The translations under genes were made by a program, and so were the position numbers. A stretch of 64,000 nucleotides of DNA. Origin: Hyphomicrobiales bacterium (GTDB lineage: Bacteria; Bacteroidota; Bacteroidia; Bacteroidales; JBGRPZ01). Location: assembly GCA_041725915.1 (NCBI GenBank), contig JBGRPZ010000003.1, positions 5,209-69,208 of the forward strand. Reading direction: 5' to 3'. Shown piece after piece: positions 1-64,000 of this stretch (positions are counted from its first letter, which is position 1; every line of letters starts with the position of its first letter). The notes below the pieces were generated by a model. The model did no database searches, was not told the DNA's origin, and saw only the letters and a list, made by a program, of their open reading frames with translations.

Positions 1-1159
1 ACAGCGATTTAATTTCCAACTCAGCCTCTGCCAGTTCATCATCTGCAATTTTAAGTTGTTCGTTTATATCTAACTCATTCAGCAGCCCTCTTGCAAACAG
101 AGTATAATCTCTTACACCAAATCCAGTATAGAAGATTGAAGTCTTATTAATACTCTTCTTACCTTCTGATGAAGAATACACAACACCTGACTTTACAGAT
201 ATATTCGAAGCTCCACTAGGTAGACTCAGGTTTACATCTTGAACAGTACCAATACTATCACCCACTTGTGAAAACAGAGTAAAGTCCTTTATCTTCATAC
301 AAGAGCTGATAAAGTAGAGCTTTGCCTTTGGATTTCTTTTCAGTTCAGTAAAGAGATAACGCAATCGCCCTGCCTGAGCTTTATCATATAGAAACTCCAT
401 CTCAGACACTTTCGATTGCCAGTGTATAATCTGTATAGTATCAATCTTTACAATAAACTTTATATACTGAGTTTTTCCACTACTGGACTCTATAGAGTTA
501 AGTTTACGATACCTCAAGTTTACAGAAGCTCCTGCCTCTTTTCTCAATAGATATTCATCATAAATACTCTTTGAAGATTCAATAAAATAAGAGCTTTTCG
601 CATCAAAAGTCAGTACATCCTTGGAGATATTATTATCAGGATCATATAGAATGAATTTGCCCACAGGATAAACATTAGACTGGGAGTATCCTGGTTTTTT
701 GCTTTTATTCAGAATATCTACATATCTTTTCTCTGACAGTTCGGTCATTATATCTGCAATAGAAGAGAAGTCCTCTGCAATTTCAGTTGCTGCCGAAATA
801 GTTACTATATTTCCTTTCCCCCTTTTGATCAAAGATTCCACATTCTTTGAAACCGTCAATATAGACTTACGTGTCTTATTATCTGAATTCAGGAAATAGC
901 CTGAAAACTTTACTGCTTTTATCTTTCTCTTTCTAATTCTTATAGTAATGCTTTCCCCATTCTCAATACTAACTGGAATCTTATCTAATGCATTTCCTGA
1001 CTTCTCAATTAACTGATAGAAGACTAATGCTTTCTCTGTTTTTGGTGATCCAACTCCAAAGACAAAATTAAACGAATACTTAGCTGCGAACCCCATTGTG
1101 CTCGTCAACACAAAGAATAATAAAAATACTAACCCTTTTATCGCTACTTTTTGATTCAT
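1..1159 (-). CDS. Partial CDS (3' end runs off the left window edge): probable secreted hypothetical protein, 386 aa visible
   Basis: This ORF is not in the supplied track because it has no stop inside the window. My own reverse-complement translation from the ATG at 1159-1157 reads MNQKVAIKGLVFLLFFVLTSTMGFAAKYSFNFVFGVGSPKTEKALVFYQLIEKSG... It stays open codon by codon down to position 1 (...NEQLKIADDELAEAELEIKSL). The N-terminus has a hydrophobic signal-like segment. No family recognised. Confidence 0.6.
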   Translation of the reverse strand, partial: MNQKVAIKGLVFLLFFVLTSTMGFAAKYSFNFVFGVGSPKTEKALVFYQLIEKSGNALDKIPVSIENGESITIRIRKRKIKAVKFSGYFLNSDNKTRKSILTVSKNVESLIKRGKGNIVTISAATEIAEDFSSIADIMTELSEKRYVDILNKSKKPGYSQSNVYPVGKFILYDPDNNISKDVLTFDAKSSYFIESSKSIYDEYLLRKEAGASVNLRYRKLNSIESSSGKTQYIKFIVKIDTIQIIHWQSKVSEMEFLYDKAQAGRLRYLFTELKRNPKAKLYFISSCMKIKDFTLFSQVGDSIGTVQDVNLSLPSGASNISVKSGVVYSSSEGKKSINKTSIFYTGFGVRDYTLFARGLLNELDINEQLKIADDELAEAELEIKSL

Positions 1160-1367
1160 AATATGAATATTGGTTATTCTAATTCGAACATATTTTAAGT
1201 GTAATAATAGCAATAAACAACAAAAAAATAAACCTTACAAATTAATAATATGAGAAATTGAAGTCTTCCAGAACTAAAACATTGATACTTTATATTTTAA
1301 AGCCAATAAGCAGTATACTACTTATTGGCTTTAAGGCAATCAAAAATCTTATGTTATTATGTATATA

Positions 1368-2579
1368 TCAATCATATTTCCTTATTCTCAATGCAATCAA
1401 TATGGAAATGATTACCAATATTGCAGCACACATAAAAGCTGCTCCCGGAAAGAATATACCCAAATCACCACTACTTCCCGCAGCAAAAAGAGCTGTCATC
1501 AAAAGAGGACCTATAATTGCAGTAAAACTCATTATACTTGTCACAACCCCCTGAAGCTTACCTTGTTCTTTCTCTCCTACAGCGTTAGACATAATCCCCT
1601 GAATGGCCGGGTTTGCTACGTTCCCCAAACTATAAGGAATAAGGATAGCATACATCATCCAGCCTTTTGTTGCAAAAGAAAATAATATCAAGCCCAATGC
1701 CCATAAAGAAAGACCTATAAACACACAGTTCTTATATCCAAACTTATTTACAAACAACTGCACTAATCCCCCTTGAACAATAGCCACCAACAAGCCAACA
1801 AAACCCAAAGAATACCCTACATCTTTTGGTGTCCAATCAAATCTAAACATTGTAAAGAATGACCATGTTGATTGAATCGCATAAGAAGCAACATATACTA
1901 CTAAAAAAGATGCCAATAGAGTAAACACAAGCTTGTTATTTCTAAAGTCAAAAACCGCTGAAAAAGGATTAGCTTTCTTCAGGTTTACTTTCCTTCTTTT
2001 CTCCTTAACTAGAGACTCTGGAAGGATAAAATATCCATATAAGAAGTTTACAAAAGACAAACAGCCTGCTACAATAAATGGAGCTCTTACTCCAAAATCA
2101 CTTACAAGTCCTCCTATCACAGGGCCTAATATAAAACCCAATCCAAAGGCAACCCCAATCATTCCAAAGTTTTTAGCTTTGTTCTCTGCGGTACTGATAT
2201 CTGCTATATAAGCTGCTGCAACAGTATAGCTTGCTCCTGTAACACCTGATATCAATCGACCTATAAACAGAAAAAAGATCGTTGGTGCCCATGCACAAAA
2301 CATATAGTCAATACCCAAGCCAAACAATGCTATCAAAATAACCGGACGTCTTCCAAATCGATCACTTAATTCACCCAATAAAGGCGCAAAGAAAAACTGA
2401 GCTAAAGCATGTGCAAACAACAATAATCCACCCCATTTAGATGCATCACTAAGCCCCTCACCCGTCAAACTCTCTATCAAACCGGGTAAAACAGGAATGA
2501 TGATTCCCAATCCAATAACATCAATAAGAATAGTAATAAAAATAAAAGCTAATGAAGCTTTTCCTCGTTGATTTTTCAT
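1368..2579 (-). CDS. MFS transporter, DHA1 / TetA-like efflux family
   Basis: 403-aa ORF that is hydrophobic throughout, with about 12 helices. It carries MFS motif A 'GELSDRFGRRPVILI' after TM2, and the N-terminal 'IGLGIIIPVLPGLI' is typical of TetA-like DHA1 transporters. Confidence 0.85.
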   Translation of the reverse strand: MKNQRGKASLAFIFITILIDVIGLGIIIPVLPGLIESLTGEGLSDASKWGGLLLFAHALAQFFFAPLLGELSDRFGRRPVILIALFGLGIDYMFCAWAPTIFFLFIGRLISGVTGASYTVAAAYIADISTAENKAKNFGMIGVAFGLGFILGPVIGGLVSDFGVRAPFIVAGCLSFVNFLYGYFILPESLVKEKRRKVNLKKANPFSAVFDFRNNKLVFTLLASFLVVYVASYAIQSTWSFFTMFRFDWTPKDVGYSLGFVGLLVAIVQGGLVQLFVNKFGYKNCVFIGLSLWALGLILFSFATKGWMMYAILIPYSLGNVANPAIQGIMSNAVGEKEQGKLQGVVTSIMSFTAIIGPLLMTALFAAGSSGDLGIFFPGAAFMCAAILVIISILIALRIRKYD

Positions 2580-2792
2580 TTAAAAAATATAAAAAGTAAA
2601 TTAATGTAATTAAAAGAAAAACAAAGATAGCCCATTCATAAGTTACTTATAAACATAAATTTAATTTAATTTCGGCCGATTAAATTAACTAGCTGATACA
2701 CAAAAAAAGAGACCATAATTAAAATGGTCTCTTAAAATCTATACTATAAAACTACTACTCAAGTAGCAACTTCATAATACATATGAATCAAT

Positions 2793-3707
2793 CTACTTAT
2801 TCAATTGTTCTGATAGTTTATCCAGCTTCTGTTCTAGTAGCTGAATCTTACTATTCTGATCATCTAATTTCTTTTGCTGTTGAATGGTATAAAGAGTAAG
2901 CTCCTCAACTTTTTCCATCAATAGATTATTCATCTTTGATAGATCCATTCCACCTTTTACCATTTCCTTTTCTGATGGCACTCCTGGTAAGTGCTTATTC
3001 TGATTTATAAAAGCTTCAACATCATACAGACTTCTGAGCTTATATTCAGGTTCGAATACATAATCAGGGAAAGAGCCTATATTCAATGAAACTCTATCGG
3101 CAAAAACTGTTCCTGAAACCTTTAAGTTTCCAGCAACATCTAATTTCTCTTCCGGATTAAGTACACCTATACCCACTTTATCAGAAAAGAATGCCATTGG
3201 TATAACATGAAATCCCTTTTCAGGTTTGTCTGTTCCTACACCTATATTTCCATTACCTAGTATGGTCAACAATTTATTGCCATCTGAGTTAGAGAAATAC
3301 AATGCATCTGAAGCCTTTGTTGATCCAATTCTAAAATCATGATAAGCACCCAACAAGTTAAATCGCCATCCACTTACCCAATTAACATCAGCATCCAGAC
3401 GAGTTGTCGCTTTTATATGGAATTTATCTTCAGGGGCATTTGTACCTATACCAATCCTACCATTTGGAGTTGCAGAAAAAAACACCCCATAAGGTTCTGA
3501 ATAAATACCAAAGTAGCTATTATCATTTGGCTTCTCAAAGTCAAACCTATAGAAACCTCCATCAACACCACTTTGAGCCATTCCTATAATATGATTCTTA
3601 TACCATTTTGTTCTTTCCCCTGAATGCCATTCATGTTCAATTTTTTGTGCAACAGAGGTCATGGAAAGTAATAATAAACACACCCCTGCAAGTATCAGAC
3701 GCTTCAT
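2793..3707 (-). CDS. Secreted hypothetical protein with repeated G(I/V)GT..P(E/D)..(F/L)(H/D)(I/V) motifs and a C-terminal coiled coil (tail-fibre-like protein family common in Bacteroidota)
   Basis: 304-aa ORF with signal peptide MKRLILAGVCLLLLSMTSVAQ. It has three repeats ('IGIGTNAPEDKFHI', 'IGVGTDKPEKGFHV', 'VGIGVLNPEEKLDV'). A conserved-looking 'FPDYVFEPEYKLRSLYDVEAFINQNKHLPGVPS' block is followed by a heptad-rich tail. Confidence 0.55.
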   Translation of the reverse strand: MKRLILAGVCLLLLSMTSVAQKIEHEWHSGERTKWYKNHIIGMAQSGVDGGFYRFDFEKPNDNSYFGIYSEPYGVFFSATPNGRIGIGTNAPEDKFHIKATTRLDADVNWVSGWRFNLLGAYHDFRIGSTKASDALYFSNSDGNKLLTILGNGNIGVGTDKPEKGFHVIPMAFFSDKVGIGVLNPEEKLDVAGNLKVSGTVFADRVSLNIGSFPDYVFEPEYKLRSLYDVEAFINQNKHLPGVPSEKEMVKGGMDLSKMNNLLMEKVEELTLYTIQQQKKLDDQNSKIQLLEQKLDKLSEQLNK

Positions 3708-4006
3708 AATATGTTGTTTTAGTATCGTTAGTAATAGTTTAGCTTACTATTGTTGTATGTAATAGTTTAGAGTTTAGAATATATAACGATGAATATTTTA
3801 AAATATATCAATATTGAGAGAAAAAATTCACATTCTTTAACAGAAAAACTATCTCAGTATAAAAATCAGTAATAAGTATACAAGAATCAGGAAAAGATAT
3901 AAAACTCTTTTTGTATCATGTATTTACTTTGCCAATGTAAAAATATAATCATGGTCATTCACTAAGAGCAGGCAATTTGACCTCTTTTATAAAACATAAT
4001 AATAAG

Positions 4007-5119
4007 ATGCAAAAAATAACTCCATTTATAATGATGTCTATAGTGTCTCTGGCATTAATTATTACTATTATAATCTATTTCTCACGAAGGTTTGCTTATG
4101 CTTTCAATATCCAAAGCTTATGGCCTTTATATCTTACATTCTCTGTCTTGACAGTATTCTCTTTCGTTGGGCTTATATCTACAATAAATGCTACTTCAGG
4201 CTTTGGTCATATTACATTTAAAGTCTCTTCAATAGTTATGGGCTTTATGTTATTCTTATTATTATCACTGATTCTTGTTGATATTATCAACTTGTTTATA
4301 AAGATCCCTACCAATCTCTTTGGTGTATCCACAATTGTAATTGCTGTCTTATTATCTGTTATCGGCTATTGGAATGCATCAAATATAAGGATCTCAAAAT
4401 ACGACCTTCCTATCAAGGGCATAAAGAAAAACTTCAAAGTTGTGCATCTATCAGATATTCATATTGGTCACTTTAGAACTAATGGCTATGCAAGCCATAT
4501 AGCCGAACTTACCAATCATCAGAAGCCTGATGCAGTACTCATTACAGGTGATTACCTCGACAGTCAATATGCATTGGATCAAAAGTATTTCGATCCTCTA
4601 AAGTCTATTGATGCTCCTATCTATTTTGTGGATGGAAACCACGATAAAGCTACCAACAACAAAAAGATAGAGCGAATGATGGAAAAAGTTGGAGTTCATG
4701 TGTTATATAATGAAGTCGTTATGCTTAAGGATATTCAGATTATCGGATTGACTCATATGCTGGCAGACAGAAAGACATTCGACATTCATGCCACTCCCGA
4801 CAAACCCACTATTGAGGAAATGCTCCCTCAGCTAAATATTGATCAAAACAAACCTTCTGTGCTTCTTCATCATAGTCCTAACGGAATTAAATATGCTGAT
4901 AAAGCAGGTATAGACCTGTATTTGTCTGGCCATACACATGCCGGGCAGATCTTCCCTTTCAACTATCTGAATAATCTGGTATTTGAATATAATAGAGGTC
5001 TTCATAATTATAATGGCACAAAGGTATTTGTATCTGAAGGTGTAGGAACTTTTGGCCCTCCTTTCCGTATTGGAACAAAGAGTGAGATTGTTGTTTTCAA
5101 CTTAATCCCTCAATCCTAA
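4007..5119 (+). CDS. Membrane-anchored metallophosphoesterase (calcineurin-like phosphoesterase, YkuE-like)
   Basis: The track ORF is 3977-5119 with a TTG start. I prefer the ATG at 4007 (MQKITPFIMM...). Four to five N-terminal TM helices precede the phosphoesterase motifs 'VHLSDIHIGH', 'ITGDYLD', 'VDGNHD', 'LLHHSP' and 'SGHTHAGQ'. Confidence 0.85.
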   Translation: MQKITPFIMMSIVSLALIITIIIYFSRRFAYAFNIQSLWPLYLTFSVLTVFSFVGLISTINATSGFGHITFKVSSIVMGFMLFLLLSLILVDIINLFIKIPTNLFGVSTIVIAVLLSVIGYWNASNIRISKYDLPIKGIKKNFKVVHLSDIHIGHFRTNGYASHIAELTNHQKPDAVLITGDYLDSQYALDQKYFDPLKSIDAPIYFVDGNHDKATNNKKIERMMEKVGVHVLYNEVVMLKDIQIIGLTHMLADRKTFDIHATPDKPTIEEMLPQLNIDQNKPSVLLHHSPNGIKYADKAGIDLYLSGHTHAGQIFPFNYLNNLVFEYNRGLHNYNGTKVFVSEGVGTFGPPFRIGTKSEIVVFNLIPQS

Positions 5120-5225
5120 GCTGTAATATATATACATATATCTGTAAAATGTATTCATTCAGGCTATTTACTTCAAGTACTTTTGTGATAAACAATCTAG
5201 TATTAATCTTATAAAGCATATCATT

Positions 5226-6047
5226 ATGAATAAACAAACTATACTCATCACAGGAGCAAGTACAGGTATAGGCAAAGAAACGGCCAAATATTTCCATGCA
5301 AAAGGATGGAATGTTATTGCTACAATGAGAAAACCTGACGCTGAAGAAGAGTTGACACAGCTCGATAATGTTTTGGTTACTCAACTGGATGTTACAGATC
5401 TTCATTCTATTGATGCAGCGGTAAAGCTGGCTATCAATACTTTTGGCAAGATTGATGCAGTGCTGAATAATGCCGGATATGGTGCTTTTGGCACTCTGGA
5501 ATCTTTCCCTAGAGAGAATATTATCAAGCAATATAACACTAATGTTATTGGCCTTATTGATGTTTGTAAAGCTATAATCCCTCATTTCAGAAAGAATATG
5601 AGTGGCACGATTATAAATGTTTCTTCTGTTGGTGGTCAAATGACTTTCCCTCTGGGAACTCTTTACCATGGCACAAAGTTCGCTGTTGAAGGTATTTCCG
5701 AGGCTTTGCATTTTGAAATGAAGGAAATCAATGTAAATGTCAAGATCATTCAGCCTGGAGCCATAACAACTGACTTTGCCACCCGTTCTCTTGACTTTCA
5801 GCATAATGAAGATTATGCCGAATATCAACCTATTGTAGATAGACTGTTGAGTGTTATGAGTGAAATATCACAAACTACTGCTTCTCCTGCTTCTCTGGTT
5901 GCAGAAACAATATATGAGGCTGCTACAGACAATTCCGACCAGCTTAGATATATAGTTGGTGAGGACGCTAAGCTTTATATTGAGAATAGAAAAAAACATG
6001 GTGACGAAGCTTTTATTGCAGGGCTTAAAGAACAATTCGGAATTTAA
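5226..6047 (+). CDS. SDR family oxidoreductase (short-chain dehydrogenase/reductase)
   Basis: 273-aa ORF with the Rossmann motif 'ITGASTGIGKETA', 'NNAGYG', and catalytic 'S...YHGTKFAVEG' (YxxxK). Confidence 0.9.
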   Translation: MNKQTILITGASTGIGKETAKYFHAKGWNVIATMRKPDAEEELTQLDNVLVTQLDVTDLHSIDAAVKLAINTFGKIDAVLNNAGYGAFGTLESFPRENIIKQYNTNVIGLIDVCKAIIPHFRKNMSGTIINVSSVGGQMTFPLGTLYHGTKFAVEGISEALHFEMKEINVNVKIIQPGAITTDFATRSLDFQHNEDYAEYQPIVDRLLSVMSEISQTTASPASLVAETIYEAATDNSDQLRYIVGEDAKLYIENRKKHGDEAFIAGLKEQFGI

Positions 6048-6061
6048 AAAGTTATATTTTG

Positions 6062-6092
6062 AATAAAGCCCAACACGGGCTTTATTCTTTTT
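6062..6092 (+). terminator. Rho-independent terminator after the SDR gene
   Basis: Hairpin aataaagccc / gggctttatt (6062-6071 / 6077-6086) followed by a T-rich run. Confidence 0.6.
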
Positions 6093-6110
6093 ATAAGCAC
6101 AGTAAGTAAT

Positions 6111-7019
6111 ATGAAAGATATAATCAGAATAAGCAGTATTTCAGAAGCACATGAATGCCTTCAACTGGGAAAACCAAAGCATCCAATGATTTCTCTACTT
6201 TGGCATAAAGGTTATAAGATGGACAAAAAACATCTAAACCAACCTTTTTCTTTTGACCTGTATCAGATTACATTTAAAGACTGTGCTGCCGGCTCTATAG
6301 GTTATGGCAGAAACTCTTATGACTTTCAGGAAGGCACTATAATATTCACTAGCCCGGGACAGATTATTACCATGAAAGAAGATCATCATAGTGATAGCTC
6401 TGATGGCTGGTCTATATTCTTTCATCCTGATCTGATACGGAAGTCTGAATTGGGTAGGAATATCGAAGACTACAGCTTCTTTTCTTATGATGTCAATGAA
6501 GCCTTACATCTCTCTTATGACGAAAAACTCACTCTTATTGACCTAAGTCAGAAAATAGAAAATGAATACAATCAGAATATTGACAAACACAGTCAAAACC
6601 TGATTATCTCTAACCTCAAGCTGATGTTGGATTATTGTAATCGTTATTATGATCGTCAGTTCTTCACACGTGAAAACCTCAATAAAGATACTATAACCAA
6701 ATTCGAGCAAACTCTTAAGGCTTACTATAATAAAGAAAAGGAAGTAGATAACGGTATCCCTACAGTGAAATACTGTGGCAATGCTCTTAATATGTCCAGT
6801 AATTATCTGAGTGATCTACTGAAAAAGGAAACTGGCAAAAATGCTCAGGAACATATCCATGCTTTTGTTATCAATAAGGCCAAAACAAACTTGTTAAATA
6901 CAACTAATACCATAAGTCAGATAGCATATTCTCTGGGCTTTGATTATCCTCAGCACTTTAGCAAACTTTTCAAGAAGAAAACAGGAATGAGCCCTATGGA
7001 ATACCGAACAATGAACTAA
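6111..7019 (+). CDS. AraC family transcriptional regulator
   Basis: 302-aa ORF. The C-terminal double HTH is typical of AraC/XylS ('...YLSDLLKKETGKNAQEHIHAFVINKAKTNLLNT...ISQIAYSLGFDYPQHFSKLFKKKTGMSPMEYR'). The N-terminal half is cupin-like. Confidence 0.85.
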   Translation: MKDIIRISSISEAHECLQLGKPKHPMISLLWHKGYKMDKKHLNQPFSFDLYQITFKDCAAGSIGYGRNSYDFQEGTIIFTSPGQIITMKEDHHSDSSDGWSIFFHPDLIRKSELGRNIEDYSFFSYDVNEALHLSYDEKLTLIDLSQKIENEYNQNIDKHSQNLIISNLKLMLDYCNRYYDRQFFTRENLNKDTITKFEQTLKAYYNKEKEVDNGIPTVKYCGNALNMSSNYLSDLLKKETGKNAQEHIHAFVINKAKTNLLNTTNTISQIAYSLGFDYPQHFSKLFKKKTGMSPMEYRTMN

Positions 7020-7022
7020 ATG

Positions 7023-7835
7023 CTATTCTTCATATAATACACTATCCAGCTGCTCTATTATCATTGGCTTCTCTTCTTCTGTGGCATAAAACAAATAGAA
7101 TGTAAACAGCTCATACCAGTTCAAAACTTTGGACATGCTATCAAAAGCACTTTCACTATTCATGCCTGCCAACTCCCTCCTTAAGGCTCTAACATATTCC
7201 TGATAAGGAACACAGTTTATAGGTAGCATCTTTTCTATTAATCCTGCGCAAACATATAAGTCTGAGGGATTTACCATATACTTCTCTCCTCTTGAAAATG
7301 CAAGATAACTGAGCGCATTGCCAAATAAATGCCCTAACTTAGATAGAAATAAATTTGCTGCCGGAACATAAAAAGGTCTTAATATCTGTCTTCTTGTTAC
7401 ATGCCTATTGTCAAGAATTACATACTTTGTCAGATCTGCATATGAAAAAACCTTTGCCTCTGGTTGATTGATCTTTATATTGCCTTTGATTGTATGACCA
7501 TAAACCAAGGAAGGATTATGCCTTGGATTATATACTGGCGAAGCATAATCGTAAAGCTCTTCTTCTGAATGCGGCACAAAATCAATATCATATTCTATTA
7601 TTTTTGCCAGATATTCCTTAAACTCCTTCAGCTGCTTCAACGATGCTTTATTCATCATCCCAAACTTTGTAGGAACCAAAATAAAAATATCATAGTCTCC
7701 GGGATAATCCACATAATTAGATGATCCATAAATAATTGCATCTGAGATAATTTCAAAGCTCCTGATCTCTTCTATTATTATACTCCTATTCAATTCTACT
7801 GCTTTTCGATTACTCATTAGATCTGACTGTTGCAT
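7023..7835 (-). CDS. Nucleotidyltransferase-domain protein (pol-beta-superfamily minimal NTase fold); substrate unknown
   Basis: 270-aa ORF. 'AIIYGSSNYVDYPGDYDIFILVP' fits the G[SG]-x(n)-[DE]x[DE] NTase signature. The C-terminal helical half is unassigned. Confidence 0.5.
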   Translation of the reverse strand: MQQSDLMSNRKAVELNRSIIIEEIRSFEIISDAIIYGSSNYVDYPGDYDIFILVPTKFGMMNKASLKQLKEFKEYLAKIIEYDIDFVPHSEEELYDYASPVYNPRHNPSLVYGHTIKGNIKINQPEAKVFSYADLTKYVILDNRHVTRRQILRPFYVPAANLFLSKLGHLFGNALSYLAFSRGEKYMVNPSDLYVCAGLIEKMLPINCVPYQEYVRALRRELAGMNSESAFDSMSKVLNWYELFTFYLFYATEEEKPMIIEQLDSVLYEE

Positions 7836-8529
7836 GATATTGATTTTTTGTTAGAATAGCGGAGTCTTACATAAAGATAAGAAATTTAAAGAAGTTTATT
7901 TTTCCTTCAGATATCAATAAACACACCTTTATAAACTAATTTATTAAATTAAACACAAGCTAATAAATCAATTTATTATATGTAATTATACACGATTAAC
8001 ACCCAAACAAACTGAAAAATCAGTGTGTTTTGTTTAAACTCAAACTACTTTAATGTGAAATATTATAATACGAAGTAGACATTGAAGGAAAAGAAGAAAT
8101 GAAATTTTAACTTTTCACACGATTCTGAAGGAAGTTTGATTGGAAATTTATATTTAAGCAAAGATGTGATTTAAAAAAGTCTGATAAAATCAAACAAAAA
8201 ATGCCTGAAGTACTCTATATATGATTTACGACAAAAAAACATACAGAATGAGTAAACAGGCAGTATCATAAATAAGTTCTTTGACAAATCATACTTCACC
8301 TTTTTATATCAAACTATTTTAAAAGAAAAACACTCGTTTTTTCTTCATTTCATGCAATCATTAACCTAAAGATCAAAAGCCTAAAATCTGCTTTCCTCTG
8401 CATTTTTGTATATTTTTACTAATCTACATAAGTATCTTGCAATCAATGCTTTTTCAGTACACTGCAACAATATATATCTTGTCACTACAGCATGTTTCGT
8501 TGATAATCAAGATCAAAAGTTAAGCAAAT

Positions 8530-8745
8530 AAATCTCGTAGGTCCACTTACTAAAGGTGAAAGACTAGGAACTAAATCTCGTAGGTCTACTTACTAAAGGT
8601 AAAAGACTAGGAACTAAATCTCGTAGATCCACTAACTAAAGGTAAAAGTCTAGTAACTAAATTTCGTAGATCTACTAACCTAATTTAAAAAGCTCCTAGG
8701 TAAATTTCGTAGGCTTTAAGGTAAATCTTATGGTTCAGTTAATTA
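8530..8745. repeat. 43-bp tandem repeat array (about 5 units, decaying toward the right)
   Basis: The motif aaatctcgtag / aaatttcgtag recurs at 8530, 8573, 8616, 8659 and 8702, an exact 43-bp period. The unit is about aaatctcgtaggtccacttactaaaggtgaaagactaggaact. It lies inside a roughly 1.9-kb ORF-free region. Confidence 0.85.
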
Positions 8746-9718
8746 AGCCTTGTAAATCAACAGATTAACTTTTGTGGCTTAGTTAAGCTTTTCATTTTTT
8801 CAGGAAATGGATCTTTTTAGAGTCATATATAATCGAAACCTGAAGCTTTTGCTATTTAACATAACATTGGGTTTATATGTGAGATAATCTACAATTTTAA
8901 AATTGAAAGCCGAATTATCGCACTATACAGTAGTCAAAAATAAGTGATAAAGCTTATAAATGGGTAAATATAGAGATCTATAGCAAAAGCCTTTCCAGCC
9001 TAAATCTTCAATAATAAGTAGATTATTAAGATGAATTAATTGTAAAAGTATATTATATCTGAATGAGTTGATTTAAAGAATCTGTTGGCTTTTGTACAAA
9101 ATCTATTTATTACTTATTTAGCTTATTGATATTTCGTATTGAATAAAGTGTTACATGAAAAAAAAGGAGGCCAATTTTATCCTTTTACTCGTATCATAGA
9201 ATTAGATACAGATACTTAGACTAGGATAAGTGAAGTAGTTTTTAAATCACTTTTGACAGATATATACCTGAGTCTTGCTAAAATAAAGAGAAAAATGAAT
9301 ACAAACATTAATATCCCATTGACTTATAAGAGTGAGTTGTCAACTTATTTCATTAATTTTGTGGGTCAAATGAAATATTTTCAATTGTTTAATGTGAACT
9401 ATATTAAAACTCCAACAGAATAAGGCTTCTATATTTCACATCTATTTTAGTTACTATCAAAAGGCTTATTAAATTCAAGCCAATGGAAGCTAAAACTTAA
9501 GAAATAAATAAAGATAAGATGTTGCTGCTATTTATTTAGGTGATTTTTAGACTATTTATGGATAAAGGGGCATTTAACAAAATCTAAAACATTTTATTTG
9601 ATAGCTTGTTAAGTAAAGACTAAGCAAGGGTATCGGTTATTATTTTAACCTATTTTTCTTACAATTTTCAATACAGAAAACATTTATAGTTTGTTTTCTT
9701 AAACCAATTATGAATATA

Positions 9719-9739
9719 TTGACTAATATAAAAAGTCAA
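9719..9739 (+). promoter_or_regulatory. Perfect palindrome TTGACT-N9-AGTCAA 20 bp upstream of the MerR-family gene (candidate operator)
   Basis: ttgactaatataaaaagtcaa can be read directly. MerR-type regulators commonly bind dyads in their own promoter. There is no other support. Confidence 0.25.
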
Positions 9740-9758
9740 AAGGAAAGCTTCTAATTTT

Positions 9759-10664
9759 ATGAAGAGGTATTCTATAAAAGACATAGAAAAACTGACAGGT
9801 ATAAAGGCTCACACCTTGCGTATTTGGGAACAGAGATACAATTTCCTGACTCCACATAGAACGGATACTAATATTCGTTTCTATGATGATGAACAGCTCA
9901 AAAAACTTCTCAATGTATCTTTATTGGTATCAAGAGGGCATAAGATTTCTAAGATCTGTAAACTTTCTGATTATGAACTGAACCTTAAAATAAAGGAGAT
10001 TTATGAGACTAGTGATCAAGAGATAGGTGAACAAACTATACCTTTCAAGATAAACAGCCTCATAGTGAGCATGCTGGATCTAAATGAAAACAAGTTCAAT
10101 CAGATCATTGCAACAAGTCTTATGAAGAGAGGTATGGCTCAGACTATTTCAATGGTATTGTTCCCCTTTATGCAAAGATTACAAATAATGTGGCGTACTG
10201 GAGAAATAACTACAGCCCAAGAACATTTTATCATGAACTTGATAAGGCAAAAGCTCATGGTAGCCATAGATTCAATTCCTATAGCCCCCAATAATGCAGA
10301 GAAATTTATACTCTTCCTTCCTGAGAATACTATGAATGATATAGATATATTATTCTATGCTTATTTTCTTAAGTTAAATGGAAAACAAATGTTAAACTTG
10401 GGAAAAGATATTAATCTGTATGATCTAAAAAGCATCCAAGACATTGCAAAGCCAAACATATTTATGACATATGTTGAGGAACCTACTTGTTGTATTGAAG
10501 TTCAAAACAACATTCTCCCTATAGCAGAATCTTTCCCTAATCAGGAAATATGGCTTATTGGCAATTTAGATATCTTACAGAGCTTAAAACTTCCTGAGAA
10601 TATTAAACTGATATCAAATCTGGAAAGCTTACAAGGAATGGTTAAGCCACAGCAAGTATTCTAG
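9759..10664 (+). CDS. MerR family transcriptional regulator with a CarH/LitR-like C-terminal (B12-binding-like) region that lacks an obvious His ligand
   Basis: 301-aa ORF. The N-terminal MerR HTH is 'YSIKDIEKLTGIKAHTLRIWEQRYNFLTPHRTDTNIRFYDDEQL'. The C-terminal 'FILFLPENTMNDIDILFYAYFLKLNGKQMLNLG' sits where CarH-type proteins carry the ExH...G B12 motif. Confidence 0.7.
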   Translation: MKRYSIKDIEKLTGIKAHTLRIWEQRYNFLTPHRTDTNIRFYDDEQLKKLLNVSLLVSRGHKISKICKLSDYELNLKIKEIYETSDQEIGEQTIPFKINSLIVSMLDLNENKFNQIIATSLMKRGMAQTISMVLFPFMQRLQIMWRTGEITTAQEHFIMNLIRQKLMVAIDSIPIAPNNAEKFILFLPENTMNDIDILFYAYFLKLNGKQMLNLGKDINLYDLKSIQDIAKPNIFMTYVEEPTCCIEVQNNILPIAESFPNQEIWLIGNLDILQSLKLPENIKLISNLESLQGMVKPQQVF

Positions 10665-10702
10665 TTAAGGAATTAACTTCTATATACTGGGTTGTTAAAG
10701 CA

Positions 10703-10739
10703 TAAAAAAAGGAGACTATCAATGATAGTCTCCTTTTTA
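10703..10739. terminator. Bidirectional rho-independent terminator between convergent MerR gene and nifJ
   Basis: An A-run, then hairpin aggagactatc-aat-gatagtctcct (10710-10734), then a T-run. Confidence 0.7.
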
Positions 10740-10754
10740 ATATATATAGAATTG

Positions 10755-13700
10755 TTATTCTTCAGAATAATCAGCCTTCGCCATGCGAATATATGATTTA
10801 TATCTCCACTTAGCATTATCTTCTGCAACTTTATCAAGCTTTTCAGCCTCTTCAGGGAAAGCTTTCTTAAGAGCAGTATAACGAACCTCACCGTTAAGGA
10901 AGTTCTGGAATTTTTGCCAATCTGGCTCTTTAGAATCAAGAGTAAATGGATTCTTTCCTTCTTCTTCAACAGCTGGATTGTAACGATATAAATGCCAGTA
11001 ACCTGCTTCAACAGCTAACTTCTCTTCATGTTGAGCTTTACCCATACCACCTTTAAGACCGTGGTTAATACATGGAGAGTAAGCAATAACGATAGATGGT
11101 CCTGGATATGCTTCAGCTTCCTTCATAGCTTTGAAGAATTGAGACTGGCTAGAACCCATTGCTACCTGAGCAACATAAACATAACCATAAGTCATTGCCA
11201 TAGCACCAAGATCCTTCTTACGAACTTTCATTCCAGAAGTAGCAAACTTAGCAACAGCACCTACAGGAGTAGACTTAGAAGCCTGTCCACCAGTATTTGA
11301 ATATACCTCAGTATCCATTACCAAGATATTTACATCTTCACCAGTAGCAACAACATGATCAAGTCCACCATAACCTATATCATATGCCCAACCGTCACCA
11401 CCAAAGATCCATACAGACTTCTTCACAAGATGGTCTTTAAGATCAATGATCTCTTTAGCAACAGGAGCATCACTATTTTCAAGAAGAGCAAGAACATTTT
11501 GAGAAGCTACTTTAGAACCTTCTGCATCATTCCTGTTTGTAAGCCATTCATTAAATGCAGTCTTAATTTCTTCAGAAACATTCTCTAAATTGTCTCTCAT
11601 TAACTTCTCGATACGATCACGAAGCTTGTTAGCTCCAACAGCCATACCATAACCAAACTCTGCATTATCTTCGAACAAAGAGTTTGCCCAAGCAGGACCC
11701 TGACCTTTTTCATTCTTACAATATGGAGTAGATGGAGCAGAACCACCATAGATTGAAGAACAACCAGTAGCATTAGCTACCATCATTCTATCACCATAAA
11801 GTTGAGTGATTGCTTTGATATATGGAGTTTCACCACAACCAGCACAAGCTCCGGAGAACTCAAACAATGGTTGAGCAAATTGTGAATTCTTTACACTCTT
11901 ATTCTTTGCAACAAGATTTTCTTTGTAAGAAACATTCTCAGCAAAGTAATCCCAACGTGCAATCTCTGCGTCTTGAGTTCCAAGAGGCTTCATTTCAAGA
12001 GCCTTTGTCTTAGAAGGACAAACATCAACACAGTTACCACAACCTGTACAATCAAGAACAGATACTTGCATTCTGAAGTCATGACCAGCAGTAGCACCTT
12101 TTGTAGGAAGAGTTACAGTTCCTTCAGGAGCATTAGCTTTTTCTTCTTCAGTCATCAAGAATGGTCTGATAGCAGCATGAGGACAAACAAAAGCACACTG
12201 GTTACACTGGATACAGTTTTCTGCAATCCATTCAGGAACATTCACAGCAATACCACGCTTTTCATAAGCAGTAGTACCTGCAGGGAAAGTACCATCTTCT
12301 CTTCCATTAAATACACTTACAGGAAGATCATCTCCCATAAGGTGATTTACTGGACCAGCAACTTCTTGAACAAACTCAGGAGCATGCTCAAAGTTTAATT
12401 TTAATCCTTCTGTTTCGATATTAGCCCATTCAGCAGGAACTTCAACTTGTTCAACCTGACCACCACGATCAACCGCAGCATAGTTCATGTTAACAATATC
12501 TTCTCCTTTATTACCGAATGATTTAACGATGAATCTCTTCATCTCTTCAACAGCAAGATCATAAGGGATTACCTCAGCAATCTTAAAGAATGCAGACTGC
12601 ATGATAGTATTTGTTCTATTTCCAAGACCTATTTCTGAAGCAATCTCAGTAGCATCAATGATATAAAGTTTAATATCATTCTCAGCCATAAATTTCTTCA
12701 TATGATCTGGAAGACGCTTCTTAGTTTCTTCAGCATCCCAAATACTATTCAATAAGAAAGTACCACCTTTCTTTAATCCCCTAAGCATATCGTACTTCTC
12801 AAGGTATGCAGGAACATGACAAGCAACGAAGTCAGGAGTTCCTACCAAGTAAGGAGAACGAATAGCTTTATCACCAAAACGAAGGTGAGAAGTAGTGATA
12901 CCACCAGACTTCTTAGAGTCATATGCAAAATATGCTTGAGCATATTTATCAGTAGTTTCACCAATAATCTTTATAGAGTTTTTGTTAGCTCCAACAGTAC
13001 CATCAGAACCTAAACCATAGAATTTAGCTTCATAAGTACCTTCAGGAACAACAGAAATTTCTTGTCCAACAGTTAATGACTTATTTGTAACATCATCAAC
13101 AATACCTACTGTGAATTGGTTCTTTGGAGCTTCAGTAGCAAGATTATCATAAACTGAAATAATCTGTGCAGGAGTAGTATCTTTTGAAGATAAGCCATAA
13201 CGACCTCCAACAACTACTGGAGCATTCTCTTTGCCATAGAATAGGTCTCTTACATCTAAGTACAATGGATCTCCATTAGCTCCTGGTTCTTTAGTACGAT
13301 CAAGAACTGCAATACGCTTAACATTCTTAGGCATTACATTCATGATATACTTTGGAGAGAATGGACGATATAGATGTACAGATATTAAACCTACTTTTTC
13401 TCCTTGAGCATTCTTGTAATCTACAACTTCTTTAATTGTTTCTGTTACAGAACCCATAGCGATGATGATGTTCTCAGCATCTTCAGCACCATAGTAAGTG
13501 AATGGATGATATTCACGACCTGTACGCTTTGTAATTTCCTGCATGTACTCTTCGATCATATCAGGAATTGCATCATAGAAGCGATTAGAAGCCTCACGAG
13601 CCTGGAAGTAGATATCTGGATTTTGAGCGGTACCGCGAGTAACAGGATGCTCAGGGTTAAGAGCATTGTCACGGAAACGTTTTAAAGCATCCCAATCAAC

Positions 13701-14285
13701 AAGATCTTTTAAGTCTTCGTTTTCAAAATATTCTACTTTTTGAATCTCATGAGAAGTACGGAATCCATCAAAGAAATGTAGGAAAGGAATCCTTGATTTA
13801 ATAGAAGCTAAGTGAGCAATTGCTCCTATATCCATAATCTCTTGAACACTACCTGAAGCTAGCATAGCAAAACCAGTCTGACGACAAGACATAACATCAC
13901 TATGATCACCAAAGATAGATAATGCTTGAGCAGCAAGAGATCTAGCACTAACATGGAATACTCCTGGTAGTAATTCTCCAGAAATCTTATACATGTTAGG
14001 GATCATAAGCAATAAACCCTGAGACGCAGTAAAGGTTGTTGTAAGGGCACCTGCTTGAAGAGAGCCATGAACAGCACCAGCAGCACCTGCTTCAGATTGC
14101 ATTTCTGTCACCTGAACAGTTTCTCCAAAAATATTCTCTCTACCATAAGCTGACCATTCGTCAACATATTCAGCCATGGTTGAACTAGGAGTGATTGGAT
14201 ATATAGCTGCTACCTCACTAAACATATATGATACGTGAGCGGCTGCATAGTTACCATCACAGGTGATGAATTTCTTTTCTTTCAT
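10755..14285 (-). CDS. nifJ: Pyruvate:ferredoxin (flavodoxin) oxidoreductase
   Basis: 1176-aa single-chain PFOR. The N-terminus 'ITCDGNYAAAHVSYMFSEVAAIYPITPSS' is followed by two 4Fe-4S ferredoxin motifs ('CIQCNQCAFVCPH', 'CTGCGNCVDVCP') and the TPP-binding 'GGDGWAYDIGYGGLDH'. Confidence 0.97.
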   Translation of the reverse strand: MKEKKFITCDGNYAAAHVSYMFSEVAAIYPITPSSTMAEYVDEWSAYGRENIFGETVQVTEMQSEAGAAGAVHGSLQAGALTTTFTASQGLLLMIPNMYKISGELLPGVFHVSARSLAAQALSIFGDHSDVMSCRQTGFAMLASGSVQEIMDIGAIAHLASIKSRIPFLHFFDGFRTSHEIQKVEYFENEDLKDLVDWDALKRFRDNALNPEHPVTRGTAQNPDIYFQAREASNRFYDAIPDMIEEYMQEITKRTGREYHPFTYYGAEDAENIIIAMGSVTETIKEVVDYKNAQGEKVGLISVHLYRPFSPKYIMNVMPKNVKRIAVLDRTKEPGANGDPLYLDVRDLFYGKENAPVVVGGRYGLSSKDTTPAQIISVYDNLATEAPKNQFTVGIVDDVTNKSLTVGQEISVVPEGTYEAKFYGLGSDGTVGANKNSIKIIGETTDKYAQAYFAYDSKKSGGITTSHLRFGDKAIRSPYLVGTPDFVACHVPAYLEKYDMLRGLKKGGTFLLNSIWDAEETKKRLPDHMKKFMAENDIKLYIIDATEIASEIGLGNRTNTIMQSAFFKIAEVIPYDLAVEEMKRFIVKSFGNKGEDIVNMNYAAVDRGGQVEQVEVPAEWANIETEGLKLNFEHAPEFVQEVAGPVNHLMGDDLPVSVFNGREDGTFPAGTTAYEKRGIAVNVPEWIAENCIQCNQCAFVCPHAAIRPFLMTEEEKANAPEGTVTLPTKGATAGHDFRMQVSVLDCTGCGNCVDVCPSKTKALEMKPLGTQDAEIARWDYFAENVSYKENLVAKNKSVKNSQFAQPLFEFSGACAGCGETPYIKAITQLYGDRMMVANATGCSSIYGGSAPSTPYCKNEKGQGPAWANSLFEDNAEFGYGMAVGANKLRDRIEKLMRDNLENVSEEIKTAFNEWLTNRNDAEGSKVASQNVLALLENSDAPVAKEIIDLKDHLVKKSVWIFGGDGWAYDIGYGGLDHVVATGEDVNILVMDTEVYSNTGGQASKSTPVGAVAKFATSGMKVRKKDLGAMAMTYGYVYVAQVAMGSSQSQFFKAMKEAEAYPGPSIVIAYSPCINHGLKGGMGKAQHEEKLAVEAGYWHLYRYNPAVEEEGKNPFTLDSKEPDWQKFQNFLNGEVRYTALKKAFPEEAEKLDKVAEDNAKWRYKSYIRMAKADYSEE

Positions 14286-14535
14286 AATAATATACTCTTT
14301 TTTAAAAACCCTTAATGATTCAATTAATATGCTCTCGATAAATCCGCTGCAAAATTAATAATTTTACATAGTCATTAACTAGCAATCAGTCATTTTCGTT
14401 TGGGAGTCACCTATTTATAATAAATTTAGATTGTAATACTTAGAACTTTTACTTTCTCAATTGTTATCTATATGTATAATGCATACAAATATATTTATTA
14501 AGAGATTATATTTCATCATATTAAATCCCACTAAA

Positions 14536-15552
14536 ATGAACCTAAAGTCAAAATATCTGAATCTGGAACTAGACAATCCAATTATCGTAGGTGCAAGCAA
14601 TTTATCAGCAGATCTAAAAGTACTAGAAAGTCTTCAGGAAGCAGGTGCTGGTGCGATTGTTTATAAGTCTCTATTCGAAGAACAAATTCAAATAGAAAAC
14701 CTACAAACATGGGAAGAAATGAAGGAATACAATGACAGGAATGCCGAAATGACCACTATCTTTCCTGATGAGTCCAGATATGAACATGGCCCTGAAGAAT
14801 TCATCTATGAATTCAAAAAAGCCCGTAAACTACTAAAGATCCCTCTTATTGCAAGTTTGAACTGCGTATATGATGATACTTGGTATGAATATGCCAAAAG
14901 ACTTGAAAAAGCAGGTGCTGATGCACTGGAATTAAATTTCTATTCTGTACCTAAAGACTTTGAAATGGATGGAAGTGCTATTTTCAAAGAGCAAGTAGAT
15001 ACATTGACAGGTGTTAAGAATGCTATAAAGATACCTGTAAGCGTTAAGCTTAGTCCTTTTTATACAAATCCACTTTATGCTATTAAAGAACTAGAGAAAG
15101 CAGGTGCTGATGGCTTCGCTTTATTCAACAGGTTGTATCAACCCGATATTGACATAGAAAAAGAAAAACTGGATCTAAAATATCAATCTTCTGAAGCAAG
15201 CGAACATTGCCTTCCTTTAAGATATGCTGGCTTACTTTACGGTAATACAAAAGCTTCTATTGCTTGTGGTAGTGGAATTCATACTTCCGAAGATATTATC
15301 AGAATGCTTCTGGCTGGTGCTGATGCAACACATATTGTTACCACAATTTATAAACATGGCCCAGATATCATCAGTAAAATGAAAGATGAAATATCCGAAT
15401 GGATGAAAAGGAAAGGCTATATGAAGATAGACGACTTCAAGGGTAAATTATCCAAAAAGAATATAACAAATGATCCTTTCGCTTATAGAAGAGCACAGTA
15501 TGTTGATGCAATCATGAATATTAAACGATTCTTCAAAGATCCTCAAAGATAA
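14536..15552 (+). CDS. Dihydroorotate dehydrogenase-like protein (class 1 DHOD/DHPD TIM-barrel family)
   Basis: The track ORF starts at a TTG at 14461. I prefer the ATG at 14536 (MNLKSKYLNLELDNPIIVGASNLS...). The TIM-barrel flavoenzyme pattern includes 'GADALELNFYS', 'PVSVKLSP' and 'GADGFALFNR'. The gene is divergent from nifJ. Confidence 0.8.
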   Translation: MNLKSKYLNLELDNPIIVGASNLSADLKVLESLQEAGAGAIVYKSLFEEQIQIENLQTWEEMKEYNDRNAEMTTIFPDESRYEHGPEEFIYEFKKARKLLKIPLIASLNCVYDDTWYEYAKRLEKAGADALELNFYSVPKDFEMDGSAIFKEQVDTLTGVKNAIKIPVSVKLSPFYTNPLYAIKELEKAGADGFALFNRLYQPDIDIEKEKLDLKYQSSEASEHCLPLRYAGLLYGNTKASIACGSGIHTSEDIIRMLLAGADATHIVTTIYKHGPDIISKMKDEISEWMKRKGYMKIDDFKGKLSKKNITNDPFAYRRAQYVDAIMNIKRFFKDPQR

Positions 15553-15573
15553 AAGATAAGTAATTCCATTGCT

Positions 15574-15604
15574 AAGAGACTATTATTATAATAGTCTCTT
15601 TTTA
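15574..15604 (+). terminator. Rho-independent terminator after the DHOD-like gene
   Basis: Hairpin aagagactatta / taatagtctctt followed by ttttt. Confidence 0.6.
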
Positions 15605-15605
15605 T

Positions 15606-16118
15606 TTAATAGCACAACCTTGTAATAAGCTCCAATTGACTAGGATACTTTAATATAAGATCTCTGAATTTCCCTTTTTTCACATCTGACTTGTCCAATG
15701 AAGGAGATGCTGTTATTCCAATCAAAGCATAGCCATCTTCATTTTGAAGGTATGCTGCAAACCAAGTATCATGAGGAATTACATATTGAAAATATTCAAA
15801 TTCAGATAAGTCAGAACCTAGCTTTATGCTTCTTCTAACTCCTTTCTCTGAGATTGTTTCTATAACTATTGGGGATGTCCCTGTATAGTAATGCCAACAT
15901 TCTTCTTGGTTGGTCTTTATAAATCTAAATAGGTCTTTATTCTGTAATAGAAGATAAAAAGTATTGAGATAAGGTCTTTTCCCATAAAATCTATCAGGTA
16001 GGGCATCTTCACCTATATATTCATCTGATTTATATGTTTCTCTTGTGTATATTCCTTCCAGAGAGGGGGATAAATTGAGTTGTTTTATCCAGTAACTGGC
16101 TTCTTTCTTAGTTGTCAT
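15606..16118 (-). CDS. Cupin-fold protein of the DUF985 family
   Basis: The track ORF extends to 16202. The ATG at 16118 (MTTKKEASYWIKQLNLSPSLEGIYTRETYKS...) fits the family N-terminus. 'TFYLLLQNKDLFRFIKTNQEECWHYYTG' resembles the DUF985 core. Confidence 0.65.
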   Translation of the reverse strand: MTTKKEASYWIKQLNLSPSLEGIYTRETYKSDEYIGEDALPDRFYGKRPYLNTFYLLLQNKDLFRFIKTNQEECWHYYTGTSPIVIETISEKGVRRSIKLGSDLSEFEYFQYVIPHDTWFAAYLQNEDGYALIGITASPSLDKSDVKKGKFRDLILKYPSQLELITRLCY

Positions 16119-16260
16119 ATTAGTTCCTGTTATGTAGTAATACAATACTATAAGATAAGAATTTAATAGCAACAAAACAAGATCATAATTCAATTTAAAC
16201 ATTGACTACAAAGAGCTTAGATCTAAACAAACCTAAACTCTTCATACAGATTAAAACCAA

Positions 16261-16797
16261 CTATTGTGGAGCTGCAAATACCTGCACCCAGTATTTTCCA
16301 TCTGAGCTTCTCCCCATTCCTATTTCAGTGAATTTATCATTCATTATGTTTGCACAATGCCCTTCACTATGTAGCCAACCATTAATAACAGCTTTTTCTG
16401 AATCATAGCCTTCTGCTATATTTTCACCACAGTAAGAGTATGTATATCCTTCTCTAACTACCCTATCCCAAGGTTTAGAACCATCTTTACCTGTGTGAGA
16501 AAAGTAGTTTTTATCCTGCATATCCTGCGCATGTTTCTGCGCTGCCTTTGCCAAAACAGCATTCCATTTCAATTCTTTTACTGCTGTAAAATACTTATCA
16601 TCACTAAATTTATAACCAGAAGTACGAGCTGCATTCACTAATGTCATAGATTCTGTAAAAGAAGCTAGTGACACTACTTCAGGTTTAATACTCTCTTTTG
16701 TTTCTTCCTTTTTACAAGAAGTAATGTTTGATGAAATAAAAAACAATAATGACAGAACTAATAAGACCTGTCGCGTAATCTTATATACACAATTCAT
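16261..16797 (-). CDS. CAP/SCP/PR1-like domain lipoprotein (YkwD-like)
   Basis: 178-aa ORF with a signal peptide and lipobox-like 'NITSC'. The CAP core is 'HAQDMQDKNYFSHTGKDGSKPWDRV...GENIAEGY...AVINGWLHSEGHCANIMN'. Confidence 0.8.
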   Translation of the reverse strand: MNCVYKITRQVLLVLSLLFFISSNITSCKKEETKESIKPEVVSLASFTESMTLVNAARTSGYKFSDDKYFTAVKELKWNAVLAKAAQKHAQDMQDKNYFSHTGKDGSKPWDRVVREGYTYSYCGENIAEGYDSEKAVINGWLHSEGHCANIMNDKFTEIGMGRSSDGKYWVQVFAAPQ

Positions 16798-16837
16798 AAT
16801 TCAATTATTTGATTCGATTAAATGGTCGAGTGCAAAT

Positions 16838-16866
16838 AAAAGAAAAAAGGAGGCTTCCACCTCCTT
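16838..16866 (-). terminator. Rho-independent terminator closing the retron-like operon
   Basis: The minus-sense sequence reads aggagg-tggaag-cctcct followed by tttttctttt, about 20 nt after the RT stop codon. Confidence 0.65.
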
Positions 16867-16885
16867 TCACAATAGTAATCTATTT

Positions 16886-18301
16886 TTATTTTATCGTATC
16901 AATTATTTTCTTGACTCGTTTTCGAAGCTCTTCGCCCTTATCCTTATCAATCATATATATGAAATCTGCAAATCCTTTTATTGAAGATAGCATGTTCTTT
17001 CCCTTCTTTCCTCTCCATACCTTATCTTCAATCCCGTCTTTTTCAATCTGAAATAATAAAGCTTTAAACTTCTTTACCTCTTTTCTATTGACAGAAGGCT
17101 TTTCATTTACAACAACACCTGTCACTTCCTGACGACGACCAGATCTTAGCACTTTCAGCTTATCAGGATGAACTCTAAAGTTCTCTTCCTTTACAATCTG
17201 GTTCACCATAGCTATTAATTTCCTAATAGAATCAGTACTATCATCAGTACTAGAGAAAGTTAAATCATCAGCATAACGAGTATATTCAAAGCCATAATGC
17301 TTAGCTATACCTATAAGACGAGCATCTAATTTTCTACAGATAATATTAGTGATAGCAGGACTTGAAGGAGCTCCTTGAGGAAGGTAACGTGCAGATTTAG
17401 AAACAAAATAACTCTGATCATCAAGTTCTACCTCTGCTACTTCTGGTTCAGTAGTCAATAAAGCCAGAATAATTGAAATTTGCTCACTATAACCAAAAGA
17501 CTTATACATTCCCTTAACCCTTTCATATGTCAAGGATGGGAAAAAGTTCTTTAAGTCCATATTAATAACAACCTTCTTATTAATATGAGGCATTGCATTA
17601 GTAAGAATACTTTTGTTTGGAATAAAGCCATGAGCAACTTCATTGGTTTGAAGCTTATACAGAAGGTTCTCGAGAAGCCAGTTTTGAACTTTCTTCAATC
17701 TGGGTTTTGGTGCAGAAATCATACGCTTACCACCTGTTTTCTTCTCCATAAAGAAACGGGTGTAATGACTTACAGTAGAAGTTTTTCTAGTGAAAGAAAG
17801 AAACCTCAATTCATTTACTGTAAGTTCCATCTTCTTGGCCATATCCTCAACATTACTAAATGCTGGAAGATTCAACTCTACTAATCTCTGATTGTCAGAT
17901 TCTGTATTGTTTAGACCTTTAGATACCTCTTCACCTAAGTATACGATATTCTTTTCTTGCTTCTCTTGCCAGGCTTTAGCTCTTTCTTCCTTTTCTTGCT
18001 TTCTTCTTGCTTTAGTCTCTTCTTGCTTTTTACGAGATTCCAACATTCTGTTCTTACGGATCTCATTAAGTAAGGTTTCACGATTAGAAAATTTACTTAA
18101 ATCTGCAGACAGCTTATAAATTTCTTTAGAAAGCTCAGCTTCTCTCTTTATCAATTGTGAAGAAACTGAAGGCATTTGTTCGTTTTCATCCCAGAAACCA
18201 AGGCGTTTCATTTCAGATAAAACATAGGAATCCTTAGAACTCTCTTTAATTTTGTCGTAAATCTCTTGTCTCTTATTATCGTCTACTTGTCCCATAATCA
18301 A
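16886..18301 (-). CDS. Retron-type reverse transcriptase with a ~170-aa Lys/Glu-rich N-terminal extension
   Basis: 471-aa ORF. The readable motifs are 'ISAPKPRLKKVQ' (RT1/2), 'NAMPH' (retron-characteristic NAxxH) and 'VINMDLKNFFPS' (motif A). They continue with 'LPQGAPSSPAITN' (motif B), 'YTRYADDLTFS' (YADD box) and 'EVTGVVVN' (retron-characteristic VTG). The N-terminal section (e.g. 'RKKQEETKARRKQEKEERAKAWQEKQEK') has no RT similarity. Confidence 0.9.
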   Translation of the reverse strand: MIMGQVDDNKRQEIYDKIKESSKDSYVLSEMKRLGFWDENEQMPSVSSQLIKREAELSKEIYKLSADLSKFSNRETLLNEIRKNRMLESRKKQEETKARRKQEKEERAKAWQEKQEKNIVYLGEEVSKGLNNTESDNQRLVELNLPAFSNVEDMAKKMELTVNELRFLSFTRKTSTVSHYTRFFMEKKTGGKRMISAPKPRLKKVQNWLLENLLYKLQTNEVAHGFIPNKSILTNAMPHINKKVVINMDLKNFFPSLTYERVKGMYKSFGYSEQISIILALLTTEPEVAEVELDDQSYFVSKSARYLPQGAPSSPAITNIICRKLDARLIGIAKHYGFEYTRYADDLTFSSTDDSTDSIRKLIAMVNQIVKEENFRVHPDKLKVLRSGRRQEVTGVVVNEKPSVNRKEVKKFKALLFQIEKDGIEDKVWRGKKGKNMLSSIKGFADFIYMIDKDKGEELRKRVKKIIDTIK

Positions 18302-18385
18302 TCACAGACACCCCCTTTTAATCTTAAATCACACTCCTCAAATAAGAATCATATGATGAATATAGCAAGGTAAATTATACATATA

Positions 18386-18407
18386 GAATGGTGATCCACC
18401 AGTCAAT
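18386..18407 (-). repeat. Truncated third copy of the ncRNA 5' element (hairpin core + GTCAAT), 85-106 nt upstream of the RT start
   Basis: gaatggtgatccacca|gtcaat matches both full modules (gaatggYgatccaccattcggtttgcaaggtcaat), apart from a 13-nt internal deletion (ttcggtttgcaag). Confidence 0.5.
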
Positions 18408-18531
18408 TAATAAGGTTAATGCCTGCTTTAAAATTAAATTCTACAATTTTTTTAGCTATAAAACACCTTCAAATATCATAAATGATAAAAGGTAAATCTC
18501 AAGAAGAAATATTGAGATAAAAGAATAGAAA

Positions 18532-18755
18532 AAAGGTGACAATCAGGCCTTCGTCAATCTTAGGACTGAAGCGTTCAACTCAAATGATATAGCTATAGTA
18601 AATACATTTACTTTTGTGAAACAAATGTAGTACCGAAATGTGTTTACTATAGCTATATCATAAAGTAAAGAACGTGTCAGTGACGCGTATGAAATCTATT
18701 TACATGAATGGTGATCCACCATTCGGTTTGCAAGGTCAATCCCAATGCCACCTTT
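18532..18755 (-). ncRNA. Retron msr-msd-like structured ncRNA, copy A (RT-proximal)
   Basis: A terminal inverted repeat pairs 18532-18541 with 18746-18755 (10 bp). There is a 19-nt hairpin at 18706-18724 and a 17-nt hairpin at 18672-18688. A 78-nt long hairpin at 18584-18661 has 26-bp arms. The scaffold outside the long stem differs from copy B at only 4 of about 127 nt by hand alignment. Strand is inferred from gene context and the wobble pattern. Confidence 0.65.
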
Positions 18756-18938
18756 ATTTGAATACAAGATAATTTCTATGACAAAACAAACTTTTAATAT
18801 TAACACAAAACTTATGCAAACATCTAATAAATCAGATATTTACAATAACTTATAGTAAATATATAAAAGAGCATTTTATACTGTCAAGCAACAAAAAAGC
18901 ACCAACAATTATATACTTTAATGTTTACTTCATCAAAC

Positions 18939-19152
18939 AAACAACGAGACCTTCGTCAATCTTAGGACTGAGGCGTTCAACTCAAATGATACGGGTATGG
19001 TAGTTAAATTCGCTTTTGTAGCACAAATGCCGAACCGGAATTTGACTACCATACCCGTATCATAAAGTAAAGAACGTGTCAGTGACGCGTGAGAAATCTA
19101 TTTACATGAATGGCGATCCACCATTCGGTTTGCAAGGTCAATCTCGTTGTTT
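18939..19152 (-). ncRNA. Retron msr-msd-like structured ncRNA, copy B (RT-distal)
   Basis: A perfect 11-bp terminal inverted repeat pairs aaacaacgaga (18939-18949) with tctcgttgttt (19142-19152). Hairpins lie at 19108-19126 and 19074-19090. The 78-nt long hairpin at 18986-19063 has arms that differ from copy A at about 9 positions, each compensated on the opposite arm. Confidence 0.65.
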
Positions 19153-19161
19153 ATCTGAGTA

Positions 19162-19169
19162 CAAATATA
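19162..19169 (-). promoter_or_regulatory. Candidate Bacteroidota -7 promoter box (TAnnTTTG) just upstream of ncRNA copy B
   Basis: The minus-sense sequence reads TATATTTG. It ends about 8-10 nt before the first base of the copy-B terminal stem (19152-19154), in the 50-nt gap after the SWIM stop codon. This is consensus matching only. Confidence 0.3.
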
Positions 19170-19202
19170 AGAAATTATCTCATACTACAATAACTTTTTC
19201 TA

Positions 19203-20828
19203 TTATTTTTTACATAAATATTTCATTCTTAAAGCAAGGATATGTTCGCATGGTCCTCCATTAGAACCATTCTGGTACATATAAGAACAATTACACTTCA
19301 TTTGCTTTATTCTCAAGTCTTTATTCATATGAAGCACAGCATCTTTTCCGGACACATTAGCTTGAACTTTAATATAGTCATCTGATTCCTCAGCATTAAA
19401 ATTCTTGATAAAATTATTATCAAAAAAGTATGCCGCCTTTTTCTCTTGTTCAGAAGCAAATTTAAGTTGATCCATAGGGAGAGGATCTTTTGTCAGCTCC
19501 CTGATTCTATATACTTCTTTATTGATGTCATAAATAATTCTTCCAGACTCAGCATAATCAAAAAGTACGCTTTCAACAACATTTTTGTCCATATTTAGGC
19601 TAGAAGCAAGGGAATTGGAAGTATTGAGCCAATCGCCTTTCAACTTATTGTAAACCAGTTGTTGAGTATGAGCATCTGTTTCAACTTTATTGGCAAACAA
19701 GGTAAAGTTGCTATTACTAGACCAGTCATTAGCACTCCAGCCAGACAATCCAAGAGTAAAAGACATTTCACCAAGATCAGCAACATAGAATGAAGGAAGA
19801 CCAGAACCCATAAGTCTTACTTTTATAGACTTACATATTGGCAACAATCTTTCCAGTATAAGCAATCTTCTTCTACCCCAGATTTTTATTTCCTGAGGTT
19901 TATCTCCTTTATAGATAGATCTTGAACAATTTACAGTAATTCCCCAAGGAGCAAAAACAGCTTTTATAGGTTTACCAGGTTCAAGAATATATTTAATATA
20001 TCGAGGACTTTCTTTTTCCTTGTGTTTTTTCAGTACGAGTAAGAAGTTAGCCATATCCATTGGATGAAGCTCAAAGCTAACATCTGAAAGAGTCATAGCA
20101 GAACTTACCTGAAGAAAACCCCTTACCCATGATTCAGGAAGGTCAATTTTCATCTCTTTGAAATGATCTTCATTTGTTGTTTGCATCTCGAAACCAGAAG
20201 GATCAATCTTCAATTGAGTATTCTTATAATCTCTGATTTTCTGGAACTCATTATAAAGAGCAGCAGAATAATCAATATTAGTAGTACCATAAGCCATTTC
20301 AGATACATTATCGAAAACGTTATGACTACAACTCAATTTACCATAAGAAGATTCATCTTTACTGAAGCATTCAAAGAAGATTTCATCAGGATGAACAGTA
20401 ATAACAGGGTCAAGTACCAACCAAGATGTATAATCTCTATCATACAAGTAGCTATAGTATTTTGCTCTTGCATTATAAAAAGGGCCAATTACTTTTTGCT
20501 TTTCAGTACGAACCTCTTTAAGTTCTTTCGACAAAGGATCAATCTTTTCTCTAATTGCATCAGCCTTAGTCATATATTCAGCAATCCAAAGATCTTCTTG
20601 CTCAGCAACCCATTTTTTATACTCTTCACGATCTTTAGGAACAAATCTCATATCAGAGATCACCACATCATGAAGAGAAGATATTGCTTCACGAAAAGGG
20701 ATATGCATATTCAGATCACCCACGAAATAAGTAGGGTCTCTCAATACATCAGGAACAAAGTTCATCCCTGTTTGATTACCTTTAGACTGGACGGATGACG
20801 ATCCACTATATTTATGGTTGAAAATCAT
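19203..20828 (-). CDS. SWIM zinc-finger protein (large N-terminal unassigned region + C-terminal SWIM)
   Basis: 541-aa ORF. The C-terminal 'CNCSYMYQNGSNGGPCEHILALR' fits the SWIM CxCx(n)CxH signature. The start is 5 nt after the stop of the upstream WGR/HEAT gene. Confidence 0.8.
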   Translation of the reverse strand: MIFNHKYSGSSSVQSKGNQTGMNFVPDVLRDPTYFVGDLNMHIPFREAISSLHDVVISDMRFVPKDREEYKKWVAEQEDLWIAEYMTKADAIREKIDPLSKELKEVRTEKQKVIGPFYNARAKYYSYLYDRDYTSWLVLDPVITVHPDEIFFECFSKDESSYGKLSCSHNVFDNVSEMAYGTTNIDYSAALYNEFQKIRDYKNTQLKIDPSGFEMQTTNEDHFKEMKIDLPESWVRGFLQVSSAMTLSDVSFELHPMDMANFLLVLKKHKEKESPRYIKYILEPGKPIKAVFAPWGITVNCSRSIYKGDKPQEIKIWGRRRLLILERLLPICKSIKVRLMGSGLPSFYVADLGEMSFTLGLSGWSANDWSSNSNFTLFANKVETDAHTQQLVYNKLKGDWLNTSNSLASSLNMDKNVVESVLFDYAESGRIIYDINKEVYRIRELTKDPLPMDQLKFASEQEKKAAYFFDNNFIKNFNAEESDDYIKVQANVSGKDAVLHMNKDLRIKQMKCNCSYMYQNGSNGGPCEHILALRMKYLCKK

Positions 20829-20833
20829 GCTTC

Positions 20834-23800
20834 TTAAAATTGTTTGGTTTCAATCTTCTTTTCTTTCAATAAAACAGGCATATTCGGATAAGAATCCTGA
20901 ATACCAGAGAGTATTTCAATACATTTCGCTTTATCACCAATAGCCATAGTCAAGGAAATACGATTAAGGATATGAGTAACAGCCTCTGCTATCTTTTCAT
21001 TATGCATAGCCTGATTTTTCAAAAAAGAAAATACTCTATCCTTGACAACTCTGGCTTTATTGATATGACTTAAAACAGTATTGAAATAAGGAAGTAGATT
21101 TAATATCACCTCTTCATTGCCTGCCGCATAAGTTTCAATATAGTTACTTACAAAAAGCTGAAGATTCTTAGATGGATGTTGGCTTAACTTCAGTAGGTAG
21201 TCCATACCATCCACATCTTTAAAGAAACGAACCGCTAGGTTACGTCCAAAAGTTTGAACATCATCCCTAACACTATCACAGATATTAATGATAATATCAG
21301 AATTCCATTCATTCTCTGTATAATATTTATTGAAGAAATCAAAAGCGAATTTCCTGCTATCTTCCCATTTTGCATCAAGGATCTTCAAGGCTTCATCTTT
21401 ATAATACTTTACCTTGTCAACATTTGACTCAAAATAATTCCAGCATGTCTTACGCATAGTATAGACTTCAGAAGAAGCGAGTTTTGCAATGTCTATCATA
21501 TCCATTGTTTCAATGATATTATGATCATTGAACAACTTAGAACCTAAATCCTGAGCAACATTATATCTTGATTCTACAAGCTTAAACACATAATCATGTT
21601 TGATAAACTTCAGATAATAGCTCAATTCATCACTTAATAACTTCTGTATACTTTCATGAACACCTTCATACTTCTCCTTTTTCCATAAATAAGAAATAAG
21701 GCTTGCTGTCAAATTAGCACCATATTGATCATCAATAAGAGTAATTTTCTTGATGATTGGACTTATAGCATCTCTTGCATCAGCATACTTAGAAATACAT
21801 AAAGAAGCTACTAATGAACTTTTCTCTTGTAGCTTATCAATATTATATTGATCCAGAAGACTAATACCTAACATTCTGTTTGCTTCATTATCTGAATCAA
21901 GAAAAGCAAGCAAATACTTATTAGCAGATTCCTCAAAAGGTGTAGATGCTAACAAGATATGCTTAAGGAGAATCATGTTTGTATATGTGTTTGTACTGAT
22001 AAGATACTCCCTCAATTTATCAGATTGACCTCCTAATACAAGCTTACAATACTTCAGTAACATCTCACTAATTCGTATTACAGTCTCTGTATCCTCAGCA
22101 TTCAATTCATTCACAATAAATCCGCCAGCATCAGAAACCAAGTCTTCTTGCTGAGCAGTTGTAAACTCAGAAGAATGAGCCAAAGCCCAAAAGTGAGTCT
22201 TATTATATTTAGATATCAACAATCGGGTTAATAACCCAAAGTTAGATACAATGTCATCCTTACGCTGATTAGCCAAAAAGACACCCATATCACGAGCTTT
22301 CTCTGAAGCACTATTCATAAGACCTATAATAAGATCGAGATCTAATTCCTGATCTACTCTTGTAGCTAATACTGATAAGCCTATATTTACTGAAGAAGGA
22401 TTATCAGACTTCAACATAGCCAATAAGGCAGATTCATCAACAAGATCTTTCCATTTAGGATGATCATTAAACACCTTTGAAGCGAACTCAGCTACCTGCT
22501 CGATATGAGCCTCACATAATAATTTAATGATACTTTGAGGATCATTATTCCATAACTCCTGATTTAACTCCTCCCTTCCTGCAGGTGCTGCATCTTCTGG
22601 TTTAATTCCATTTTTATATATCCAGGCATCATAATATCCACTATACTGATACCTTAATTCATTGGCATATAATATTTGATTTAACAACCCTTCTTTAGGG
22701 AATGGACTTTTATAAACATCATACCTAATATATTCATCCTTATCATAATCATACCTACCACCTCTGACTTTCTTGATAGGTTGTACATCGATTTGTCTGA
22801 ATTGCAATAGATATTCTGTAGCATACTTTGTATATTCTGAAGAGCCTTGCTTCGCATAGCCCAAGATCTCTCTGGCTACTCTTCTCTTCATATAGTCCTT
22901 AGTTCTACTAGAAAAAGCAAACTTAGTATTATACTCTCTTCCTACTGCTTCCTTAACATCTCTATCAGAATAATAAGCTCCATCAACATAGACATAACCC
23001 TTATTATTATACCCTTCCTTACTAAGCTCCATTTCTCTACCTAGTATAGCATATAATTTATGATCAGAAACAAATTCAGATGCCTTAAAGATATATCTCA
23101 TATACCTGAACGAACCAGGCGCAAAAGGATATACTGCAATTTTATTATATAATACTTCTTTTATATAAGGAAGATGAAAAGAGAATAGAAACAGATCATA
23201 AATCCATTTCTTATTATTTATTGAATAATTATCGTAATAATCATCTAAGGCCTTGGATAGTTGATCTACATCATTACTTTTGAGAAAAGCAAACTCCTCA
23301 GGCGTATAATCAATTAATGATGGTAGATAAGGTTTTTTATCCTCAGCAATATGAAGAAGTGCCACTTGAGCAACACGCCTAACCATATCTTCTTTATCAT
23401 AATAATACAGTTGCTCGAGAGCAGGGACAGCTTTTACATTATTGATCTTTGCCAATGCATAAACACATGAATATCTAACAAAAACATCTTTATGCTTTGT
23501 TAGCTTTATAATATATGACAGCCCTTCTACAAGCTTTTCACGTCCTGCCCTCCATACAATACGAGAAAGTTTATACTCTTGATTTGGTCGATCACCCGAA
23601 GTTAGATTTTTCAGGATCCATGACTCATATTCAGGCTTAGTATCAGTTTTAATCTCTTCTACTTTTGCCTCACTATTTTCCTCATAACCCTTTTTCTTCT
23701 TTGAGTCAACGAGCTTATCAAATGCCTTAATAGCCTTTGCCTCCTCTACTGGTGTTGTTGTCTTTGTTCCTTCTTTAAGGTTTGCACCTCTTTTTCCATA

Positions 23801-23908
23801 GCGGAAATTTACAACATACCCTGATTCTACCCTACACAAATCTACTTCGTATACTTTGTCAGAACCCCCAGTTGTATTATATAAAGTAACCTGTTTTATT
23901 AATTCCAA
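20834..23908 (-). CDS. WGR-domain + HEAT/ARM-repeat protein (MolR/DUF4132-like architecture)
   Basis: 1024-aa ORF with a TTG start as given in the track. The N-terminal WGR-like domain is 'GGSDKVYEVDLCRVESGYVVNFRYGKRGANLKEGTKTTTPVEEAKAIKAFDKLVDSKKKKGYEE'. HEAT-like repeats follow ('DVFVRYSCVYALAKINNVKAVPALEQLYYYDKEDMVRRVAQVALLHI'), and the remainder is all-helical. Confidence 0.75.
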   Translation of the reverse strand: MELIKQVTLYNTTGGSDKVYEVDLCRVESGYVVNFRYGKRGANLKEGTKTTTPVEEAKAIKAFDKLVDSKKKKGYEENSEAKVEEIKTDTKPEYESWILKNLTSGDRPNQEYKLSRIVWRAGREKLVEGLSYIIKLTKHKDVFVRYSCVYALAKINNVKAVPALEQLYYYDKEDMVRRVAQVALLHIAEDKKPYLPSLIDYTPEEFAFLKSNDVDQLSKALDDYYDNYSINNKKWIYDLFLFSFHLPYIKEVLYNKIAVYPFAPGSFRYMRYIFKASEFVSDHKLYAILGREMELSKEGYNNKGYVYVDGAYYSDRDVKEAVGREYNTKFAFSSRTKDYMKRRVAREILGYAKQGSSEYTKYATEYLLQFRQIDVQPIKKVRGGRYDYDKDEYIRYDVYKSPFPKEGLLNQILYANELRYQYSGYYDAWIYKNGIKPEDAAPAGREELNQELWNNDPQSIIKLLCEAHIEQVAEFASKVFNDHPKWKDLVDESALLAMLKSDNPSSVNIGLSVLATRVDQELDLDLIIGLMNSASEKARDMGVFLANQRKDDIVSNFGLLTRLLISKYNKTHFWALAHSSEFTTAQQEDLVSDAGGFIVNELNAEDTETVIRISEMLLKYCKLVLGGQSDKLREYLISTNTYTNMILLKHILLASTPFEESANKYLLAFLDSDNEANRMLGISLLDQYNIDKLQEKSSLVASLCISKYADARDAISPIIKKITLIDDQYGANLTASLISYLWKKEKYEGVHESIQKLLSDELSYYLKFIKHDYVFKLVESRYNVAQDLGSKLFNDHNIIETMDMIDIAKLASSEVYTMRKTCWNYFESNVDKVKYYKDEALKILDAKWEDSRKFAFDFFNKYYTENEWNSDIIINICDSVRDDVQTFGRNLAVRFFKDVDGMDYLLKLSQHPSKNLQLFVSNYIETYAAGNEEVILNLLPYFNTVLSHINKARVVKDRVFSFLKNQAMHNEKIAEAVTHILNRISLTMAIGDKAKCIEILSGIQDSYPNMPVLLKEKKIETKQF

Positions 23909-24381
23909 AGCCGTATAGTTTTATATTTTATATTGTAACAAAGTTGATGAAAATTTATCATGTTCACAATATTTTGCTTATAAAATAGGCGAAATTACTA
24001 TAAACTTTTAACAATAACTCATCATTTTAACTGCTTAGACCTTAATATACCTTTAACATTTATATGATATGTCAATAATCTAATCAAAAACATGGTTCAC
24101 AAATTAATTAATATAATTTACCTTCCAAATATTATTTGCTCTTTTTTTGAATAAATATTATGGAAATGGAAGGATAGAATTACTATCAGGTATTCCCTCA
24201 TGTATTTATATAGAATTGCAGGAGTCAAAGAATAATATCGCCTTACAGTAAGTCAATACTAAATTCTGGTTTATTTCACTTATGATCACTTTATCTAAAT
24301 AAAGAAAAACATATACCTTTGAAGCAGGTTATTATTTAATAATAGAATACATAATATAGCATATACCTAAACCATTTAATT

Positions 24382-25434
24382 ATGATTGATAAAATATCAT
24401 TGAAAAATTTTCAAATCTTTACTTCCTTTGAAACAAATGATTTAAAACCTATCAATATAATTATAGGGAAAAACGACACAGGTAAAACGGGTCTGCTTAA
24501 GCTGTTGTATACATACACAAAGTCGTTAGATGAATATGCCATCGAACAAAGAAATGCGAATTCGCCAAGATCTATAAAAGAAATCTTAAGCAAGAAAGTT
24601 ATTAACACCTTCTCCGGAATAGGCAAACTCGTAAATAAAGGCTCAAATGAAAAGCTGGAAGCCAATATTTATTACTCATCCGGTAACCAGCTTGAAGCTT
24701 CCTTCACTAAGACTACCGAAAAGCAAATCAATCAGTGTTCTATCCCTGAAAACAGAAGTTCACAAACAGAGAATGCTATATTCATCCCCGCTAAGGAAGT
24801 ACTTTCTATTATAAATACCATAAGGTTTGTACGAGAATCATTCAAGATATTAGACTTTGATGATACTTATTATGATCTTGCCAAATCACTATCAATACCT
24901 CCAATAAAAGAATCAAAATCAGAAATCAATCTGAAGAATATCTATTCAAAGCTTAGTGATATACTTAAAGGCGATATTGTTCCCAAAGAACAAAACCAGC
25001 TTATCAAGGAGTTTATATTCAGAAAAAATAAATCTGAATTTGACATGTCTATGACTGCTGAAGGAATTAAGAAACTTGGTGCTATTAAGCTTTTGTTAGA
25101 GAATGGCCAAATAAACAAAGACACTATCTTATTTATTGATGAGCCTGATGCTAATTTACATCCTGATGCTATACGTAAACTTTGTGAAATCCTATATCTA
25201 TTAAGTAAAGAAGGAATTCAAATATTCCTTGCTACACACAATTACTTTATGATCAACCAATTCTCTATTCTCGCCAGAAGAGAGGACTATTCTATTAATT
25301 GTATTGTACTCACTAAAGATAACAACTCAATATCTAATACTACTTCTGATCTAAAATATGCACAACCAGACAATTCAATTATTAATGAGGCTCTGGATAT
25401 GTTAGATGATGAAATGGATTTAGATATTGAATAA
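24382..25434 (+). CDS. ABC-type AAA ATPase (AAA_15/AAA_21-like, no coiled-coil insert)
   Basis: 350-aa ORF. 'ISLKNFQIFTSFETNDLKPINIIIGKNDTGKTGLLKLLY' carries Walker A, 'ILFIDEPDANLHPDAIRKL' carries Walker B/D-loop, and 'FLATHNYFM' carries the H-loop. Confidence 0.8.
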   Translation: MIDKISLKNFQIFTSFETNDLKPINIIIGKNDTGKTGLLKLLYTYTKSLDEYAIEQRNANSPRSIKEILSKKVINTFSGIGKLVNKGSNEKLEANIYYSSGNQLEASFTKTTEKQINQCSIPENRSSQTENAIFIPAKEVLSIINTIRFVRESFKILDFDDTYYDLAKSLSIPPIKESKSEINLKNIYSKLSDILKGDIVPKEQNQLIKEFIFRKNKSEFDMSMTAEGIKKLGAIKLLLENGQINKDTILFIDEPDANLHPDAIRKLCEILYLLSKEGIQIFLATHNYFMINQFSILARREDYSINCIVLTKDNNSISNTTSDLKYAQPDNSIINEALDMLDDEMDLDIE

Positions 25435-25951
25435 TATGAATACAATTATAGAAAGTGGTATTACATTAAACTTACCAGAAGACAGAAGTTTTCGCTTTGA
25501 AAATTGCAAAAGTTATAAAGAAATTAACGGTTTTTCTTTCAAAGAAATGGATGCCTGTTGGTATGATAATAAAAAGCAAACATTATACTTAGTAGAATTG
25601 AAGGATTATAGTCAAGTACCTAATACAAGAGAAAAAAGCAGAGATCTCATTACAAACTTAGTAAAGAAATCTACCGATAGCCTGCAAATGGTTCTTGCTA
25701 TGCTGCTTGATACTGAACATGGAAACAAGTTTCAAGCTGAAATTGGATGGGATTTACCTGTAGGCACTTCGCTGAAATTCATCTCTATAATCAAGACAGA
25801 ATCATATATAAAAAAGTATTTTCAGTCTTTAAATCAAGGATACAAAACAAAATTCTCCCCTTTTAAAAAGTTGTATAATCCATTTATTGATATCAAAGCC
25901 TTTGTGATCAACTATGATAAAGCGAAAGAAAAGTTTGAATGGGTAAAATAG
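25427..25951 (+). CDS. Small hypothetical protein, possible PD-(D/E)xK-fold nuclease, translationally coupled to the ATPase
   Basis: 174-aa ORF overlapping the ATPase stop by 8 nt. 'FKEMDACWYDNKKQTLYLVELKDY' gives a D-x16-E-x-K arrangement compatible with a restriction-endonuclease-like core. The motif match is weak. Confidence 0.4.
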   Translation: MNNMNTIIESGITLNLPEDRSFRFENCKSYKEINGFSFKEMDACWYDNKKQTLYLVELKDYSQVPNTREKSRDLITNLVKKSTDSLQMVLAMLLDTEHGNKFQAEIGWDLPVGTSLKFISIIKTESYIKKYFQSLNQGYKTKFSPFKKLYNPFIDIKAFVINYDKAKEKFEWVK

Positions 25952-26159
25952 ACACAAGTCTTATACTACATAACAAACCTTTCCAAATCATGCATAAGAC
26001 AAACACACAAATACTACTATAAAATTCACATATATTAATATCAAAAAAAATATTCCCCAATAATTACATCATCCCATATTTATAAGTGCAACCCCAATAA
26101 TAGGGAGTGATTTCGAAGCAATATCTATATTTTCATACATATATATATAGTCTCAACAC

Positions 26160-26360
26160 TATTATATATAGATACTCACCAGCGTTTAGTATAGATAGTC
26201 ATTGATATTATATATAGATATTCACCAGCAGTAGATATAGGGATTCACCACTTTATATATAGATACTCACCGCAGTATATATAGATATTCACCGCAGTAT
26301 ATATCTATATATAATGTTGTTTAGTATAGATAGATAATCGTATTTAGTATAGATACCCAC
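26160..26360. repeat. Iteron-like direct repeats (TATATAGATAYTCACC core; three perfect 22-bp-phased units) plus TTTAGTATAGATA repeats
   Basis: TCACC cores occur at 26176, 26222, 26245, 26267 and 26289, with spacings of 46, 23, 22 and 22 bp. tttagtatagata occurs at about 26185, 26320 and 26343. The flanks are AT-rich. Confidence 0.75.
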
Positions 26361-26875
26361 TTGTAAGCCTTACTATACAATGGATACAAAAGCTCAATCT
26401 TCATACATGAAAAGTATGGTTTTCTGCTATCTTTAGAGTATTTAAAGCTATCAAAATCAAGAACTAAGTATCTTATTGAGTTAATGCTTATTTTCAGAAT
26501 CATTTTAACCTCAAAATTGGCAAAATAAGGGGTTATTTTGGGTCAATCAATGGGAAAGTATAGGTGAAAAAATAGTGAAATGGTTGTTTTATTCCATTTT
26601 TACAAAAAAAACACCCTGTTTTTTACAACTGATAGGCCTGCATTAACAAGATACATATATACGCAATAACACCATGCATAATAACAAAACTGAATAATCA
26701 ACTAAATTCATTCATATACAAATAAACTCTTTCGTATACATAAACAATAGCATTTCGGGGTTATAATATAAAGTTTCTTGCATATAAGTTTAAATACAGC
26801 AAGAATCGACAACTTTTTATACTTTCAATACTCTACTTTTGCTTCAACAAAATAGCACTCACAACTAAATATATA

Positions 26876-27481
26876 ATGCAGATAATTATAAAGAAAACAC
26901 CTGAAGAACATTATTTCACAACCGAGAAGATCACACGTGAAGCCTTCTGGAATCTTTATAAGCCCGGTTGTGATGAGCATCTTGTACTTCATAATCTGAG
27001 AAACAGTAATGCTTACATCGATGATTTAGACCTGATTGCATTGACCCAACATGAAATATCAGGACATATTATATCTACAAGAGCGATTATAAAAGATGAA
27101 GCAAACAATGAATATGAGGTGCTTTGTACCGGGCCAATATCTGTACTTCCTTCAATGCAGTCTAAAGGCATTGGCTCAATGCTCCTGAGACACTCTATAG
27201 AAAAGGCAAAAGAGTTAGGATATTCGGGTATAATTCTATTTGGAAACCCTAACTACTATCAACGCTTTGGCTTTAGGAATGCCGAAATATATAAGATCAC
27301 AACAAAAGATGGTCAGAATTTCGACCCATTTATGGCCTTAGAATTAAAAGAAAATAGCCTTGAGAATATTAAAGGTAGCTTCTTTGAAGCTCAGGAATTC
27401 ACCATTAAGAAAGAAGAGCTAAACGAGTTTGATAAGAACTTTCCTTACAAGGAAAAGAAAAAAACAGATACGCAATTATAG
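26876..27481 (+). CDS. GNAT family N-acetyltransferase (YhbS-like)
   Basis: 201-aa ORF with the acetyl-CoA binding pattern 'MQSKGIGSMLLRHSIEKAKELGYSGIILFGNPNYYQRFGF'. Confidence 0.8.
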   Translation: MQIIIKKTPEEHYFTTEKITREAFWNLYKPGCDEHLVLHNLRNSNAYIDDLDLIALTQHEISGHIISTRAIIKDEANNEYEVLCTGPISVLPSMQSKGIGSMLLRHSIEKAKELGYSGIILFGNPNYYQRFGFRNAEIYKITTKDGQNFDPFMALELKENSLENIKGSFFEAQEFTIKKEELNEFDKNFPYKEKKKTDTQL

Positions 27482-27532
27482 AGCTTATAGCCTTCTATAT
27501 CATGCATATCTCATAAAGCCAATCATAAATAA

Positions 27533-27565
27533 AAAAGACCTATATTGATTGTATAGGTCTTTTTG
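27533..27565 (+). terminator. Rho-independent terminator after the GNAT gene
   Basis: Hairpin agacctata-ttgattg-tataggtct followed by ttttg. Confidence 0.6.
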
Positions 27566-27695
27566 TGTGTAGAATTTTCTTTACTAAACTATTTTATATT
27601 TAATGATAACACTGATACAAATCCACAATTTTATCGTTAGAATGAAATAGCATCAATCATAATATATAAATTTGCTTTTCTAAATACATTACAAA

Positions 27696-30600
27696 TTGAA
27701 GACTCAAGAATATTTATCTAAATACAAAGAACATCCTCAGCTTAAGAAGGTAATTAAAGCTATAGAAAACAAGGAAGGGGAAATTACACTTAAGGGGCTT
27801 GCAGGATCATCAAAGACATCAGTTATAAGCTCTGCATTCGGTATCCATAAAGGTTTACACCTTGTCATCATACCAGAAAAAGAATACTCTGCATATATAT
27901 GTAATGACTTAGAGAATCTTTTCGAGGAGAGAGAGCAGGATTTCAACAAGAAAAAGGTGCTTTATTATCCTTGTTCGTATAAAGTCCCTTATGAGACAGA
28001 TAATGTAGAAAATGCAAATATATTATTGAGAACTGAAGCATTATCAAGAATTCAGGCCAGTTCTAAGATGACTATCCTTGTCACTCATCCTGAGGCTTTA
28101 TGTGAAAAGGTAATTACCAAATCCTTTCTTTCTAACAATACCCTGAAGCTGAAAAAAGGAGAAAAAGTAGATATAGACTTTGTTTCTGATGTTCTTATTG
28201 AGTATCAATTTGAGAGGGTAGACTTTGTTATCGAACCCGGGCAATTCGCTATTAGAGGTGGTATTATAGATGTATATAGCTATTCAAATGACTATCCATA
28301 TCGTATTGAATTCTTTGGTGATGAGATTGAAAGTATAAGGTCTTTCGATCCTGAACAGCAACTATCTGTAGAAAAGCTCAACCATATAAATATTGTCCCT
28401 AACCTACACAGCAGAATTGAGCAGGAAAAGCGACAATCGATATTGGATTACCTCCCTCCTTCCTCGGTTATATGGGTAGAAAATATGGATCTTACTTCTG
28501 ACCTTATGGATAAGGAGTTCGAAAAAGCCCAAAAGCAATATGAACATCTATCCGAAGAAGTCAAGCACCTACCCCCTGAAGAACTTTTCTGTAATGGCAA
28601 TGAGTTTAAAAGCAAGCTTGACAGACATCAGCTTATCACTATAAACGATCCTTCTACAAAGATTGATAATAACGCGATACAGTTCAATACTCAGGCGCAA
28701 CCTGTCTTCAATAAGAAGTTCGATATGATTCTTGAAGATCTGAAAGAACTCAGGAAGGATCAATATGATGTATTCTTTCTATCTGAAAATATTAACCAGA
28801 TTGACCGGTTCAAGAGCATTATTACAGATATACAGCAAAAGGATAACATTCAGGAAGAAATTACAGAAGACCTGTTTGAGGGCTTTAATTGTCCACTCCA
28901 TGAAGGCTTTATCGATAAAGAGTTGAAGCTTGTATGTTATACCGACCATCAGATATTTGAACGATACCAAAGATTCCACCTTAGAAACAGATTCAAGAGT
29001 AAAGAATCTCTGACTATAAAGGAGCTTTACGACCTGAAACAGGGTGATTATGTCACTCATATTGATCATGGTATTGGTAGATTCGAGGGTTTAAGTAAGA
29101 TAGAAAACAATGGAAACATTCAGGAAGTCATCAGACTTACATATAAAAATGATGATATAGTATATGTTCCTATCCATTCACTCCACCGTATATCTAAATT
29201 TGTTGGTAAGGATGGTAAGGAACCCACACTGAATAAACTAGGCTCACAGGCATGGAGTAAATTAAAGCAAAAGACCAAAAGCAGAGTTAAAGACATTGCC
29301 CGTCAGCTGATCAAACTATACGCCAAGCGAAAGGCTTCCGAAGGATTCCAGTATAGCCCTGATTCATATCTACAGAATGAACTTGAAGCTTCATTTATAT
29401 ATGAAGATACTCCAGATCAAAATAAATCAACTCAAGCCGTAAAAGAAGATATGGAAAAGCCTTATCCTATGGATAGGTTGATTTGTGGTGATGTGGGATT
29501 TGGTAAGACTGAGATTGCTATTCGTGCTGCATTTAAAGCCGTGACAGATGGTAAGCAAGTTGCTATTCTTGTCCCTACAACTATTCTTGCATTACAACAC
29601 TATAAATCATTCAAAGAACGACTGAAGGACTTCCCTGTCGATATTGACTATATCAATAGATTCAAGTCTGCCAAACAACAAAAGGAGACTATCCGTAACA
29701 CAAAAGAGGGTAAAGTTGATATACTTATAGGTACTCACAGGCTGGTGGGTAAGGATATTGAGTTTATGGACTTAGGGCTTCTTATTATTGATGAAGAACA
29801 AAAGTTTGGGGTAGCAGTAAAGGAAAAGTTGAAGAACTTCAAAGTCAATGTTGATACTCTTACCCTTACGGCAACGCCTATACCGCGTACATTGCAGTTC
29901 TCACTTATGGGAGCAAGAGACCTGTCTATAATCAACACACCCCCACCCAACCGTTATCCTGTCGAAACACAAGTAAGAGCCTTCAGTGGTGAAACAATAC
30001 GTGATGCTATTCTATATGAGGTTTCCAGAGGTGGGCAAGTATTCTTTGTGCATAACAGAGTCAATAATATCATGGATGTCAATGCCATGATACAAAAGTT
30101 TGCCCCCGGTGTCAGGATTGGTGTTGCTCATGGTCAGATGGATGGCCCTAAGCTTGAAAAGGTGATGATGGGATTTATTGAAGGACAATTCGATGTACTA
30201 TTGGCAACAAAGATTATTGAATCTGGCTTGGATATCTCCAATGCCAACACCATAATTATAAACGAAGCTCAACATTTCGGCCTAAGTGAACTACACCAAA
30301 TGCGGGGTCGTGTAGGTCGAAGCAACAAGAAAGCTTTCTGTTATCTTCTGTCTCCTCCAACCAGCACTCTGACCACAGATGCCAGAAAACGTATGAAAGC
30401 CATCGAGGAGTTCAGCGACTTGGGCAGTGGTTTTAATATTGCAATGCGTGATCTCGATATACGTGGTGCAGGTAATATACTGGGTGGTGAGCAAAGTGGG
30501 TTTATATCTGACATCGGTTTCGAGATGTATCATAAGATTCTTGATGAAGCTATTCTGGAACTTAAAGAAGATGAGTTTAAAGACACATTCAAGGATGATA

Positions 30601-31064
30601 AGGAAAGTAAGGCGTTTGTAAAAGACTGCATCATCGAAACAGACCTTCAACTTATGATACCTGATGAGTATCTTGATAATGTCAGGGAAAGGCTAAGCCT
30701 CTATAAAGAACTTGATAGCATTCAGGATGAAACCACACTACAAGCCTTTATCACTCGCCTTGAAGATCGATTTGGTGCTCTGCCACAACCTACAGTTGCG
30801 CTTATTGAAGCTATCCGCCTTCGTTGGGTAGCCAAATCTCTGGGTATAGAAAAGATAAATATGAAGTTCGGTAAGATGATATGTTGGTTTGTTGCCAATA
30901 AGGAATCTGCATTCTATGAATCACCAGTATTTGGCCGTGTGCTTACATTCGTACAAACTCAAATCAGAACCTGCAAGATGCAGGAAAAGAACGACAAGCT
31001 TTACATGAGCTTTGAGAATGTGAAGAATGTAAGCAAGGCATTGAAGCTATTGGAGGGAATTTAA
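27696..31064 (+). CDS. mfd: Transcription-repair coupling factor
   Basis: 1122-aa ORF with a TTG start per the track. A UvrB-homology N-terminus and a CarD/RID region ('GDYVTHIDHGIGRFEGL') precede the superfamily-2 helicase motifs ('GDVGFGKTEIAIRAAF', 'LIIDEEQKFG', 'LTLTATPIPRTL', 'QMRGRVGRS'). The C-terminus carries a TRG/D7 region. Confidence 0.97.
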   Translation: MKTQEYLSKYKEHPQLKKVIKAIENKEGEITLKGLAGSSKTSVISSAFGIHKGLHLVIIPEKEYSAYICNDLENLFEEREQDFNKKKVLYYPCSYKVPYETDNVENANILLRTEALSRIQASSKMTILVTHPEALCEKVITKSFLSNNTLKLKKGEKVDIDFVSDVLIEYQFERVDFVIEPGQFAIRGGIIDVYSYSNDYPYRIEFFGDEIESIRSFDPEQQLSVEKLNHINIVPNLHSRIEQEKRQSILDYLPPSSVIWVENMDLTSDLMDKEFEKAQKQYEHLSEEVKHLPPEELFCNGNEFKSKLDRHQLITINDPSTKIDNNAIQFNTQAQPVFNKKFDMILEDLKELRKDQYDVFFLSENINQIDRFKSIITDIQQKDNIQEEITEDLFEGFNCPLHEGFIDKELKLVCYTDHQIFERYQRFHLRNRFKSKESLTIKELYDLKQGDYVTHIDHGIGRFEGLSKIENNGNIQEVIRLTYKNDDIVYVPIHSLHRISKFVGKDGKEPTLNKLGSQAWSKLKQKTKSRVKDIARQLIKLYAKRKASEGFQYSPDSYLQNELEASFIYEDTPDQNKSTQAVKEDMEKPYPMDRLICGDVGFGKTEIAIRAAFKAVTDGKQVAILVPTTILALQHYKSFKERLKDFPVDIDYINRFKSAKQQKETIRNTKEGKVDILIGTHRLVGKDIEFMDLGLLIIDEEQKFGVAVKEKLKNFKVNVDTLTLTATPIPRTLQFSLMGARDLSIINTPPPNRYPVETQVRAFSGETIRDAILYEVSRGGQVFFVHNRVNNIMDVNAMIQKFAPGVRIGVAHGQMDGPKLEKVMMGFIEGQFDVLLATKIIESGLDISNANTIIINEAQHFGLSELHQMRGRVGRSNKKAFCYLLSPPTSTLTTDARKRMKAIEEFSDLGSGFNIAMRDLDIRGAGNILGGEQSGFISDIGFEMYHKILDEAILELKEDEFKDTFKDDKESKAFVKDCIIETDLQLMIPDEYLDNVRERLSLYKELDSIQDETTLQAFITRLEDRFGALPQPTVALIEAIRLRWVAKSLGIEKINMKFGKMICWFVANKESAFYESPVFGRVLTFVQTQIRTCKMQEKNDKLYMSFENVKNVSKALKLLEGI

Positions 31065-31174
31065 TGATAAAACTATAATATATGTCACCTCTGACTATTC
31101 AAATCAATAGTTATGGGTGACATAAGTTATTCTATGATGTAAAGTGTATTTCCTGAAAACCTGAATTCCATACT

Positions 31175-31756
31175 CTATTTGAATATTTTAGGTTTCTTTT
31201 TTTCACCAGCACAAATTGCAATCTCATTGATACGCTTAAGTCTGGTTTCTTCTCTCTTAGCAGAGGTCACCCAATACAACATCCCTTTCTTCACAGATTT
31301 ACTTAAACTCTCAAAATATGTGTTGGCCTTTGGATGCATATCCAAAGCTTTTTGCAAGTCTTCGGGGATAATAAGCTTTTCTATATCATCCAGACCTGAC
31401 CAACTCCCGTTGCTTTTTGCAAGTTCAACAGCCTTCATACCCTCTTCAGTCATAAGGCCATTCCTGATCAATACATCTACTTTATTCTTATTCACTACTG
31501 ACCATGTGCTTTTAGCCTTGCGTTTGCTGAAGTACTGCTTATACCTTTCATTGTCGATCCTTCTTTTTGTACTATCAATCCAACCAAAACATAAAGCCTG
31601 ATCAACGGACTGACTCCAATTCAGGTTCTTGACTTTAGATTCTTTCTTGTATACAATTAGCCATACAGACGACTCTGTTTTGTGGTACTTATTGAGCCAT
31701 TCCCTCCATTCTTCTTCATTCTTCGGACAGAATTCTTTTACTTCTTTCTTTTTCAT
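31175..31756 (-). CDS. YdeI/OmpD-associated family protein
   Basis: The track ORF extends to 31813. The ATG at 31756 (MKKKEVKEFCPKNEEEWREWL...) fits the family. 'VWLIVYKKES...QALCFGWIDSTKRRIDNERYKQYFSKRKAKSTWS' and the C-terminal 'WVTSAKREETRLKRI' match the family pattern. Confidence 0.7.
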   Translation of the reverse strand: MKKKEVKEFCPKNEEEWREWLNKYHKTESSVWLIVYKKESKVKNLNWSQSVDQALCFGWIDSTKRRIDNERYKQYFSKRKAKSTWSVVNKNKVDVLIRNGLMTEEGMKAVELAKSNGSWSGLDDIEKLIIPEDLQKALDMHPKANTYFESLSKSVKKGMLYWVTSAKREETRLKRINEIAICAGEKKKPKIFK

Positions 31757-31964
31757 ATTGATTTCTATTGGTCTATAAAAATAAGGGATTCTTATGTGAC
31801 AATTTGATTTCACCTATAAACATATTAAATTGCGTCTATTATTCATTATAGCCATTAGATAAAGGGATACATATATATACTCTCACCTAACAACAAACTC
31901 CTGATAGAGTGATATTGTAATGAGTATGGAATAGGACACATAACGATAACATAAATTACTTACA

Positions 31965-34900
31965 ATGAACCCAAAAGCAAAAGCAATCATTGAAAGAGAG
32001 AAAAGAGAAAGAACAGGAACTCTTGATTTAGGGAACTGTGGATTAACAGAAATACCTAAAAAGATAAGAAGTTTTACATGGATAACAACGCTTGATATCA
32101 GTTATAATCAAATACAAAGACTAGAGAACTTACCCAACAGCCTTAAAAGCCTCATCATATGGAATAACCAAATACAAAAGTTAGAGAACTTACCTAATAA
32201 TCTTAAAGACCTCATCATATGGAGTAACCAAATACAAAAACTAGAAAACTTGCCTGTTTCTTTAAATAAACTTTATATCAATTCTAACAAAATAAAAAAG
32301 TTAGAAAACTTACCTAATAGCCTTAAGAACCTCACCATATGGAATAACCAAATACAAAAGTTAGAAAATTTACCTATTTCTTTAAAGAGGCTTGATATTA
32401 GATCTAATAAAATTCAAAAGCTAGAGAACTTGACATTCGAATTATCTAAACTTGATATCAGTTCTAACAAAATTCAAAAACTAGAAAACTTGCCTAATTC
32501 TATTACTGAACTTAACATCAGGTCTAACAAAATTCAAAAATTAGAAAACTTACTTGTTCCTTTAAAGAAACTCGATATCAGTTATAACCAAGTTCAAAAG
32601 CTAGAGAACTTGCCTGTTTCTTTAATTTCTCTTTCCATCAGCGATAACAAAATTCAAAAGTTAGAAAACTTGCCTAATTTTATTACTGTACTTGACATCA
32701 GGTCTAACAAAATTCAAAAGCTAGAGAACTTACCTAATTCTATTACTGTACTTGACATCAGATCTAACAAAATTCAAAAATTAGAAAACTTATCTAATTC
32801 TATTACTGAACTTAACATCAGCTATAATCAAATTCAAAAGTTAGAAAACTTACCTAATTCTATTACTGAACTTAACATCAGCTATAATCAAATTCAAAAG
32901 TTAGAAAACTTACCTGTTTCTTTAAATAAACTTGATATCAACTCTAACCAAATTCAAAAGTTAGAAAACTTATCTAATTCTATTACTGAACTTAACATCA
33001 GCTATAACCAAATTCAAGATCTTAAATCTATAGAGCCTCAAATAATAAATGGCCATTATCCTCTTTATTGGAGTGATTATATACCTTATAAAGGAATAAA
33101 TCTTAAAAATAATCCATTAATTACTCCACCTCCTGAGATTATAAGACAAGGCAAAAAAGCTATGATTAACTATCTTCAAGAGTTAGAAGAACAAGGGCAT
33201 AGCAAACTATTAGAAGCAAAAATATTGATTATTGGTGATGCCAGAGTAGGAAAAACCACTTTATATAGAAAGCTAAAAGATGTCAATTCAAAGCTTCCCT
33301 TAGAAGAAGATTCTACAAAGGGGATTGATATCCATACTATGGATTTTAATGATATCAAAGCCAATATATGGGACTTTGGAGGGCAAGAGATTTATCATTC
33401 TACTCATCAATTCTTTCTTACTAAAAGATCCCTTTACATTTTTGTTGATGACACTAGTCGTGATGATATTGATTATGATTACTGGTTTCAATTAATAGAA
33501 ATATTATCAGCTAAGTCGCCTGTCTTAATTGTACAAAACAGAAAAGCAGATAGACATAAAGAGTTTGATTCAAGAGGATTTAAAGGTCAATATGAGAATA
33601 TCAAGAATGTATATTCAATCAATCTAAGCCTTAAAACAGAAGAAGATAAAGAAAGGTTTGAGAAATTAAAAAAAGAAATAAGCTTTCATATTAGTCAACT
33701 CCCTCATATAGGAATTGAATTACCAAAGAACTGGCTAGATATAAGGAAAGAATTAGGCAAGATAGCCAAAGATAAACCATATATCAGTAATGAATATTTC
33801 TTCGAAATCTGCAAGTCATATAATATTACAGATATAAACAAAAAGCTCCATCTAAGTGAATTTTTTCATGATTTAGGAGTATTTCTTCACTTCCAAGAAG
33901 ATCACCAATTAAAACATAAAATAATCTTACAAAAAGAGTGGGCTACTAATGCTGTTTATAAGGTTCTTGACGATAACCATATTATAGAGAACAGAGGACG
34001 ATTTAATGAAGAAGATGCTTCTCAGATATGGAAGAATTCAGATTATGAAAATATGAATAAGGAGTTTATTGCCTTAATGGAAAACTTTGAATTGATTTAT
34101 CCTTTACAAAACACTAATAACAAGCAATACCTTATTCCTACTCTTTTACCAATAGAACAAACTAAATTTAACTGGGATTACAATAATAACATAAAACTCA
34201 TATATAAATATGACTTTATGCCTAAAGGGCTTATCAGTAGATTTATAGTAAGAAGGCATCGTTTAATAAAAGAAGAATCTGTATGGCGTAAAGGTGTTAT
34301 CCTAGAAAGAGAAGGAGCAGAAGCTTTAGTTATAGAGGATAGTAAAACAAAATCTATTGAAATAAAAGTAAAAGGAGAAAATAATCATAATATAAAATAT
34401 CTAATAACAAATATAAAGAATGAATTTGATATTATACACAATGGTTTTTATGATATAAAAGTATTGAAGCTAATTCCTTGTAATTGTAATGAATGTTCTC
34501 AAAATAAACATCCGTATTATTATCAGTATGATTCTCTAATTAGAAGAAAAGATAAAGGAAAGCAAACTGTTGAATGTGATAATAGCTATGAAGATATAAA
34601 TATCCAAAGCCTCTTAGATTCTATTTTCATAGATATAGATAGCAACGAAGATATAGAGAAAGTAAAAATATTTATCTCATATTCCAAGGATAACAAAGAA
34701 CAAGTTGATAAATTCAGAAAATATCTTGGCCAGTACAAAGGTCATTATAAATTCACTCCATGGTATGATGGAGACCTAAAATGTGGAGATGAATGGAATC
34801 CCGAAATTAAGAGAAACTTAAATGAAGCAGATCTAATTATCTTCCTTGTTAGTAATGACTTTCTAGCTACTGATTATATAAGGGATGTTGAGATAGAAAC

Positions 34901-35111
34901 AGCAATGGAAAGACACAGAAAAGGAGAAACCAAGATCTTACCTGTAATATTAACCGATTGTAATTGGCAAAGCAAAATCAATCCTCTAAATAAGATTACC
35001 TGTTTCCCTGAGAAAGGAAGACCTATATACGAAACAGATAGTATAACTGCTATAGAGAAAGGATGGACTTCGATATTAAATCAAATTGAATTATTTCTTA
35101 AAGAAAGGTAA
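31965..35111 (+). CDS. ROCO-type protein: ~16 short (20-aa) LRRs + Roc GTPase + COR + C-terminal TIR domain
   Basis: 1048-aa ORF. The LRR unit is 'IxxNxIQKLENLPNSLxxLx'. The Roc P-loop is 'ILIIGDARVGKTTLYRKL' with switch II 'WDFGGQEIYHSTHQFF'. A COR-like winged-helix region follows ('FFHDLGVFLHFQ'). The TIR reads 'KIFISYSKDNKEQVDKF...DLIIFLVSNDFLATDYIRDVEIETAM'. Confidence 0.85.
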   Translation: MNPKAKAIIEREKRERTGTLDLGNCGLTEIPKKIRSFTWITTLDISYNQIQRLENLPNSLKSLIIWNNQIQKLENLPNNLKDLIIWSNQIQKLENLPVSLNKLYINSNKIKKLENLPNSLKNLTIWNNQIQKLENLPISLKRLDIRSNKIQKLENLTFELSKLDISSNKIQKLENLPNSITELNIRSNKIQKLENLLVPLKKLDISYNQVQKLENLPVSLISLSISDNKIQKLENLPNFITVLDIRSNKIQKLENLPNSITVLDIRSNKIQKLENLSNSITELNISYNQIQKLENLPNSITELNISYNQIQKLENLPVSLNKLDINSNQIQKLENLSNSITELNISYNQIQDLKSIEPQIINGHYPLYWSDYIPYKGINLKNNPLITPPPEIIRQGKKAMINYLQELEEQGHSKLLEAKILIIGDARVGKTTLYRKLKDVNSKLPLEEDSTKGIDIHTMDFNDIKANIWDFGGQEIYHSTHQFFLTKRSLYIFVDDTSRDDIDYDYWFQLIEILSAKSPVLIVQNRKADRHKEFDSRGFKGQYENIKNVYSINLSLKTEEDKERFEKLKKEISFHISQLPHIGIELPKNWLDIRKELGKIAKDKPYISNEYFFEICKSYNITDINKKLHLSEFFHDLGVFLHFQEDHQLKHKIILQKEWATNAVYKVLDDNHIIENRGRFNEEDASQIWKNSDYENMNKEFIALMENFELIYPLQNTNNKQYLIPTLLPIEQTKFNWDYNNNIKLIYKYDFMPKGLISRFIVRRHRLIKEESVWRKGVILEREGAEALVIEDSKTKSIEIKVKGENNHNIKYLITNIKNEFDIIHNGFYDIKVLKLIPCNCNECSQNKHPYYYQYDSLIRRKDKGKQTVECDNSYEDINIQSLLDSIFIDIDSNEDIEKVKIFISYSKDNKEQVDKFRKYLGQYKGHYKFTPWYDGDLKCGDEWNPEIKRNLNEADLIIFLVSNDFLATDYIRDVEIETAMERHRKGETKILPVILTDCNWQSKINPLNKITCFPEKGRPIYETDSITAIEKGWTSILNQIELFLKER
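32091..33020 (+). repeat. 60-bp tandem repeat array (about 15-16 units) encoding the LRRs
   Basis: The array is in register with the 60-nt print lines. It includes perfect direct repeats longer than 60 nt (32794-32856 = 32854-32916). Confidence 0.9.
34706..35018 (+). repeat. TIR-module nucleotide repeat, copy 1 (paired with 36691-37003)
   Basis: By hand alignment, about 313 nt are near-identical to the second copy at a constant offset of 1985 nt. The upstream Roc-COR parts of the two genes are far more diverged. Confidence 0.85.
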
Positions 35112-35118
35112 ATAGATA

Positions 35119-37110
35119 ATGGTAACTAAATCAAATAATTTGCCTTCGAACTCTTTTGATAAAGAAGATAATCAAAACCAAAATAAAACTCTAGAAGCCA
35201 AGGTGCTGATTATTGGGAAAAGAAATGCTGGAAAAACTTTATTATATGAAAAGCTAATAAATGCAAATAATGATCATCCTTCAAAAAGAGAAGCCAGCAA
35301 AAAAATAAATACACATTCCATAAACTTTGAATATAATGGTCAAAATATCATAGCAAATTTATGGGATTTTGATGGAGAAATAATATCTGATTCCCTTCAT
35401 CAAATATTCTTTAGCAATAGAACTGTTTATATTATAGTAAATAAAACTGAAGATATTGATAATGAAAAGTGGCATCAATTAATAAATAAATATTCAGAAA
35501 CTACATCTATAACAATAGCTCAAAATAAGAAATCCAATTGTTATGAAAATTTTAACACAAACTATAATAGTATAACTACTATAGTTAACATCAACTTATT
35601 ATCAGAAGACACAGACGATATAGATAATCTGAAAAATATAATTGGACATGAAATTAGCCAACTCTTCAGAAAAAAAACAAAAGTACCAAACTGCTGGAAA
35701 AAAATCAGAAAATATATTGTTACAACAGCAAAACAAAAAGAATTCATAAGTTTATCAGACTTTATTAAAGAAATAAATATCGATAAAGAAGAAGCTGTAA
35801 AATCAATAGAGTACTATCATGATTTAGGTATTTGCTTTTATTTCCAAGATAATGAGCTTTTAGAAAGAAAGATTTTCTTAAGAAAAAATTATATAATTAA
35901 TGCTATCTATAGTATTCTAAATGATCCTGAAATCAAAAAAAATGCAGGACAATTTAATAAAAAAGAAATTTTTAATAAGTGGTCGACTCAAGGCTCTATT
36001 TGTCAAGAAATGAATATTGAGTTTATCATCTTGATGGAATACTTTAAATTAATACAACCTCTTAAAAAAATAGATGAAGGGCAATACCTTGCCCCTAAGC
36101 TTTTACCAAAAGAACAGCCTGAATTCAATTGGAATTATAGTGGTAATATTTGCTTAGAATATAAATACAAAACCTCATGCAAAGGGCTTATTATTAAAAT
36201 CATATCCGATATGTGTAAATTAATAAAGGATGGCTTTATTTGGTATAATGGGGTAATATTAAAGCAAAAAAACACTGAAGCCCTTATCACAGAAGATAGT
36301 CAAAACAAATCTATCATAATAAGAATAAAAGGAAATGATTACAAAGATTTAATGTCTATAATTGAATATAATCTAGAGGAAATACATAAAGACGTAGAAA
36401 TAAAAGAAAAAAAGGAGTTGGTTTCATGCATATGCAATAAGTGTAAACAAGATAAAACACCATATTTTTTTGAATATACATCTCTTTTAGAAAGACAAGA
36501 AAAGAAAAAAGAAACCGCTGAGTGTGATAATAGCTATGAAGATATAAATATCCAAAGTCTTTTGGATTCTGTATTTACAGAAAATACTAAAGACAATAAG
36601 CCTCCAGTCAACAAAAGCACAGAGAATAAAGATAATTCAAATGAACTTAAGTTCTTCATTTCTTACTCTAAGGATAATGAACAGCAACTTGATAAATTCA
36701 AAAAATATCTTGGCCAGTACAAAGGTCATTATAAATTCACTCCATGGTATGATGGAGACCTAAAATGTGGAGATGAATGGGATCCTGAAATTAAAAGAAA
36801 CTTAAATGAAGCAGATCTAATTATCTTCCTTGTTAGTAATGACTTTCTGGCTACTGATTATATAAGAGATGTTGAGATAGAAACAGCAATGAAAAGACAC
36901 AAAAAAGGAGAAACCAAGATTTTACCTGTAATATTGACCGATTGTAATTGGCAAAGCAAAATCAATCCTCTAAATAAGATTACCTGTTTCCCTGAGAAAG
37001 GAAAGGCTATTTATGAAACAAGTAATATAAATGATATAGAAAAAGGATGGAGTTCAATTCTAAAACAGATCGGGAAATTCCTTAAAGAAAAACAACAATG
37101 CCCACAGTAG
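35119..37110 (+). CDS. Roc-COR-TIR paralogue lacking LRRs, with partly degenerate GTPase motifs
   Basis: 663-aa ORF starting 7 nt after the upstream stop. It has the P-loop 'VLIIGKRNAGKTLLYEKL', 'WDFDGEIISD' (DxxG with Q replaced by E), and a G4 position reading 'QNKKSN' (no Asp). COR-like 'YYHDLGICFYFQ' is present, and the TIR is almost identical to that of the upstream gene. Confidence 0.8.
   Translation: MVTKSNNLPSNSFDKEDNQNQNKTLEAKVLIIGKRNAGKTLLYEKLINANNDHPSKREASKKINTHSINFEYNGQNIIANLWDFDGEIISDSLHQIFFSNRTVYIIVNKTEDIDNEKWHQLINKYSETTSITIAQNKKSNCYENFNTNYNSITTIVNINLLSEDTDDIDNLKNIIGHEISQLFRKKTKVPNCWKKIRKYIVTTAKQKEFISLSDFIKEINIDKEEAVKSIEYYHDLGICFYFQDNELLERKIFLRKNYIINAIYSILNDPEIKKNAGQFNKKEIFNKWSTQGSICQEMNIEFIILMEYFKLIQPLKKIDEGQYLAPKLLPKEQPEFNWNYSGNICLEYKYKTSCKGLIIKIISDMCKLIKDGFIWYNGVILKQKNTEALITEDSQNKSIIIRIKGNDYKDLMSIIEYNLEEIHKDVEIKEKKELVSCICNKCKQDKTPYFFEYTSLLERQEKKKETAECDNSYEDINIQSLLDSVFTENTKDNKPPVNKSTENKDNSNELKFFISYSKDNEQQLDKFKKYLGQYKGHYKFTPWYDGDLKCGDEWDPEIKRNLNEADLIIFLVSNDFLATDYIRDVEIETAMKRHKKGETKILPVILTDCNWQSKINPLNKITCFPEKGKAIYETSNINDIEKGWSSILKQIGKFLKEKQQCPQ
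36691..37003 (+). repeat. TIR-module nucleotide repeat, copy 2
   Basis: See 34706-35018. Only scattered substitutions are visible across about 313 nt. Confidence 0.85.
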
Positions 37111-37583
37111 AAGAAGTACATAAAGAGCTGGATTTAATTCAGGATATAATAAAAAGGATGGCCAACAATTCATTTAAGGTGAAAGCTTGGTTGATGACAA
37201 TAATCGCAGGAGTCCTTACATTTAGTATGCGTGTACTCTTTCCACTCAAGAACAGAGATGTTCAGGAATCATCTTCAATAGTGATATTGTTCTTCTTGTT
37301 GGTGCTAACGATAGTATCGTGGTATCTTGATGCTTACTACTTGAGAACAGAAAGAATCTATCGCAATTTATATTTATGGGTAGTCAGAAACCGATCCCAT
37401 ACCAACAACTATCTTTATGATCTTTCTACCTTCAACAGAGTTATTGAAGGTCAAAGTAAAGATATAAGAGAGGATGTAAGTTCAGTATTTAGGATAATGA
37501 TTTCATCAACATTATCTTTCTTCTACTGTATACCCATCATCTTTATTAGCACTCTACTTATTATATGTATATACCATATATAA
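37098..37583 (+). CDS. Small 3-TM membrane protein, translationally coupled to the Roc-COR-TIR gene
   Basis: 161-aa ORF whose ATG overlaps the upstream gene by 13 nt (caacaATGcccacagTAG). The hydrophobic helices are 'AWLMTIIAGVLTFSMRVLF', 'IVILFFLLVLTIVSWYL' and 'LSFFYCIPIIFISTLLIICIY'. No family recognised. Confidence 0.6.
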   Translation: MPTVEEVHKELDLIQDIIKRMANNSFKVKAWLMTIIAGVLTFSMRVLFPLKNRDVQESSSIVILFFLLVLTIVSWYLDAYYLRTERIYRNLYLWVVRNRSHTNNYLYDLSTFNRVIEGQSKDIREDVSSVFRIMISSTLSFFYCIPIIFISTLLIICIYHI

Positions 37584-37992
37584 GGCATATAATAAAAGGA
37601 TAAAGTATAAGAAAGCTCCATTCAAACTGCTATTAGCCCTTGGATAGAGCTTTTGTATTTATAATGTCTTTTTAGATAGAACAAAACAGGCGAAGTAGAC
37701 AAATCAAGTTCATTAACTCTTTCACATTTATATTTTCGATTGGTAAAATAACGTTAGGTAGATAAACAATTCCTTTATACAACTATTTGCTATGTATACT
37801 CCTATGTGAAATATCTCTTTCACAAATGTTAAAAACCACTTATCAAAGATGTCAAAAGTTGGAGATTTGCGAAAAAGAACTAATTTTGCAAGCTTGAGAT
37901 TAGTTTGGTCATTTAATAAAACCAAGATTCCCAATTGATTATAATAAAATAGTAAGGGATAATCTTCAATAGGAAACCAAAATATTTTTAAT

Positions 37993-39540
37993 ATGGGTAT
38001 TAAGCAAAAAACATCCGACCTTAAAAAGAGAATGCGTGATGCTCTTAGCGGCGGAGGAACTAAAGCTATTGAAAAGCAAAAAGCTATAGGTAAGTTAACC
38101 GCACGCGAGAGAATAATTGCTCTTCTTGATCCTAAAAGTTTCCATGAATACGATTTATTCGTTGAGCATGGTGCTAAGGATTTTGATATGGACAAAAAGT
38201 ATCTTCCAGGTGATGGTGTAATTACAGGAACTGGTATGATCGAAGGTCATCCGGTATGTATCTACGCTCAGGACTTTACAGTTGCTGGAGGTAGTCTCGG
38301 TTGGATGCATGCAAAAAAGATCTGTAAGATCATGGACCATGCAATGAAACTAAAAGTACCTATCATTGGTATTAACGATTCAGGTGGTGCTCGTATTCAA
38401 GAAGGAGTAAACTCATTAGCTGGATATGGTGAAATCTTCTATAGAAACACCAAAGCTTCAGGAGTAATCCCTCAGATAAGCGTAATCCTAGGTCCATGTG
38501 CCGGAGGAGCTGTATACTCTCCTGCTCTTACTGACTTTGTTTTTGTTGTTGATAAGATCTCTAAGATGTTTATTACTGGTCCTGAAGTTATCAAGACAGT
38601 ACTTGGAGAAGAGATATCAATGGAAGAACTTGGAGGAGCAAAAGTACACTCTGAGATAACAGGTAATGCTCACTTCTATTCAGAAAGTGAACAAGAATGT
38701 TTTGATCAGATCAAGAAGTTGATGAGCTTTATTCCTTGGAATAACAAGAAAAAAGCTGAGCACTTCACAAAGAAGACTCCAAAAACAAAAGTATACAAGA
38801 TTAACAGCATTATGCCTTCATCTCCAAACATGCCTTATGATGTTAGAGATGTAATCAGGGCGGTAGCTGATGATTCTGATTTCTTCGAGATTCAGGAAAG
38901 ATTTGCACCAAACATCGTTATTGGTTTTTCCAGAATGGATGGAGATACTGTAGGTTTCGTTGCTAACCAACCTAAAGTTCTTGCTGGTGTTCTTGATGTT
39001 GACAGTTCTGATAAGGCTGCAAGATTCATCCGTTATTGTGATGCTTTCAACATTCCATTGGTAACCCTTGTTGACCTTCCCGGATATCTTCCAGGAGCAG
39101 ATCAGGAACATGCAGGAGTTATTCGTCATGGAGCAAAAATTCTTTATGCATATAGTGAAGCTACTGTACCAAAGATCACATTGATCTTAAGAAAAGCTTA
39201 TGGTGGTGGTTATATAGCTATGTGTTCTCACCATTTACGTGCAGACTTTGTGTTTGCTTGGCCAACTGCTGAGATTGCAGTAATGGGACCTGAAGGAGCA
39301 GCAAATATTATCTTCCGTAAGGAAATTATGAACGCTGAAGATCCTGAAAAGGTAAGACAAGAAAAGATAGAAGAATACAAACAAAAGTTTGCGAATCCTT
39401 ATGTTGCTGCTGCTTATGGCTATGTAGATGCAGTAATAGAACCTTCAGAGACTCGCTCAATGATTATACATGCACTTGAGATATCAGGTGGTAAATCAGA
39501 AGAGATTCCATATAAGAAACATGGAATTCCTCCATTCTAA
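37993..39540 (+). CDS. Acyl-CoA carboxylase carboxyltransferase subunit (propionyl-CoA carboxylase beta / methylmalonyl-CoA decarboxylase alpha family)
   Basis: 515-aa ORF with 'GKLTARERIIALLDPKSFHEYD', 'AQDFTVAGGSLG', 'INDSGGARIQEG', 'GPCAGGAVYSPALTDF' and 'AYGGGYIAM', typical of the carboxyl transferase family. Confidence 0.92.
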   Translation: MGIKQKTSDLKKRMRDALSGGGTKAIEKQKAIGKLTARERIIALLDPKSFHEYDLFVEHGAKDFDMDKKYLPGDGVITGTGMIEGHPVCIYAQDFTVAGGSLGWMHAKKICKIMDHAMKLKVPIIGINDSGGARIQEGVNSLAGYGEIFYRNTKASGVIPQISVILGPCAGGAVYSPALTDFVFVVDKISKMFITGPEVIKTVLGEEISMEELGGAKVHSEITGNAHFYSESEQECFDQIKKLMSFIPWNNKKKAEHFTKKTPKTKVYKINSIMPSSPNMPYDVRDVIRAVADDSDFFEIQERFAPNIVIGFSRMDGDTVGFVANQPKVLAGVLDVDSSDKAARFIRYCDAFNIPLVTLVDLPGYLPGADQEHAGVIRHGAKILYAYSEATVPKITLILRKAYGGGYIAMCSHHLRADFVFAWPTAEIAVMGPEGAANIIFRKEIMNAEDPEKVRQEKIEEYKQKFANPYVAAAYGYVDAVIEPSETRSMIIHALEISGGKSEEIPYKKHGIPPF

Positions 39541-39552
39541 AACTTGAAGGTT

Positions 39553-39906
39553 ATGGCAGAAAATAAAAATGAAGTAAACGCAACTGGAATAGAAGCTGAA
39601 TTAATTTCAGGAGAACTAGTTATTGATGAGGTATCATATCCTACTCTTTTAACCAAGCAGTATATGGACAGAAAACCATATAAAGAGCTTGACTTAAGAG
39701 AAATCAAGACTGTTATTCCAGGCACTATCATCGAGTTATTCGTTAAGCCGGGTGATAAGGTTAATGCAGGTGATAAACTTCTTATCCTTGAAGCAATGAA
39801 AATGCACAATACTATTATCGCACCTATTGATGGTGAAATTAAAGAGGTAAGAGTAAAGGTAGGAGAAAGACTTGCAAAGAATATATTGATGATTCTATTT
39901 AAGTAA
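39553..39906 (+). CDS. Biotin carboxyl carrier / biotin-requiring enzyme subunit
   Basis: The track start is the TTG at 39544, but the ATG at 39553 (MAENKNE...) is more likely. The biotinylation motif is 'LLILEAMKMHNTIIAP'. Confidence 0.85.
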   Translation: MAENKNEVNATGIEAELISGELVIDEVSYPTLLTKQYMDRKPYKELDLREIKTVIPGTIIELFVKPGDKVNAGDKLLILEAMKMHNTIIAPIDGEIKEVRVKVGERLAKNILMILFK

Positions 39907-39932
39907 GAGAACTTAAATACACAATATAAAAA

Positions 39933-39962
39933 AAGGGTTGCCAATAGGCAGCCCTTTCTTAT
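39933..39962. terminator. Terminator hairpin between convergent BCCP and engB genes
   Basis: An A-run, then gggttgcc-aata-ggcagccc (one G-T pair), then a T-rich tract. Confidence 0.55.
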
Positions 39963-39988
39963 TTCTTCGAAGAATTGATTGTCAATTC

Positions 39989-40603
39989 TTATTTTTTCAT
40001 TTCCTTTTGATATAATTCGTTTAGCTCTCCAATGTAGTTAAGAATCTCAGTTCTTCCAGTCTTATCTGATGAACTGGTTATAATCATTTCTGGTATTTCT
40101 TCCCATTCCTGAGACAACACCTTCTTATAAGTCTGAACATTCTTATTAAGTTGATTTGGCTTCAATTTATCAGCTTTTGTAAAAACAATGATAAAAGGAA
40201 TCTGACTCATTCCCATCCAGTTTATAAACTCAAGATCTGACTTCTGTGGTTCATGTCTGGAATCCACCAAAACAAAAGTAGTCATCAGGCTTTGCCTTGA
40301 CACCAAATAGCTTTCAATAAGTTTCTGGAATTTATCTCTTTTGGTTTTAGATACCTTAGCATAACCATAACCAGGAAGATCCACCAAATACCATCTATCA
40401 TCAACATTAAAGTGATTGATAAGTTGAGTTTTACCGGGAGTTGAAGAAGTCTTAGCTAAATTCTTTTCTCTACACAAAACATTTATAAGAGATGACTTAC
40501 CGACATTAGAGCGACCTATAAAAGCATATTCAGCTTTATCAGCCTTAGGACAACCACTAATTTTAGAACTGCTGATAAGAAATTCTGCCTTTTTTATTTC
40601 CAT
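39989..40603 (-). CDS. engB: Ribosome biogenesis GTP-binding protein YihA/EngB
   Basis: The track ORF extends to 40657, but the ATG at 40603 (MEIKKAEFLISSS...) fits the family. The motifs are G1 'GRSNVGKSSLIN', G3 'DLPGYGYA' and G4 'TKADK'. Confidence 0.92.
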   Translation of the reverse strand: MEIKKAEFLISSSKISGCPKADKAEYAFIGRSNVGKSSLINVLCREKNLAKTSSTPGKTQLINHFNVDDRWYLVDLPGYGYAKVSKTKRDKFQKLIESYLVSRQSLMTTFVLVDSRHEPQKSDLEFINWMGMSQIPFIIVFTKADKLKPNQLNKNVQTYKKVLSQEWEEIPEMIITSSSDKTGRTEILNYIGELNELYQKEMKK

Positions 40604-40675
40604 AATAATACATTTATATGGATGAAAAACCTCAACAAACGATGAAGACTCATCCAATGAGTAATCAATAAAGTG

Positions 40676-41614
40676 TTAAGATTTTCTGTAAGTCATTACA
40701 TGTCTATCAATCTTGAAGTCGTAGATATCTCTCACTGTAACTATAATACCAGTTTCTTCTACATTCCCAAAATGATCATTGATAGCAGTACCAAAGGTCT
40801 TCATTGTAGCAGACAGGTTCATATAAGCATTAACAAGAGGAGGTATATTCTCATTAAGACTTCTTACCTTCTGCATAAGGATTCTATAATCTTCTTCATA
40901 GTTACAACCATTGAAGATATTCTTCAGAACCTTACTATCAGTAGTAAGAATAATAGGAACTCTGGCTTTAACCAAGCCTTTATTATCTGGAAAGTACTTA
41001 TTCAAGAAATGTAAAACAAGATCTCTGGCAAGTCTATCATAATGAGGGTACATAGTAACCTTACCAAACAGATATTTCACATCAGGATTATCAGAGACAA
41101 TAGCACCCAGTCCATCCCAGATATTATCAAGAGAATACATCCCTTTTCTGATATTAAAAGTAGGCTGGTAGCTAGGTTGAACAAAAGAACGACCCAATTC
41201 AATCGTATGAGGCAGGTAGTCTTTAATAAAAGTCTCTGACAATTTAAATAATCTTGAAGTAGGAGTTTTCACCTTTGAGATATCAGTATCCTTCAAAAAC
41301 TCTTTACAATGAATAAACCTATAACCACCTACAATCTCTTTATCTCTGGGATTCCATACGATAAGTTGTTGAAAAGGAGTATCAGCTGTATCAAAATCAT
41401 CAATATCACAAGCTTTACCAGTACCCCCACCAGCATCACGAAAAGTAATTTCTCTCAAACGACCTACTTCACGTAACAAGTTTGGGCTATCCTTATGATC
41501 AAATATATAAATCTTATTACTCCCGTTATTTGTATCTCTTACAAACTTGTCTTCTGTTAATTCGGCTTCCAATAGATCTAAGTCTACTGGAGGAATAATT
41601 GTTTCCATGTACAA
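40676..41614 (-). CDS. GNAT-like N-acyltransferase of the hemolysin/OlsB/GlsB family (amino-acid lipid synthesis)
   Basis: 312-aa ORF. 'LREITFRDAGGGTGKACDIDDFD' and 'GRSFVQPSYQ' resemble the Bacteroidota glycine-lipid N-acyltransferase family. It lies adjacent to a PlsC-type acyltransferase, as in the described glsB/glsA pair. Confidence 0.7.
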   Translation of the reverse strand: MYMETIIPPVDLDLLEAELTEDKFVRDTNNGSNKIYIFDHKDSPNLLREVGRLREITFRDAGGGTGKACDIDDFDTADTPFQQLIVWNPRDKEIVGGYRFIHCKEFLKDTDISKVKTPTSRLFKLSETFIKDYLPHTIELGRSFVQPSYQPTFNIRKGMYSLDNIWDGLGAIVSDNPDVKYLFGKVTMYPHYDRLARDLVLHFLNKYFPDNKGLVKARVPIILTTDSKVLKNIFNGCNYEEDYRILMQKVRSLNENIPPLVNAYMNLSATMKTFGTAINDHFGNVEETGIIVTVRDIYDFKIDRHVMTYRKS

Positions 41615-41676
41615 ATTTTTATTGGTATTCTATTTTGGAGACCTGTTCTTTTTCCCTTTACTTTACTTGTAAAATA

Positions 41677-42543
41677 TTAAACGCAAAAAGCTTTATTTTT
41701 GTCTTTCTCAAGTTGATAAATATGTTCTCTAAACATAGATGCCCATTGTTTATCTGAGTATTTCTTATCTAAGCTGCTATATGAAACAGGCTTTCCAAAG
41801 TAAATCTCAAAAGTTTGTCCTTGTTGTTTATAACATTCATCAACAAGGTATAGCATCTCAATGTTCGCCTTAAGTCCCAAAGATTTTCTCAAGTTAGCTA
41901 GTCTGTAAAAGAAATTACTATTATGCCCAGTAATAAAAGCAGGGACTATATCGCGTTTATATCTTTTGCATTTAGTAACAAAAGTTTTTTTCCACTCAAG
42001 GTCTTTAATAACACTCTTTTGCTTTCTTGATACTAAACCAGCAGGGAAATACAGTAAAGCATTATCAGATTCAAAAGCAGTATTAAGTGCTTTTATATTA
42101 TCAGCATTACTTCCATGTTTATTCACAGGGATAAAGAACTCTTTCAAACCCGCAATGTTCATGAGAATATCATTCACAGGAAACAAAATATCATCCCTTA
42201 CTTTTCCTATTGCTTGTAATAAGGCTATTCCGTCTAATCCTCCCAAAGGATGATTAGAAGCAATAAGGTATCTTCCATCCTTAGGTATATTTTCAAGACC
42301 GTGAACTTTAAGTTCAATCTTAAACTCTTTTAATATGGCATCAACAAATAGAAATCCGGAGCTACCATTTTCTCTAATCAAGAAATCATTTATAGATTCC
42401 TCATGAACTATACGACGTAAGTATTGAATCAGAAATTCAGGAATTACTTTATATAAGCCAGGATTCTTATTCTTTAATACTTTCCTAACATTTATTAATT
42501 CCAGATTCTTACCTTTATTTTCTGCCATATTTACTTGAATCAA
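41677..42543 (-). CDS. Lysophospholipid/1-acyl-glycerol-3-phosphate acyltransferase family protein (GlsA-like O-acyltransferase)
   Basis: 288-aa ORF whose likely true start is the MAENKGK ATG at 42528. It has the PlsC HX4D motif 'ASNHPLGGLDG' and 'FPAGLVSR'. Confidence 0.75.
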   Translation of the reverse strand: MIQVNMAENKGKNLELINVRKVLKNKNPGLYKVIPEFLIQYLRRIVHEESINDFLIRENGSSGFLFVDAILKEFKIELKVHGLENIPKDGRYLIASNHPLGGLDGIALLQAIGKVRDDILFPVNDILMNIAGLKEFFIPVNKHGSNADNIKALNTAFESDNALLYFPAGLVSRKQKSVIKDLEWKKTFVTKCKRYKRDIVPAFITGHNSNFFYRLANLRKSLGLKANIEMLYLVDECYKQQGQTFEIYFGKPVSYSSLDKKYSDKQWASMFREHIYQLEKDKNKAFCV

Positions 42544-42624
42544 CTTAGTTTCAAAAAGAATACAAAACTATACAAATAACTTTTACAGTAAAGATATTTA
42601 ATCTACTTTATATTGAGGGCTAAT

Positions 42625-42660
42625 TTAAAAAAGAAAAGGGACTAGCGAAAGCTAGTCCCC
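42625..42660 (-). terminator. Rho-independent terminator after the TonB-dependent receptor gene
   Basis: The minus-sense sequence reads gggactagc-tttc-gctagtccc followed by ttttctttttt. Confidence 0.65.
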
Positions 42661-42687
42661 TGGAAAGTAATCTCACGATAACACAAA

Positions 42688-45051
42688 CTAAAACATTTTG
42701 AAACCAGAATATTGCATGGCTTCTCCTTTTCCGAAACTATAACTAAATCCTATAACCATTTGCCTTCCTCTAAAGCTCTTCTGATATTTATAAAAAGAAC
42801 CTCCATCAGTATATGATTCATATTTACCTGTAGCTAATAGGTCTCTTACACTGAAATTAATTACTCCCCTACCTTTAAGTATTTTCTTTTTTATTCCAAG
42901 ATCAACAACAACAGATCCTTTATAAGTACTTTGGATATCTTTATAGTCAGATGTATATTTAACCTTAGTCTCTGCATCCAGACCTTTGGTTATTTTATAT
43001 TTACCTGTAACTCTTGCTGACCAACTAGAGCTATTGAAATCATATACCTGATTCCTATAATTCCCTTGTCTGTTATAATAATTCCAATTCATATCACCCA
43101 ATACAGTCAACCACTTTACAACATCAAGTTTACCATTAAGCTCAACACCATAACTCTGAGTGCTACCAAGGTTTATAGGATAACTAATCGTTTCATTATT
43201 CTGCTTATCAAAGATTCTGGTGATAACACTTGTAGTGTTTCTGTAGAAAACAGCCATATTCACAGAACCCTTGTTCATATTCTGTATCAAATTCAACTCA
43301 TATGAATCAGTATATTCAGGTCTTAAGTTTGGATTTCCTGTTCTCTTTGAATAGAGGTCTGTCAAAGACACAAAAGGATTCAAGCTCCACATTCTGGGTC
43401 TGTGAATTCTTTTCGAATAACCTAATTGTACAGATAACTTCTCATTCAATTTAAAACTAGAATGAATACTTGGGAATAAGTCACTATAGTTTCTACTACT
43501 TTCTGTATTATCATTCTCTAGCTCAGTTTGCATATTGGTATTTTCAAACCTTGCTCCTCCTTTTATTCCCCATCTACCTATTTCAAGACCATAAGTAGCA
43601 TATACAGAAAAGATCTTTTGATTTAAATTGAAGATATTGGATAAGTTATCATTATGTACATAATCACTGTTGACAAAGTCAAAAACCTGATAATCCTCTT
43701 TTAGATCTTCAATATTATACTTTGTTCCTACTTCTAGTTCATTACCTTCTGAAAAGGGGTGTAGGTAATCAGCAGCGAAAGTAAATATTGCACTTCTAAA
43801 ATCATTGTCTAGCTTCTGTTGAGCATCAAAGCTATTATTAGTCACTGGATCATTTGTATAGACAGAGTTTTTATCTTTTCCAAAGAAAGATCCTTTAGCA
43901 CTTACTAACAGACTTTGATCTTTATTTCTCTTAAATGACTTCTTATATTGTAGATCATATTCCCATTTAGGATTAGTAGCTTCTGATTCTTCTTTTCTGG
44001 TAAAGTCAGTAGCTGTAGGAAACATATATTCTATTGAATTGGGTTCATCTTCAAATTCATATGCATAATGACCTGAAAGAGTCAATACATTATATTTATT
44101 GATATGATAGTCCGCACCAAGTAGGATATTATAAAACATCTCATTCTTTTCACTATCACCTTTATAGTCATATATCAATGTCCCATTATTAAGTTGATAG
44201 CCTTCTGATTTTCTCAGGAACGTCCTCTTGCCTACTCCTAATTGAGAGAACAAATTAAACTTCTCAGTTCTTCTGTTTAAGCTCAGCCCAACACTATGAT
44301 TATTCGGGTATCCGGTATTTAAAGTTACAGAACCATTCAAGCCCTTTCTTTCATTCTTCTTAAGTATGATATTCAATATACCTGTAGTCCCTTCAGCGTC
44401 ATATTTTGCAGATGGATTTGTTATTACCTCTACTCTCTCAATCATATCAGAAGTTATAGTCCCCAAGGCATTACTACTATTACTTGTGAGCACTGAAGGT
44501 TTCCCATTGATCAGAATCTGAACATTAGAATTACCCCTAAGGCTTACAGTTCCCTCAATATTGACATCTACAGAAGGTACATTATTCAGCACATCTAATG
44601 CGCTACCACCAGCACTACTTAAATCTTTCCCTACATTAAAGACTCTTTTATCAAGCTTAAATACAGTTTGAGACTTCTCGGCTACAATTGTAACCTCATT
44701 CAATAGATTCTGATCAGGAGATACTTTGATTACTTTGAGGTCAGCAATACCTTTATTTATATGTATGTCTCTAACAAAAGAGGTCTTATAACCCAAAAAG
44801 TTTACTTTCACATAAAACTCATTATTGTTAGATTTCAATTCAAAAGAACCATCTTCTTTTGTGATCGCTCCTGTAATAAGTTTATCTTCTTCTGTAAATA
44901 GTGAAACTGTAGCATATTCTAAAGGCTGATTATTACTTGCATCTATAACCTTACCTTTTACAAAAATACCTCTATTCTGAGCTACTAATGTAATTACCCC
45001 TAAGAGCAATATTGCTGTTATTATAAAACCTCTCTTCAACATATATATCAT
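42688..45051 (-). CDS. TonB-dependent receptor / outer-membrane beta-barrel protein with carboxypeptidase-regulatory-like N-terminal domain
   Basis: 787-aa ORF with a signal peptide. The N-terminal 'GKVIDASNNQPLEYATVSLF' is CarboxypepD_reg-like. The plug region reads 'DVLNNVPSVDVNIEGTVSLRG...ILINGKP', and a beta-barrel follows that ends in an aromatic residue ('...YSGFKMF'). Confidence 0.88.
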   Translation of the reverse strand: MIYMLKRGFIITAILLLGVITLVAQNRGIFVKGKVIDASNNQPLEYATVSLFTEEDKLITGAITKEDGSFELKSNNNEFYVKVNFLGYKTSFVRDIHINKGIADLKVIKVSPDQNLLNEVTIVAEKSQTVFKLDKRVFNVGKDLSSAGGSALDVLNNVPSVDVNIEGTVSLRGNSNVQILINGKPSVLTSNSSNALGTITSDMIERVEVITNPSAKYDAEGTTGILNIILKKNERKGLNGSVTLNTGYPNNHSVGLSLNRRTEKFNLFSQLGVGKRTFLRKSEGYQLNNGTLIYDYKGDSEKNEMFYNILLGADYHINKYNVLTLSGHYAYEFEDEPNSIEYMFPTATDFTRKEESEATNPKWEYDLQYKKSFKRNKDQSLLVSAKGSFFGKDKNSVYTNDPVTNNSFDAQQKLDNDFRSAIFTFAADYLHPFSEGNELEVGTKYNIEDLKEDYQVFDFVNSDYVHNDNLSNIFNLNQKIFSVYATYGLEIGRWGIKGGARFENTNMQTELENDNTESSRNYSDLFPSIHSSFKLNEKLSVQLGYSKRIHRPRMWSLNPFVSLTDLYSKRTGNPNLRPEYTDSYELNLIQNMNKGSVNMAVFYRNTTSVITRIFDKQNNETISYPINLGSTQSYGVELNGKLDVVKWLTVLGDMNWNYYNRQGNYRNQVYDFNSSSWSARVTGKYKITKGLDAETKVKYTSDYKDIQSTYKGSVVVDLGIKKKILKGRGVINFSVRDLLATGKYESYTDGGSFYKYQKSFRGRQMVIGFSYSFGKGEAMQYSGFKMF

Positions 45052-45326
45052 CCTTTCATAACTATTAAACCTATGTGTAAAAACATTGAGCTTTTATTTA
45101 TCATTTGATGTCTTTAGCCCCTTATACATTCCAAAACTAATGCTGATAATATGGAGATCATAACTTTTTCGATCAACAGCATATTTAACATGATAATATG
45201 CATCATTATCCTATTTAAGGTCTATTTTGTCGTTCAACGGCCAATCATGGTCGTATGTCGAATAATTATAAATCCTTGATACTATTCTTATAATTTTGGC
45301 TTTATTATAAAAACTAAAGTCTTGTT

Positions 45327-46349
45327 ATGAAAGAAGTTTTGAATAATATAATCCATAAAGCAAAGTCAGAATTATGGTTCTCCTTGTTAATTATCATTTC
45401 TATTTTCCTTTATACTAATCTTGATGAGGATCACTTCCATATAGAAACTTATGAGATATTATTCTTCTTGAATTATATACTGGCTGGTCTTATTATCAAT
45501 TATATTCTTTTACCAAAGTTCTTTTATAAGAAGAAGTATTTTTTCTTTTTTACTGGATTAGTGCTCACTATTGCGCTTACAATCGTAATTGAAGAATTTG
45601 TACTTGAAAAGATCTATTTTCCATATACCAGAGGTGCTACTTTTCCCCCAATAATATACTCCCTCATTGATGTAATGCCTGTAATATTATTGATGGTAGG
45701 AGCTAAATTTGCATGGGATGCAAAGAACTCACAAGTTGAACTAGAACAACTAAAGTCTGCAAAGGTAGAAAGTGAACTCCAAATGCTTAAATCTCAGATA
45801 AACCCTCACTTTCTGTTTAACAACCTCAACAATCTTTATGCATATGCCTTAGAACAATCTCCTAAGACTCCAAATCTGATACTACAATTATCCGCATTAT
45901 TAAGGTATATGCTATATGAAGCAACTGATACTTATGTAAACTTAAAGAAAGAGATCAATTATTTATCTGATTATATTCAACTAAATCAGCTTCAGATTGA
46001 GGATAGAGGAGAAATCAATTTTGAAACAAACGGTTCTCTTGAAGGCAAGATAATTGCTCCATTCATATTGGTAGTATTTATAGAAAACTGCTTTAAACAT
46101 AGTACCAGCAGTCAAACAGAGAACATAAAAATAGATATTAACATTGATGTATATGACAATGTGTTAAGGCTACATTGCTCTAACACCTTTACCAATATCA
46201 ATAACAAAGATAATCTAGCTAGTGGAATAGGACTTAAAAACGTCAAATCCAGACTTGAACTACTATACCCTGAAAATTATACCTTAGAAATCAACAATCA
46301 TAATAATATATATGATGTTATTCTGGAGTTAAATCTAATGAAATCATGA
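45327..46349 (+). CDS. LytS/YpdA-type sensor histidine kinase (His_kinase family)
   Basis: 340-aa ORF. N-terminal TM helices precede 'LKSQINPHFLFNNLNNLY' (the signature of this family) and an HATPase region 'GIGLKNVKSRLELLY'. Confidence 0.88.
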   Translation: MKEVLNNIIHKAKSELWFSLLIIISIFLYTNLDEDHFHIETYEILFFLNYILAGLIINYILLPKFFYKKKYFFFFTGLVLTIALTIVIEEFVLEKIYFPYTRGATFPPIIYSLIDVMPVILLMVGAKFAWDAKNSQVELEQLKSAKVESELQMLKSQINPHFLFNNLNNLYAYALEQSPKTPNLILQLSALLRYMLYEATDTYVNLKKEINYLSDYIQLNQLQIEDRGEINFETNGSLEGKIIAPFILVVFIENCFKHSTSSQTENIKIDINIDVYDNVLRLHCSNTFTNINNKDNLASGIGLKNVKSRLELLYPENYTLEINNHNNIYDVILELNLMKS

Positions 46350-47062
46350 TAAGTTGCATAATTATAGAAGATCAGCCACCTGCACAAAGAATACTACAAA
46401 AGTATATCAAGGATATAGGAACTTTAAACCTTAAAGGAATATTCAATAATGCTATAGAAGCTCTGGAATTCCTAAAGAAAGAAAAAGTAGATCTTCTGTT
46501 TCTTGATATTCACTTACCTAAAATATCAGGCCTCAATCTTATTCAGTTACTGGATTATAAACCTCAAATAATATTGACTACTGCATTCCCTGATTATGCA
46601 TTAGAGAGCTTTGAATATGATGTATTGGATTATCTGTTGAAACCCTTTTCTTTTGACCGCTTCGTTAAATCTATACTTAAATATCAAAGCTTATTCTGTC
46701 AGGAAAATACAGAAAGCTCAAGCCCGGAAAACAATTCTAATGATACTCCTTTTATCTTTGTAAAGTCCGGACATGATTTAGTCAAAGTAGATATCAACTC
46801 CATTGAATATATAAAGTCCGAAGGTGACTATACATCTCTGTTCTCTGGTGGAAAGAGATATCTGGTCAATAATCCTCTAAAATACTGGCTCAATTTCCTG
46901 ACAAATCAATACTTCTTTCAGGTACATAAATCTTATGTGGTCAACATAAACTTTATTGACAAAATATCAGGAAACCAGATCTACATACAAACAGAGATTA
47001 TACCCATTGGCAGAGCATTTAAAGATAAATTCATAAATGCATTAAACAAGCTCCAAGCCTAG
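46346..47062 (+). CDS. LytTR-family DNA-binding response regulator
   Basis: 238-aa ORF overlapping the kinase gene by 4 nt. The receiver region is 'IIIEDQPPA...DLLFLDIHLPKISG...LKP'. The C-terminal LytTR region is 'IEYIKSEGDYTSLF...FFQVHKSYVVNINFI'. Confidence 0.9.
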   Translation: MISCIIIEDQPPAQRILQKYIKDIGTLNLKGIFNNAIEALEFLKKEKVDLLFLDIHLPKISGLNLIQLLDYKPQIILTTAFPDYALESFEYDVLDYLLKPFSFDRFVKSILKYQSLFCQENTESSSPENNSNDTPFIFVKSGHDLVKVDINSIEYIKSEGDYTSLFSGGKRYLVNNPLKYWLNFLTNQYFFQVHKSYVVNINFIDKISGNQIYIQTEIIPIGRAFKDKFINALNKLQA

Positions 47063-48294
47063 TTTGGAGCTCCTATTTCCTGTAGTATCGTATTATAGGG
47101 ATATACTTCATCTAAGATGAGATCATTTTCTTCGTTCTCAGGTATATCAAACTTATCCTGATGTTTTTCTTTTATCTCTCCCAATGTATTATCCCACAAC
47201 TCCCATAAGAATTGCAACTGCAAATCATTGTGTAATGTTTGTATTAAATATACTGTTGTATCAAAGTCTGACTCTATCAACTCGGCAACCTTCAATATTA
47301 CCTTCTTTGCTCTTTTTCTCTTGATCCTATCACTTTGGTGCCTATATTGCTTATACAATATGCCTATGTCTATTCCTCCCCTTATACCTAATATCCTCAA
47401 ATCTGCACTTTTCCCCTCAATATAACAACTCAAAAAAGCCTGATCAATCAGATCCAGTAATGACTTCCACCCTATATTCATTCTCAAAAATATCTTTATT
47501 GGATCAGAATAAGCCAACTGAGCAACACTTGTAATATTTATATCATGAAAACGCCTTAATACTTGTGGTGAGATTCCATCTAATTTCGAAAAACCAACAA
47601 CATCATTGTTCTTCTCTTTAAACCCATCTACCTTCAATAGCTTTTGTATGATCTTTCTCGAGAAATCTGATAATATTGTACGTGTAAATCCTACAGGAAA
47701 CACGCCAAGGCTAAAGGATAATAAATACTTTACATGTGTACCCAAATCTGATTTCATGATGATGAATGATAATACTACTGAAACCATAATCTTCAACCAT
47801 ACATAATGAATAGAATCCGGCGTAAGGTCTGTATTTTGCCTTCTCTTCAATATATCATGTAAACCCCAAACATAACTGCCTATAAATGCTAGTATAATCT
47901 CTGTAGGAAGTTTGTTAATCTCTATTGTTTCTATATCTACAACTGCACCTGACTTGAGTATAGATGTGAACAGAACATATAAAAACCCCAATAAAGTAAC
48001 ACTAAACAGCGTGAGTGTAGGCAACAGAAAGCTATTTCGTGAGAAATAAATAATATCAAAGACCTTTTGCATGTCTCCATTTCTCTCTTTTTCTGTTTCA
48101 CTTCCACCACCAACATTACAATTACTCAAATAAACTTTGGTGTAATACTTCCTCAATACATTATCATTCCTGAATATGTTTTCAAAGTTCCCCTTTTTTC
48201 TTCCTAATGTATATCTATAACTATAAATCAATATTGGACATAATGCTGATAAGAAAACAGCAACCCATATAAGAACATAATAATACAAATTCAT
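47059..48294 (-). CDS. Hypothetical multi-pass membrane protein, no recognised family
   Basis: 411-aa ORF with TM segments at aa ~5-25, ~90-110, ~135-150, ~170-185 and ~195-210. The C-terminal ~190 aa are soluble. Its 3' end overlaps the stop of the convergent LytTR gene by 4 nt. Confidence 0.55.
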   Translation of the reverse strand: MNLYYYVLIWVAVFLSALCPILIYSYRYTLGRKKGNFENIFRNDNVLRKYYTKVYLSNCNVGGGSETEKERNGDMQKVFDIIYFSRNSFLLPTLTLFSVTLLGFLYVLFTSILKSGAVVDIETIEINKLPTEIILAFIGSYVWGLHDILKRRQNTDLTPDSIHYVWLKIMVSVVLSFIIMKSDLGTHVKYLLSFSLGVFPVGFTRTILSDFSRKIIQKLLKVDGFKEKNNDVVGFSKLDGISPQVLRRFHDINITSVAQLAYSDPIKIFLRMNIGWKSLLDLIDQAFLSCYIEGKSADLRILGIRGGIDIGILYKQYRHQSDRIKRKRAKKVILKVAELIESDFDTTVYLIQTLHNDLQLQFLWELWDNTLGEIKEKHQDKFDIPENEENDLILDEVYPYNTILQEIGAPN

Positions 48295-48515
48295 AACTCA
48301 ATGCTTACACTTAATGATTAATCCAGAACAAACTCTCTATCTAATCATGAAAGATATAAAACTTTTACAGAATACAATGATAACATACCATCCAAATAAC
48401 ATCACTACTAAAGTATACTCCGTTGCCTTTACCTAAAACAACCTAATACAGTACCTTCAACACACCAATATATTTACTATATAACGCTTCTGCCCCACCG
48501 AAGTACAATATATAG

Positions 48516-48641
48516 GTCGACGGGGTACAAAGTGTAAGTCGACGGGGTACAAAGTGTAAGTCGACGGGGTACAAAGTGTAAGTCGACGGGGTACAAAGTG
48601 TAAGTCGGCGGGGTACAAAGTGTAAGTCGGCGGGGTACACT
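48516..48641. repeat. GC-rich 22-bp tandem repeat, 5 full units + 1 partial (GTCGACGGGGTACAAAGTGTAA)
   Basis: Units start at 48516, 48538, 48560, 48582, 48604 and 48626. The last two carry an A-to-G change (gtcggcgggg). The array stands out against AT-rich flanks. Confidence 0.9.
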
Positions 48642-49064
48642 CCCGGACTCGATGAGTCAAGACCATTTATAGGTAAAGAGAATGTATGTAGATAGGTAAA
48701 GTATTAACTTGTTATAGGTACTGACATTCCCTTTTTCTTGTAGGCTTATTCAAACTAAAACCCCCAAGGTAGATATGAAATCATAGTATAGACTCCTTTT
48801 CTTATTTAGAAAGCCTAAATATTATCTTAATTTTCAAATTAATTCAGTATAGTAGTTAAATGCATTCAACAAGCAATATCAGCTTATATAAAGCCTAAGT
48901 TATGGAAAGGGAAAAATAATTAAATTTTTTTTCTTAATCTAAGAAATACTAAGCTAGACACTTAGAGATAATACTTAATGACAAGTGAAAAAAAAGGATA
49001 AAAACATTTGCATATAAGTAAATTTATTGTTTATCTTTGCAGCGCAAATAACGAAAAACAAAAG

Positions 49065-49137
49065 GCGAAAGTAGCTCAGCTGGTAGAGCATAACCTTGCC
49101 AAGGTTAGGGTCGCGGGTTCGAATCCCGTCTTTCGCT
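49065..49137 (+). tRNA. tRNA-Gly (anticodon GCC)
   Basis: The cloverleaf was folded by hand. The acceptor pairs GCGAAAG with CTTTCGC and the D arm is GCTC-AGCTGGTA-GAGC. The anticodon stem-loop TAACC-TTGCCAA-GGTTA gives GCC, and the T arm is GCGGG-TTCGAAT-CCCGT. No encoded CCA. Confidence 0.9.
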
Positions 49138-49168
49138 CAAAATCGTTCTGATTTTATTTTAAAACCAC

Positions 49169-49253
49169 GCCCAGATGGTGGAATTGGTAGACACGTTGGA
49201 CTTAAAATCCAATGACCGTTGAGGTCGTGTGGGTTCAAGTCCCACTCTGGGTA
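49169..49253 (+). tRNA. tRNA-Leu (anticodon TAA), class II with long variable arm
   Basis: The acceptor pairs GCCCAGA with TCTGGGT. The anticodon stem-loop TTGGA-CTTAAAA-TCCAA gives TAA. The long variable arm is TGACCGTTGAGGTCGT, and the T arm is GTGGG-TTCAAGT-CCCAC. Confidence 0.9.
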
Positions 49254-49256
49254 CCG

Positions 49257-49289
49257 AGGCAAGTTCTTTTTTAGAGCTTGCCTTTTTTT
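49257..49289 (+). terminator. Rho-independent terminator after the tRNA pair
   Basis: aggcaag ... cttgcct hairpin followed by tttttt. Confidence 0.65.
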
Positions 49290-49411
49290 GTACCTATTCT
49301 TTTCGTTTAACCTCCATTGTATATATATTCCGTTTAATTAGAACAATTAAACATATTTTTTAAAGCAATTCTTTATATTTGGTTATTTTGAAAATATTTA
49401 ACCCAGAAAAG

Positions 49412-50164
49412 ATGCTTAGAAAATATAAACTTGAGGTTTGCTCAAACTCCATCCAATCAGCGATAAATGCAGAAAATGGAGGTGCTGACAGAATCGAATT
49501 ATGCGATAATCTACTCGAAGGAGGTACTACACCTTCTTATGCCTGCCTTGATATAGCCAAATCTATTCTTTCAATTCCTATAAATGTACTTATCAGACCC
49601 AGAGGAGGAGATTTTCTATATAACCCAATAGAAAAGGAAATTATACTAAGAGATATAGAATACTGTAGAGATCTTAATCTTAATGGGGTTGTCATTGGAT
49701 GCCTGAATAAAGAAGGGGAGATTGATATTGACTTCCTTGATCATATGCTTGAGATTGCAGGGCCCATGAGCATCACTTTCCACAGAGCTATTGATATGGC
49801 AAAAGATATGATCGAAAGCGTAGAGATCCTAAAGAGAAGAGGAATTAATAGGATTCTAACTTCCGGAGGAGCTGCAAATGCTATAGAAGGTAAAGAGACG
49901 ATAAGACGAATGGTAGAAGCTGCCTCTGGTAAAATAAGTATTATGGCAGGAGGAGGTATCAATTCTGATAATATAGCCTCTCTTATAGAATATACAAACA
50001 TTACAGAATGTCATGTCTCCGGCAAACATCAAAAACAAAGCTCTATGGAGTATAAGAAAACAGATGTTAACATGAATGGACAGGTAGACTATGATGAATA
50101 TTCTATAATGGAAACTTCAGAAAAGGCCATACAAAACATCATTGGGATATTAAATAATATGTAA
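49412..50164 (+). CDS. cutC: Copper homeostasis protein CutC family
   Basis: The track ORF starts at 49379, but the ATG at 49412 (MLRKYKLEVCSNS...) fits the family. 'EVCSNSIQSAINAENGGADRIELCDNLLEGGTTPS' and 'ITFHRAID' match the CutC TIM-barrel pattern. Confidence 0.85.
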   Translation: MLRKYKLEVCSNSIQSAINAENGGADRIELCDNLLEGGTTPSYACLDIAKSILSIPINVLIRPRGGDFLYNPIEKEIILRDIEYCRDLNLNGVVIGCLNKEGEIDIDFLDHMLEIAGPMSITFHRAIDMAKDMIESVEILKRRGINRILTSGGAANAIEGKETIRRMVEAASGKISIMAGGGINSDNIASLIEYTNITECHVSGKHQKQSSMEYKKTDVNMNGQVDYDEYSIMETSEKAIQNIIGILNNM

Positions 50165-50168
50165 ACTT

Positions 50169-52703
50169 ATGAGAAAAACGGTACAAATACTCTTTATATT
50201 TATCTCTCTCTGCTTTATAGTTGCTTGTAGTAATGAAGCATCTAAAAATGAAGTCAAAGACCTTTGCGAAGAAGATTGGACTTTCATAAAGGGAAATAAA
50301 ACCTATAAAGCAGAAGTCCCTGGTAATATATTCTCAGATCTTTATCTTAATGAGATTATAGATAATCCATTCGATCAGGATAATGAGAAAAAGCTGGAAT
50401 GGGTGAATCAATCAGATTGGATATATTCTACTACATTCACCTGTGACGACAAATTCCTTGCTAAGGATGCTATAGAACTTTGTTTTTATGGCCTTGACAC
50501 CTATTCAAAAGTCTATCTGAACGATCAGTATATTCTTACTACTGATAATATGTTCAGGAAATACATTATTGATGTAAAAAAGCATATTACAAACAACAAC
50601 ACTCTAAAGATTGTATTCAGTAGTGCTGAAAGAATAACAGACAGCATCGCAAAAACAGAATCAATACAATTACCAGATAAAAGAGCTTATCTAAGAAAAG
50701 CACCTTTTCAGTTTGGATGGGATTGGGGACCTAAGTTTATCACCTGTGGCATTTATCGTCCAGTTTCCCTTAAGGCTTATAATAAAGTATCTCTCAAGGA
50801 TGCTATTATGATTCCTGATTATGACATTGAAAAGAATTTGGCAAAACTGGATGGTAAGATAAGAGTAAACATAAAGAACAAAACAGATCTTAGATTAAAA
50901 GTTAAGTCTGATAGCAAAACATACTATAATCGTAAGATAAAGGCTGATCAACTAAAAGACACTATAAACTTTCAGTTTGTAATCAATGAGCCTAAAGTTT
51001 GGTGGCCTACAGGAATGGGAGAGCCAAATCTATATAACTTCAGGCTTGAACTTTGGGATGGAAATACAAAGGTCGAAGAGAAGAATATACAAACAGGAAT
51101 ACGAAAGATTGAACTTATTCAAGAGGCAGACAAGAAAGGAAAGTCTTTTTATTTCAAGATCAATGGAAGGCCATTCTTTGCAAAAGGAGTAAACTATATT
51201 CCTCAAGATATTTTCCTGACTGATGTAAGTGATAAACAATATCAAGAGCTCCTAAACACAGTTATTGAGTCAAATATAAATATGCTTAGAGTTTGGGGTG
51301 GTGGAGTCTATGAAAAAGATATTTTCTACAATCTATGTGATAAACATGGTATAATGATATGGCAAGACTTTATGTTTGCCTGCAATATGTATCCCGGCAG
51401 TGAACGCTTTCTTGATTCTGTAGAAGAAGAAATACAAGATAATATATATAGAATAGGATCTCACCCTTCTATCATCTTATGGTGTGGTAACAATGAGTGC
51501 CGCGAAGGATGGGAGAATTGGGGCTGGCAAAAAAGCCTTAACTACTCTTATAGTGATTCAACAAAAGTATGGAAAGACTACAAAGAGTTGTTTATAAATC
51601 GTATTCCTTCTACCCTAAAGAAACTTGATCCAAGCAGACCTTATTGGGAATCCTCCCCTTCTATTGGTTGGGGACATCCGGAAAGTTTATTGTCAGGAGA
51701 CGCTCACTATTGGGGAGTCTGGTGGGGTGCTGAACCTTTTGAAGTCTACAACAATAAAGTAGGCCGATTTATGACTGAATATGGCACACAATCATATCCT
51801 TCAATGAAAACTATTCAAACGTTCACCCCTGATTCAATGATATATATAGATTCACCAATACTTGCCCAACATCAAAAACATCCAAGAGGTAAGGAGTTGA
51901 ATGAATTATATATGAAAAGATATTTCTCTGTTCCTAAAGATATCTTCAACTATATCTATAGCAGTCAATGCACACAAGCATATGGTATCAATACTGCATT
52001 AAGTGCACACAGAAGATCTGCACCATATTGCATGGGGTCTTTCTATTGGCAGCTAAATGACTGTTGGCCTGTGATATCATGGTCTTCTATAGATTATTTC
52101 GGTAGATGGAAGCCTTTACAATATGTTGTTAAAGAGATTTACAAACCTCTGACTATAGCCTTAGAAAAAGGAGAAGACCATATTAAATTCTATGGCATAT
52201 CAGATAGCTTGAAGGAAAAAGAAGTACAATATAGTATTGAGCTCAAGAAAATGGATGGAACAATCATTAAAGAGTACAGAGGGGACATTACCCTTATTCC
52301 TAATAGCAGCACATTGTTACTAAACAAAAAAAATGCTAATTTCTTAGACGGATACTCTATAAATGATATTTATGTTGTAAGCCGCTTATATGCTCATAAA
52401 GAAAAGATATTTGAGAAAATATTCATCCTAAATAAGCCAAATAAATTAAATATAAAAAATCCTAACTTGAGTGTAAACGTTATACCTTCACCTGAAGGGG
52501 CTGTTATATACCTAAACACTAAAACATTTACGCCATTTGTATGGATGGAGAATTACAATTCTATTGAGGGGAAATTTGAAGAAAATTTTTTCCATTTAGA
52601 GGCTGGCAAGGAGAAGAAGATCATATGGAGATCTCAGGATTATCCATCTGATTTAAAGCAAACACTTAAGGTATTTTCTCTTTATGATATAGTAAAAAAC
52701 TAA
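50169..52703 (+). CDS. Glycoside hydrolase family 2, beta-mannosidase-like
   Basis: 844-aa ORF with a lipoprotein-type signal (FIVACSN). 'FQFGWDWGP', 'NMLRVWGGGVYE', 'WCGNNECREGW' and 'FMTEYGTQSYP' are typical of GH2 beta-mannosidases. Confidence 0.85.
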   Translation: MRKTVQILFIFISLCFIVACSNEASKNEVKDLCEEDWTFIKGNKTYKAEVPGNIFSDLYLNEIIDNPFDQDNEKKLEWVNQSDWIYSTTFTCDDKFLAKDAIELCFYGLDTYSKVYLNDQYILTTDNMFRKYIIDVKKHITNNNTLKIVFSSAERITDSIAKTESIQLPDKRAYLRKAPFQFGWDWGPKFITCGIYRPVSLKAYNKVSLKDAIMIPDYDIEKNLAKLDGKIRVNIKNKTDLRLKVKSDSKTYYNRKIKADQLKDTINFQFVINEPKVWWPTGMGEPNLYNFRLELWDGNTKVEEKNIQTGIRKIELIQEADKKGKSFYFKINGRPFFAKGVNYIPQDIFLTDVSDKQYQELLNTVIESNINMLRVWGGGVYEKDIFYNLCDKHGIMIWQDFMFACNMYPGSERFLDSVEEEIQDNIYRIGSHPSIILWCGNNECREGWENWGWQKSLNYSYSDSTKVWKDYKELFINRIPSTLKKLDPSRPYWESSPSIGWGHPESLLSGDAHYWGVWWGAEPFEVYNNKVGRFMTEYGTQSYPSMKTIQTFTPDSMIYIDSPILAQHQKHPRGKELNELYMKRYFSVPKDIFNYIYSSQCTQAYGINTALSAHRRSAPYCMGSFYWQLNDCWPVISWSSIDYFGRWKPLQYVVKEIYKPLTIALEKGEDHIKFYGISDSLKEKEVQYSIELKKMDGTIIKEYRGDITLIPNSSTLLLNKKNANFLDGYSINDIYVVSRLYAHKEKIFEKIFILNKPNKLNIKNPNLSVNVIPSPEGAVIYLNTKTFTPFVWMENYNSIEGKFEENFFHLEAGKEKKIIWRSQDYPSDLKQTLKVFSLYDIVKN

Positions 52704-52760
52704 TATTATCATAGATATACAGAAAGCGTATTTCTTAAGATTCTATAAACAAACAAAGAA

Positions 52761-54152
52761 ATGGAACAAAAAGCAAACACCAAAAGTTATACCTCAGCAT
52801 TCATATGGGTTACAATGCTCTTTTTCATGTGGGGTTTCATGACTGTAATGAATGATGTGTTAATCCCTCATCTAAAAAAAGTATTTGATCTCAACTATGT
52901 ACAATCAATGCTTGTCCAATTTTCGTTTTTTGGAGCATACTTTATTGGATCAGTAGCATATTATATTTTATCTTCTTTACATGGTGATCCCATTCTAAAA
53001 ATAGGTTATAAGAATGGGATTCTTCTTGGGTTGTTATTATCATGTGTTGGAGCATTTTTATTCTTTCCAGCAGCAGAATTCGAACAATATGGTTTCTTCT
53101 TGGCTGCATTGTTTATTCTAGGGCTTGGCTTTACATTGTTGCAAATTAGTGCAAATCCATATGTTGCTATCTTAGGGCCTGAACGCTCTGCTTCAGCAAG
53201 GTTAAACTTATCTCAGGCTTTTAACTCTTTAGGAACCACTATTGGTCCTTTAATTGGTGGATGGGCTATCTTCCAGTATACAAAAGAATTCGGATTAACA
53301 GGATCTGATGCAGTGAAAATACCATATCTTGTATTTGGTATCATATTCGTTCTGCTGTTGGTTGTTATTGCTTTGGCAAAACTTCCAAAGATGACAAATT
53401 CAGAATCTACAGAAAAAAAGCCAAGAGCTTTTGCCTTTCCTCAACTACGCTTTGGGATGTTTGCTATTTTCTTTTATGTAGGAGCAGAAGTTAGTATCGG
53501 AAGTTTTCTTGTAAACTATTTAGGTCATAGTTCTATTGCAGGTCTTGACGAAGCTGCGGCTAGTTCTTTTCTTGCGTTATACTGGGGAGGACAAATGATT
53601 GGAAGGTTCTTAGGTGCTATTTCATTAAGCAACATGAAGAACAAGTTTTTGAAGAATGCACTAATGATAGTGATTCCAATATTGGCCTTTATTATCATAG
53701 GACTTAATTACGGCTTTAGAGAGACATACCCATATCTCATCTTATTAGTTGTAAACTATATAGCATTTAAGCTTGGTAGATCTATTGCAAACAAGACATT
53801 ATACATATTTGCCATATTCAATATATGCTTACTGATAGTATCTCTAATCTTTGGTGGATTTGTTTCAATGTGGGCAGTACTAGGTATAGGGCTATTTAAC
53901 TCAATTATGTGGTCAAATATCTTTACTTTATCTATTGCTAAGTTAGATCATCATACTAATCAGGGTTCTTCTCTATTAGTAATGATGATAGTTGGAGGAG
54001 CCGTATTACCTCTTTTTATGGGCTTTGTTGCTGATCAGGTAGGTATAATAACATCAATGGTAGTACCTATAATCTGTTATATATATATTGCATTCTTTGG
54101 AATATATGGCTACAAACCAAAAGACGCATCATTAATTGATAAAACAGAATAA
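52761..54152 (+). CDS. Sugar MFS transporter (FucP / glucose-galactose transporter family)
   Basis: 463-aa ORF with 12 hydrophobic helices. 'MLFFMWGFMTVMNDVLIPHLKKVF' and 'NPYVAILGP' are typical of the FucP/GluP subfamily. Confidence 0.82.
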   Translation: MEQKANTKSYTSAFIWVTMLFFMWGFMTVMNDVLIPHLKKVFDLNYVQSMLVQFSFFGAYFIGSVAYYILSSLHGDPILKIGYKNGILLGLLLSCVGAFLFFPAAEFEQYGFFLAALFILGLGFTLLQISANPYVAILGPERSASARLNLSQAFNSLGTTIGPLIGGWAIFQYTKEFGLTGSDAVKIPYLVFGIIFVLLLVVIALAKLPKMTNSESTEKKPRAFAFPQLRFGMFAIFFYVGAEVSIGSFLVNYLGHSSIAGLDEAAASSFLALYWGGQMIGRFLGAISLSNMKNKFLKNALMIVIPILAFIIIGLNYGFRETYPYLILLVVNYIAFKLGRSIANKTLYIFAIFNICLLIVSLIFGGFVSMWAVLGIGLFNSIMWSNIFTLSIAKLDHHTNQGSSLLVMMIVGGAVLPLFMGFVADQVGIITSMVVPIICYIYIAFFGIYGYKPKDASLIDKTE

Positions 54153-54250
54153 AGTATAATCAGGATAATAAGAGCAGAAACTCTTATTATCCTGATCTCT
54201 ACAACAAGTAATTTAATTCTCTTTATAAACACATTAACAAACATCATTTT

Positions 54251-56545
54251 ATGAGAATAAGATCTACTCTTTTAATAACCTTAATTGCAATATCGGGGCT
54301 TTTCTTTTCATGTGAGAATAAAAGTATGCACATTAAGATTATACCTAGCCCAAGTGGAAGACTATATAGCAAGCCTGGTTCATTCAAAATAGATGAAAAT
54401 ACCCGAATAGTAATCAATTCTGAAGAAGAAAGAGCTGTTGCAGAATATCTATCTAATCAGTTCAAAAAGTATAGCTCTTTACAAGCAGATATAATTAAGT
54501 TCTCAGAGCTAAAGAAGTTAAAGAATGATATTGTATTATACATTGACCCTCAAAACAAGAGAATAAAGAAAGAAGGGTATATTATTGGTGTTGATAAAGC
54601 TATAAACATAAAGGCAAAAGATAACACAGGTTGTTTCTATGCTATTCAAAGTTTATTACAATTACTTCCACCTGATTTCTATTCAGAAAACAAAGCTGAT
54701 GAATATATTATTCCATTAGCCTTTATTAGTGACAATCCAAGATTTAAGTATCGTGGAATGCATTTAGATGTTTGCAGGCACTTCTTTTCTGTAGACTTTA
54801 TAAAGAGATATCTTGATATGATGGCAATGTACAAGATGAATAGATTCCATTGGCATTTAACAGAAGATCAAGGATGGAGAATAGAAATCAAGAAATATCC
54901 AAAGTTAACAGATATAGGAGCATGGAGAATAGAAAAAGACGGAACTAAGTATGGAGGATATTACACTCAAGAACAAATCAAAGAGATTGTTGATTATGCC
55001 AGCAAATTAAATATAACTGTAATTCCTGAAATAGAACTCCCGGGGCATAGTTTAGCTGCTCTTGCTGCTTATCCTGAGCTATCATGTAATGATGGTACTT
55101 ACAAGGTAGAAAACAATTGGGGTATCTTCCCTGATGTTTACTGTCCGGGAAAAGAAAGCACCTTTGTATTCCTTCAGAATGTGCTGGATGAAATAACACC
55201 TCTCTTTCCTTCAGAATATATTCACATTGGCGGTGATGAATGCCCAAAAACAAGATGGAAGAAATGCCCTAAGTGTCAGAAGAGAATAAAAGACGAAAAG
55301 CTTAAGAATGAAGAAGAACTACAATCTTATTTCATTCAAAGAATAGAAAGGTATTTAAACAACAAGGGTAAACAGATTATTGGTTGGGATGAAATCCTTG
55401 AAGGAGGCCTTGCACCTAATGCTACTGTTATGTCATGGAGAGGTATCTCAGGAGGTATTGAAGCTGCGGAGAGTGGACATAATGTGATAATGACCCCTAA
55501 CTCTCATTGTTACTTTGACCATTATCAAGGAGATCCTGAGTTTCATCCTAAAGCTATTGGTGGCTATACCACTCTAAAGAAAGTCTATGATTATGAGCCT
55601 ATCCCTACAAAGCTAAGTGAATCTGAAGGAAAGTTCATTTTAGGTGCTCAAGGGAACGTATGGACTGAATATATTCATACTCCGGAACATGTTGAATATA
55701 TGATGATGCCTAGAATGGTTGCTCTGTCTGAGATCTTATGGACAAGAAAGAAAAGACGTAATTATAAAAAATTCCGAAAAAACCTAAAAGATCATTTTAT
55801 CAAGTTTGATCATCTAGGGATAAACTATTGTAAAGGTTCTTATAAGGTTGATATTATCGCAGAGAAAGATTCTACAGACAACATACTTGTAACTTTAGAG
55901 TCTGAAATCCCTGATGTAGAGATACGTTATTCACTGAATAATGAACAACTAGATACTTCTGCAAATATTTATAGCAAGCCTTTTACTATAAATGAATCTG
56001 TCTTAATTAAAGCTGCAATATTCGAAAACAATGCCATTAAAGAGAAATGTTCAGAGTTAGAATACACCAAGCACAAGGGTGTTGATAAAAAGATTTCTTT
56101 CAAAGAAAAAGCAGAACATAACTATTCAGGCAAAGGTCTGAATAATGCTATTGATGGCTTCAAGGGATCCAAAATATATAAAGATGGATATTGGCAAGGA
56201 TTCTATAACAAAGATATTGTAGCTGTAATAGATTTAGAGAAAACAACCAAAGTTGACAGCGTTGAATGTGGGTTTATCCATAAACCTAAGAGCTGGATCT
56301 TTGAACCATCAACTATTGATATTCTTACTTCCAATGATGGCATTAAGTATAATAAGGTGAATTCATACCATCCGAAAAGTCAAAAAGATTTAGAGTCATT
56401 GTCTATACAAAGGGTAAATATTCCTGTAAACAAAGATTGTCAGTATTTAAAGTTGATAGCAAAAGGTGTTAAGACAATGCCTTCATGGCATCCTGCTTCA
56501 GGAGAGCCAGCTTACTTATTTATTGATGAAATTGTAATTTATTAA
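54251..56545 (+). CDS. GH20 beta-N-acetylhexosaminidase with C-terminal F5/8-type-C (discoidin-like) domain
   Basis: 764-aa ORF. 'RGMHLDVCRHFF', 'NRFHWHLTEDQGWRIEIKKYPKLT', 'EIELPGHS' and 'IHIGGDEC' are GH20 signatures. The C-terminal ~150 aa resemble the C-terminal domain of the GH92 protein. Confidence 0.9.
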   Translation: MRIRSTLLITLIAISGLFFSCENKSMHIKIIPSPSGRLYSKPGSFKIDENTRIVINSEEERAVAEYLSNQFKKYSSLQADIIKFSELKKLKNDIVLYIDPQNKRIKKEGYIIGVDKAINIKAKDNTGCFYAIQSLLQLLPPDFYSENKADEYIIPLAFISDNPRFKYRGMHLDVCRHFFSVDFIKRYLDMMAMYKMNRFHWHLTEDQGWRIEIKKYPKLTDIGAWRIEKDGTKYGGYYTQEQIKEIVDYASKLNITVIPEIELPGHSLAALAAYPELSCNDGTYKVENNWGIFPDVYCPGKESTFVFLQNVLDEITPLFPSEYIHIGGDECPKTRWKKCPKCQKRIKDEKLKNEEELQSYFIQRIERYLNNKGKQIIGWDEILEGGLAPNATVMSWRGISGGIEAAESGHNVIMTPNSHCYFDHYQGDPEFHPKAIGGYTTLKKVYDYEPIPTKLSESEGKFILGAQGNVWTEYIHTPEHVEYMMMPRMVALSEILWTRKKRRNYKKFRKNLKDHFIKFDHLGINYCKGSYKVDIIAEKDSTDNILVTLESEIPDVEIRYSLNNEQLDTSANIYSKPFTINESVLIKAAIFENNAIKEKCSELEYTKHKGVDKKISFKEKAEHNYSGKGLNNAIDGFKGSKIYKDGYWQGFYNKDIVAVIDLEKTTKVDSVECGFIHKPKSWIFEPSTIDILTSNDGIKYNKVNSYHPKSQKDLESLSIQRVNIPVNKDCQYLKLIAKGVKTMPSWHPASGEPAYLFIDEIVIY

Positions 56546-56550
56546 AACCT

Positions 56551-56576
56551 AAGCCTCTTGTTTAAGAGGCTTTTTT
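56551..56576 (+). terminator. Hairpin + T-run after the GH20 gene
   Basis: aagcctctt-gttt-aagaggctt followed by tttt. Confidence 0.55.
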
Positions 56577-56591
56577 CAATAAAGATATAAA

Positions 56592-59549
56592 ATGACAAAG
56601 TTTAAGTTAACAGCAGTTTTCTTATTATCATCCTTGCTATTTGCATTTTCAGGCTGCAATAAAAAGACAGAACCTGCCGATTTCGTTGATCCTTTTATTG
56701 GTACTGGCGGACATGGACATACATATCCGGGTGCCTCATTACCATTTGGAATGGTGCAATTAAGCCCTGATACTCGTATAGACGATTGGGATCATTGTTC
56801 TGGTTATCATTATTCTGATAGCTTAATACTCGGATTTAGTCATACTCACCTAAGTGGAACTGGATGCGGAGATTATGGAGACATCAGAATTACTCCTATT
56901 GTTGGTGAGATAAAATACAATCCTGCTTCTTTCAAACACCCAAAAGCTGGGTATTCTTCGGCTTTCAAACATGAAAATGAAACCGCAGAACCCGGATATT
57001 ATAGCGTGTTTCTTGATGACTATAAAGTAAAAGCAGAGCTTACTGCTACAAAAAGAACAGGTATGCACAAGTATACCTTTCCAAAGAGTGACAACTCTCA
57101 TCTTCTTATTGATTTGACTGAAGCAGTTGTATCAGAACAAATCCATAATCTTGAAGCTAACATCATCAGTAATACTGAGATTTCGGGTTGCCGTCAGTCC
57201 GGATCGTGGGCACGAAATCAACATATTTACTTTTATATGGTATTATCACAGCCTTTCGATTCTTATTCGGCAATGCTAAATGATGAAGTTATTTCCGATA
57301 AGAAAAACCTCAAAGGGAAGAATCTAAAGCTTGCTTTAAACTATAATACAAACGATAATCAGGAGATTGTCGCTAAAGTTGGTATTTCTGCTGTATCTAT
57401 TGAAGAAGCTAAAAACAATCTGTTAACAGAAAATCCGGATATGGATTTCAATAAGGTAAGAAAGGATGCTTACAGCAGTTGGAATAAAAAGCTTTCGAAG
57501 ATAAAAGTAAAAGGCAATGATGATAAAAAGACAGTATTCTATACTGCCATGTATCATGCTTATCTGTCTCCTGATCTCTATAGTGATGTATCGGGAACTT
57601 ATCGTGGTCATGATGATAAAATATATACAGACAAGGACAAAAACCAATATACTGTATTCTCTTTATGGGACACTTTCAGAGCTGAACACCCTTTACTTAA
57701 CATCATAGAGCCAAAAGTTAGTAGTGACTTTATCAATTCTATGCTCAACATATATAAAACAGCAGGTAAATTACCTGTTTGGGAACTTGCTGCCAATGAA
57801 ACAAATTGTATGATAGGGTATCACTCTATTCCTGTCATTCTTGATGCATATAATAAAGGTATTAGAGATTTCGACCTTGAATTGGCTTATGAAGCAATGA
57901 CGCACTCTGCAAATCAGAAGGAAGATGGCATATACTATATGAATACTTATGGTTATGTTCCCGGAGATTTAAGCGGAGAATCTGTTTCTAAAACTCTTGA
58001 ATATTCTTATAATGATTGGTGTATCGCTCAGTTTGCAAGAATACTTGGCAAGGAGAATGATTATAATTTCTATATCCAAAGAGCACAAAATTATAAGAAC
58101 ATCTTCGAAAAGAATACAGGATTCATGAGAGGAAAGAGAAACGGTGGCTTTGAAGAACCTTTTGATCCACTAGAAGTAAACTTCTTCCTTACTGAAGCTA
58201 ACTCATGGCAATATACTTTCTTTGCTCCTCAGGATATAACAGGACTGATAGATATATATGGTGGTGTAGAAGGTTTTGAGAAGAAACTTGATGATATGTT
58301 TAGTGCAAAGACAGAACTTACAGGAAGACATCAACCTGATATCAGCGGTTTAATTGGTCAGTATGCACATGGCAATGAACCATCTCACCATATGGCCTAC
58401 CTATATAATTATATACAAAAGCCTGAGAAGACACAGAAACTGGTAAAGCAAATCTGTAATGAAATGTATACTACTGCCACTGATGGATATAGTGGTAATG
58501 AAGATTGCGGTCAAATGTCAGCATGGTATGTCTTAAGCTCAATGGGTTTATATTCTGTAACCCCTGGAGATACTATTCTTGCTATTGGTGTTCCTGAGTT
58601 TACAGAGGTTTCTTTTAACGTTAAAGACAAGGCATTTAAAATTGTTGCAAACAATCTTAATGAAAATAACATTTATATAAAAGAAGCTAAGCTTAATGGA
58701 AAGCCTTATCAGAAGAGTTATATTTCATTAAGCGACCTATATAATGGAGGTGAATTAATTCTCGAGATGAGCACTGAGCCTTCTACTACTTTTGGAAAAG
58801 GTGATGGTAATTTCTCTGTTATAGGAATAGATAAAGATCATATAACTCCTGTTCCATACTTTACTGCTCCATGTAGATCTTTCAAGAATCCAATAACAGT
58901 ATCTTTCAACCATCTATATGATGATGCAAAATACTACTATACTATAGATGGCAGTGAGCCTACTACTGAATCTATTCCTTATACTAATCCTATAAAAATA
59001 GACAAGACAACTATATTAAAGGCCATTGCTGTAAGAAATAATATAATATCTAAAGCCGCTACTGCATATTATTATAAGATGGATCCTAATTGGTCTATCA
59101 AGATAGCTCACCCCTACGGAAAACAATATACTGCAGGAGGAAACGATGCTCTTATTGATGGAATCATCGGAAAAGAAAACTTCTCTACTGGTGATTGGCA
59201 AGGTTACCGTGGGCATAATATTGATGCTATCATAGATATGGGAAAACGTAAAATGATAAACACAATATCAACTGGCTTTATTCAGAATATCAGGTCATGG
59301 ATATGGATGCCCGAAAAAGTTGAATACTATACTTCTAATGATGGTATCAACTGGAGCTTAGCTTTAGAAGTCCTTAATGACATACCTAAAGATCAGGGTG
59401 ATGGTATCAATAAACGCTTTGAAGGCAGGATAAATAAAAAGGCCAGATATGTAAAAGTTATAGCTAAAAATCAAGATGAAATACCAGAATGGCATGTAGG
59501 TGCAGGTGATTCTGGTTGGATTTTTGCTGATGAAGTCGTTATTAAATAA
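56592..59549 (+). CDS. GH92 alpha-mannosidase with C-terminal discoidin-like domain
   Basis: 985-aa ORF with a lipoprotein signal (FSGCNKK). 'VDPFIGTGGHGHTYPGASLPFGMVQLSPDT', 'GFSHTHLSGTG' and 'GNEDCGQMSAWYV' are GH92 signatures. Confidence 0.92.
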   Translation: MTKFKLTAVFLLSSLLFAFSGCNKKTEPADFVDPFIGTGGHGHTYPGASLPFGMVQLSPDTRIDDWDHCSGYHYSDSLILGFSHTHLSGTGCGDYGDIRITPIVGEIKYNPASFKHPKAGYSSAFKHENETAEPGYYSVFLDDYKVKAELTATKRTGMHKYTFPKSDNSHLLIDLTEAVVSEQIHNLEANIISNTEISGCRQSGSWARNQHIYFYMVLSQPFDSYSAMLNDEVISDKKNLKGKNLKLALNYNTNDNQEIVAKVGISAVSIEEAKNNLLTENPDMDFNKVRKDAYSSWNKKLSKIKVKGNDDKKTVFYTAMYHAYLSPDLYSDVSGTYRGHDDKIYTDKDKNQYTVFSLWDTFRAEHPLLNIIEPKVSSDFINSMLNIYKTAGKLPVWELAANETNCMIGYHSIPVILDAYNKGIRDFDLELAYEAMTHSANQKEDGIYYMNTYGYVPGDLSGESVSKTLEYSYNDWCIAQFARILGKENDYNFYIQRAQNYKNIFEKNTGFMRGKRNGGFEEPFDPLEVNFFLTEANSWQYTFFAPQDITGLIDIYGGVEGFEKKLDDMFSAKTELTGRHQPDISGLIGQYAHGNEPSHHMAYLYNYIQKPEKTQKLVKQICNEMYTTATDGYSGNEDCGQMSAWYVLSSMGLYSVTPGDTILAIGVPEFTEVSFNVKDKAFKIVANNLNENNIYIKEAKLNGKPYQKSYISLSDLYNGGELILEMSTEPSTTFGKGDGNFSVIGIDKDHITPVPYFTAPCRSFKNPITVSFNHLYDDAKYYYTIDGSEPTTESIPYTNPIKIDKTTILKAIAVRNNIISKAATAYYYKMDPNWSIKIAHPYGKQYTAGGNDALIDGIIGKENFSTGDWQGYRGHNIDAIIDMGKRKMINTISTGFIQNIRSWIWMPEKVEYYTSNDGINWSLALEVLNDIPKDQGDGINKRFEGRINKKARYVKVIAKNQDEIPEWHVGAGDSGWIFADEVVIK

Positions 59550-59579
59550 AGTATTAAATTATCATCAAAATATGATATT

Positions 59580-59804
59580 ATGAGATCGTGTATTGTAGCA
59601 TATTTATTATGGTTCTTTCTGGGTTTCTTTTCTGCTCACAGATTTTATACGGGAAACTATGGAACAGCTATCATCTATCTAGTCACAGGACAACTATTTG
59701 GTATTGGATTCATCATTGATCTATTTCTTATTCCGTCATTAGTGAATCAGGCCAATCTAAAAACAAAGTATGAACACATGGTATATATGAATTCAAGATT
59801 TTAG
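59580..59804 (+). CDS. TM2 domain-containing small membrane protein
   Basis: 74-aa ORF. 'AYLLWFFLGFFSAHRFYTGNYGTAIIYLVTGQLFGIGFIIDLF' fits the TM2 two-helix domain. Confidence 0.7.
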   Translation: MRSCIVAYLLWFFLGFFSAHRFYTGNYGTAIIYLVTGQLFGIGFIIDLFLIPSLVNQANLKTKYEHMVYMNSRF

Positions 59805-59818
59805 ATTTACTCTTATAG

Positions 59819-59850
59819 AAAAGACAGGAGCTTTCGTCTCCTGTCTTTTT
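59819..59850. terminator. Bidirectional terminator between TM2 gene and hybrid kinase gene
   Basis: aagacaggag-ctttcgt-ctcctgtctt with T-runs on both strands. Confidence 0.7.
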
Positions 59851-59888
59851 ATATTCTGTTCTCCTTAATAGCTCTACGCTGGATATTT

Positions 59889-62885
59889 TTATTTTGGCTC
59901 TTGGAATAGCTTTATTAAAGCTTTCTGGATAGAGGAAAAAGAAAAAGGATAAGATACGAATTGAATATTATGATTCTTCTTCAACTGTTCTATATCCTCA
60001 GTAAATAGCTTTGATATAAGTATACTTCTTATTGAATGATTGATTTTCGTTCCTTCTAAGATCAAAGACACACCATCAATATCACCTAATTCTTGATCTA
60101 CAATAAGTAGATTAAAGCTGCTTCCCTCATCACATAAAGCGATCTTAAGATCTAAACCCGTTTCAAACTCTTCTACTTTCATACCATATTTAGCCAGATT
60201 TTTAGATAAAGACATCGACAGACTTTTGTCTACAACAGCAACTGCTACTTTCAAGTTATTAACTAAATGCTCTTCTATCTCTTCACTCAACATCTTATTA
60301 GACATATCAGAACAAGGGAAAAATAGTTCAAATGCTGTACCTTCATTTTGCTTACTCTGGACATGAATCACTCCATTATGGTTCTCTATAATCCCATGAA
60401 CAACTGATAATCCCAGACCTGTACCCTCACCAACAGGCTTTGTGGTATAGAAAGGATCGAAGATCTTCTCCATTACCTCTTTTGACATTCCCTCACCAGT
60501 ATCTCTAACAGTAATCTTTATATGTGGTATCCGATTGAAATCTCTGTATATTTCAATGAATTCATCATCAGGAATAAAGTCTTCTATCTTCACTTCTAAC
60601 AGCCCTCCACTCTTTTTCATTGCATATAAAGCATTAGTGAGAAGGTTTAAAAACACCTGATTTAGCTGATTTGAGTTCCCTTGCAACTGCTGATATCTAC
60701 TGTTAAGTTCATATTTCTTGACAGTGATATCGGGGGAAACAGATGGCTTTATCAACTCTAAAGCTTCATCAATTATAGAGTTTGCATTTAAAGAATAGAA
60801 ACTTAACTCTGATTTTCTACTGAAGTTAAGTATCTGCTTTACGAGATGCGCAGCCCTTGAAGACGCTTTCAATATCTGATTCAGATACGATTCAAGAGCA
60901 CTTCCTTTTTCTACACTCTCCATTGACAATTGAAGATAGCCTTGTATAGTAGCAAGAATATTATTGAAGTCATGAGAAATACCACTTGTAAGCGTACCTA
61001 TTGTCTCCATTTTCTGTGCATGTCTTACCTGCGTTTCAAAAGCTTCTTGCTTTGTAATGTCATTAATTATCCCTAAGATACTATCTATTCTGTCTTGATT
61101 ATTCTTTATAGGTGTTAAAGTAAGGTTAGCAGGAAAATGATCACCATTCTTTTTGATACCAGAGATTTTTCCACTCCATATTATTCCAGCCTCTATTTGA
61201 GGGAGAATATCATTAGAAAAGTCATTCATGGATAAATTCACACATGAACCAAAGAATGGTTTATTTATCAGATGTTCCCTTTCAACACCACTAATTCTTT
61301 CGAATGAGGAATTAAAATAATTTATATTCCCATTCATATCCATTATTAATATACCATCTGAAGATTGTTCAACAGCAGCAGCTAGCTTTATCTTTTCGAA
61401 TTCTTGAGCTTTAATGCTAGAGATATCTCTGGTTGTTCCTACTATTCTTAGTTCTTGATTAATTGGATGCCGAATTATTTTACCTATAGCATGAAACCAT
61501 ATTAACTCTCCTTCTGGAGAAATGACCCTATAAACGAAGTTAAAAGATTTATTTTCTTCAGGTTTACTTATAGCATTTAGAATAAGATCCCTATCTTCTG
61601 GATGGATATATTTAAATAAGAATCTGGCATCATTCATTGCCTCCTTTGTGCTGATTGGCCCTTTTTTTTCAAATGTAGGACTTACATAATAATACTTTGT
61701 AAATGGAATATCTGCAATCCAAAAGATTTCATCAATAGAATTAACAAGGATATTAAACCTATGACTAATCTCACCCAACTTTAGTTCTATCTTTTTATTT
61801 TTGGTAATATCCTGTAATGTACCATAATACACCTTATCACCTTTAGGTGTTGTTTCTTGCTTCCAAATGCAGTGAAGGTATAATAGTTTATTACTACCCT
61901 TATTTAGATATCTAAAGTCAAATGATGAATCAAGGTTATCAGTTTCTCCAGATCTCATTTTCTTCAGAATATGAGCTTTGTCTTTCGGGTGGATTCCTCT
62001 TAAAAACTGATTCAATTCTAATCTAAAGTTTGTATTTGATGTAATTCCCAGAATGTTAAATACCTCATTAGAGATAATAAAAGACTGTGTTTCTTTATCC
62101 CATCTCCAATTACCTATTCGAGCTAGCTTCTGAGCTCTTTTCAAGTTCTTCTGGCTTTCGATAAGTTTAGACTCTGTTTTCTTCTGTTGGCTTATGTCTG
62201 AGATAGTAACTCCAACACCCTGTCCCAGTTTAAATATATTAATAGAAGAATTAACTTTTCCTAAAGAAGTCTTCAAAGAGAATTTCTCTGAATAAAAGCT
62301 CTTGCCTGTTTCGAGCACTCTATTCGGGATATCTACTAGCTCTGGTTCATTTATATTCTTGATAATATCCTTTATATGCTTTCCTAGCAAGTTGTTTTTT
62401 GTGTTATCAGCAAACAACACATAGCTACTTTTATTCAAGAAGACGAGTTCTAGTTTCTCATTAAAGATTGCGCATGCGGTTGGTAATCCATCTATAAAAT
62501 CTTTATATCTGGATATCTTACTATTCTTTTGCTTTTCTTCAGTATCATATGGAAAGATAATCTCGTTATCAGAGTTCTTATTAACAATCTTCTTTATTAG
62601 AGCATCCAGTTCTGGAAAGACATTAGTATCCTTAATTCTATCTTCTTTCAATGAATCAAAATGACGATTCAGACTCTTCATCTTTCTGGTAATGTAAAAC
62701 ATTCCAGATATAACGAGCAATCCAACAACAGTCAATAAAACTACAGCTATAAATAGATAAAGTGATTTCTGTTCTATATTGACCTTGCTATTAACAAATA
62801 GAAAAATGCTACAAAGAAATACTAATACTGTTATAATTAATACTATATATTGAGAAGCCAATCCCTTGGCACTTTTATAACTCAT
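59889..62885 (-). CDS. Multi-PAS hybrid sensor histidine kinase with C-terminal receiver-like domain
   Basis: 998-aa ORF. Two N-terminal TM helices and several PAS/PAC-like blocks precede the HisKA region 'GTLTSGISHDFNNILATIQG'. The HATPase region contains 'NLLTNALYAM' and 'DTGEGM...GTGLGLSVVHGII'. The C-terminal REC-like region reads 'NLLIVDQELGDIDG'. Confidence 0.88.
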   Translation of the reverse strand: MSYKSAKGLASQYIVLIITVLVFLCSIFLFVNSKVNIEQKSLYLFIAVVLLTVVGLLVISGMFYITRKMKSLNRHFDSLKEDRIKDTNVFPELDALIKKIVNKNSDNEIIFPYDTEEKQKNSKISRYKDFIDGLPTACAIFNEKLELVFLNKSSYVLFADNTKNNLLGKHIKDIIKNINEPELVDIPNRVLETGKSFYSEKFSLKTSLGKVNSSINIFKLGQGVGVTISDISQQKKTESKLIESQKNLKRAQKLARIGNWRWDKETQSFIISNEVFNILGITSNTNFRLELNQFLRGIHPKDKAHILKKMRSGETDNLDSSFDFRYLNKGSNKLLYLHCIWKQETTPKGDKVYYGTLQDITKNKKIELKLGEISHRFNILVNSIDEIFWIADIPFTKYYYVSPTFEKKGPISTKEAMNDARFLFKYIHPEDRDLILNAISKPEENKSFNFVYRVISPEGELIWFHAIGKIIRHPINQELRIVGTTRDISSIKAQEFEKIKLAAAVEQSSDGILIMDMNGNINYFNSSFERISGVEREHLINKPFFGSCVNLSMNDFSNDILPQIEAGIIWSGKISGIKKNGDHFPANLTLTPIKNNQDRIDSILGIINDITKQEAFETQVRHAQKMETIGTLTSGISHDFNNILATIQGYLQLSMESVEKGSALESYLNQILKASSRAAHLVKQILNFSRKSELSFYSLNANSIIDEALELIKPSVSPDITVKKYELNSRYQQLQGNSNQLNQVFLNLLTNALYAMKKSGGLLEVKIEDFIPDDEFIEIYRDFNRIPHIKITVRDTGEGMSKEVMEKIFDPFYTTKPVGEGTGLGLSVVHGIIENHNGVIHVQSKQNEGTAFELFFPCSDMSNKMLSEEIEEHLVNNLKVAVAVVDKSLSMSLSKNLAKYGMKVEEFETGLDLKIALCDEGSSFNLLIVDQELGDIDGVSLILEGTKINHSIRSILISKLFTEDIEQLKKNHNIQFVSYPFSFSSIQKALIKLFQEPK

Positions 62886-63269
62886 ATCTGTGGAGTGAAT
62901 TTATTAGATACATTTAGCAATTGCTAAAATACTATAAATACTTGTAGCGACAAACACCGCTATCTCTATAAGAGACTTATAAATACGATTATACATTATT
63001 ATTTAACCCGACTTACATTGAAAGGGAATAGTTACTTTTGAAGAACATTACGAAACAGTTATATTATAAACATGAAATTCTGTGCAAGAATTATGTTTTA
63101 AAGACTATATATTTAATATAGATATCAATTGACAACTCCTTATTGAGGAGCTATCAATTAAGTTGTATGTTACCTATCAATTAAAAATACCTCAAGATTA
63201 ATACTAAGCTTTCAATTGCTTTTAATAACACACAGATCTTTATAGTCAAATATCTTTTATGAATATTCT

Positions 63270-63878
63270 TTAATTCCTTGATTTTTTATGATCTACTGGT
63301 ACCAGTATTTTTTCATTGTCTAGAGAAACAAATATTCTTTTCCAAAAGACAAAATCATTCTCCACCTTATAATCAAGCAAAATAAAAGCAGCAGGGTTTA
63401 TATCTTTAAAAGGGTAGTAATCATAATATTCAGGAAGGTGTTTCCCATATAATCCCTTTATATCTGCTTTCCATTTATCTCTAAAGCTTTTAAACTCTTC
63501 TTTTGATTCAGCGAATTCTTTTTGATATTTCGTTACTAATCCCTTTAAAGGCTTTATTCTTCTATTTTTCTTTAATCTTAAATCCTGAATAAAATCTCTT
63601 TCTTCAGCAGATAGAGTACGTTTTTCTTCTCTGGCTTTTAGCTTATATACATTCATTTTACCCTCATAAAATGCTACTGTATCTCTTAAGCCTCTAAGTA
63701 AATCTTTATCTTCTTCACTTATATTTTTATCAAAGCCCTTTCTTTGACTCAAAATATCTTTATATACTGTGTTCTTATAGTAGTTGTGAATACTTTTTGA
63801 TACATCTTCTTGGCTTTGCGAATAGAGGTTAAAACAGCATGACAAGAATAGAAATCCAATTATAAATACCTTCTTCAT
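63270..63878 (-). CDS. Secreted hypothetical protein (charged, helical)
   Basis: 202-aa ORF with signal peptide MKKVFIIGFLFLSCCFNLYSQ. No family recognised. Confidence 0.5.
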   Translation of the reverse strand: MKKVFIIGFLFLSCCFNLYSQSQEDVSKSIHNYYKNTVYKDILSQRKGFDKNISEEDKDLLRGLRDTVAFYEGKMNVYKLKAREEKRTLSAEERDFIQDLRLKKNRRIKPLKGLVTKYQKEFAESKEEFKSFRDKWKADIKGLYGKHLPEYYDYYPFKDINPAAFILLDYKVENDFVFWKRIFVSLDNEKILVPVDHKKSRN

Positions 63879-64000
63879 AATATGTAAGTAATAAATCTAT
63901 TAATAAATTCCACAATAAATAACCAGAACCCCCTAAAGGATAATAAATGATAATGTAAAGAAACACTACAAAATGGTATATCTTACGTTAATTACACCAA

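What the first reader, a model, noticed from the sequence alone, without database searches (positions are those of the whole stretch)
18532..19152. Two tandem retron-like ncRNA modules: near-identical scaffold, fully compensated divergent stems and divergent terminal inverted repeats
Seen directly: modules A (18532-18755) and B (18939-19152) share a scaffold. That scaffold (ccttcgtcaatcttaggactga.gcgttcaactcaaatgata ... tatcataaagtaaagaacgtgtcagtgacgcgt..gaaatctatttacatgaatgg.gatccaccattcggtttgcaaggtcaat) has only 4 mismatches in about 127 nt by hand alignment. The central 78-nt hairpin is a different matter. In A the arms are atgatatagctatagtaaatacattt / aaatgtgtttactatagctatatcat. In B they are atgatacgggtatggtagttaaattc / gaatttgactaccatacccgtatcat. 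The arms differ at about 9 of 20 variable-arm positions, and every change is mirrored on the opposite arm, so both keep a 26-bp stem. The apical element (ttttgt-NNN-acaaat) and a 3' bulge ending in accg are conserved. Each module is also closed by its own, unrelated terminal inverted repeat: aaaggtgaca/tgccaccttt in A and aaacaacgaga/tctcgttgttt in B. This is the a1/a2 arrangement of retron msr-msd RNAs. Conserved flanks with a compensated hypervariable stem argue for selection on structure and for diversification of stem sequence, not neutral decay of a duplicate. I do not know of a retron described with two divergent msd templates serving one RT. Possible meanings are two msDNA species with different specificities, or escape from phage factors that target the msDNA stem.
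Basis: seen in the sequence. Interest (0 to 1): 0.9.

Follow-up and report, generated by a model that had tools for sequence, protein, structure and literature searches.

The report
Natural tandem retron template array
A bacterial type XIII retron carries two intact, differently-stemmed copies (plus one dead copy) of its template RNA gene in a row in front of a single reverse transcriptase, and related genomes carry one to four such copies, which suggests that one enzyme naturally makes several different small DNAs.

Summary
Two about 215-nt modules share a scaffold (110/114 identical). Their 26-bp stems differ at 8 positions, all mirrored, and each has its own terminal inverted repeat. The retron reading is supported, with corrections. 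The RNA lies on the window's MINUS strand, inside the operon WGR-HEAT > SWIM > module B > module A > dead module C > RT. This is a type XIII retron (PADLOC E = 1e-183 to 1e-273). Each module has a1/a2 repeats, an invariant CUUGC (candidate branching G) opposite an invariant ACGAAG (priming site), an msr hairpin and a long msd hairpin.

Across 30 homologous modules, 41 of 44 pairs show compensatory changes. The msr hairpin has 30 G·U and 0 A·C pairs, which fixes the strand. Arrays are not unique to this window. Of 23 related loci, 10 carry 2-4 modules (L007 and L016 carry the same RT, so 9 of 22 distinct loci) and 13 carry one. The stem segment diverges as fast as or faster than synonymous sites, and it appears to be exchanged between modules.

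I found no description of natural multi-module retrons in the searchable literature. msDNA production, use of both modules and any difference in specificity remain untested. Verdict: new variant of a known kind.

The parts
20834..23908 (-). WGR + HEAT/ARM-repeat accessory protein (1024 aa), the first gene of the retron operon
   Evidence: PADLOC WGR_XIII E = 3.5e-273. Pfam WGR and HEAT_2.
19203..20828 (-). SWIM zinc-finger accessory protein (541 aa; C-terminal CxC...CxH)
   Evidence: PADLOC SWIM_XIII E = 4.4e-215. The C-terminal CNCSYMYQNGSNGGPCEH is visible.
19162..19169 (-). TATATTTG, a match to the Bacteroidota -7 promoter consensus TAnnTTTG, 9 nt upstream of module B's a1
   Evidence: One search gives the position. 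The motif is not enriched window-wide. The same motif sits just upstream of a1 in L001, L015 and L017. Suggestive only.
18939..19152 (-). Module B, a complete msr-msd ncRNA gene. a1 is 19142-19152 and a2 is 18939-18949. CUUGC is 19132-19136, with the candidate branching G at 19133. The msr hairpin is about 19108-19126. The long msd hairpin is 18986-19063. The first template G of ACGAAG is at 18954.
   Evidence: CM R1 gives 161.6 bits, E = 1.9e-43 (this module was in the CM seed alignment).
18532..18755 (-). Module A, a complete msr-msd ncRNA gene. a1 is 18746-18755 and a2 is 18533-18542. CUUGC is 18730-18734, with the candidate branching G at 18731. The msr hairpin is about 18706-18724. The long msd hairpin is 18584-18661. 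The first template G is at 18552.
   Evidence: CM R1 gives 159.7 bits, E = 6.6e-43 (this module was in the CM seed alignment).
18552..18692 (+). Predicted msDNA-A. This is the cDNA sequence, which equals the + strand. The 5' end is inferred from the priming geometry and the 3' end is approximate.
   Evidence: Folds as DNA at -31.8 kcal/mol, z = -9.2. The ends are inferred, not shown.
18954..19094 (+). Predicted msDNA-B, with the same scaffold and a different 20-bp stem segment
   Evidence: Folds as DNA at -36.7 kcal/mol, z = -9.0. The ends are inferred.
18308..18418 (-). Decayed third module (C), directly abutting the RT start. It retains the CCUU stretch, the msr hairpin and the 3' UAAGAUU stretch. 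CUUGC has become CUUAU, the msd stem is deleted and ACGAAG is lost.
   Evidence: nhmmer E = 0.004. CM gives 17.8 bits, with 114 model positions replaced by 35 nt.
16886..18301 (-). Retron reverse transcriptase (471 aa; annotated start probably the ATG at 18295). It has a K/E-rich N-terminal extension and the motifs NAMPH (NAxxH), YADD and VTG.
   Evidence: PADLOC RT_XIII E = 7e-183. Pfam RVT_1. The best solved relatives are retron RTs, led by Ec86 at 4e-44. The motifs are read.

Best explanation
This is a type XIII retron read on the minus strand. Its ncRNA gene has expanded into a tandem array of three modules: B and A are intact, and the RT-proximal copy C is dead.

Each intact module is a self-contained msr-msd unit. 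It has its own a1/a2 closing helix, and that helix ends in a conserved CCUU/AAGG helix (ACUU/AAGU in some lineages). This places the invariant G of CUUGC (the inferred 2'-OH priming or branching G) opposite the invariant G of ACGAAG (the inferred first template base). Each module also has one msr hairpin with a conserved U·G pair and a long, interrupted msd hairpin.

A and B share the RT-recognition scaffold almost base for base, so the single RT most likely uses both. It would then make two msDNAs of about 140 nt. These would be identical in scaffold and apical loop but different over a stem segment of about 20 bp (8 of its base pairs differ between A and B). The module-specific a1/a2 pairs would keep each module folding on itself within a possible B-A-RT co-transcript.

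Shown here: the anatomy, the strand, the covariation, the recurrence of arrays, and the fast evolution of the stem. Inferred: the priming site, the use of both modules, the msDNA ends and co-transcription. Speculative: that the two stems give the SWIM/WGR-HEAT effector complex two different sensing specificities.
For: System identity:
- RT_XIII, SWIM_XIII and WGR_XIII hits at E = 7e-183, 4e-215 and 4e-273.
- NAxxH, YADD and VTG motifs in the RT.

Module architecture and stability.

Family alignment of 30 modules from 17 sources (the window and 16 loci):
- CTTGC, GAGT (the core of the GAGTTGA motif) and the A..G of the CGAAG core are invariant; the other positions of these motifs are at least 90% conserved.
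- RNAalifold finds 41 of 44 pairs with compensatory changes.
- 87% of cells are paired, against 63% in shuffles. The covariation score is 0.616, against 0.18 shuffled and 0.09-0.13 for slid controls.

Strand: the msr hairpin has 30 G·U and 0 A·C pairs on the RT-sense strand. The a1/a2 helix of module A has G·U on the minus strand and A·C on the plus strand.

Both window modules score about 160 bits with the covariance model (they were among its seed sequences). Held-out modules elsewhere were recovered at 89.7-177.4 bits.

Arrays recur:
- 2-4 modules in the window, L002, L003, L004, L005, L006, L007/L016, L008, L010 and L027.
- One module in 13 loci.
- Modules always lie between the SWIM gene and the RT, on the RT strand, wherever the SWIM gene is on the contig.

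Orthologous 4-module arrays in L006 and L008 are retained although 4-fold-site identity in the RT has fallen to 0.48. This argues that the modules are maintained by selection.

The dead module C shows what an unselected copy looks like.
Against: - There are no transcript, cDNA or phenotype data.
- The window's closest RT relative is only 59% identical, so there is no near-orthologue in which to compare A and B directly.
- Module A lacks the TAnnTTTG motif that precedes B, so its expression could depend on read-through.
- High A/B scaffold identity could reflect recent duplication or gene conversion rather than independent selection on both copies.
- No phage defence or mechanism for type XIII retrons was found in the papers I could search, so the downstream role of two msDNAs is unknown.
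Confidence: 0.8

Rival explanations
1. Neutral redundancy. The array arose by tandem duplication, and both copies still work, but the stem differences carry no function. The stem is constrained only to pair, so it drifts. Quasipalindrome template switching during replication copies a change in one arm onto the other, which gives 'perfect compensation' without selection. Extra modules only add dosage or robustness, and they are lost again, as module C was.
For: - Many related loci manage with one module.
- Modules die.
- Single-module pairs L024/L025 and L023/L026 keep 85% stem identity, so stems are not always hypervariable.
- The stems have no detectable targets in the window or in viral, phage or plasmid collections.
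- The apparent palindrome enrichment vanishes under dinucleotide-preserving shuffles.
- Template-switch correction of quasipalindromes is an established mutational mechanism (background knowledge).
Against: - In L027 the two modules still share their a1/a2 cores and a 32/32-identical apical region, yet only 12/27 variable-stem columns match. Divergence is therefore focused on one segment.
- L006 and L008 orthologous modules have stem identities of 0.15, 0.23 and 0.44, below the 0.48 identity at 4-fold sites. One stem reappears in a different module at 0.77.
- Four-module arrays are retained across that divergence.
- The conserved C·A mismatch persists despite any arm-homogenising process.
Confidence: 0.4
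2. Only one module is a working retron template. The other is a pseudo-copy, or it has been co-opted as a regulatory element (for example a decoy for the RT, or a transcription attenuator upstream of the RT).
For: - Module A has no recognisable TAnnTTTG promoter of its own, and it ends in a U-run after a2 (CACCUUUUUU), which resembles an intrinsic terminator.
- A truly dead module exists in the same array.
Against: - Both modules keep every family-invariant position, full stem pairing, cognate a1/a2 helices and near-equal CM scores of 161.6 and 159.7 bits.
- The dead copy scores 17.8 bits.
- U-runs after a2 also occur in single-module loci (L001, L023, L027_2), so they are a family feature and not a sign of decay.
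Confidence: 0.12
3. The modules are not retron templates at all. They are plus-strand RNAs or DNA-level repeats (REP/MITE-like palindromes, terminators) that happen to sit beside an RT.
For: - The plus strand folds about as well as the minus strand.
- No Rfam family matches.
Against: - G·U against A·C asymmetry (30:0) places the msr hairpin on the RT strand.
- Within the fetched loci and the 64-kb window, modules were detected only upstream of type XIII RT genes and on the RT strand, between the SWIM gene and the RT wherever the SWIM gene is on the contig. No copies occur elsewhere in the window or in the phage and plasmid collections.
- The opposed invariant Gs at the inner end of a1/a2 are the retron priming geometry (PMC7736814 Fig. 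2 legend).
Confidence: 0.03

Closest known systems
Type XIII retrons (Mestre et al. 2020, PMC7736814; validated members Mx162, Mx65, Sa163, Ne144)
   Same: - RT clade, with the N-terminally extended RT.
- SWIM/DEDE and WGR-HEAT/ARM partner genes.
- msr-msd ncRNA with a1/a2, short msr hairpin(s), a long msd hairpin and a predicted long msDNA (about 140 nt, compared with 144-163 nt).
   Different: - The described members and the classification treat the retron as one ncRNA gene plus one RT. The paper's main text has no occurrence of 'tandem', 'duplicat', 'copies' or 'more than one'.
- Here there are 2 intact modules plus 1 dead one, and up to 4 in relatives.
- Its ncRNA models for type XIII are labelled Firmicutes/Mx162/Mx65/Ne144, so this mainly Bacteroidota-type scaffold may not have been modelled.
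Engineered retron arrays ('multitrons', PMC10370050)
   Same: Several msr-msd or msd units sit in tandem and are served by one RT to make several RT-DNAs in one cell.
   Different: - Those are synthetic, built on Eco1, and they repeat the same a1/a2 and scaffold, or use a trans msr.
- The natural arrays here give each module its own a1/a2 pair and vary an internal segment of the stem, about 20 bp in the window (13-15 alignment columns per arm family-wide).
Canonical single-module retrons with solved structures (Ec86/Eco1, Ec67/Eco2, Ec78/Eco7, Ec83, Eco8, Kva2)
   Same: The RT fold family, the opposed-G priming geometry, and the general idea that msDNA acts as the sensing or antitoxin component.
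   Different: - They have different effector sets.
- No solved homologue of the SWIM or WGR-HEAT proteins was found.
- Each has one ncRNA.
ncRNA arrays next to defence-associated RTs (bioRxiv 10.64898/2026.09.22.753630, which I could not read)
   Same: Possibly the same idea of several ncRNA copies beside one RT. The text holds 'ncRNA array' 10 times, 'DRT' 18 times and 'reverse transcriptase' 14 times.
   Different: It holds 'retron' only twice, and 'msr', 'msDNA', 'SWIM' and 'WGR' not at all. It probably concerns DRT systems rather than type XIII retrons. This is a caveat on novelty that I could not resolve.

Membership tests
Retron (RT + msr-msd ncRNA) | RT of the retron clade with NAxxH, YADD and VTG motifs | tested here: met
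   TNAMPH, RYADDL and EVTGVVVN are read in the translation. All the best PADLOC hits are retron RT models. The best solved relatives are retron RTs.
Retron (RT + msr-msd ncRNA) | ncRNA contiguous with the RT and on the same strand | tested here: met
   G·U/A·C asymmetry of 30:0 in the msr hairpin. The modules lie 230-850 nt upstream of the RT start on the minus strand.
Retron (RT + msr-msd ncRNA) | Terminal inverted repeats a1/a2 closing the transcript | tested here: met
   Cognate duplexes are -25.2 kcal/mol (B) and -19.0 kcal/mol (A). A cognate a1/a2 duplex was computed for all 28 modules examined; most are strong (about -11 to -37 kcal/mol), while L002_1 (-7.9) and L004_2 (-4.7) are weak.
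Retron (RT + msr-msd ncRNA) | Two opposed conserved G residues at the inner end of a1/a2 (the branching G and the start of the template) | tested here: met
   CTTGC is invariant in all 21 modules of alignment A3, and the CGAAG core is near-invariant, with its A and final G strictly invariant. The motifs flank the conserved CCUU/AAGG helix (ACUU/AAGU in some lineages). That this G is the branch point is inferred.
Retron (RT + msr-msd ncRNA) | Short msr hairpin(s) and a long msd stem-loop, supported by covariation | tested here: met
   41 of 44 pairs are compensatory. Covariation score is 0.616, against 0.18 shuffled and about 0.1 for slid controls.
Retron (RT + msr-msd ncRNA) | Production of a 2'-5' branched RNA-msDNA | not testable with these tools
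   Needs RT-DNA gel analysis or sequencing and debranching.
Type XIII retron | RT in clade 10 (RT_XIII profile) | tested here: met
   PDLC02956 RT_XIII, E = 7.1e-183, covering residues 6-468. The next model scores 1e-92.
Type XIII retron | Linked SWIM Zn-finger protein (cluster 114) | tested here: met
   SWIM_XIII E = 4.4e-215. Gene at 19203-20828 (-).
Type XIII retron | Linked WGR + HEAT/ARM protein (cluster 216) | tested here: met
   WGR_XIII E = 3.5e-273. Pfam WGR and HEAT_2.
Type XIII retron | Match to the published type XIII ncRNA consensus structures (Mestre Suppl. Fig. S1) | not tested
   Supplementary files are not held.
Any Rfam RNA family | Score at or near a family's gathering threshold | tested here: not met
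   The only hits are spurious miRNA-hairpin matches at E about 0.1, far below gathering. The whole window at gathering threshold gives only two tRNAs.
Diversity-generating retroelement (considered because of an RT plus near-identical repeats with a variable part) | Template/variable repeat pair with adenine-specific substitutions, with the variable repeat inside a target gene | tested here: not met
   The A/B differences are t/c, a/g, c/g, a/g, a/g, a/t, c/a and t/c. They are mirrored on both arms and are not A-specific. The modules are non-coding and the RT is of the retron clade.
CRISPR-like repeat-spacer array (considered because of a conserved scaffold plus a variable insert) | Variable segments matching foreign DNA | tested here: not met
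   No match of the modules in phage or plasmid collections. No exact 22-mer of either stem in viral contigs. These are weak negatives, given how little of the relevant phage diversity is sampled.

The most novel reading that the evidence does not exclude
Type XIII retrons carry natural multi-template arrays. One RT services up to four msr-msd modules. An internal segment of the msd stem (about 20 bp in the window) is a hypervariable cassette, exchanged between modules and turned over faster than synonymous sites. The resulting panel of msDNAs gives the SWIM/WGR-HEAT effector complex a diversified recognition or decoy repertoire, so that msDNA sequence, and not only its presence, encodes immune specificity.
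Probability: 0.25. Interest if true: 0.85.

Novelty: new variant of a known kind. Interest (0 to 1): 0.66.

Why it matters
Retrons are defined and engineered as one ncRNA plus one RT. Natural arrays would show three things. First, a single retron RT is built to serve several templates at once. Second, evolution solved the mis-pairing problem by giving each module an orthogonal a1/a2 pair, which is a design rule directly usable for multiplexed retron editors. Third, the msd stem is a fast-evolving module in its own right, which points to the msDNA stem as the part of the system under arms-race pressure. Type XIII is the oldest known retron clade (Mx162), yet I found no described mechanism for it. 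A locus family with 1, 2, 3 or 4 templates is a natural experiment for asking what the msDNA sequence does. Desulfonema ishimotonii (two modules) and Saprospira grandis Lewin (one module) are isolate genomes in which this could be tested.

Tried and rejected
1. Plus-strand reading. Rejected on G·U/A·C asymmetry and on gene order.
2. Palindromic sites (GTAC, CTAG, ACTAGT, GGTACC) enriched in the stems as decoy restriction or methylation sites. This looked significant against mononucleotide shuffles (p about 0.003-0.006). It was not significant after removing related stems and using dinucleotide-preserving shuffles (p = 0.35 and 0.15). The residual signal is a TA-step excess and GA depletion.
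3. Stems as spacer-like matches to other DNA. There is no second copy in the window, no exact 22-mer in viral contigs, and no blastn hit in phages or plasmids.
4. DGR-like mutagenesis. Rejected, because the substitutions are not A-specific.
5. Rfam identification. None.
6. Promoter evidence. TAnnTTTG is not enriched in the window (86 observed against 86 expected), so the match upstream of B is only suggestive. The sigma-70-type scan gave nothing above background.
7. More distant RT loci (L012-L014, L018-L021). No module and no long hairpins upstream, so the census applies only to this RT subfamily.
8. Close orthologues of the window. None exist in the collections; the best RT is 59% identical.
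9. Reading the Minerva preprint and Mestre's supplements. Neither was available.

Full report
**Observation.** The sequence at 18532-19152 is as described.
- The two modules share a scaffold that is 110/114 identical outside the central stem and the terminal repeats.
- The 26-nt stem arms differ at 8 positions, and each difference is mirrored on the opposite arm.
- Both stems keep a single non-Watson-Crick pair at the same position 20.
- Each module is closed by its own inverted repeat. Cognate duplexes are -25.2 and -19.0 kcal/mol, and cross-module duplexes are -4.6 and -9.6 kcal/mol.
- Either strand of either module folds 7-9 standard deviations better than dinucleotide shuffles.

**Context and strand.**
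- The modules sit inside a minus-strand gene row: a 1024-aa WGR + HEAT protein (23908-20834), a 541-aa SWIM zinc-finger protein (20828-19203), module B, module A, and a 471-aa reverse transcriptase (18301-16886).
- PADLOC profiles identify the three proteins as WGR_XIII (3.5e-273), SWIM_XIII (4.4e-215) and RT_XIII (7.1e-183). This is the type XIII retron of Mestre et al. (PMC7736814), the clade that contains Mx162, Mx65, Sa163 and Ne144.
- The RT carries the retron motifs NAxxH, YADD and VTG. Its closest solved relatives are retron RTs, with Ec86 best. No solved homologue of the two partner proteins was found.
- Read on the minus strand, each module has the canonical retron order: a1, msr hairpin, long msd hairpin, a2, then the RT downstream.
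- Three results fix the strand. The a1/a2 helix of module A has G·U on the minus strand but A·C on the plus strand. The msr hairpin of B has U·G on the minus strand. Across 30 homologous modules the msr hairpin has 30 G·U pairs and no A·C pairs on the RT-sense strand.

**Homologous loci.**
- RT relatives (46-59% identical; the window's own protein is the only close one) were fetched from genome, metagenome and assembly collections.
- A profile HMM and then a covariance model (R1: 190 positions, 48 pairs) found modules only upstream of the RT and on its strand, between the SWIM gene and the RT wherever the SWIM gene is on the contig.
- The window's two modules score 161.6 and 159.7 bits; both were in the model's seed alignment.
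- Modules that were not used to build the model (L004-L008, L016, L022, L028-L031, and the second module of L003) were recovered at 89.7-177.4 bits.
- Module counts:

| Modules | Loci |
|---|---|
| One | 13 loci: L001, L009, L015, L017, L022-L026, L028-L031 |
| Two | window, L003, L004, L010, L027 (Desulfonema ishimotonii) |
| Three | L002 |
| At least two, plus partial copies, at contig edges | L005, L007/L016 |
| Four | L006, L008 |

- So the tandem arrangement is a recurrent property of this RT subfamily and not a peculiarity of the window.

**Structure.**
- In the 30-module alignment (A2), CTTGC near the 5' end, GAGT (the core of the GAGTTGA motif after the long stem) and the A..G of the CGAAG core near the 3' end are invariant; the remaining positions of GAGTTGA and CGAAG are conserved in at least 90% of the modules.
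- CCUU/AAGG (ACUU/AAGU in some lineages) extends the a1/a2 helix. The G of CUUGC and the G of ACGAAG therefore face each other at its inner end. This is the 'two opposing G residues' geometry of retron priming (PMC7736814, Fig. 2 legend).
- RNAalifold predicts the msr hairpin and a long, interrupted msd stem. 41 of 44 pairs show compensatory changes.
- Counted independently, 87% of cells pair, against 63% in shuffles. The covariation score is 0.616, against 0.18 in shuffles and 0.09-0.13 when partners are slid by 1-3 columns.
- A C·A mismatch near the apical end is present in 16 of 30 modules, including both window modules. In the cDNA it would be a G·T wobble.
- The predicted cDNAs (+18552-18692 and +18954-19094) fold as DNA at -31.8 and -36.7 kcal/mol, z about -9.

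**Third module.** Between module A and the RT start lies a decayed module (18308-18418, minus strand).
- It keeps the CCUU stretch, the msr hairpin and the 3' UAAGAUU stretch.
- CUUGC has become CUUAU, 114 model positions including the msd stem are replaced by 35 nt, and ACGAAG is gone.
- It occupies the RT-adjacent position that the only module holds in single-module loci such as L001. It shows what an unselected copy looks like.
- By contrast, A and B keep every invariant position.

**How fast the stems change.**
- L006 and L008 carry orthologous four-module arrays, with the same a1/a2 sequences in the same order.
- Their RTs are 92% identical in protein, and identity at 4-fold degenerate sites is 0.48.
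- Module scaffolds are 83-93% identical. The variable stem segment is 0.69, 0.15, 0.23 and 0.44 identical in modules 1-4.
- The stem of L006 module 2 reappears in L008 module 3 at 0.77 identity.
- In L027 the two modules still share the cores of a1/a2 and a 32/32-identical apical region, but only 12/27 variable-stem columns match.
- Single-module pairs L024/L025 and L023/L026 keep 85% stem identity.
- So an internal stem segment (13-15 alignment columns per arm, about 20 bp in the window) turns over at or above the synonymous rate in arrays, and it seems to move between modules.
- This is compatible with diversifying selection. It is also compatible with structure-only constraint plus quasipalindrome template switching, an established mutational route that mirrors a change from one arm to the other (background knowledge). 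I cannot separate the two with these data.

**Expression.**
- A TAnnTTTG motif (the Bacteroidota -7 consensus) lies 4-12 nt upstream of a1 in module B and in L001, L015 and L017, which are all first or only modules. It is absent before module A.
- The motif is not enriched in the window overall, so this is only suggestive of a single promoter and a B-A-RT co-transcript.
- Module-specific a1/a2 helices would then ensure that each module folds on itself.

**What was not found.**
- No Rfam family matches.
- The modules have no similarity in the phage or plasmid collections.
- The stems have no other copy in the window and no exact 22-mer in viral contigs.
- An apparent enrichment of short palindromes in the stems disappears under dinucleotide-preserving shuffles of non-redundant stems. 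A TA-step excess and GA depletion remain unexplained.

**Literature.**
- Mestre et al. describe retrons as one ncRNA gene plus an RT. They do not mention tandem, duplicated or multiple ncRNAs.
- The SPIRE survey, the retron census and the other retron papers found do not mention them either.
- Tandem retron arrays are known only as engineered 'multitrons' (PMC10370050).
- One preprint that I could not open uses 'ncRNA array' ten times. By its term counts it concerns DRT systems rather than retrons. This is an unresolved caveat.

**Verdict.**
- The new element is a natural multi-template retron: two live modules and one dead one here, and up to four in relatives, with orthogonal closing helices and a fast-evolving stem cassette.
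- That both modules are reverse-transcribed is likely but unproven. That the two msDNAs differ in function is speculation.

Noticed in passing
window 18308-18418 (-): Dead third retron module abutting the RT start. The branching-G motif is mutated (CUUGC to CUUAU), the msd stem is deleted and the priming motif is lost. This implies birth-and-death turnover of modules, with the ancestral RT-adjacent copy being the one that died.
   Followed up: yes
window 24382-25951 (+): Divergently oriented gene pair about 470 nt beyond the retron operon. It matches the PADLOC candidate defence system HEC-02 (HEC-02A AAA_21-type ATPase, 1.4e-96; HEC-02B, 1e-28). The retron therefore sits in a small defence island.
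   Followed up: partly
window, whole; protein P0001: The only database copy of this RT is labelled 'MAG: Hyphomicrobiales bacterium'. The region is about 33% G+C (14-26 kb profiled) and the RT's nearest relatives are mostly Bacteroidota (Saprospiraceae, Bacteroidales, Cytophagales). The taxonomic label or binning of the MAG is probably wrong.
   Followed up: no
A2 columns 147/189; window + 18603/18642 and 19005/19044: A C·A mismatch (RNA sense), equal to a G·T wobble in the cDNA, sits at a fixed distance from the apical loop in 16 of 30 modules, including both window modules. A feature that pairs only in the DNA product hints at selection on the msDNA rather than on the RNA.
   Followed up: partly
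L006 5137-5638 vs L008 5214-5689: Between two genomes with orthologous four-module arrays, the variable stem of module 2 in one matches module 3 in the other (77%), while the a1/a2 helices and scaffolds stay in place. This suggests exchange of stem cassettes between modules.
   Followed up: partly
L004 2180-2235; L006 5041-5113; L008 4789-4854 and 5098-5189; L010 5065-5146 and 5341-5533: Long hairpins built from roughly 7-nt periodic repeats (GTTGCCA/GTTACCA, AGTTGGT/GGTTGGT) separate some modules in the Saprospiraceae arrays. They could be terminators, processing sites or REP-like elements.
   Followed up: no
variable stem arms of 30 modules (A2 columns 130-147): TA dinucleotides are over-represented (z = 3.9) and GA is depleted (z = -3.7) relative to mononucleotide shuffles. 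This explains an apparent excess of GTAC, CTAG and TATA palindromes. The cause is unknown.
   Followed up: partly
L004_1/L004_2, L006_1-3, L008_1-2 (for example L006 5140-5190): Some modules carry an extra hairpin of about 30 nt between CUUGC and the conserved msr hairpin (CUUGC-to-CGAAG span of 201-210 nt instead of 175-181 nt). Modules within one array therefore differ in msr architecture as well as in the stem.
   Followed up: no
window 18527-18532 (-) and equivalent sites in L001, L003, L023, L026, L027_2: A run of 5-8 U follows a2 in the RT-proximal (or only) module, so that a1/a2 plus the U-run resembles an intrinsic terminator just upstream of the RT gene. Module B lacks it. It may regulate the ratio of RT to ncRNA.
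   Followed up: no
window 15606-16797 (-): Directly downstream of the RT on the same strand are a CAP/SCP-domain lipoprotein-like gene and a Cupin_5 (DUF985) gene. They are not conserved next to the RT in related loci, so they are probably unrelated neighbours.
   Followed up: partly

Follow-up and report, generated by a model that had tools for sequence, protein, structure and literature searches.

The locus analyzed here raises the question of how a retron might act when neither of its two accessory proteins carries a recognizable toxic enzyme. It is located within a window of 64,000 nt, the whole stretch of DNA that was analyzed, and all positions refer to this window. The literature searched contained no paper on how the accessory proteins of this retron type work and no experiment on any of them, and both toxicity and anti-phage function of the type are putative.

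Genomic locus and classification

The locus comprises, in this order and entirely on the minus strand, the gene of a WGR/HEAT protein (1024 aa, 20834..23908), the gene of a SWIM protein (541 aa, 19203..20828), two retron ncRNAs and, downstream of the accessory genes, the gene of a reverse transcriptase (RT; 471 aa, 16886..18301). Both accessory open reading frames are real and had been delimited exactly in the initial annotation. All three proteins are matched end to end by PADLOC models of the type XIII retron. The WGR/HEAT protein matches WGR_XIII over residues 1-1021 (E=3.5e-273), and the SWIM protein matches SWIM_XIII over its full length (E=4.4e-215; residues 1-536 against profile positions 1-502 of 509). 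For the RT, in which Pfam also identifies RVT_1, RT_XIII is the best among 41 PADLOC RT models (E=7.1e-183; RT clade 10). The RT has an N-terminal extension of ~170 aa, and its active-site and retron motifs are intact (NAMPH235, LPQG307, YADD343 and VTG393).

The sequence features by which type XIII is recognized are found, namely a clade 10 RT, a full-length SWIM protein, a WGR/HEAT-ARM gene upstream of the SWIM gene and an adjacent structured ncRNA with a1/a2 inverted repeats and an msd hairpin. The locus is an already classified type XIII retron (Mx162/Mx65 class) and not a new system, an identity that had been overlooked initially. Retron-Mxa1 (Mx162), Mxa2 (Mx65), Sau1 (Sa163) and Nex2 (Ne144) have in common with it the RT clade, the SWIM protein in its full length, the WGR plus HEAT/ARM protein and a structured a1/a2 ncRNA. 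The present locus differs from these in having its ncRNA in two tandem copies, whose msd hairpins are not alike, and in its host, which probably belongs to the Bacteroidota. Among 59 loci in which the three genes are all present, most have this gene order. Within the scheme of Mestre 2020, the SWIM protein is the 'primary' associated protein of type XIII (cluster 114) and the WGR/HEAT protein is of the cluster 216 type. The SWIM protein has an exact counterpart (100% identity) among the MAG proteins of NCBI.

Another candidate defence system, HEC-02 (PADLOC; genes 24382-25951), adjoins the locus. Its genes were considered as the missing effector and rejected, as they are not co-conserved in related loci, with the exception of one weak AAA match.

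The first ncRNA copy (msr-msd, 18935..19155, minus strand) has the a1/a2 repeats AAACAACGAGA / TCTCGTTGTTT and a minimum free energy of -85.6 kcal/mol (z=-8.7). The second copy (18531..18756, minus strand; fold z=-6.3) has the same scaffold, with 78/81 and 39/41 identical positions, while identity in the msd hairpin is 47/70 and the a1/a2 repeats differ. A homologous ncRNA is present in 48 of 80 related loci, and in an alignment of 41 ncRNA sequences, compensatory changes are found in 33 of 44 consensus pairs. Rfam contains no family for this ncRNA and returned spurious miRNA-hairpin matches only. The tandem arrangement with swapped msd hairpins suggests that several msDNAs can arm one set of RT and effector.

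Search for an enzyme in the accessory proteins

Neither accessory protein encodes a recognizable enzyme. In the two proteins, Pfam identifies just WGR (residues 10-81), HEAT_2 (residues 128-184) and a sub-threshold SWIM domain (residues 507-533), and PADLOC solely WGR_XIII, HEAT-ARM_XIII and SWIM_XIII; NCBIfam has no match for either. Sequence search of the PDB matches the WGR protein to designed alphaRep HEAT repeats only, and sequence and profile searches of the PDB detect no homology of the SWIM protein to solved structures. A Walker A motif is absent from both proteins according to a motif scan, and the maximum 19-residue hydropathy is 1.0-1.2, so that a membrane segment is not expected. 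None of the known retron effector classes (NDT, ATPase with HNH or TOPRIM, 2TM, protease, TIR, HEPN, PRTase) was found in the accessory proteins with Pfam, PADLOC or NCBIfam. Similarly, an enzymatic Pfam domain is carried by 0 of the best 120 homologues of either protein.

Regular expressions for PD-(D/E)xK, HNH, GIY-YIG, MBL, HD, Walker A, serine protease and kinase motifs yielded loose, non-specific matches or none. A HEPN-like pair, R46-x6-H53 in the N-terminal helix of the SWIM protein, does not vary among close homologues; as only 35 of the 105 diverse members have H53, however, the candidate was discarded.

The initial annotation had noted the lack of a nuclease, NADase, protease, kinase, P-loop or membrane segment in either protein. 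This is upheld by Pfam, PADLOC, NCBIfam, the PDB sequence search, the motif scans and the fold searches described below. Since profile and structure searches revealed no standard enzymatic domain in either protein, the one outcome named at the time as speaking against this statement did not occur. The accompanying premise that known retrons always have an identifiable enzymatic effector was too strong: Mestre 2020 includes types with DNA-binding partners only, such as type X with an IHF-like protein.

Predicted fold of the SWIM protein

The AlphaFold model of the SWIM protein has a pLDDT of 76; the core is mostly at 77-95 per block of 10 residues, with dips to 66-73 at residues 181-190, 221-240 and 271-280. 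Residues ~30-365 (19734..20741, minus strand) are predicted to form a two-domain DNA clamp of the PCNA type. In Foldseek searches against the PDB, 483 matches were obtained at E<=1e-3, and the best 50 matches listed are all PCNA, 9-1-1 or beta clamps (best E=1.6e-9), with TM(target) values of 0.61-0.77 over ~245 columns for clamps. In BFVD, the matches listed are viral PCNA/DnaN or proteins without a name, with a best E of 6.4e-10. Strands and helices of the model follow the succession beta-alpha-beta3-beta-alpha-beta3 twice, as in clamps. A helical hairpin is inserted in clamp domain I (residues 61-135, 20424-20648, minus strand); it is variable and missing in short family members, which align from residue ~137 on.

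The clamp is followed by a winged-helix-like domain (residues ~373-447, 19488..19712, minus strand), modeled as three helices and a beta hairpin, in which G429, D434 and R443 are near-invariant. A DprA-like winged helix has been described for the family (Mestre 2020). The C-terminal SWIM zinc finger (19209..19409, minus strand) has the motif C512-x-C514-x12-C527-x-H529; its ligands are kept in 87-96 of 105 diverse representatives, and the Pfam match is weak (E=0.033). At the level of fold, as seen in one predicted monomer, the SWIM protein is shown to consist of a two-domain clamp resembling PCNA, then a winged helix and lastly a SWIM finger that is intact. An effector fold hidden in the unassigned part of the protein, as had been supposed initially, is indeed predicted, but it is not novel, being the well-known PCNA/sliding-clamp fold.

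The likeness to PCNA, 9-1-1, DnaN and viral PCNAs consists in the two-domain fold and in basic residues that open the presumed channel-facing helices; an invariant W317-G-R-R-R321 opens one helix of the clamp region. Unlike sliding clamps, the SWIM protein has the helical hairpin inserted in domain I, and the clamp module of type XIII is fused to a winged helix and SWIM, WGR or BRCT domain, with no clamp-loader ATPase nearby. An AAA+ clamp-loader gene is not conserved across 80 neighborhoods. Sequence-level kinship to clamps was not detected by profile against PDB sequences or with Pfam PCNA/DnaN, and hhalign of the SWIM protein with a human PCNA sequence gave a probability of 1.6%. The clamp-fold prediction points to DNA binding rather than catalysis.

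This prediction bears on a rival explanation that had been implied earlier, according to which the SWIM protein would be an enzymatic toxin and acidic residues of clamp domain I would bind a divalent metal and cut DNA or RNA. The acidic cluster (20142..20411, minus strand; the 'DEDE' motif of Mestre 2020) comprises D140, D148, E153, D158, E159, D186, E225 and D229, which are located on clamp-domain strands in the model. Among the 105 representatives, E153 is kept in 102, D158 in 98, D140 in 92, D186 in 87, E225 in 85 and D148 in 83 (E in a further 9), and T182, T183, N184 and K227 are conserved alongside. A surface that does no more than bind DNA would not usually carry such a near-invariant cluster (E153, D158, D140, D186, E225), and the residues could represent a metal site. 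Because of the DEDE motif, Mestre 2020 filed the protein under 'putative nucleases', by analogy with SWIM-bearing Mutator/IS256-type DDE transposases, with which it has in common a C-terminal SWIM finger and an acidic motif upstream; moreover, the retron effectors characterized to date are mostly enzymes in the literature consulted. The predicted fold, in contrast, is that of a sliding clamp and not RNase H-like, which does not bear out the transposase-like reading. No transposase match was found by profile or structure, and no transposase, integrase or nuclease is among the best 50 matches listed from either PDB or BFVD. An RNase H-like catalytic fold with an acidic triad was rejected on the same matches, the acidic motif itself being present. 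Nuclease profiles of Pfam, PADLOC and NCBIfam have no match, and the order of strands and helices suggests that the D158-E159-S160 loop corresponds to the 'center loop' on the front face of PCNA, a partner-binding site. A cryptic nuclease is considered rather unlikely on this evidence.

The WGR/HEAT protein

The AF2 model of the WGR/HEAT protein (pLDDT 87) is an all-alpha solenoid preceded by the WGR domain (residues 1-81, 23666..23908, minus strand; Pfam PF05406, 34.4 bits at a cut-off of 22). The WGR domain is modeled as a beta-rich fold with a helix, and K18, Y20, N34, F35, R36 and G38 are invariant. Foldseek retrieves HEAT solenoids only (CAND1, SF3B1, karyopherin, mTOR), and at the level of the predicted fold the protein is shown as a WGR domain on a long, generic HEAT solenoid.

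The most widely conserved segment of the solenoid, judged by invariant columns, spans residues ~296-460 (22529..23023, minus strand). Located within it are a basic helix (T336, R343, R346), a small insert of beta structure and the motifs N416-S-x-R419 and R445-E-E. The segment belongs to the regions to which the other HEAT-ARM_XIII models match, two of these four models matching the protein only within residues 322-553, and a divergent 1124-aa partner of a BRCT-fused variant described below aligns with it only in residues ~296-460 (hhalign 96%).

Relatives, variants and linkage to retrons

Matches to type XIII are found in >587 species, and the type is the third most abundant retron group according to a 2026 survey. 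Median identity falls from 53% in the SWIM protein and 49% in the RT to 30% in the HEAT protein, which fits a conserved DNA-facing module combined with a diversifying sensor. A fourth conserved gene was not found in 80 loci. The proposal that the WGR and SWIM gene pair is a cassette reused outside retrons was not supported: an RT is present in 47 of 52 related loci with adequate flanks, and four of the five loci lacking it retain the retron ncRNA beside the SWIM gene. In some cyanobacteria, SWIM gene and ncRNA persist and no RT is located within 10 kb.

A candidate for such a non-retron pair is the E. coli yeh cluster, where WGR- and SWIM-domain genes share one neighborhood (yehF/yehH, WGR; yehI, DUF4132; yehL, MoxR; yehP, VWA; yehQ, SWIM). 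In contrast to type XIII, the SWIM motif of YehQ is N-terminal and the cluster has no RT, and its MoxR and VWA genes do not recur in the 80 retron loci. YehQ was rejected as a homologue, as its hhalign alignment with the SWIM protein covers 32 columns comprising the CxC..CxH SWIM motif only. YehI, the yeh protein that was compared with the WGR/HEAT protein, was rejected as well, since nothing aligned in hhalign.

Relatives of the SWIM protein include variants with an inserted WGR or a C-terminal BRCT domain, sometimes with SWIM as well. The two divergent variants (WGR- or BRCT-fused) whose gene context was looked up both adjoin an RT. Upstream of the WGR-fused variant, a HEAT homologue is encoded (hhalign 98.7%) that has no detectable WGR domain. 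The WGR domain moves between clamp and HEAT proteins, which suggests that the two proteins act together. The same kinds of DNA-end-reading modules that are combined across the type XIII family occur in PARP1-type DNA-break sensors (zinc finger, BRCT and WGR). In contrast to PARP1, type XIII has no ADP-ribosyltransferase domain, and the modules are split over two proteins, on a clamp fold and a HEAT solenoid.

Proposed mode of action

The reading favored here, tentatively and at slightly less than an even chance, is that the type XIII accessory proteins are a DNA-structure-reading complex on the RT-msDNA with a non-catalytic output. Both proteins would assemble on the RT-msDNA as a single complex, in which the long msd duplex would be held by the inner-face helices of the clamp (including W317-G-R-R-R321), the winged helix and the SWIM finger. 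A DNA end or junction would be read by the WGR domain (BRCT in relatives), and the fast-evolving HEAT solenoid would serve as scaffold or sensor. Perturbation of the msDNA by a phage would free the clamp/WGR module, which would then attach to ends or junctions of DNA under replication; by this occupancy, and not by cutting or metabolite depletion, it would block replication or repair. This non-catalytic output is the weakest step of the model. Among the options raised in the initial annotation, sequestration or occlusion is favored over enzymatic toxicity by the predicted clamp fold. In the retron census, clade 10 RT and ncRNA yield abundant RT-DNA in E. coli without the accessory genes, so that the accessory proteins appear dispensable for synthesis and would act downstream of it.

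Alternatively, the PCNA-like module could mimic the beta clamp of the host or a junction at which clamps are loaded, and sequester or recruit host replication and repair proteins, the 'effector' being a host enzyme or its loss. The clamp fold predicted in the PDB and BFVD searches would be compatible with such mimicry, BRCT and WGR domains are typical of repair-factor hubs, and no effector is encoded in cis in the 80 loci. Between Bacteroidota and Cyanobacteria, Gammaproteobacteria or Planctomycetota, the SWIM protein shows a very high identity of 51-61%, a degree of conservation that suggests that its target is conserved universally. However, no clamp-binding motif or partner was identified, a conserved linkage to a host gene is absent from the 80 loci and the data fit direct DNA binding equally well; recruitment of host factors is regarded as improbable. 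Still less credit is given to a non-toxic role, in which the accessory proteins would aid the assembly, stability or processive synthesis of the type XIII msDNA, which is unusually long, or in which the system would serve a domesticated housekeeping function instead of abortive infection: the clamp is the classic fold of polymerase processivity factors, the moderate correlation of type XIII with the 16S tree suggests vertical inheritance (Mestre 2020) and the cyanobacterial SWIM genes persist as described, but clade 10 RT and ncRNA rank, by themselves, with the top producers of RT-DNA in the census, which disfavors a clamp acting as processivity factor of the RT, HEC-02 adjoins the locus and the HEAT partner evolves fast, like defence sensors.

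The DNA-structure-reading complex can be extended to a more general and more doubtful proposal, which is possible at best: a PCNA-like clamp with interchangeable DNA-end readers (SWIM, WGR, BRCT) may represent a non-enzymatic immune effector or sensor that is held on the msDNA hairpin and, once released, locks onto replication or repair junctions.

Significance for type XIII retrons

Type XIII is among the commonest and most widespread retron types and includes the historic Myxococcus retrons. New in this analysis is the predicted clamp fold of the SWIM protein, as opposed to the earlier guess of a DEDE transposase-like nuclease. If the SWIM protein is a clamp-fold binder with PARP-like readers, assays of DNA binding, occupancy and complex structure would gain priority over nuclease assays alone. 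Type XIII would be a candidate case of retron action that requires no classical toxin enzyme. Under the more general proposal, the active part of a bacterial defence system would be a sliding-clamp fold instead of an enzyme or a pore. A function would thereby be explained for the first retrons that were discovered, Mx162 and Mx65.

Locus organization and retron type

The locus is encoded on the minus strand and comprises the genes of a WGR/HEAT protein (20834-23908, 1024 aa), a SWIM protein (19203-20828, 541 aa), which starts five bases past the WGR/HEAT gene, and, after a non-coding gap of 900 nt, a reverse transcriptase (RT; 16886-18301, 471 aa; Pfam RVT_1). Pfam assigned only WGR (residues 10-81) and HEAT_2 (128-184) to the WGR/HEAT protein and solely a SWIM finger (residues 507-533, below threshold) to the SWIM protein. 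The initial annotation is thus correct in its coordinates and its descriptions of both proteins, which agree with the ORF calls and Pfam domains. The PADLOC type XIII retron models cover all three proteins end to end (WGR_XIII, 3.5e-273; SWIM_XIII, 4.4e-215; RT_XIII, 7.1e-183), and the catalytic and retron-specific motifs of the RT are intact (NAMPH235, LPQG307, YADD343, VTG393). Judged from these sequence matches, the locus is almost certainly a type XIII retron.

Type XIII retrons are an already known class, to which this locus adds one more member. The class includes the first retrons discovered, Mx162, Mx65, Sa163 and Ne144 (Mestre et al. 2020). Its accessory pair was described there as a cluster-114 protein ('DEDE motif, winged helix and C-terminal SWIM CxCx12CxH') and a 'WGR-like + HEAT/ARM' protein; the type was placed under 'putative nucleases', and a Mutator/IS256-like transposase ancestry was suggested.

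The RT carries an N-terminal extension of ~170 residues (1-170) with a Lys/Glu-rich stretch, EETKARRKQEKEERAKAWQEKQEK, of coiled-coil appearance, which could pair with a helical hairpin of the SWIM protein (residues 61-135). On the opposite strand inside the SWIM gene, an isoleucine- and phenylalanine-rich, low-complexity ORF of 211 aa (20163-20798, plus strand) is most likely a shadow ORF and not a gene. The contig may be mis-binned: identical proteins (P0001/P0121) are labelled by NCBI as from a 'Hyphomicrobiales bacterium' MAG, whereas the G+C content of the window is ~33% and all three retron proteins have their nearest relatives in Bacteroidota (61% identity, Bacteroidales MAG).

Divergently from the retron, the plus strand encodes a candidate defence system of PADLOC, HEC-02, consisting of HEC-02A, an AAA_21/AbiEii-like ATPase (24382-25434, E=1.4e-96), and HEC-02B (25427-25951, E=1e-28). 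In related loci, this pair is not conserved alongside the retron, so HEC-02 is probably an independent neighbour within a defence island.

Tandem ncRNAs

Two complete retron ncRNAs are encoded in tandem on the minus strand, in the gap separating the SWIM gene from the RT, at ~18935-19155 and ~18531-18756 (fold z = -8.7 and -6.3 vs shuffled controls, respectively). Homologues of this ncRNA occur in 48 of 80 related loci, and an alignment of 41 sequences contains compensatory changes in 33 of 44 consensus pairs; Rfam holds no family for it. The msr and 3' scaffolds of the two copies (18531-19155) are near-identical (78/81 and 39/41), while the copies diverge in the msd hairpin (47/70, with compensatory changes) and in the a1/a2 repeats, so that one RT may produce two distinct msDNAs. 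Just upstream of the RT, near 18386-18412, lies the degenerate remnant of a third msr hairpin, ttgactggtggatcaccattc. Multi-copy arrays were also found with nhmmer in related loci of other genomes (L057:11733-12582, L065:11807-12259, L003, L033, L049 and L023). An Acidobacteria MAG has four copies, and several Bacteroidota and Cyanobacteria have two. In the arrays of L065 and L057, the main difference between copies again lies in the msd stem.

Search for a catalytic domain

No enzyme was found in either accessory protein by Pfam, NCBIfam, PDB sequence, motif or Foldseek searches. NCBIfam yielded nothing for either protein, the SWIM protein matched no PDB sequence as a single sequence or as a profile, and the WGR/HEAT protein matched designed HEAT repeats only. 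A motif and segment scan detected neither a Walker A motif nor a membrane-like segment, and the best 120 homologues of each protein contain no Pfam domain besides SWIM, WGR and HEAT. The AlphaFold model of the WGR/HEAT protein (pLDDT 87) starts with the WGR domain and continues as an all-alpha solenoid that contains a small beta insert. In Foldseek searches against the PDB, it matched HEAT solenoids of a generic kind only (CAND1, SF3B1, karyopherins, mTOR, condensin subunits), with low TM-scores. The initial annotation had seen no catalytic effector in the pair and had named a standard enzyme uncovered by profile or structure search as its refutation; such searches of both proteins revealed no such domain, and the observation survives.

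Predicted sliding-clamp fold of the SWIM protein

The SWIM protein very probably takes a sliding-clamp fold, as judged from its AlphaFold model (pLDDT 76 overall; for residues 140-360, mostly 77-95 in blocks of ten residues). In the PDB, the top 50 Foldseek matches are all sliding clamps, namely PCNA, 9-1-1 and beta clamp (best E-value 1.6e-9; target-normalised TM 0.61-0.77 over ~245 columns), and 483 matches reach E <= 1e-3. The independent BFVD library returned viral PCNAs, phage DnaN clamps and some unnamed proteins (best 6.4e-10). The strand and helix order is compatible with two clamp domains, modelled at residues ~30-60 plus 137-245 and at 250-362 (beta-alpha-beta3-beta-alpha-beta3). Domain I is interrupted by the helical hairpin, which shorter family members lack while still matching SWIM_XIII; alignments spanning it give the highest TM values (0.70-0.77). 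A predicted winged helix (residues ~373-447; three helices and a hairpin) and the SWIM finger with its conserved ligands C512, C514, C527 and H529 follow. The ~430 unassigned residues thus appear to hide a fold, as had been proposed, albeit a known one and not a novel effector fold. The fold is shared with sliding clamps but the sequence is not: neither a profile search of PDB sequences nor hhalign against human PCNA found a relationship, so the clamp is a fold assignment and not a family membership. The transposase-derived reading is not supported, since no transposase, integrase or RNase H-fold protein is among the top 50 matches listed for either library.

Among 105 diverse family representatives, conservation within the protein is highest in the clamp core. 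Near-invariant residues comprise the zinc ligands of the SWIM finger and the basic or aromatic residues R199, W234, W317-G318-R319-R320-R321, W364, W369 and R443. The WGRRR motif (317-321) would open a helix equivalent to the DNA-channel-facing helix of PCNA, which would suit DNA binding, and the D158-E159-S160 loop would match the 'centre loop' on the front face of PCNA, where partners bind; both proposed mappings combine the model's strand and helix order with textbook PCNA anatomy. An acidic cluster is also retained (E153 in 102/105, D158 in 98, D140 in 92, D186 in 87, E225 in 85, and D148 in 83 plus nine with E). Mainly because of this cluster, a cryptic metal-dependent activity is kept as a candidate; a nuclease built on it is unlikely, and the profile and structure searches returned no enzyme.

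Conservation and domain shuffling of the accessory pair

One genome per species was scanned, which gave at least 587 matching stretches. The best 80 loci, which were analysed, belong to Bacteroidota, Cyanobacteria, Gammaproteobacteria, Campylobacterota, Acidobacteriota and Planctomycetota. All three genes are present in 59 of them, in the order WGR/HEAT, SWIM, ncRNA, RT or ncRNA, RT, WGR/HEAT, SWIM. Compared with the window proteins, the clamp-SWIM protein has a median identity of 53%, the RT of 49% and the HEAT protein of 30%. When 1245 neighbouring ORFs from these loci were clustered, no conserved fourth gene emerged; a response regulator present in nine loci formed the largest cluster and is most likely an ordinary host gene.

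An RT is present in 47 of the 52 loci with adequate flanks, and in four of the five others the ncRNA directly follows the SWIM gene. In six cyanobacteria (L004, L005, L017, L023, L034, L038), the ncRNA lies within ~60 nt of the SWIM stop codon even though the RT lies at a distance of 2-4 kb or is missing within 10 kb, which suggests that SWIM gene and ncRNA form a tighter unit there or that the RT works in trans. L038 keeps the ncRNA with both WGR/HEAT and RT genes absent within 10 kb. Calothrix parasitica (L023, 2010-9709) encodes two WGR/HEAT paralogues and two ncRNAs, one behind the first HEAT gene and the other behind the SWIM gene; it lacks an RT within 10 kb. A separate WGR-domain protein of ~475 aa is found near the retron in four cyanobacterial loci (L072 and three others) and a VWA-like protein in three (L072: 19124-20548 and 15648-17486 for these extra WGR and VWA-like neighbours); neither is part of the conserved core.

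The initial annotation had considered a WGR+SWIM cassette reused outside retrons. E. coli K-12 indeed has a gene group with WGR (yehF, yehH), DUF4132 (yehI), MoxR (yehL), VWA (yehP) and SWIM (yehQ) genes, but the alignment of YehQ with the SWIM protein family is confined to the 32-residue SWIM motif, and YehI shows no alignment with the WGR/HEAT protein, so YehQ and YehI were rejected as non-retron homologues. Given this and the frequency of the RT in well-flanked loci, the notion of reuse is not supported, and the pairing in this protein family is retron-specific.

In some clamp-protein relatives (P0295 and about 15 clusters), a WGR domain is inserted ahead of the SWIM finger, and a large group has a C-terminal BRCT domain, at times alongside SWIM. 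Both fused variants with examined gene context are retron-linked: L091 encodes a 961-aa protein, clamp+WGR+SWIM and RT, and L093 a 1124-aa protein, clamp+BRCT and RT, in these orders. The HEAT body of the window protein has a homologue in the 961-aa protein (hhalign 98.7%, query residues 245-983), which gives no Pfam hit to WGR and whose alignment begins only at query residue 245. With WGR instead in the clamp partner, the domain has moved from one accessory protein to the other. The 1124-aa protein shares solely a central segment with the HEAT protein (residues 345-528, hhalign 96%). WGR, BRCT and zinc fingers are classic readers of DNA breaks and DNA ends in PARP1, ligases and RFC1. The exchange of such modules on a clamp scaffold speaks for a pair that reads DNA structure and acts as one complex.

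Proposed mode of action

That the two accessory proteins act as a DNA-reading complex is the favoured reading and reasonably probable. In such a complex, the clamp, winged helix and SWIM finger would hold the RT-msDNA at the msd duplex, WGR (BRCT in relatives) would bind a DNA end or junction, and the rapidly evolving HEAT solenoid would serve as scaffold or sensor. The output would be occupancy of DNA ends or junctions and not catalysis; this non-enzymatic output is proposed tentatively, at somewhat less than even chances. A role of the clamp as a needed RT processivity factor is disfavoured: in a retron census, the clade 10 (type XIII) RT and ncRNA alone ranked with the top RT-DNA producers in E. 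coli, so the clamp is dispensable for msDNA synthesis and must act downstream of it. Replisome mimicry or recruitment of a host factor by the pair is improbable, and a non-toxic or housekeeping role slightly more so.

The literature searched contains no experiments on type XIII accessory proteins and no mention of a clamp fold for them. For this class, the observation that the pair lacks a recognisable effector is correct. New here are the assignment of a probable clamp fold, the interchange of WGR, BRCT and SWIM domains, the lack of a fourth gene hidden in the neighbourhood, and the rejection of two analogies, those with transposases and with a yeh cassette.
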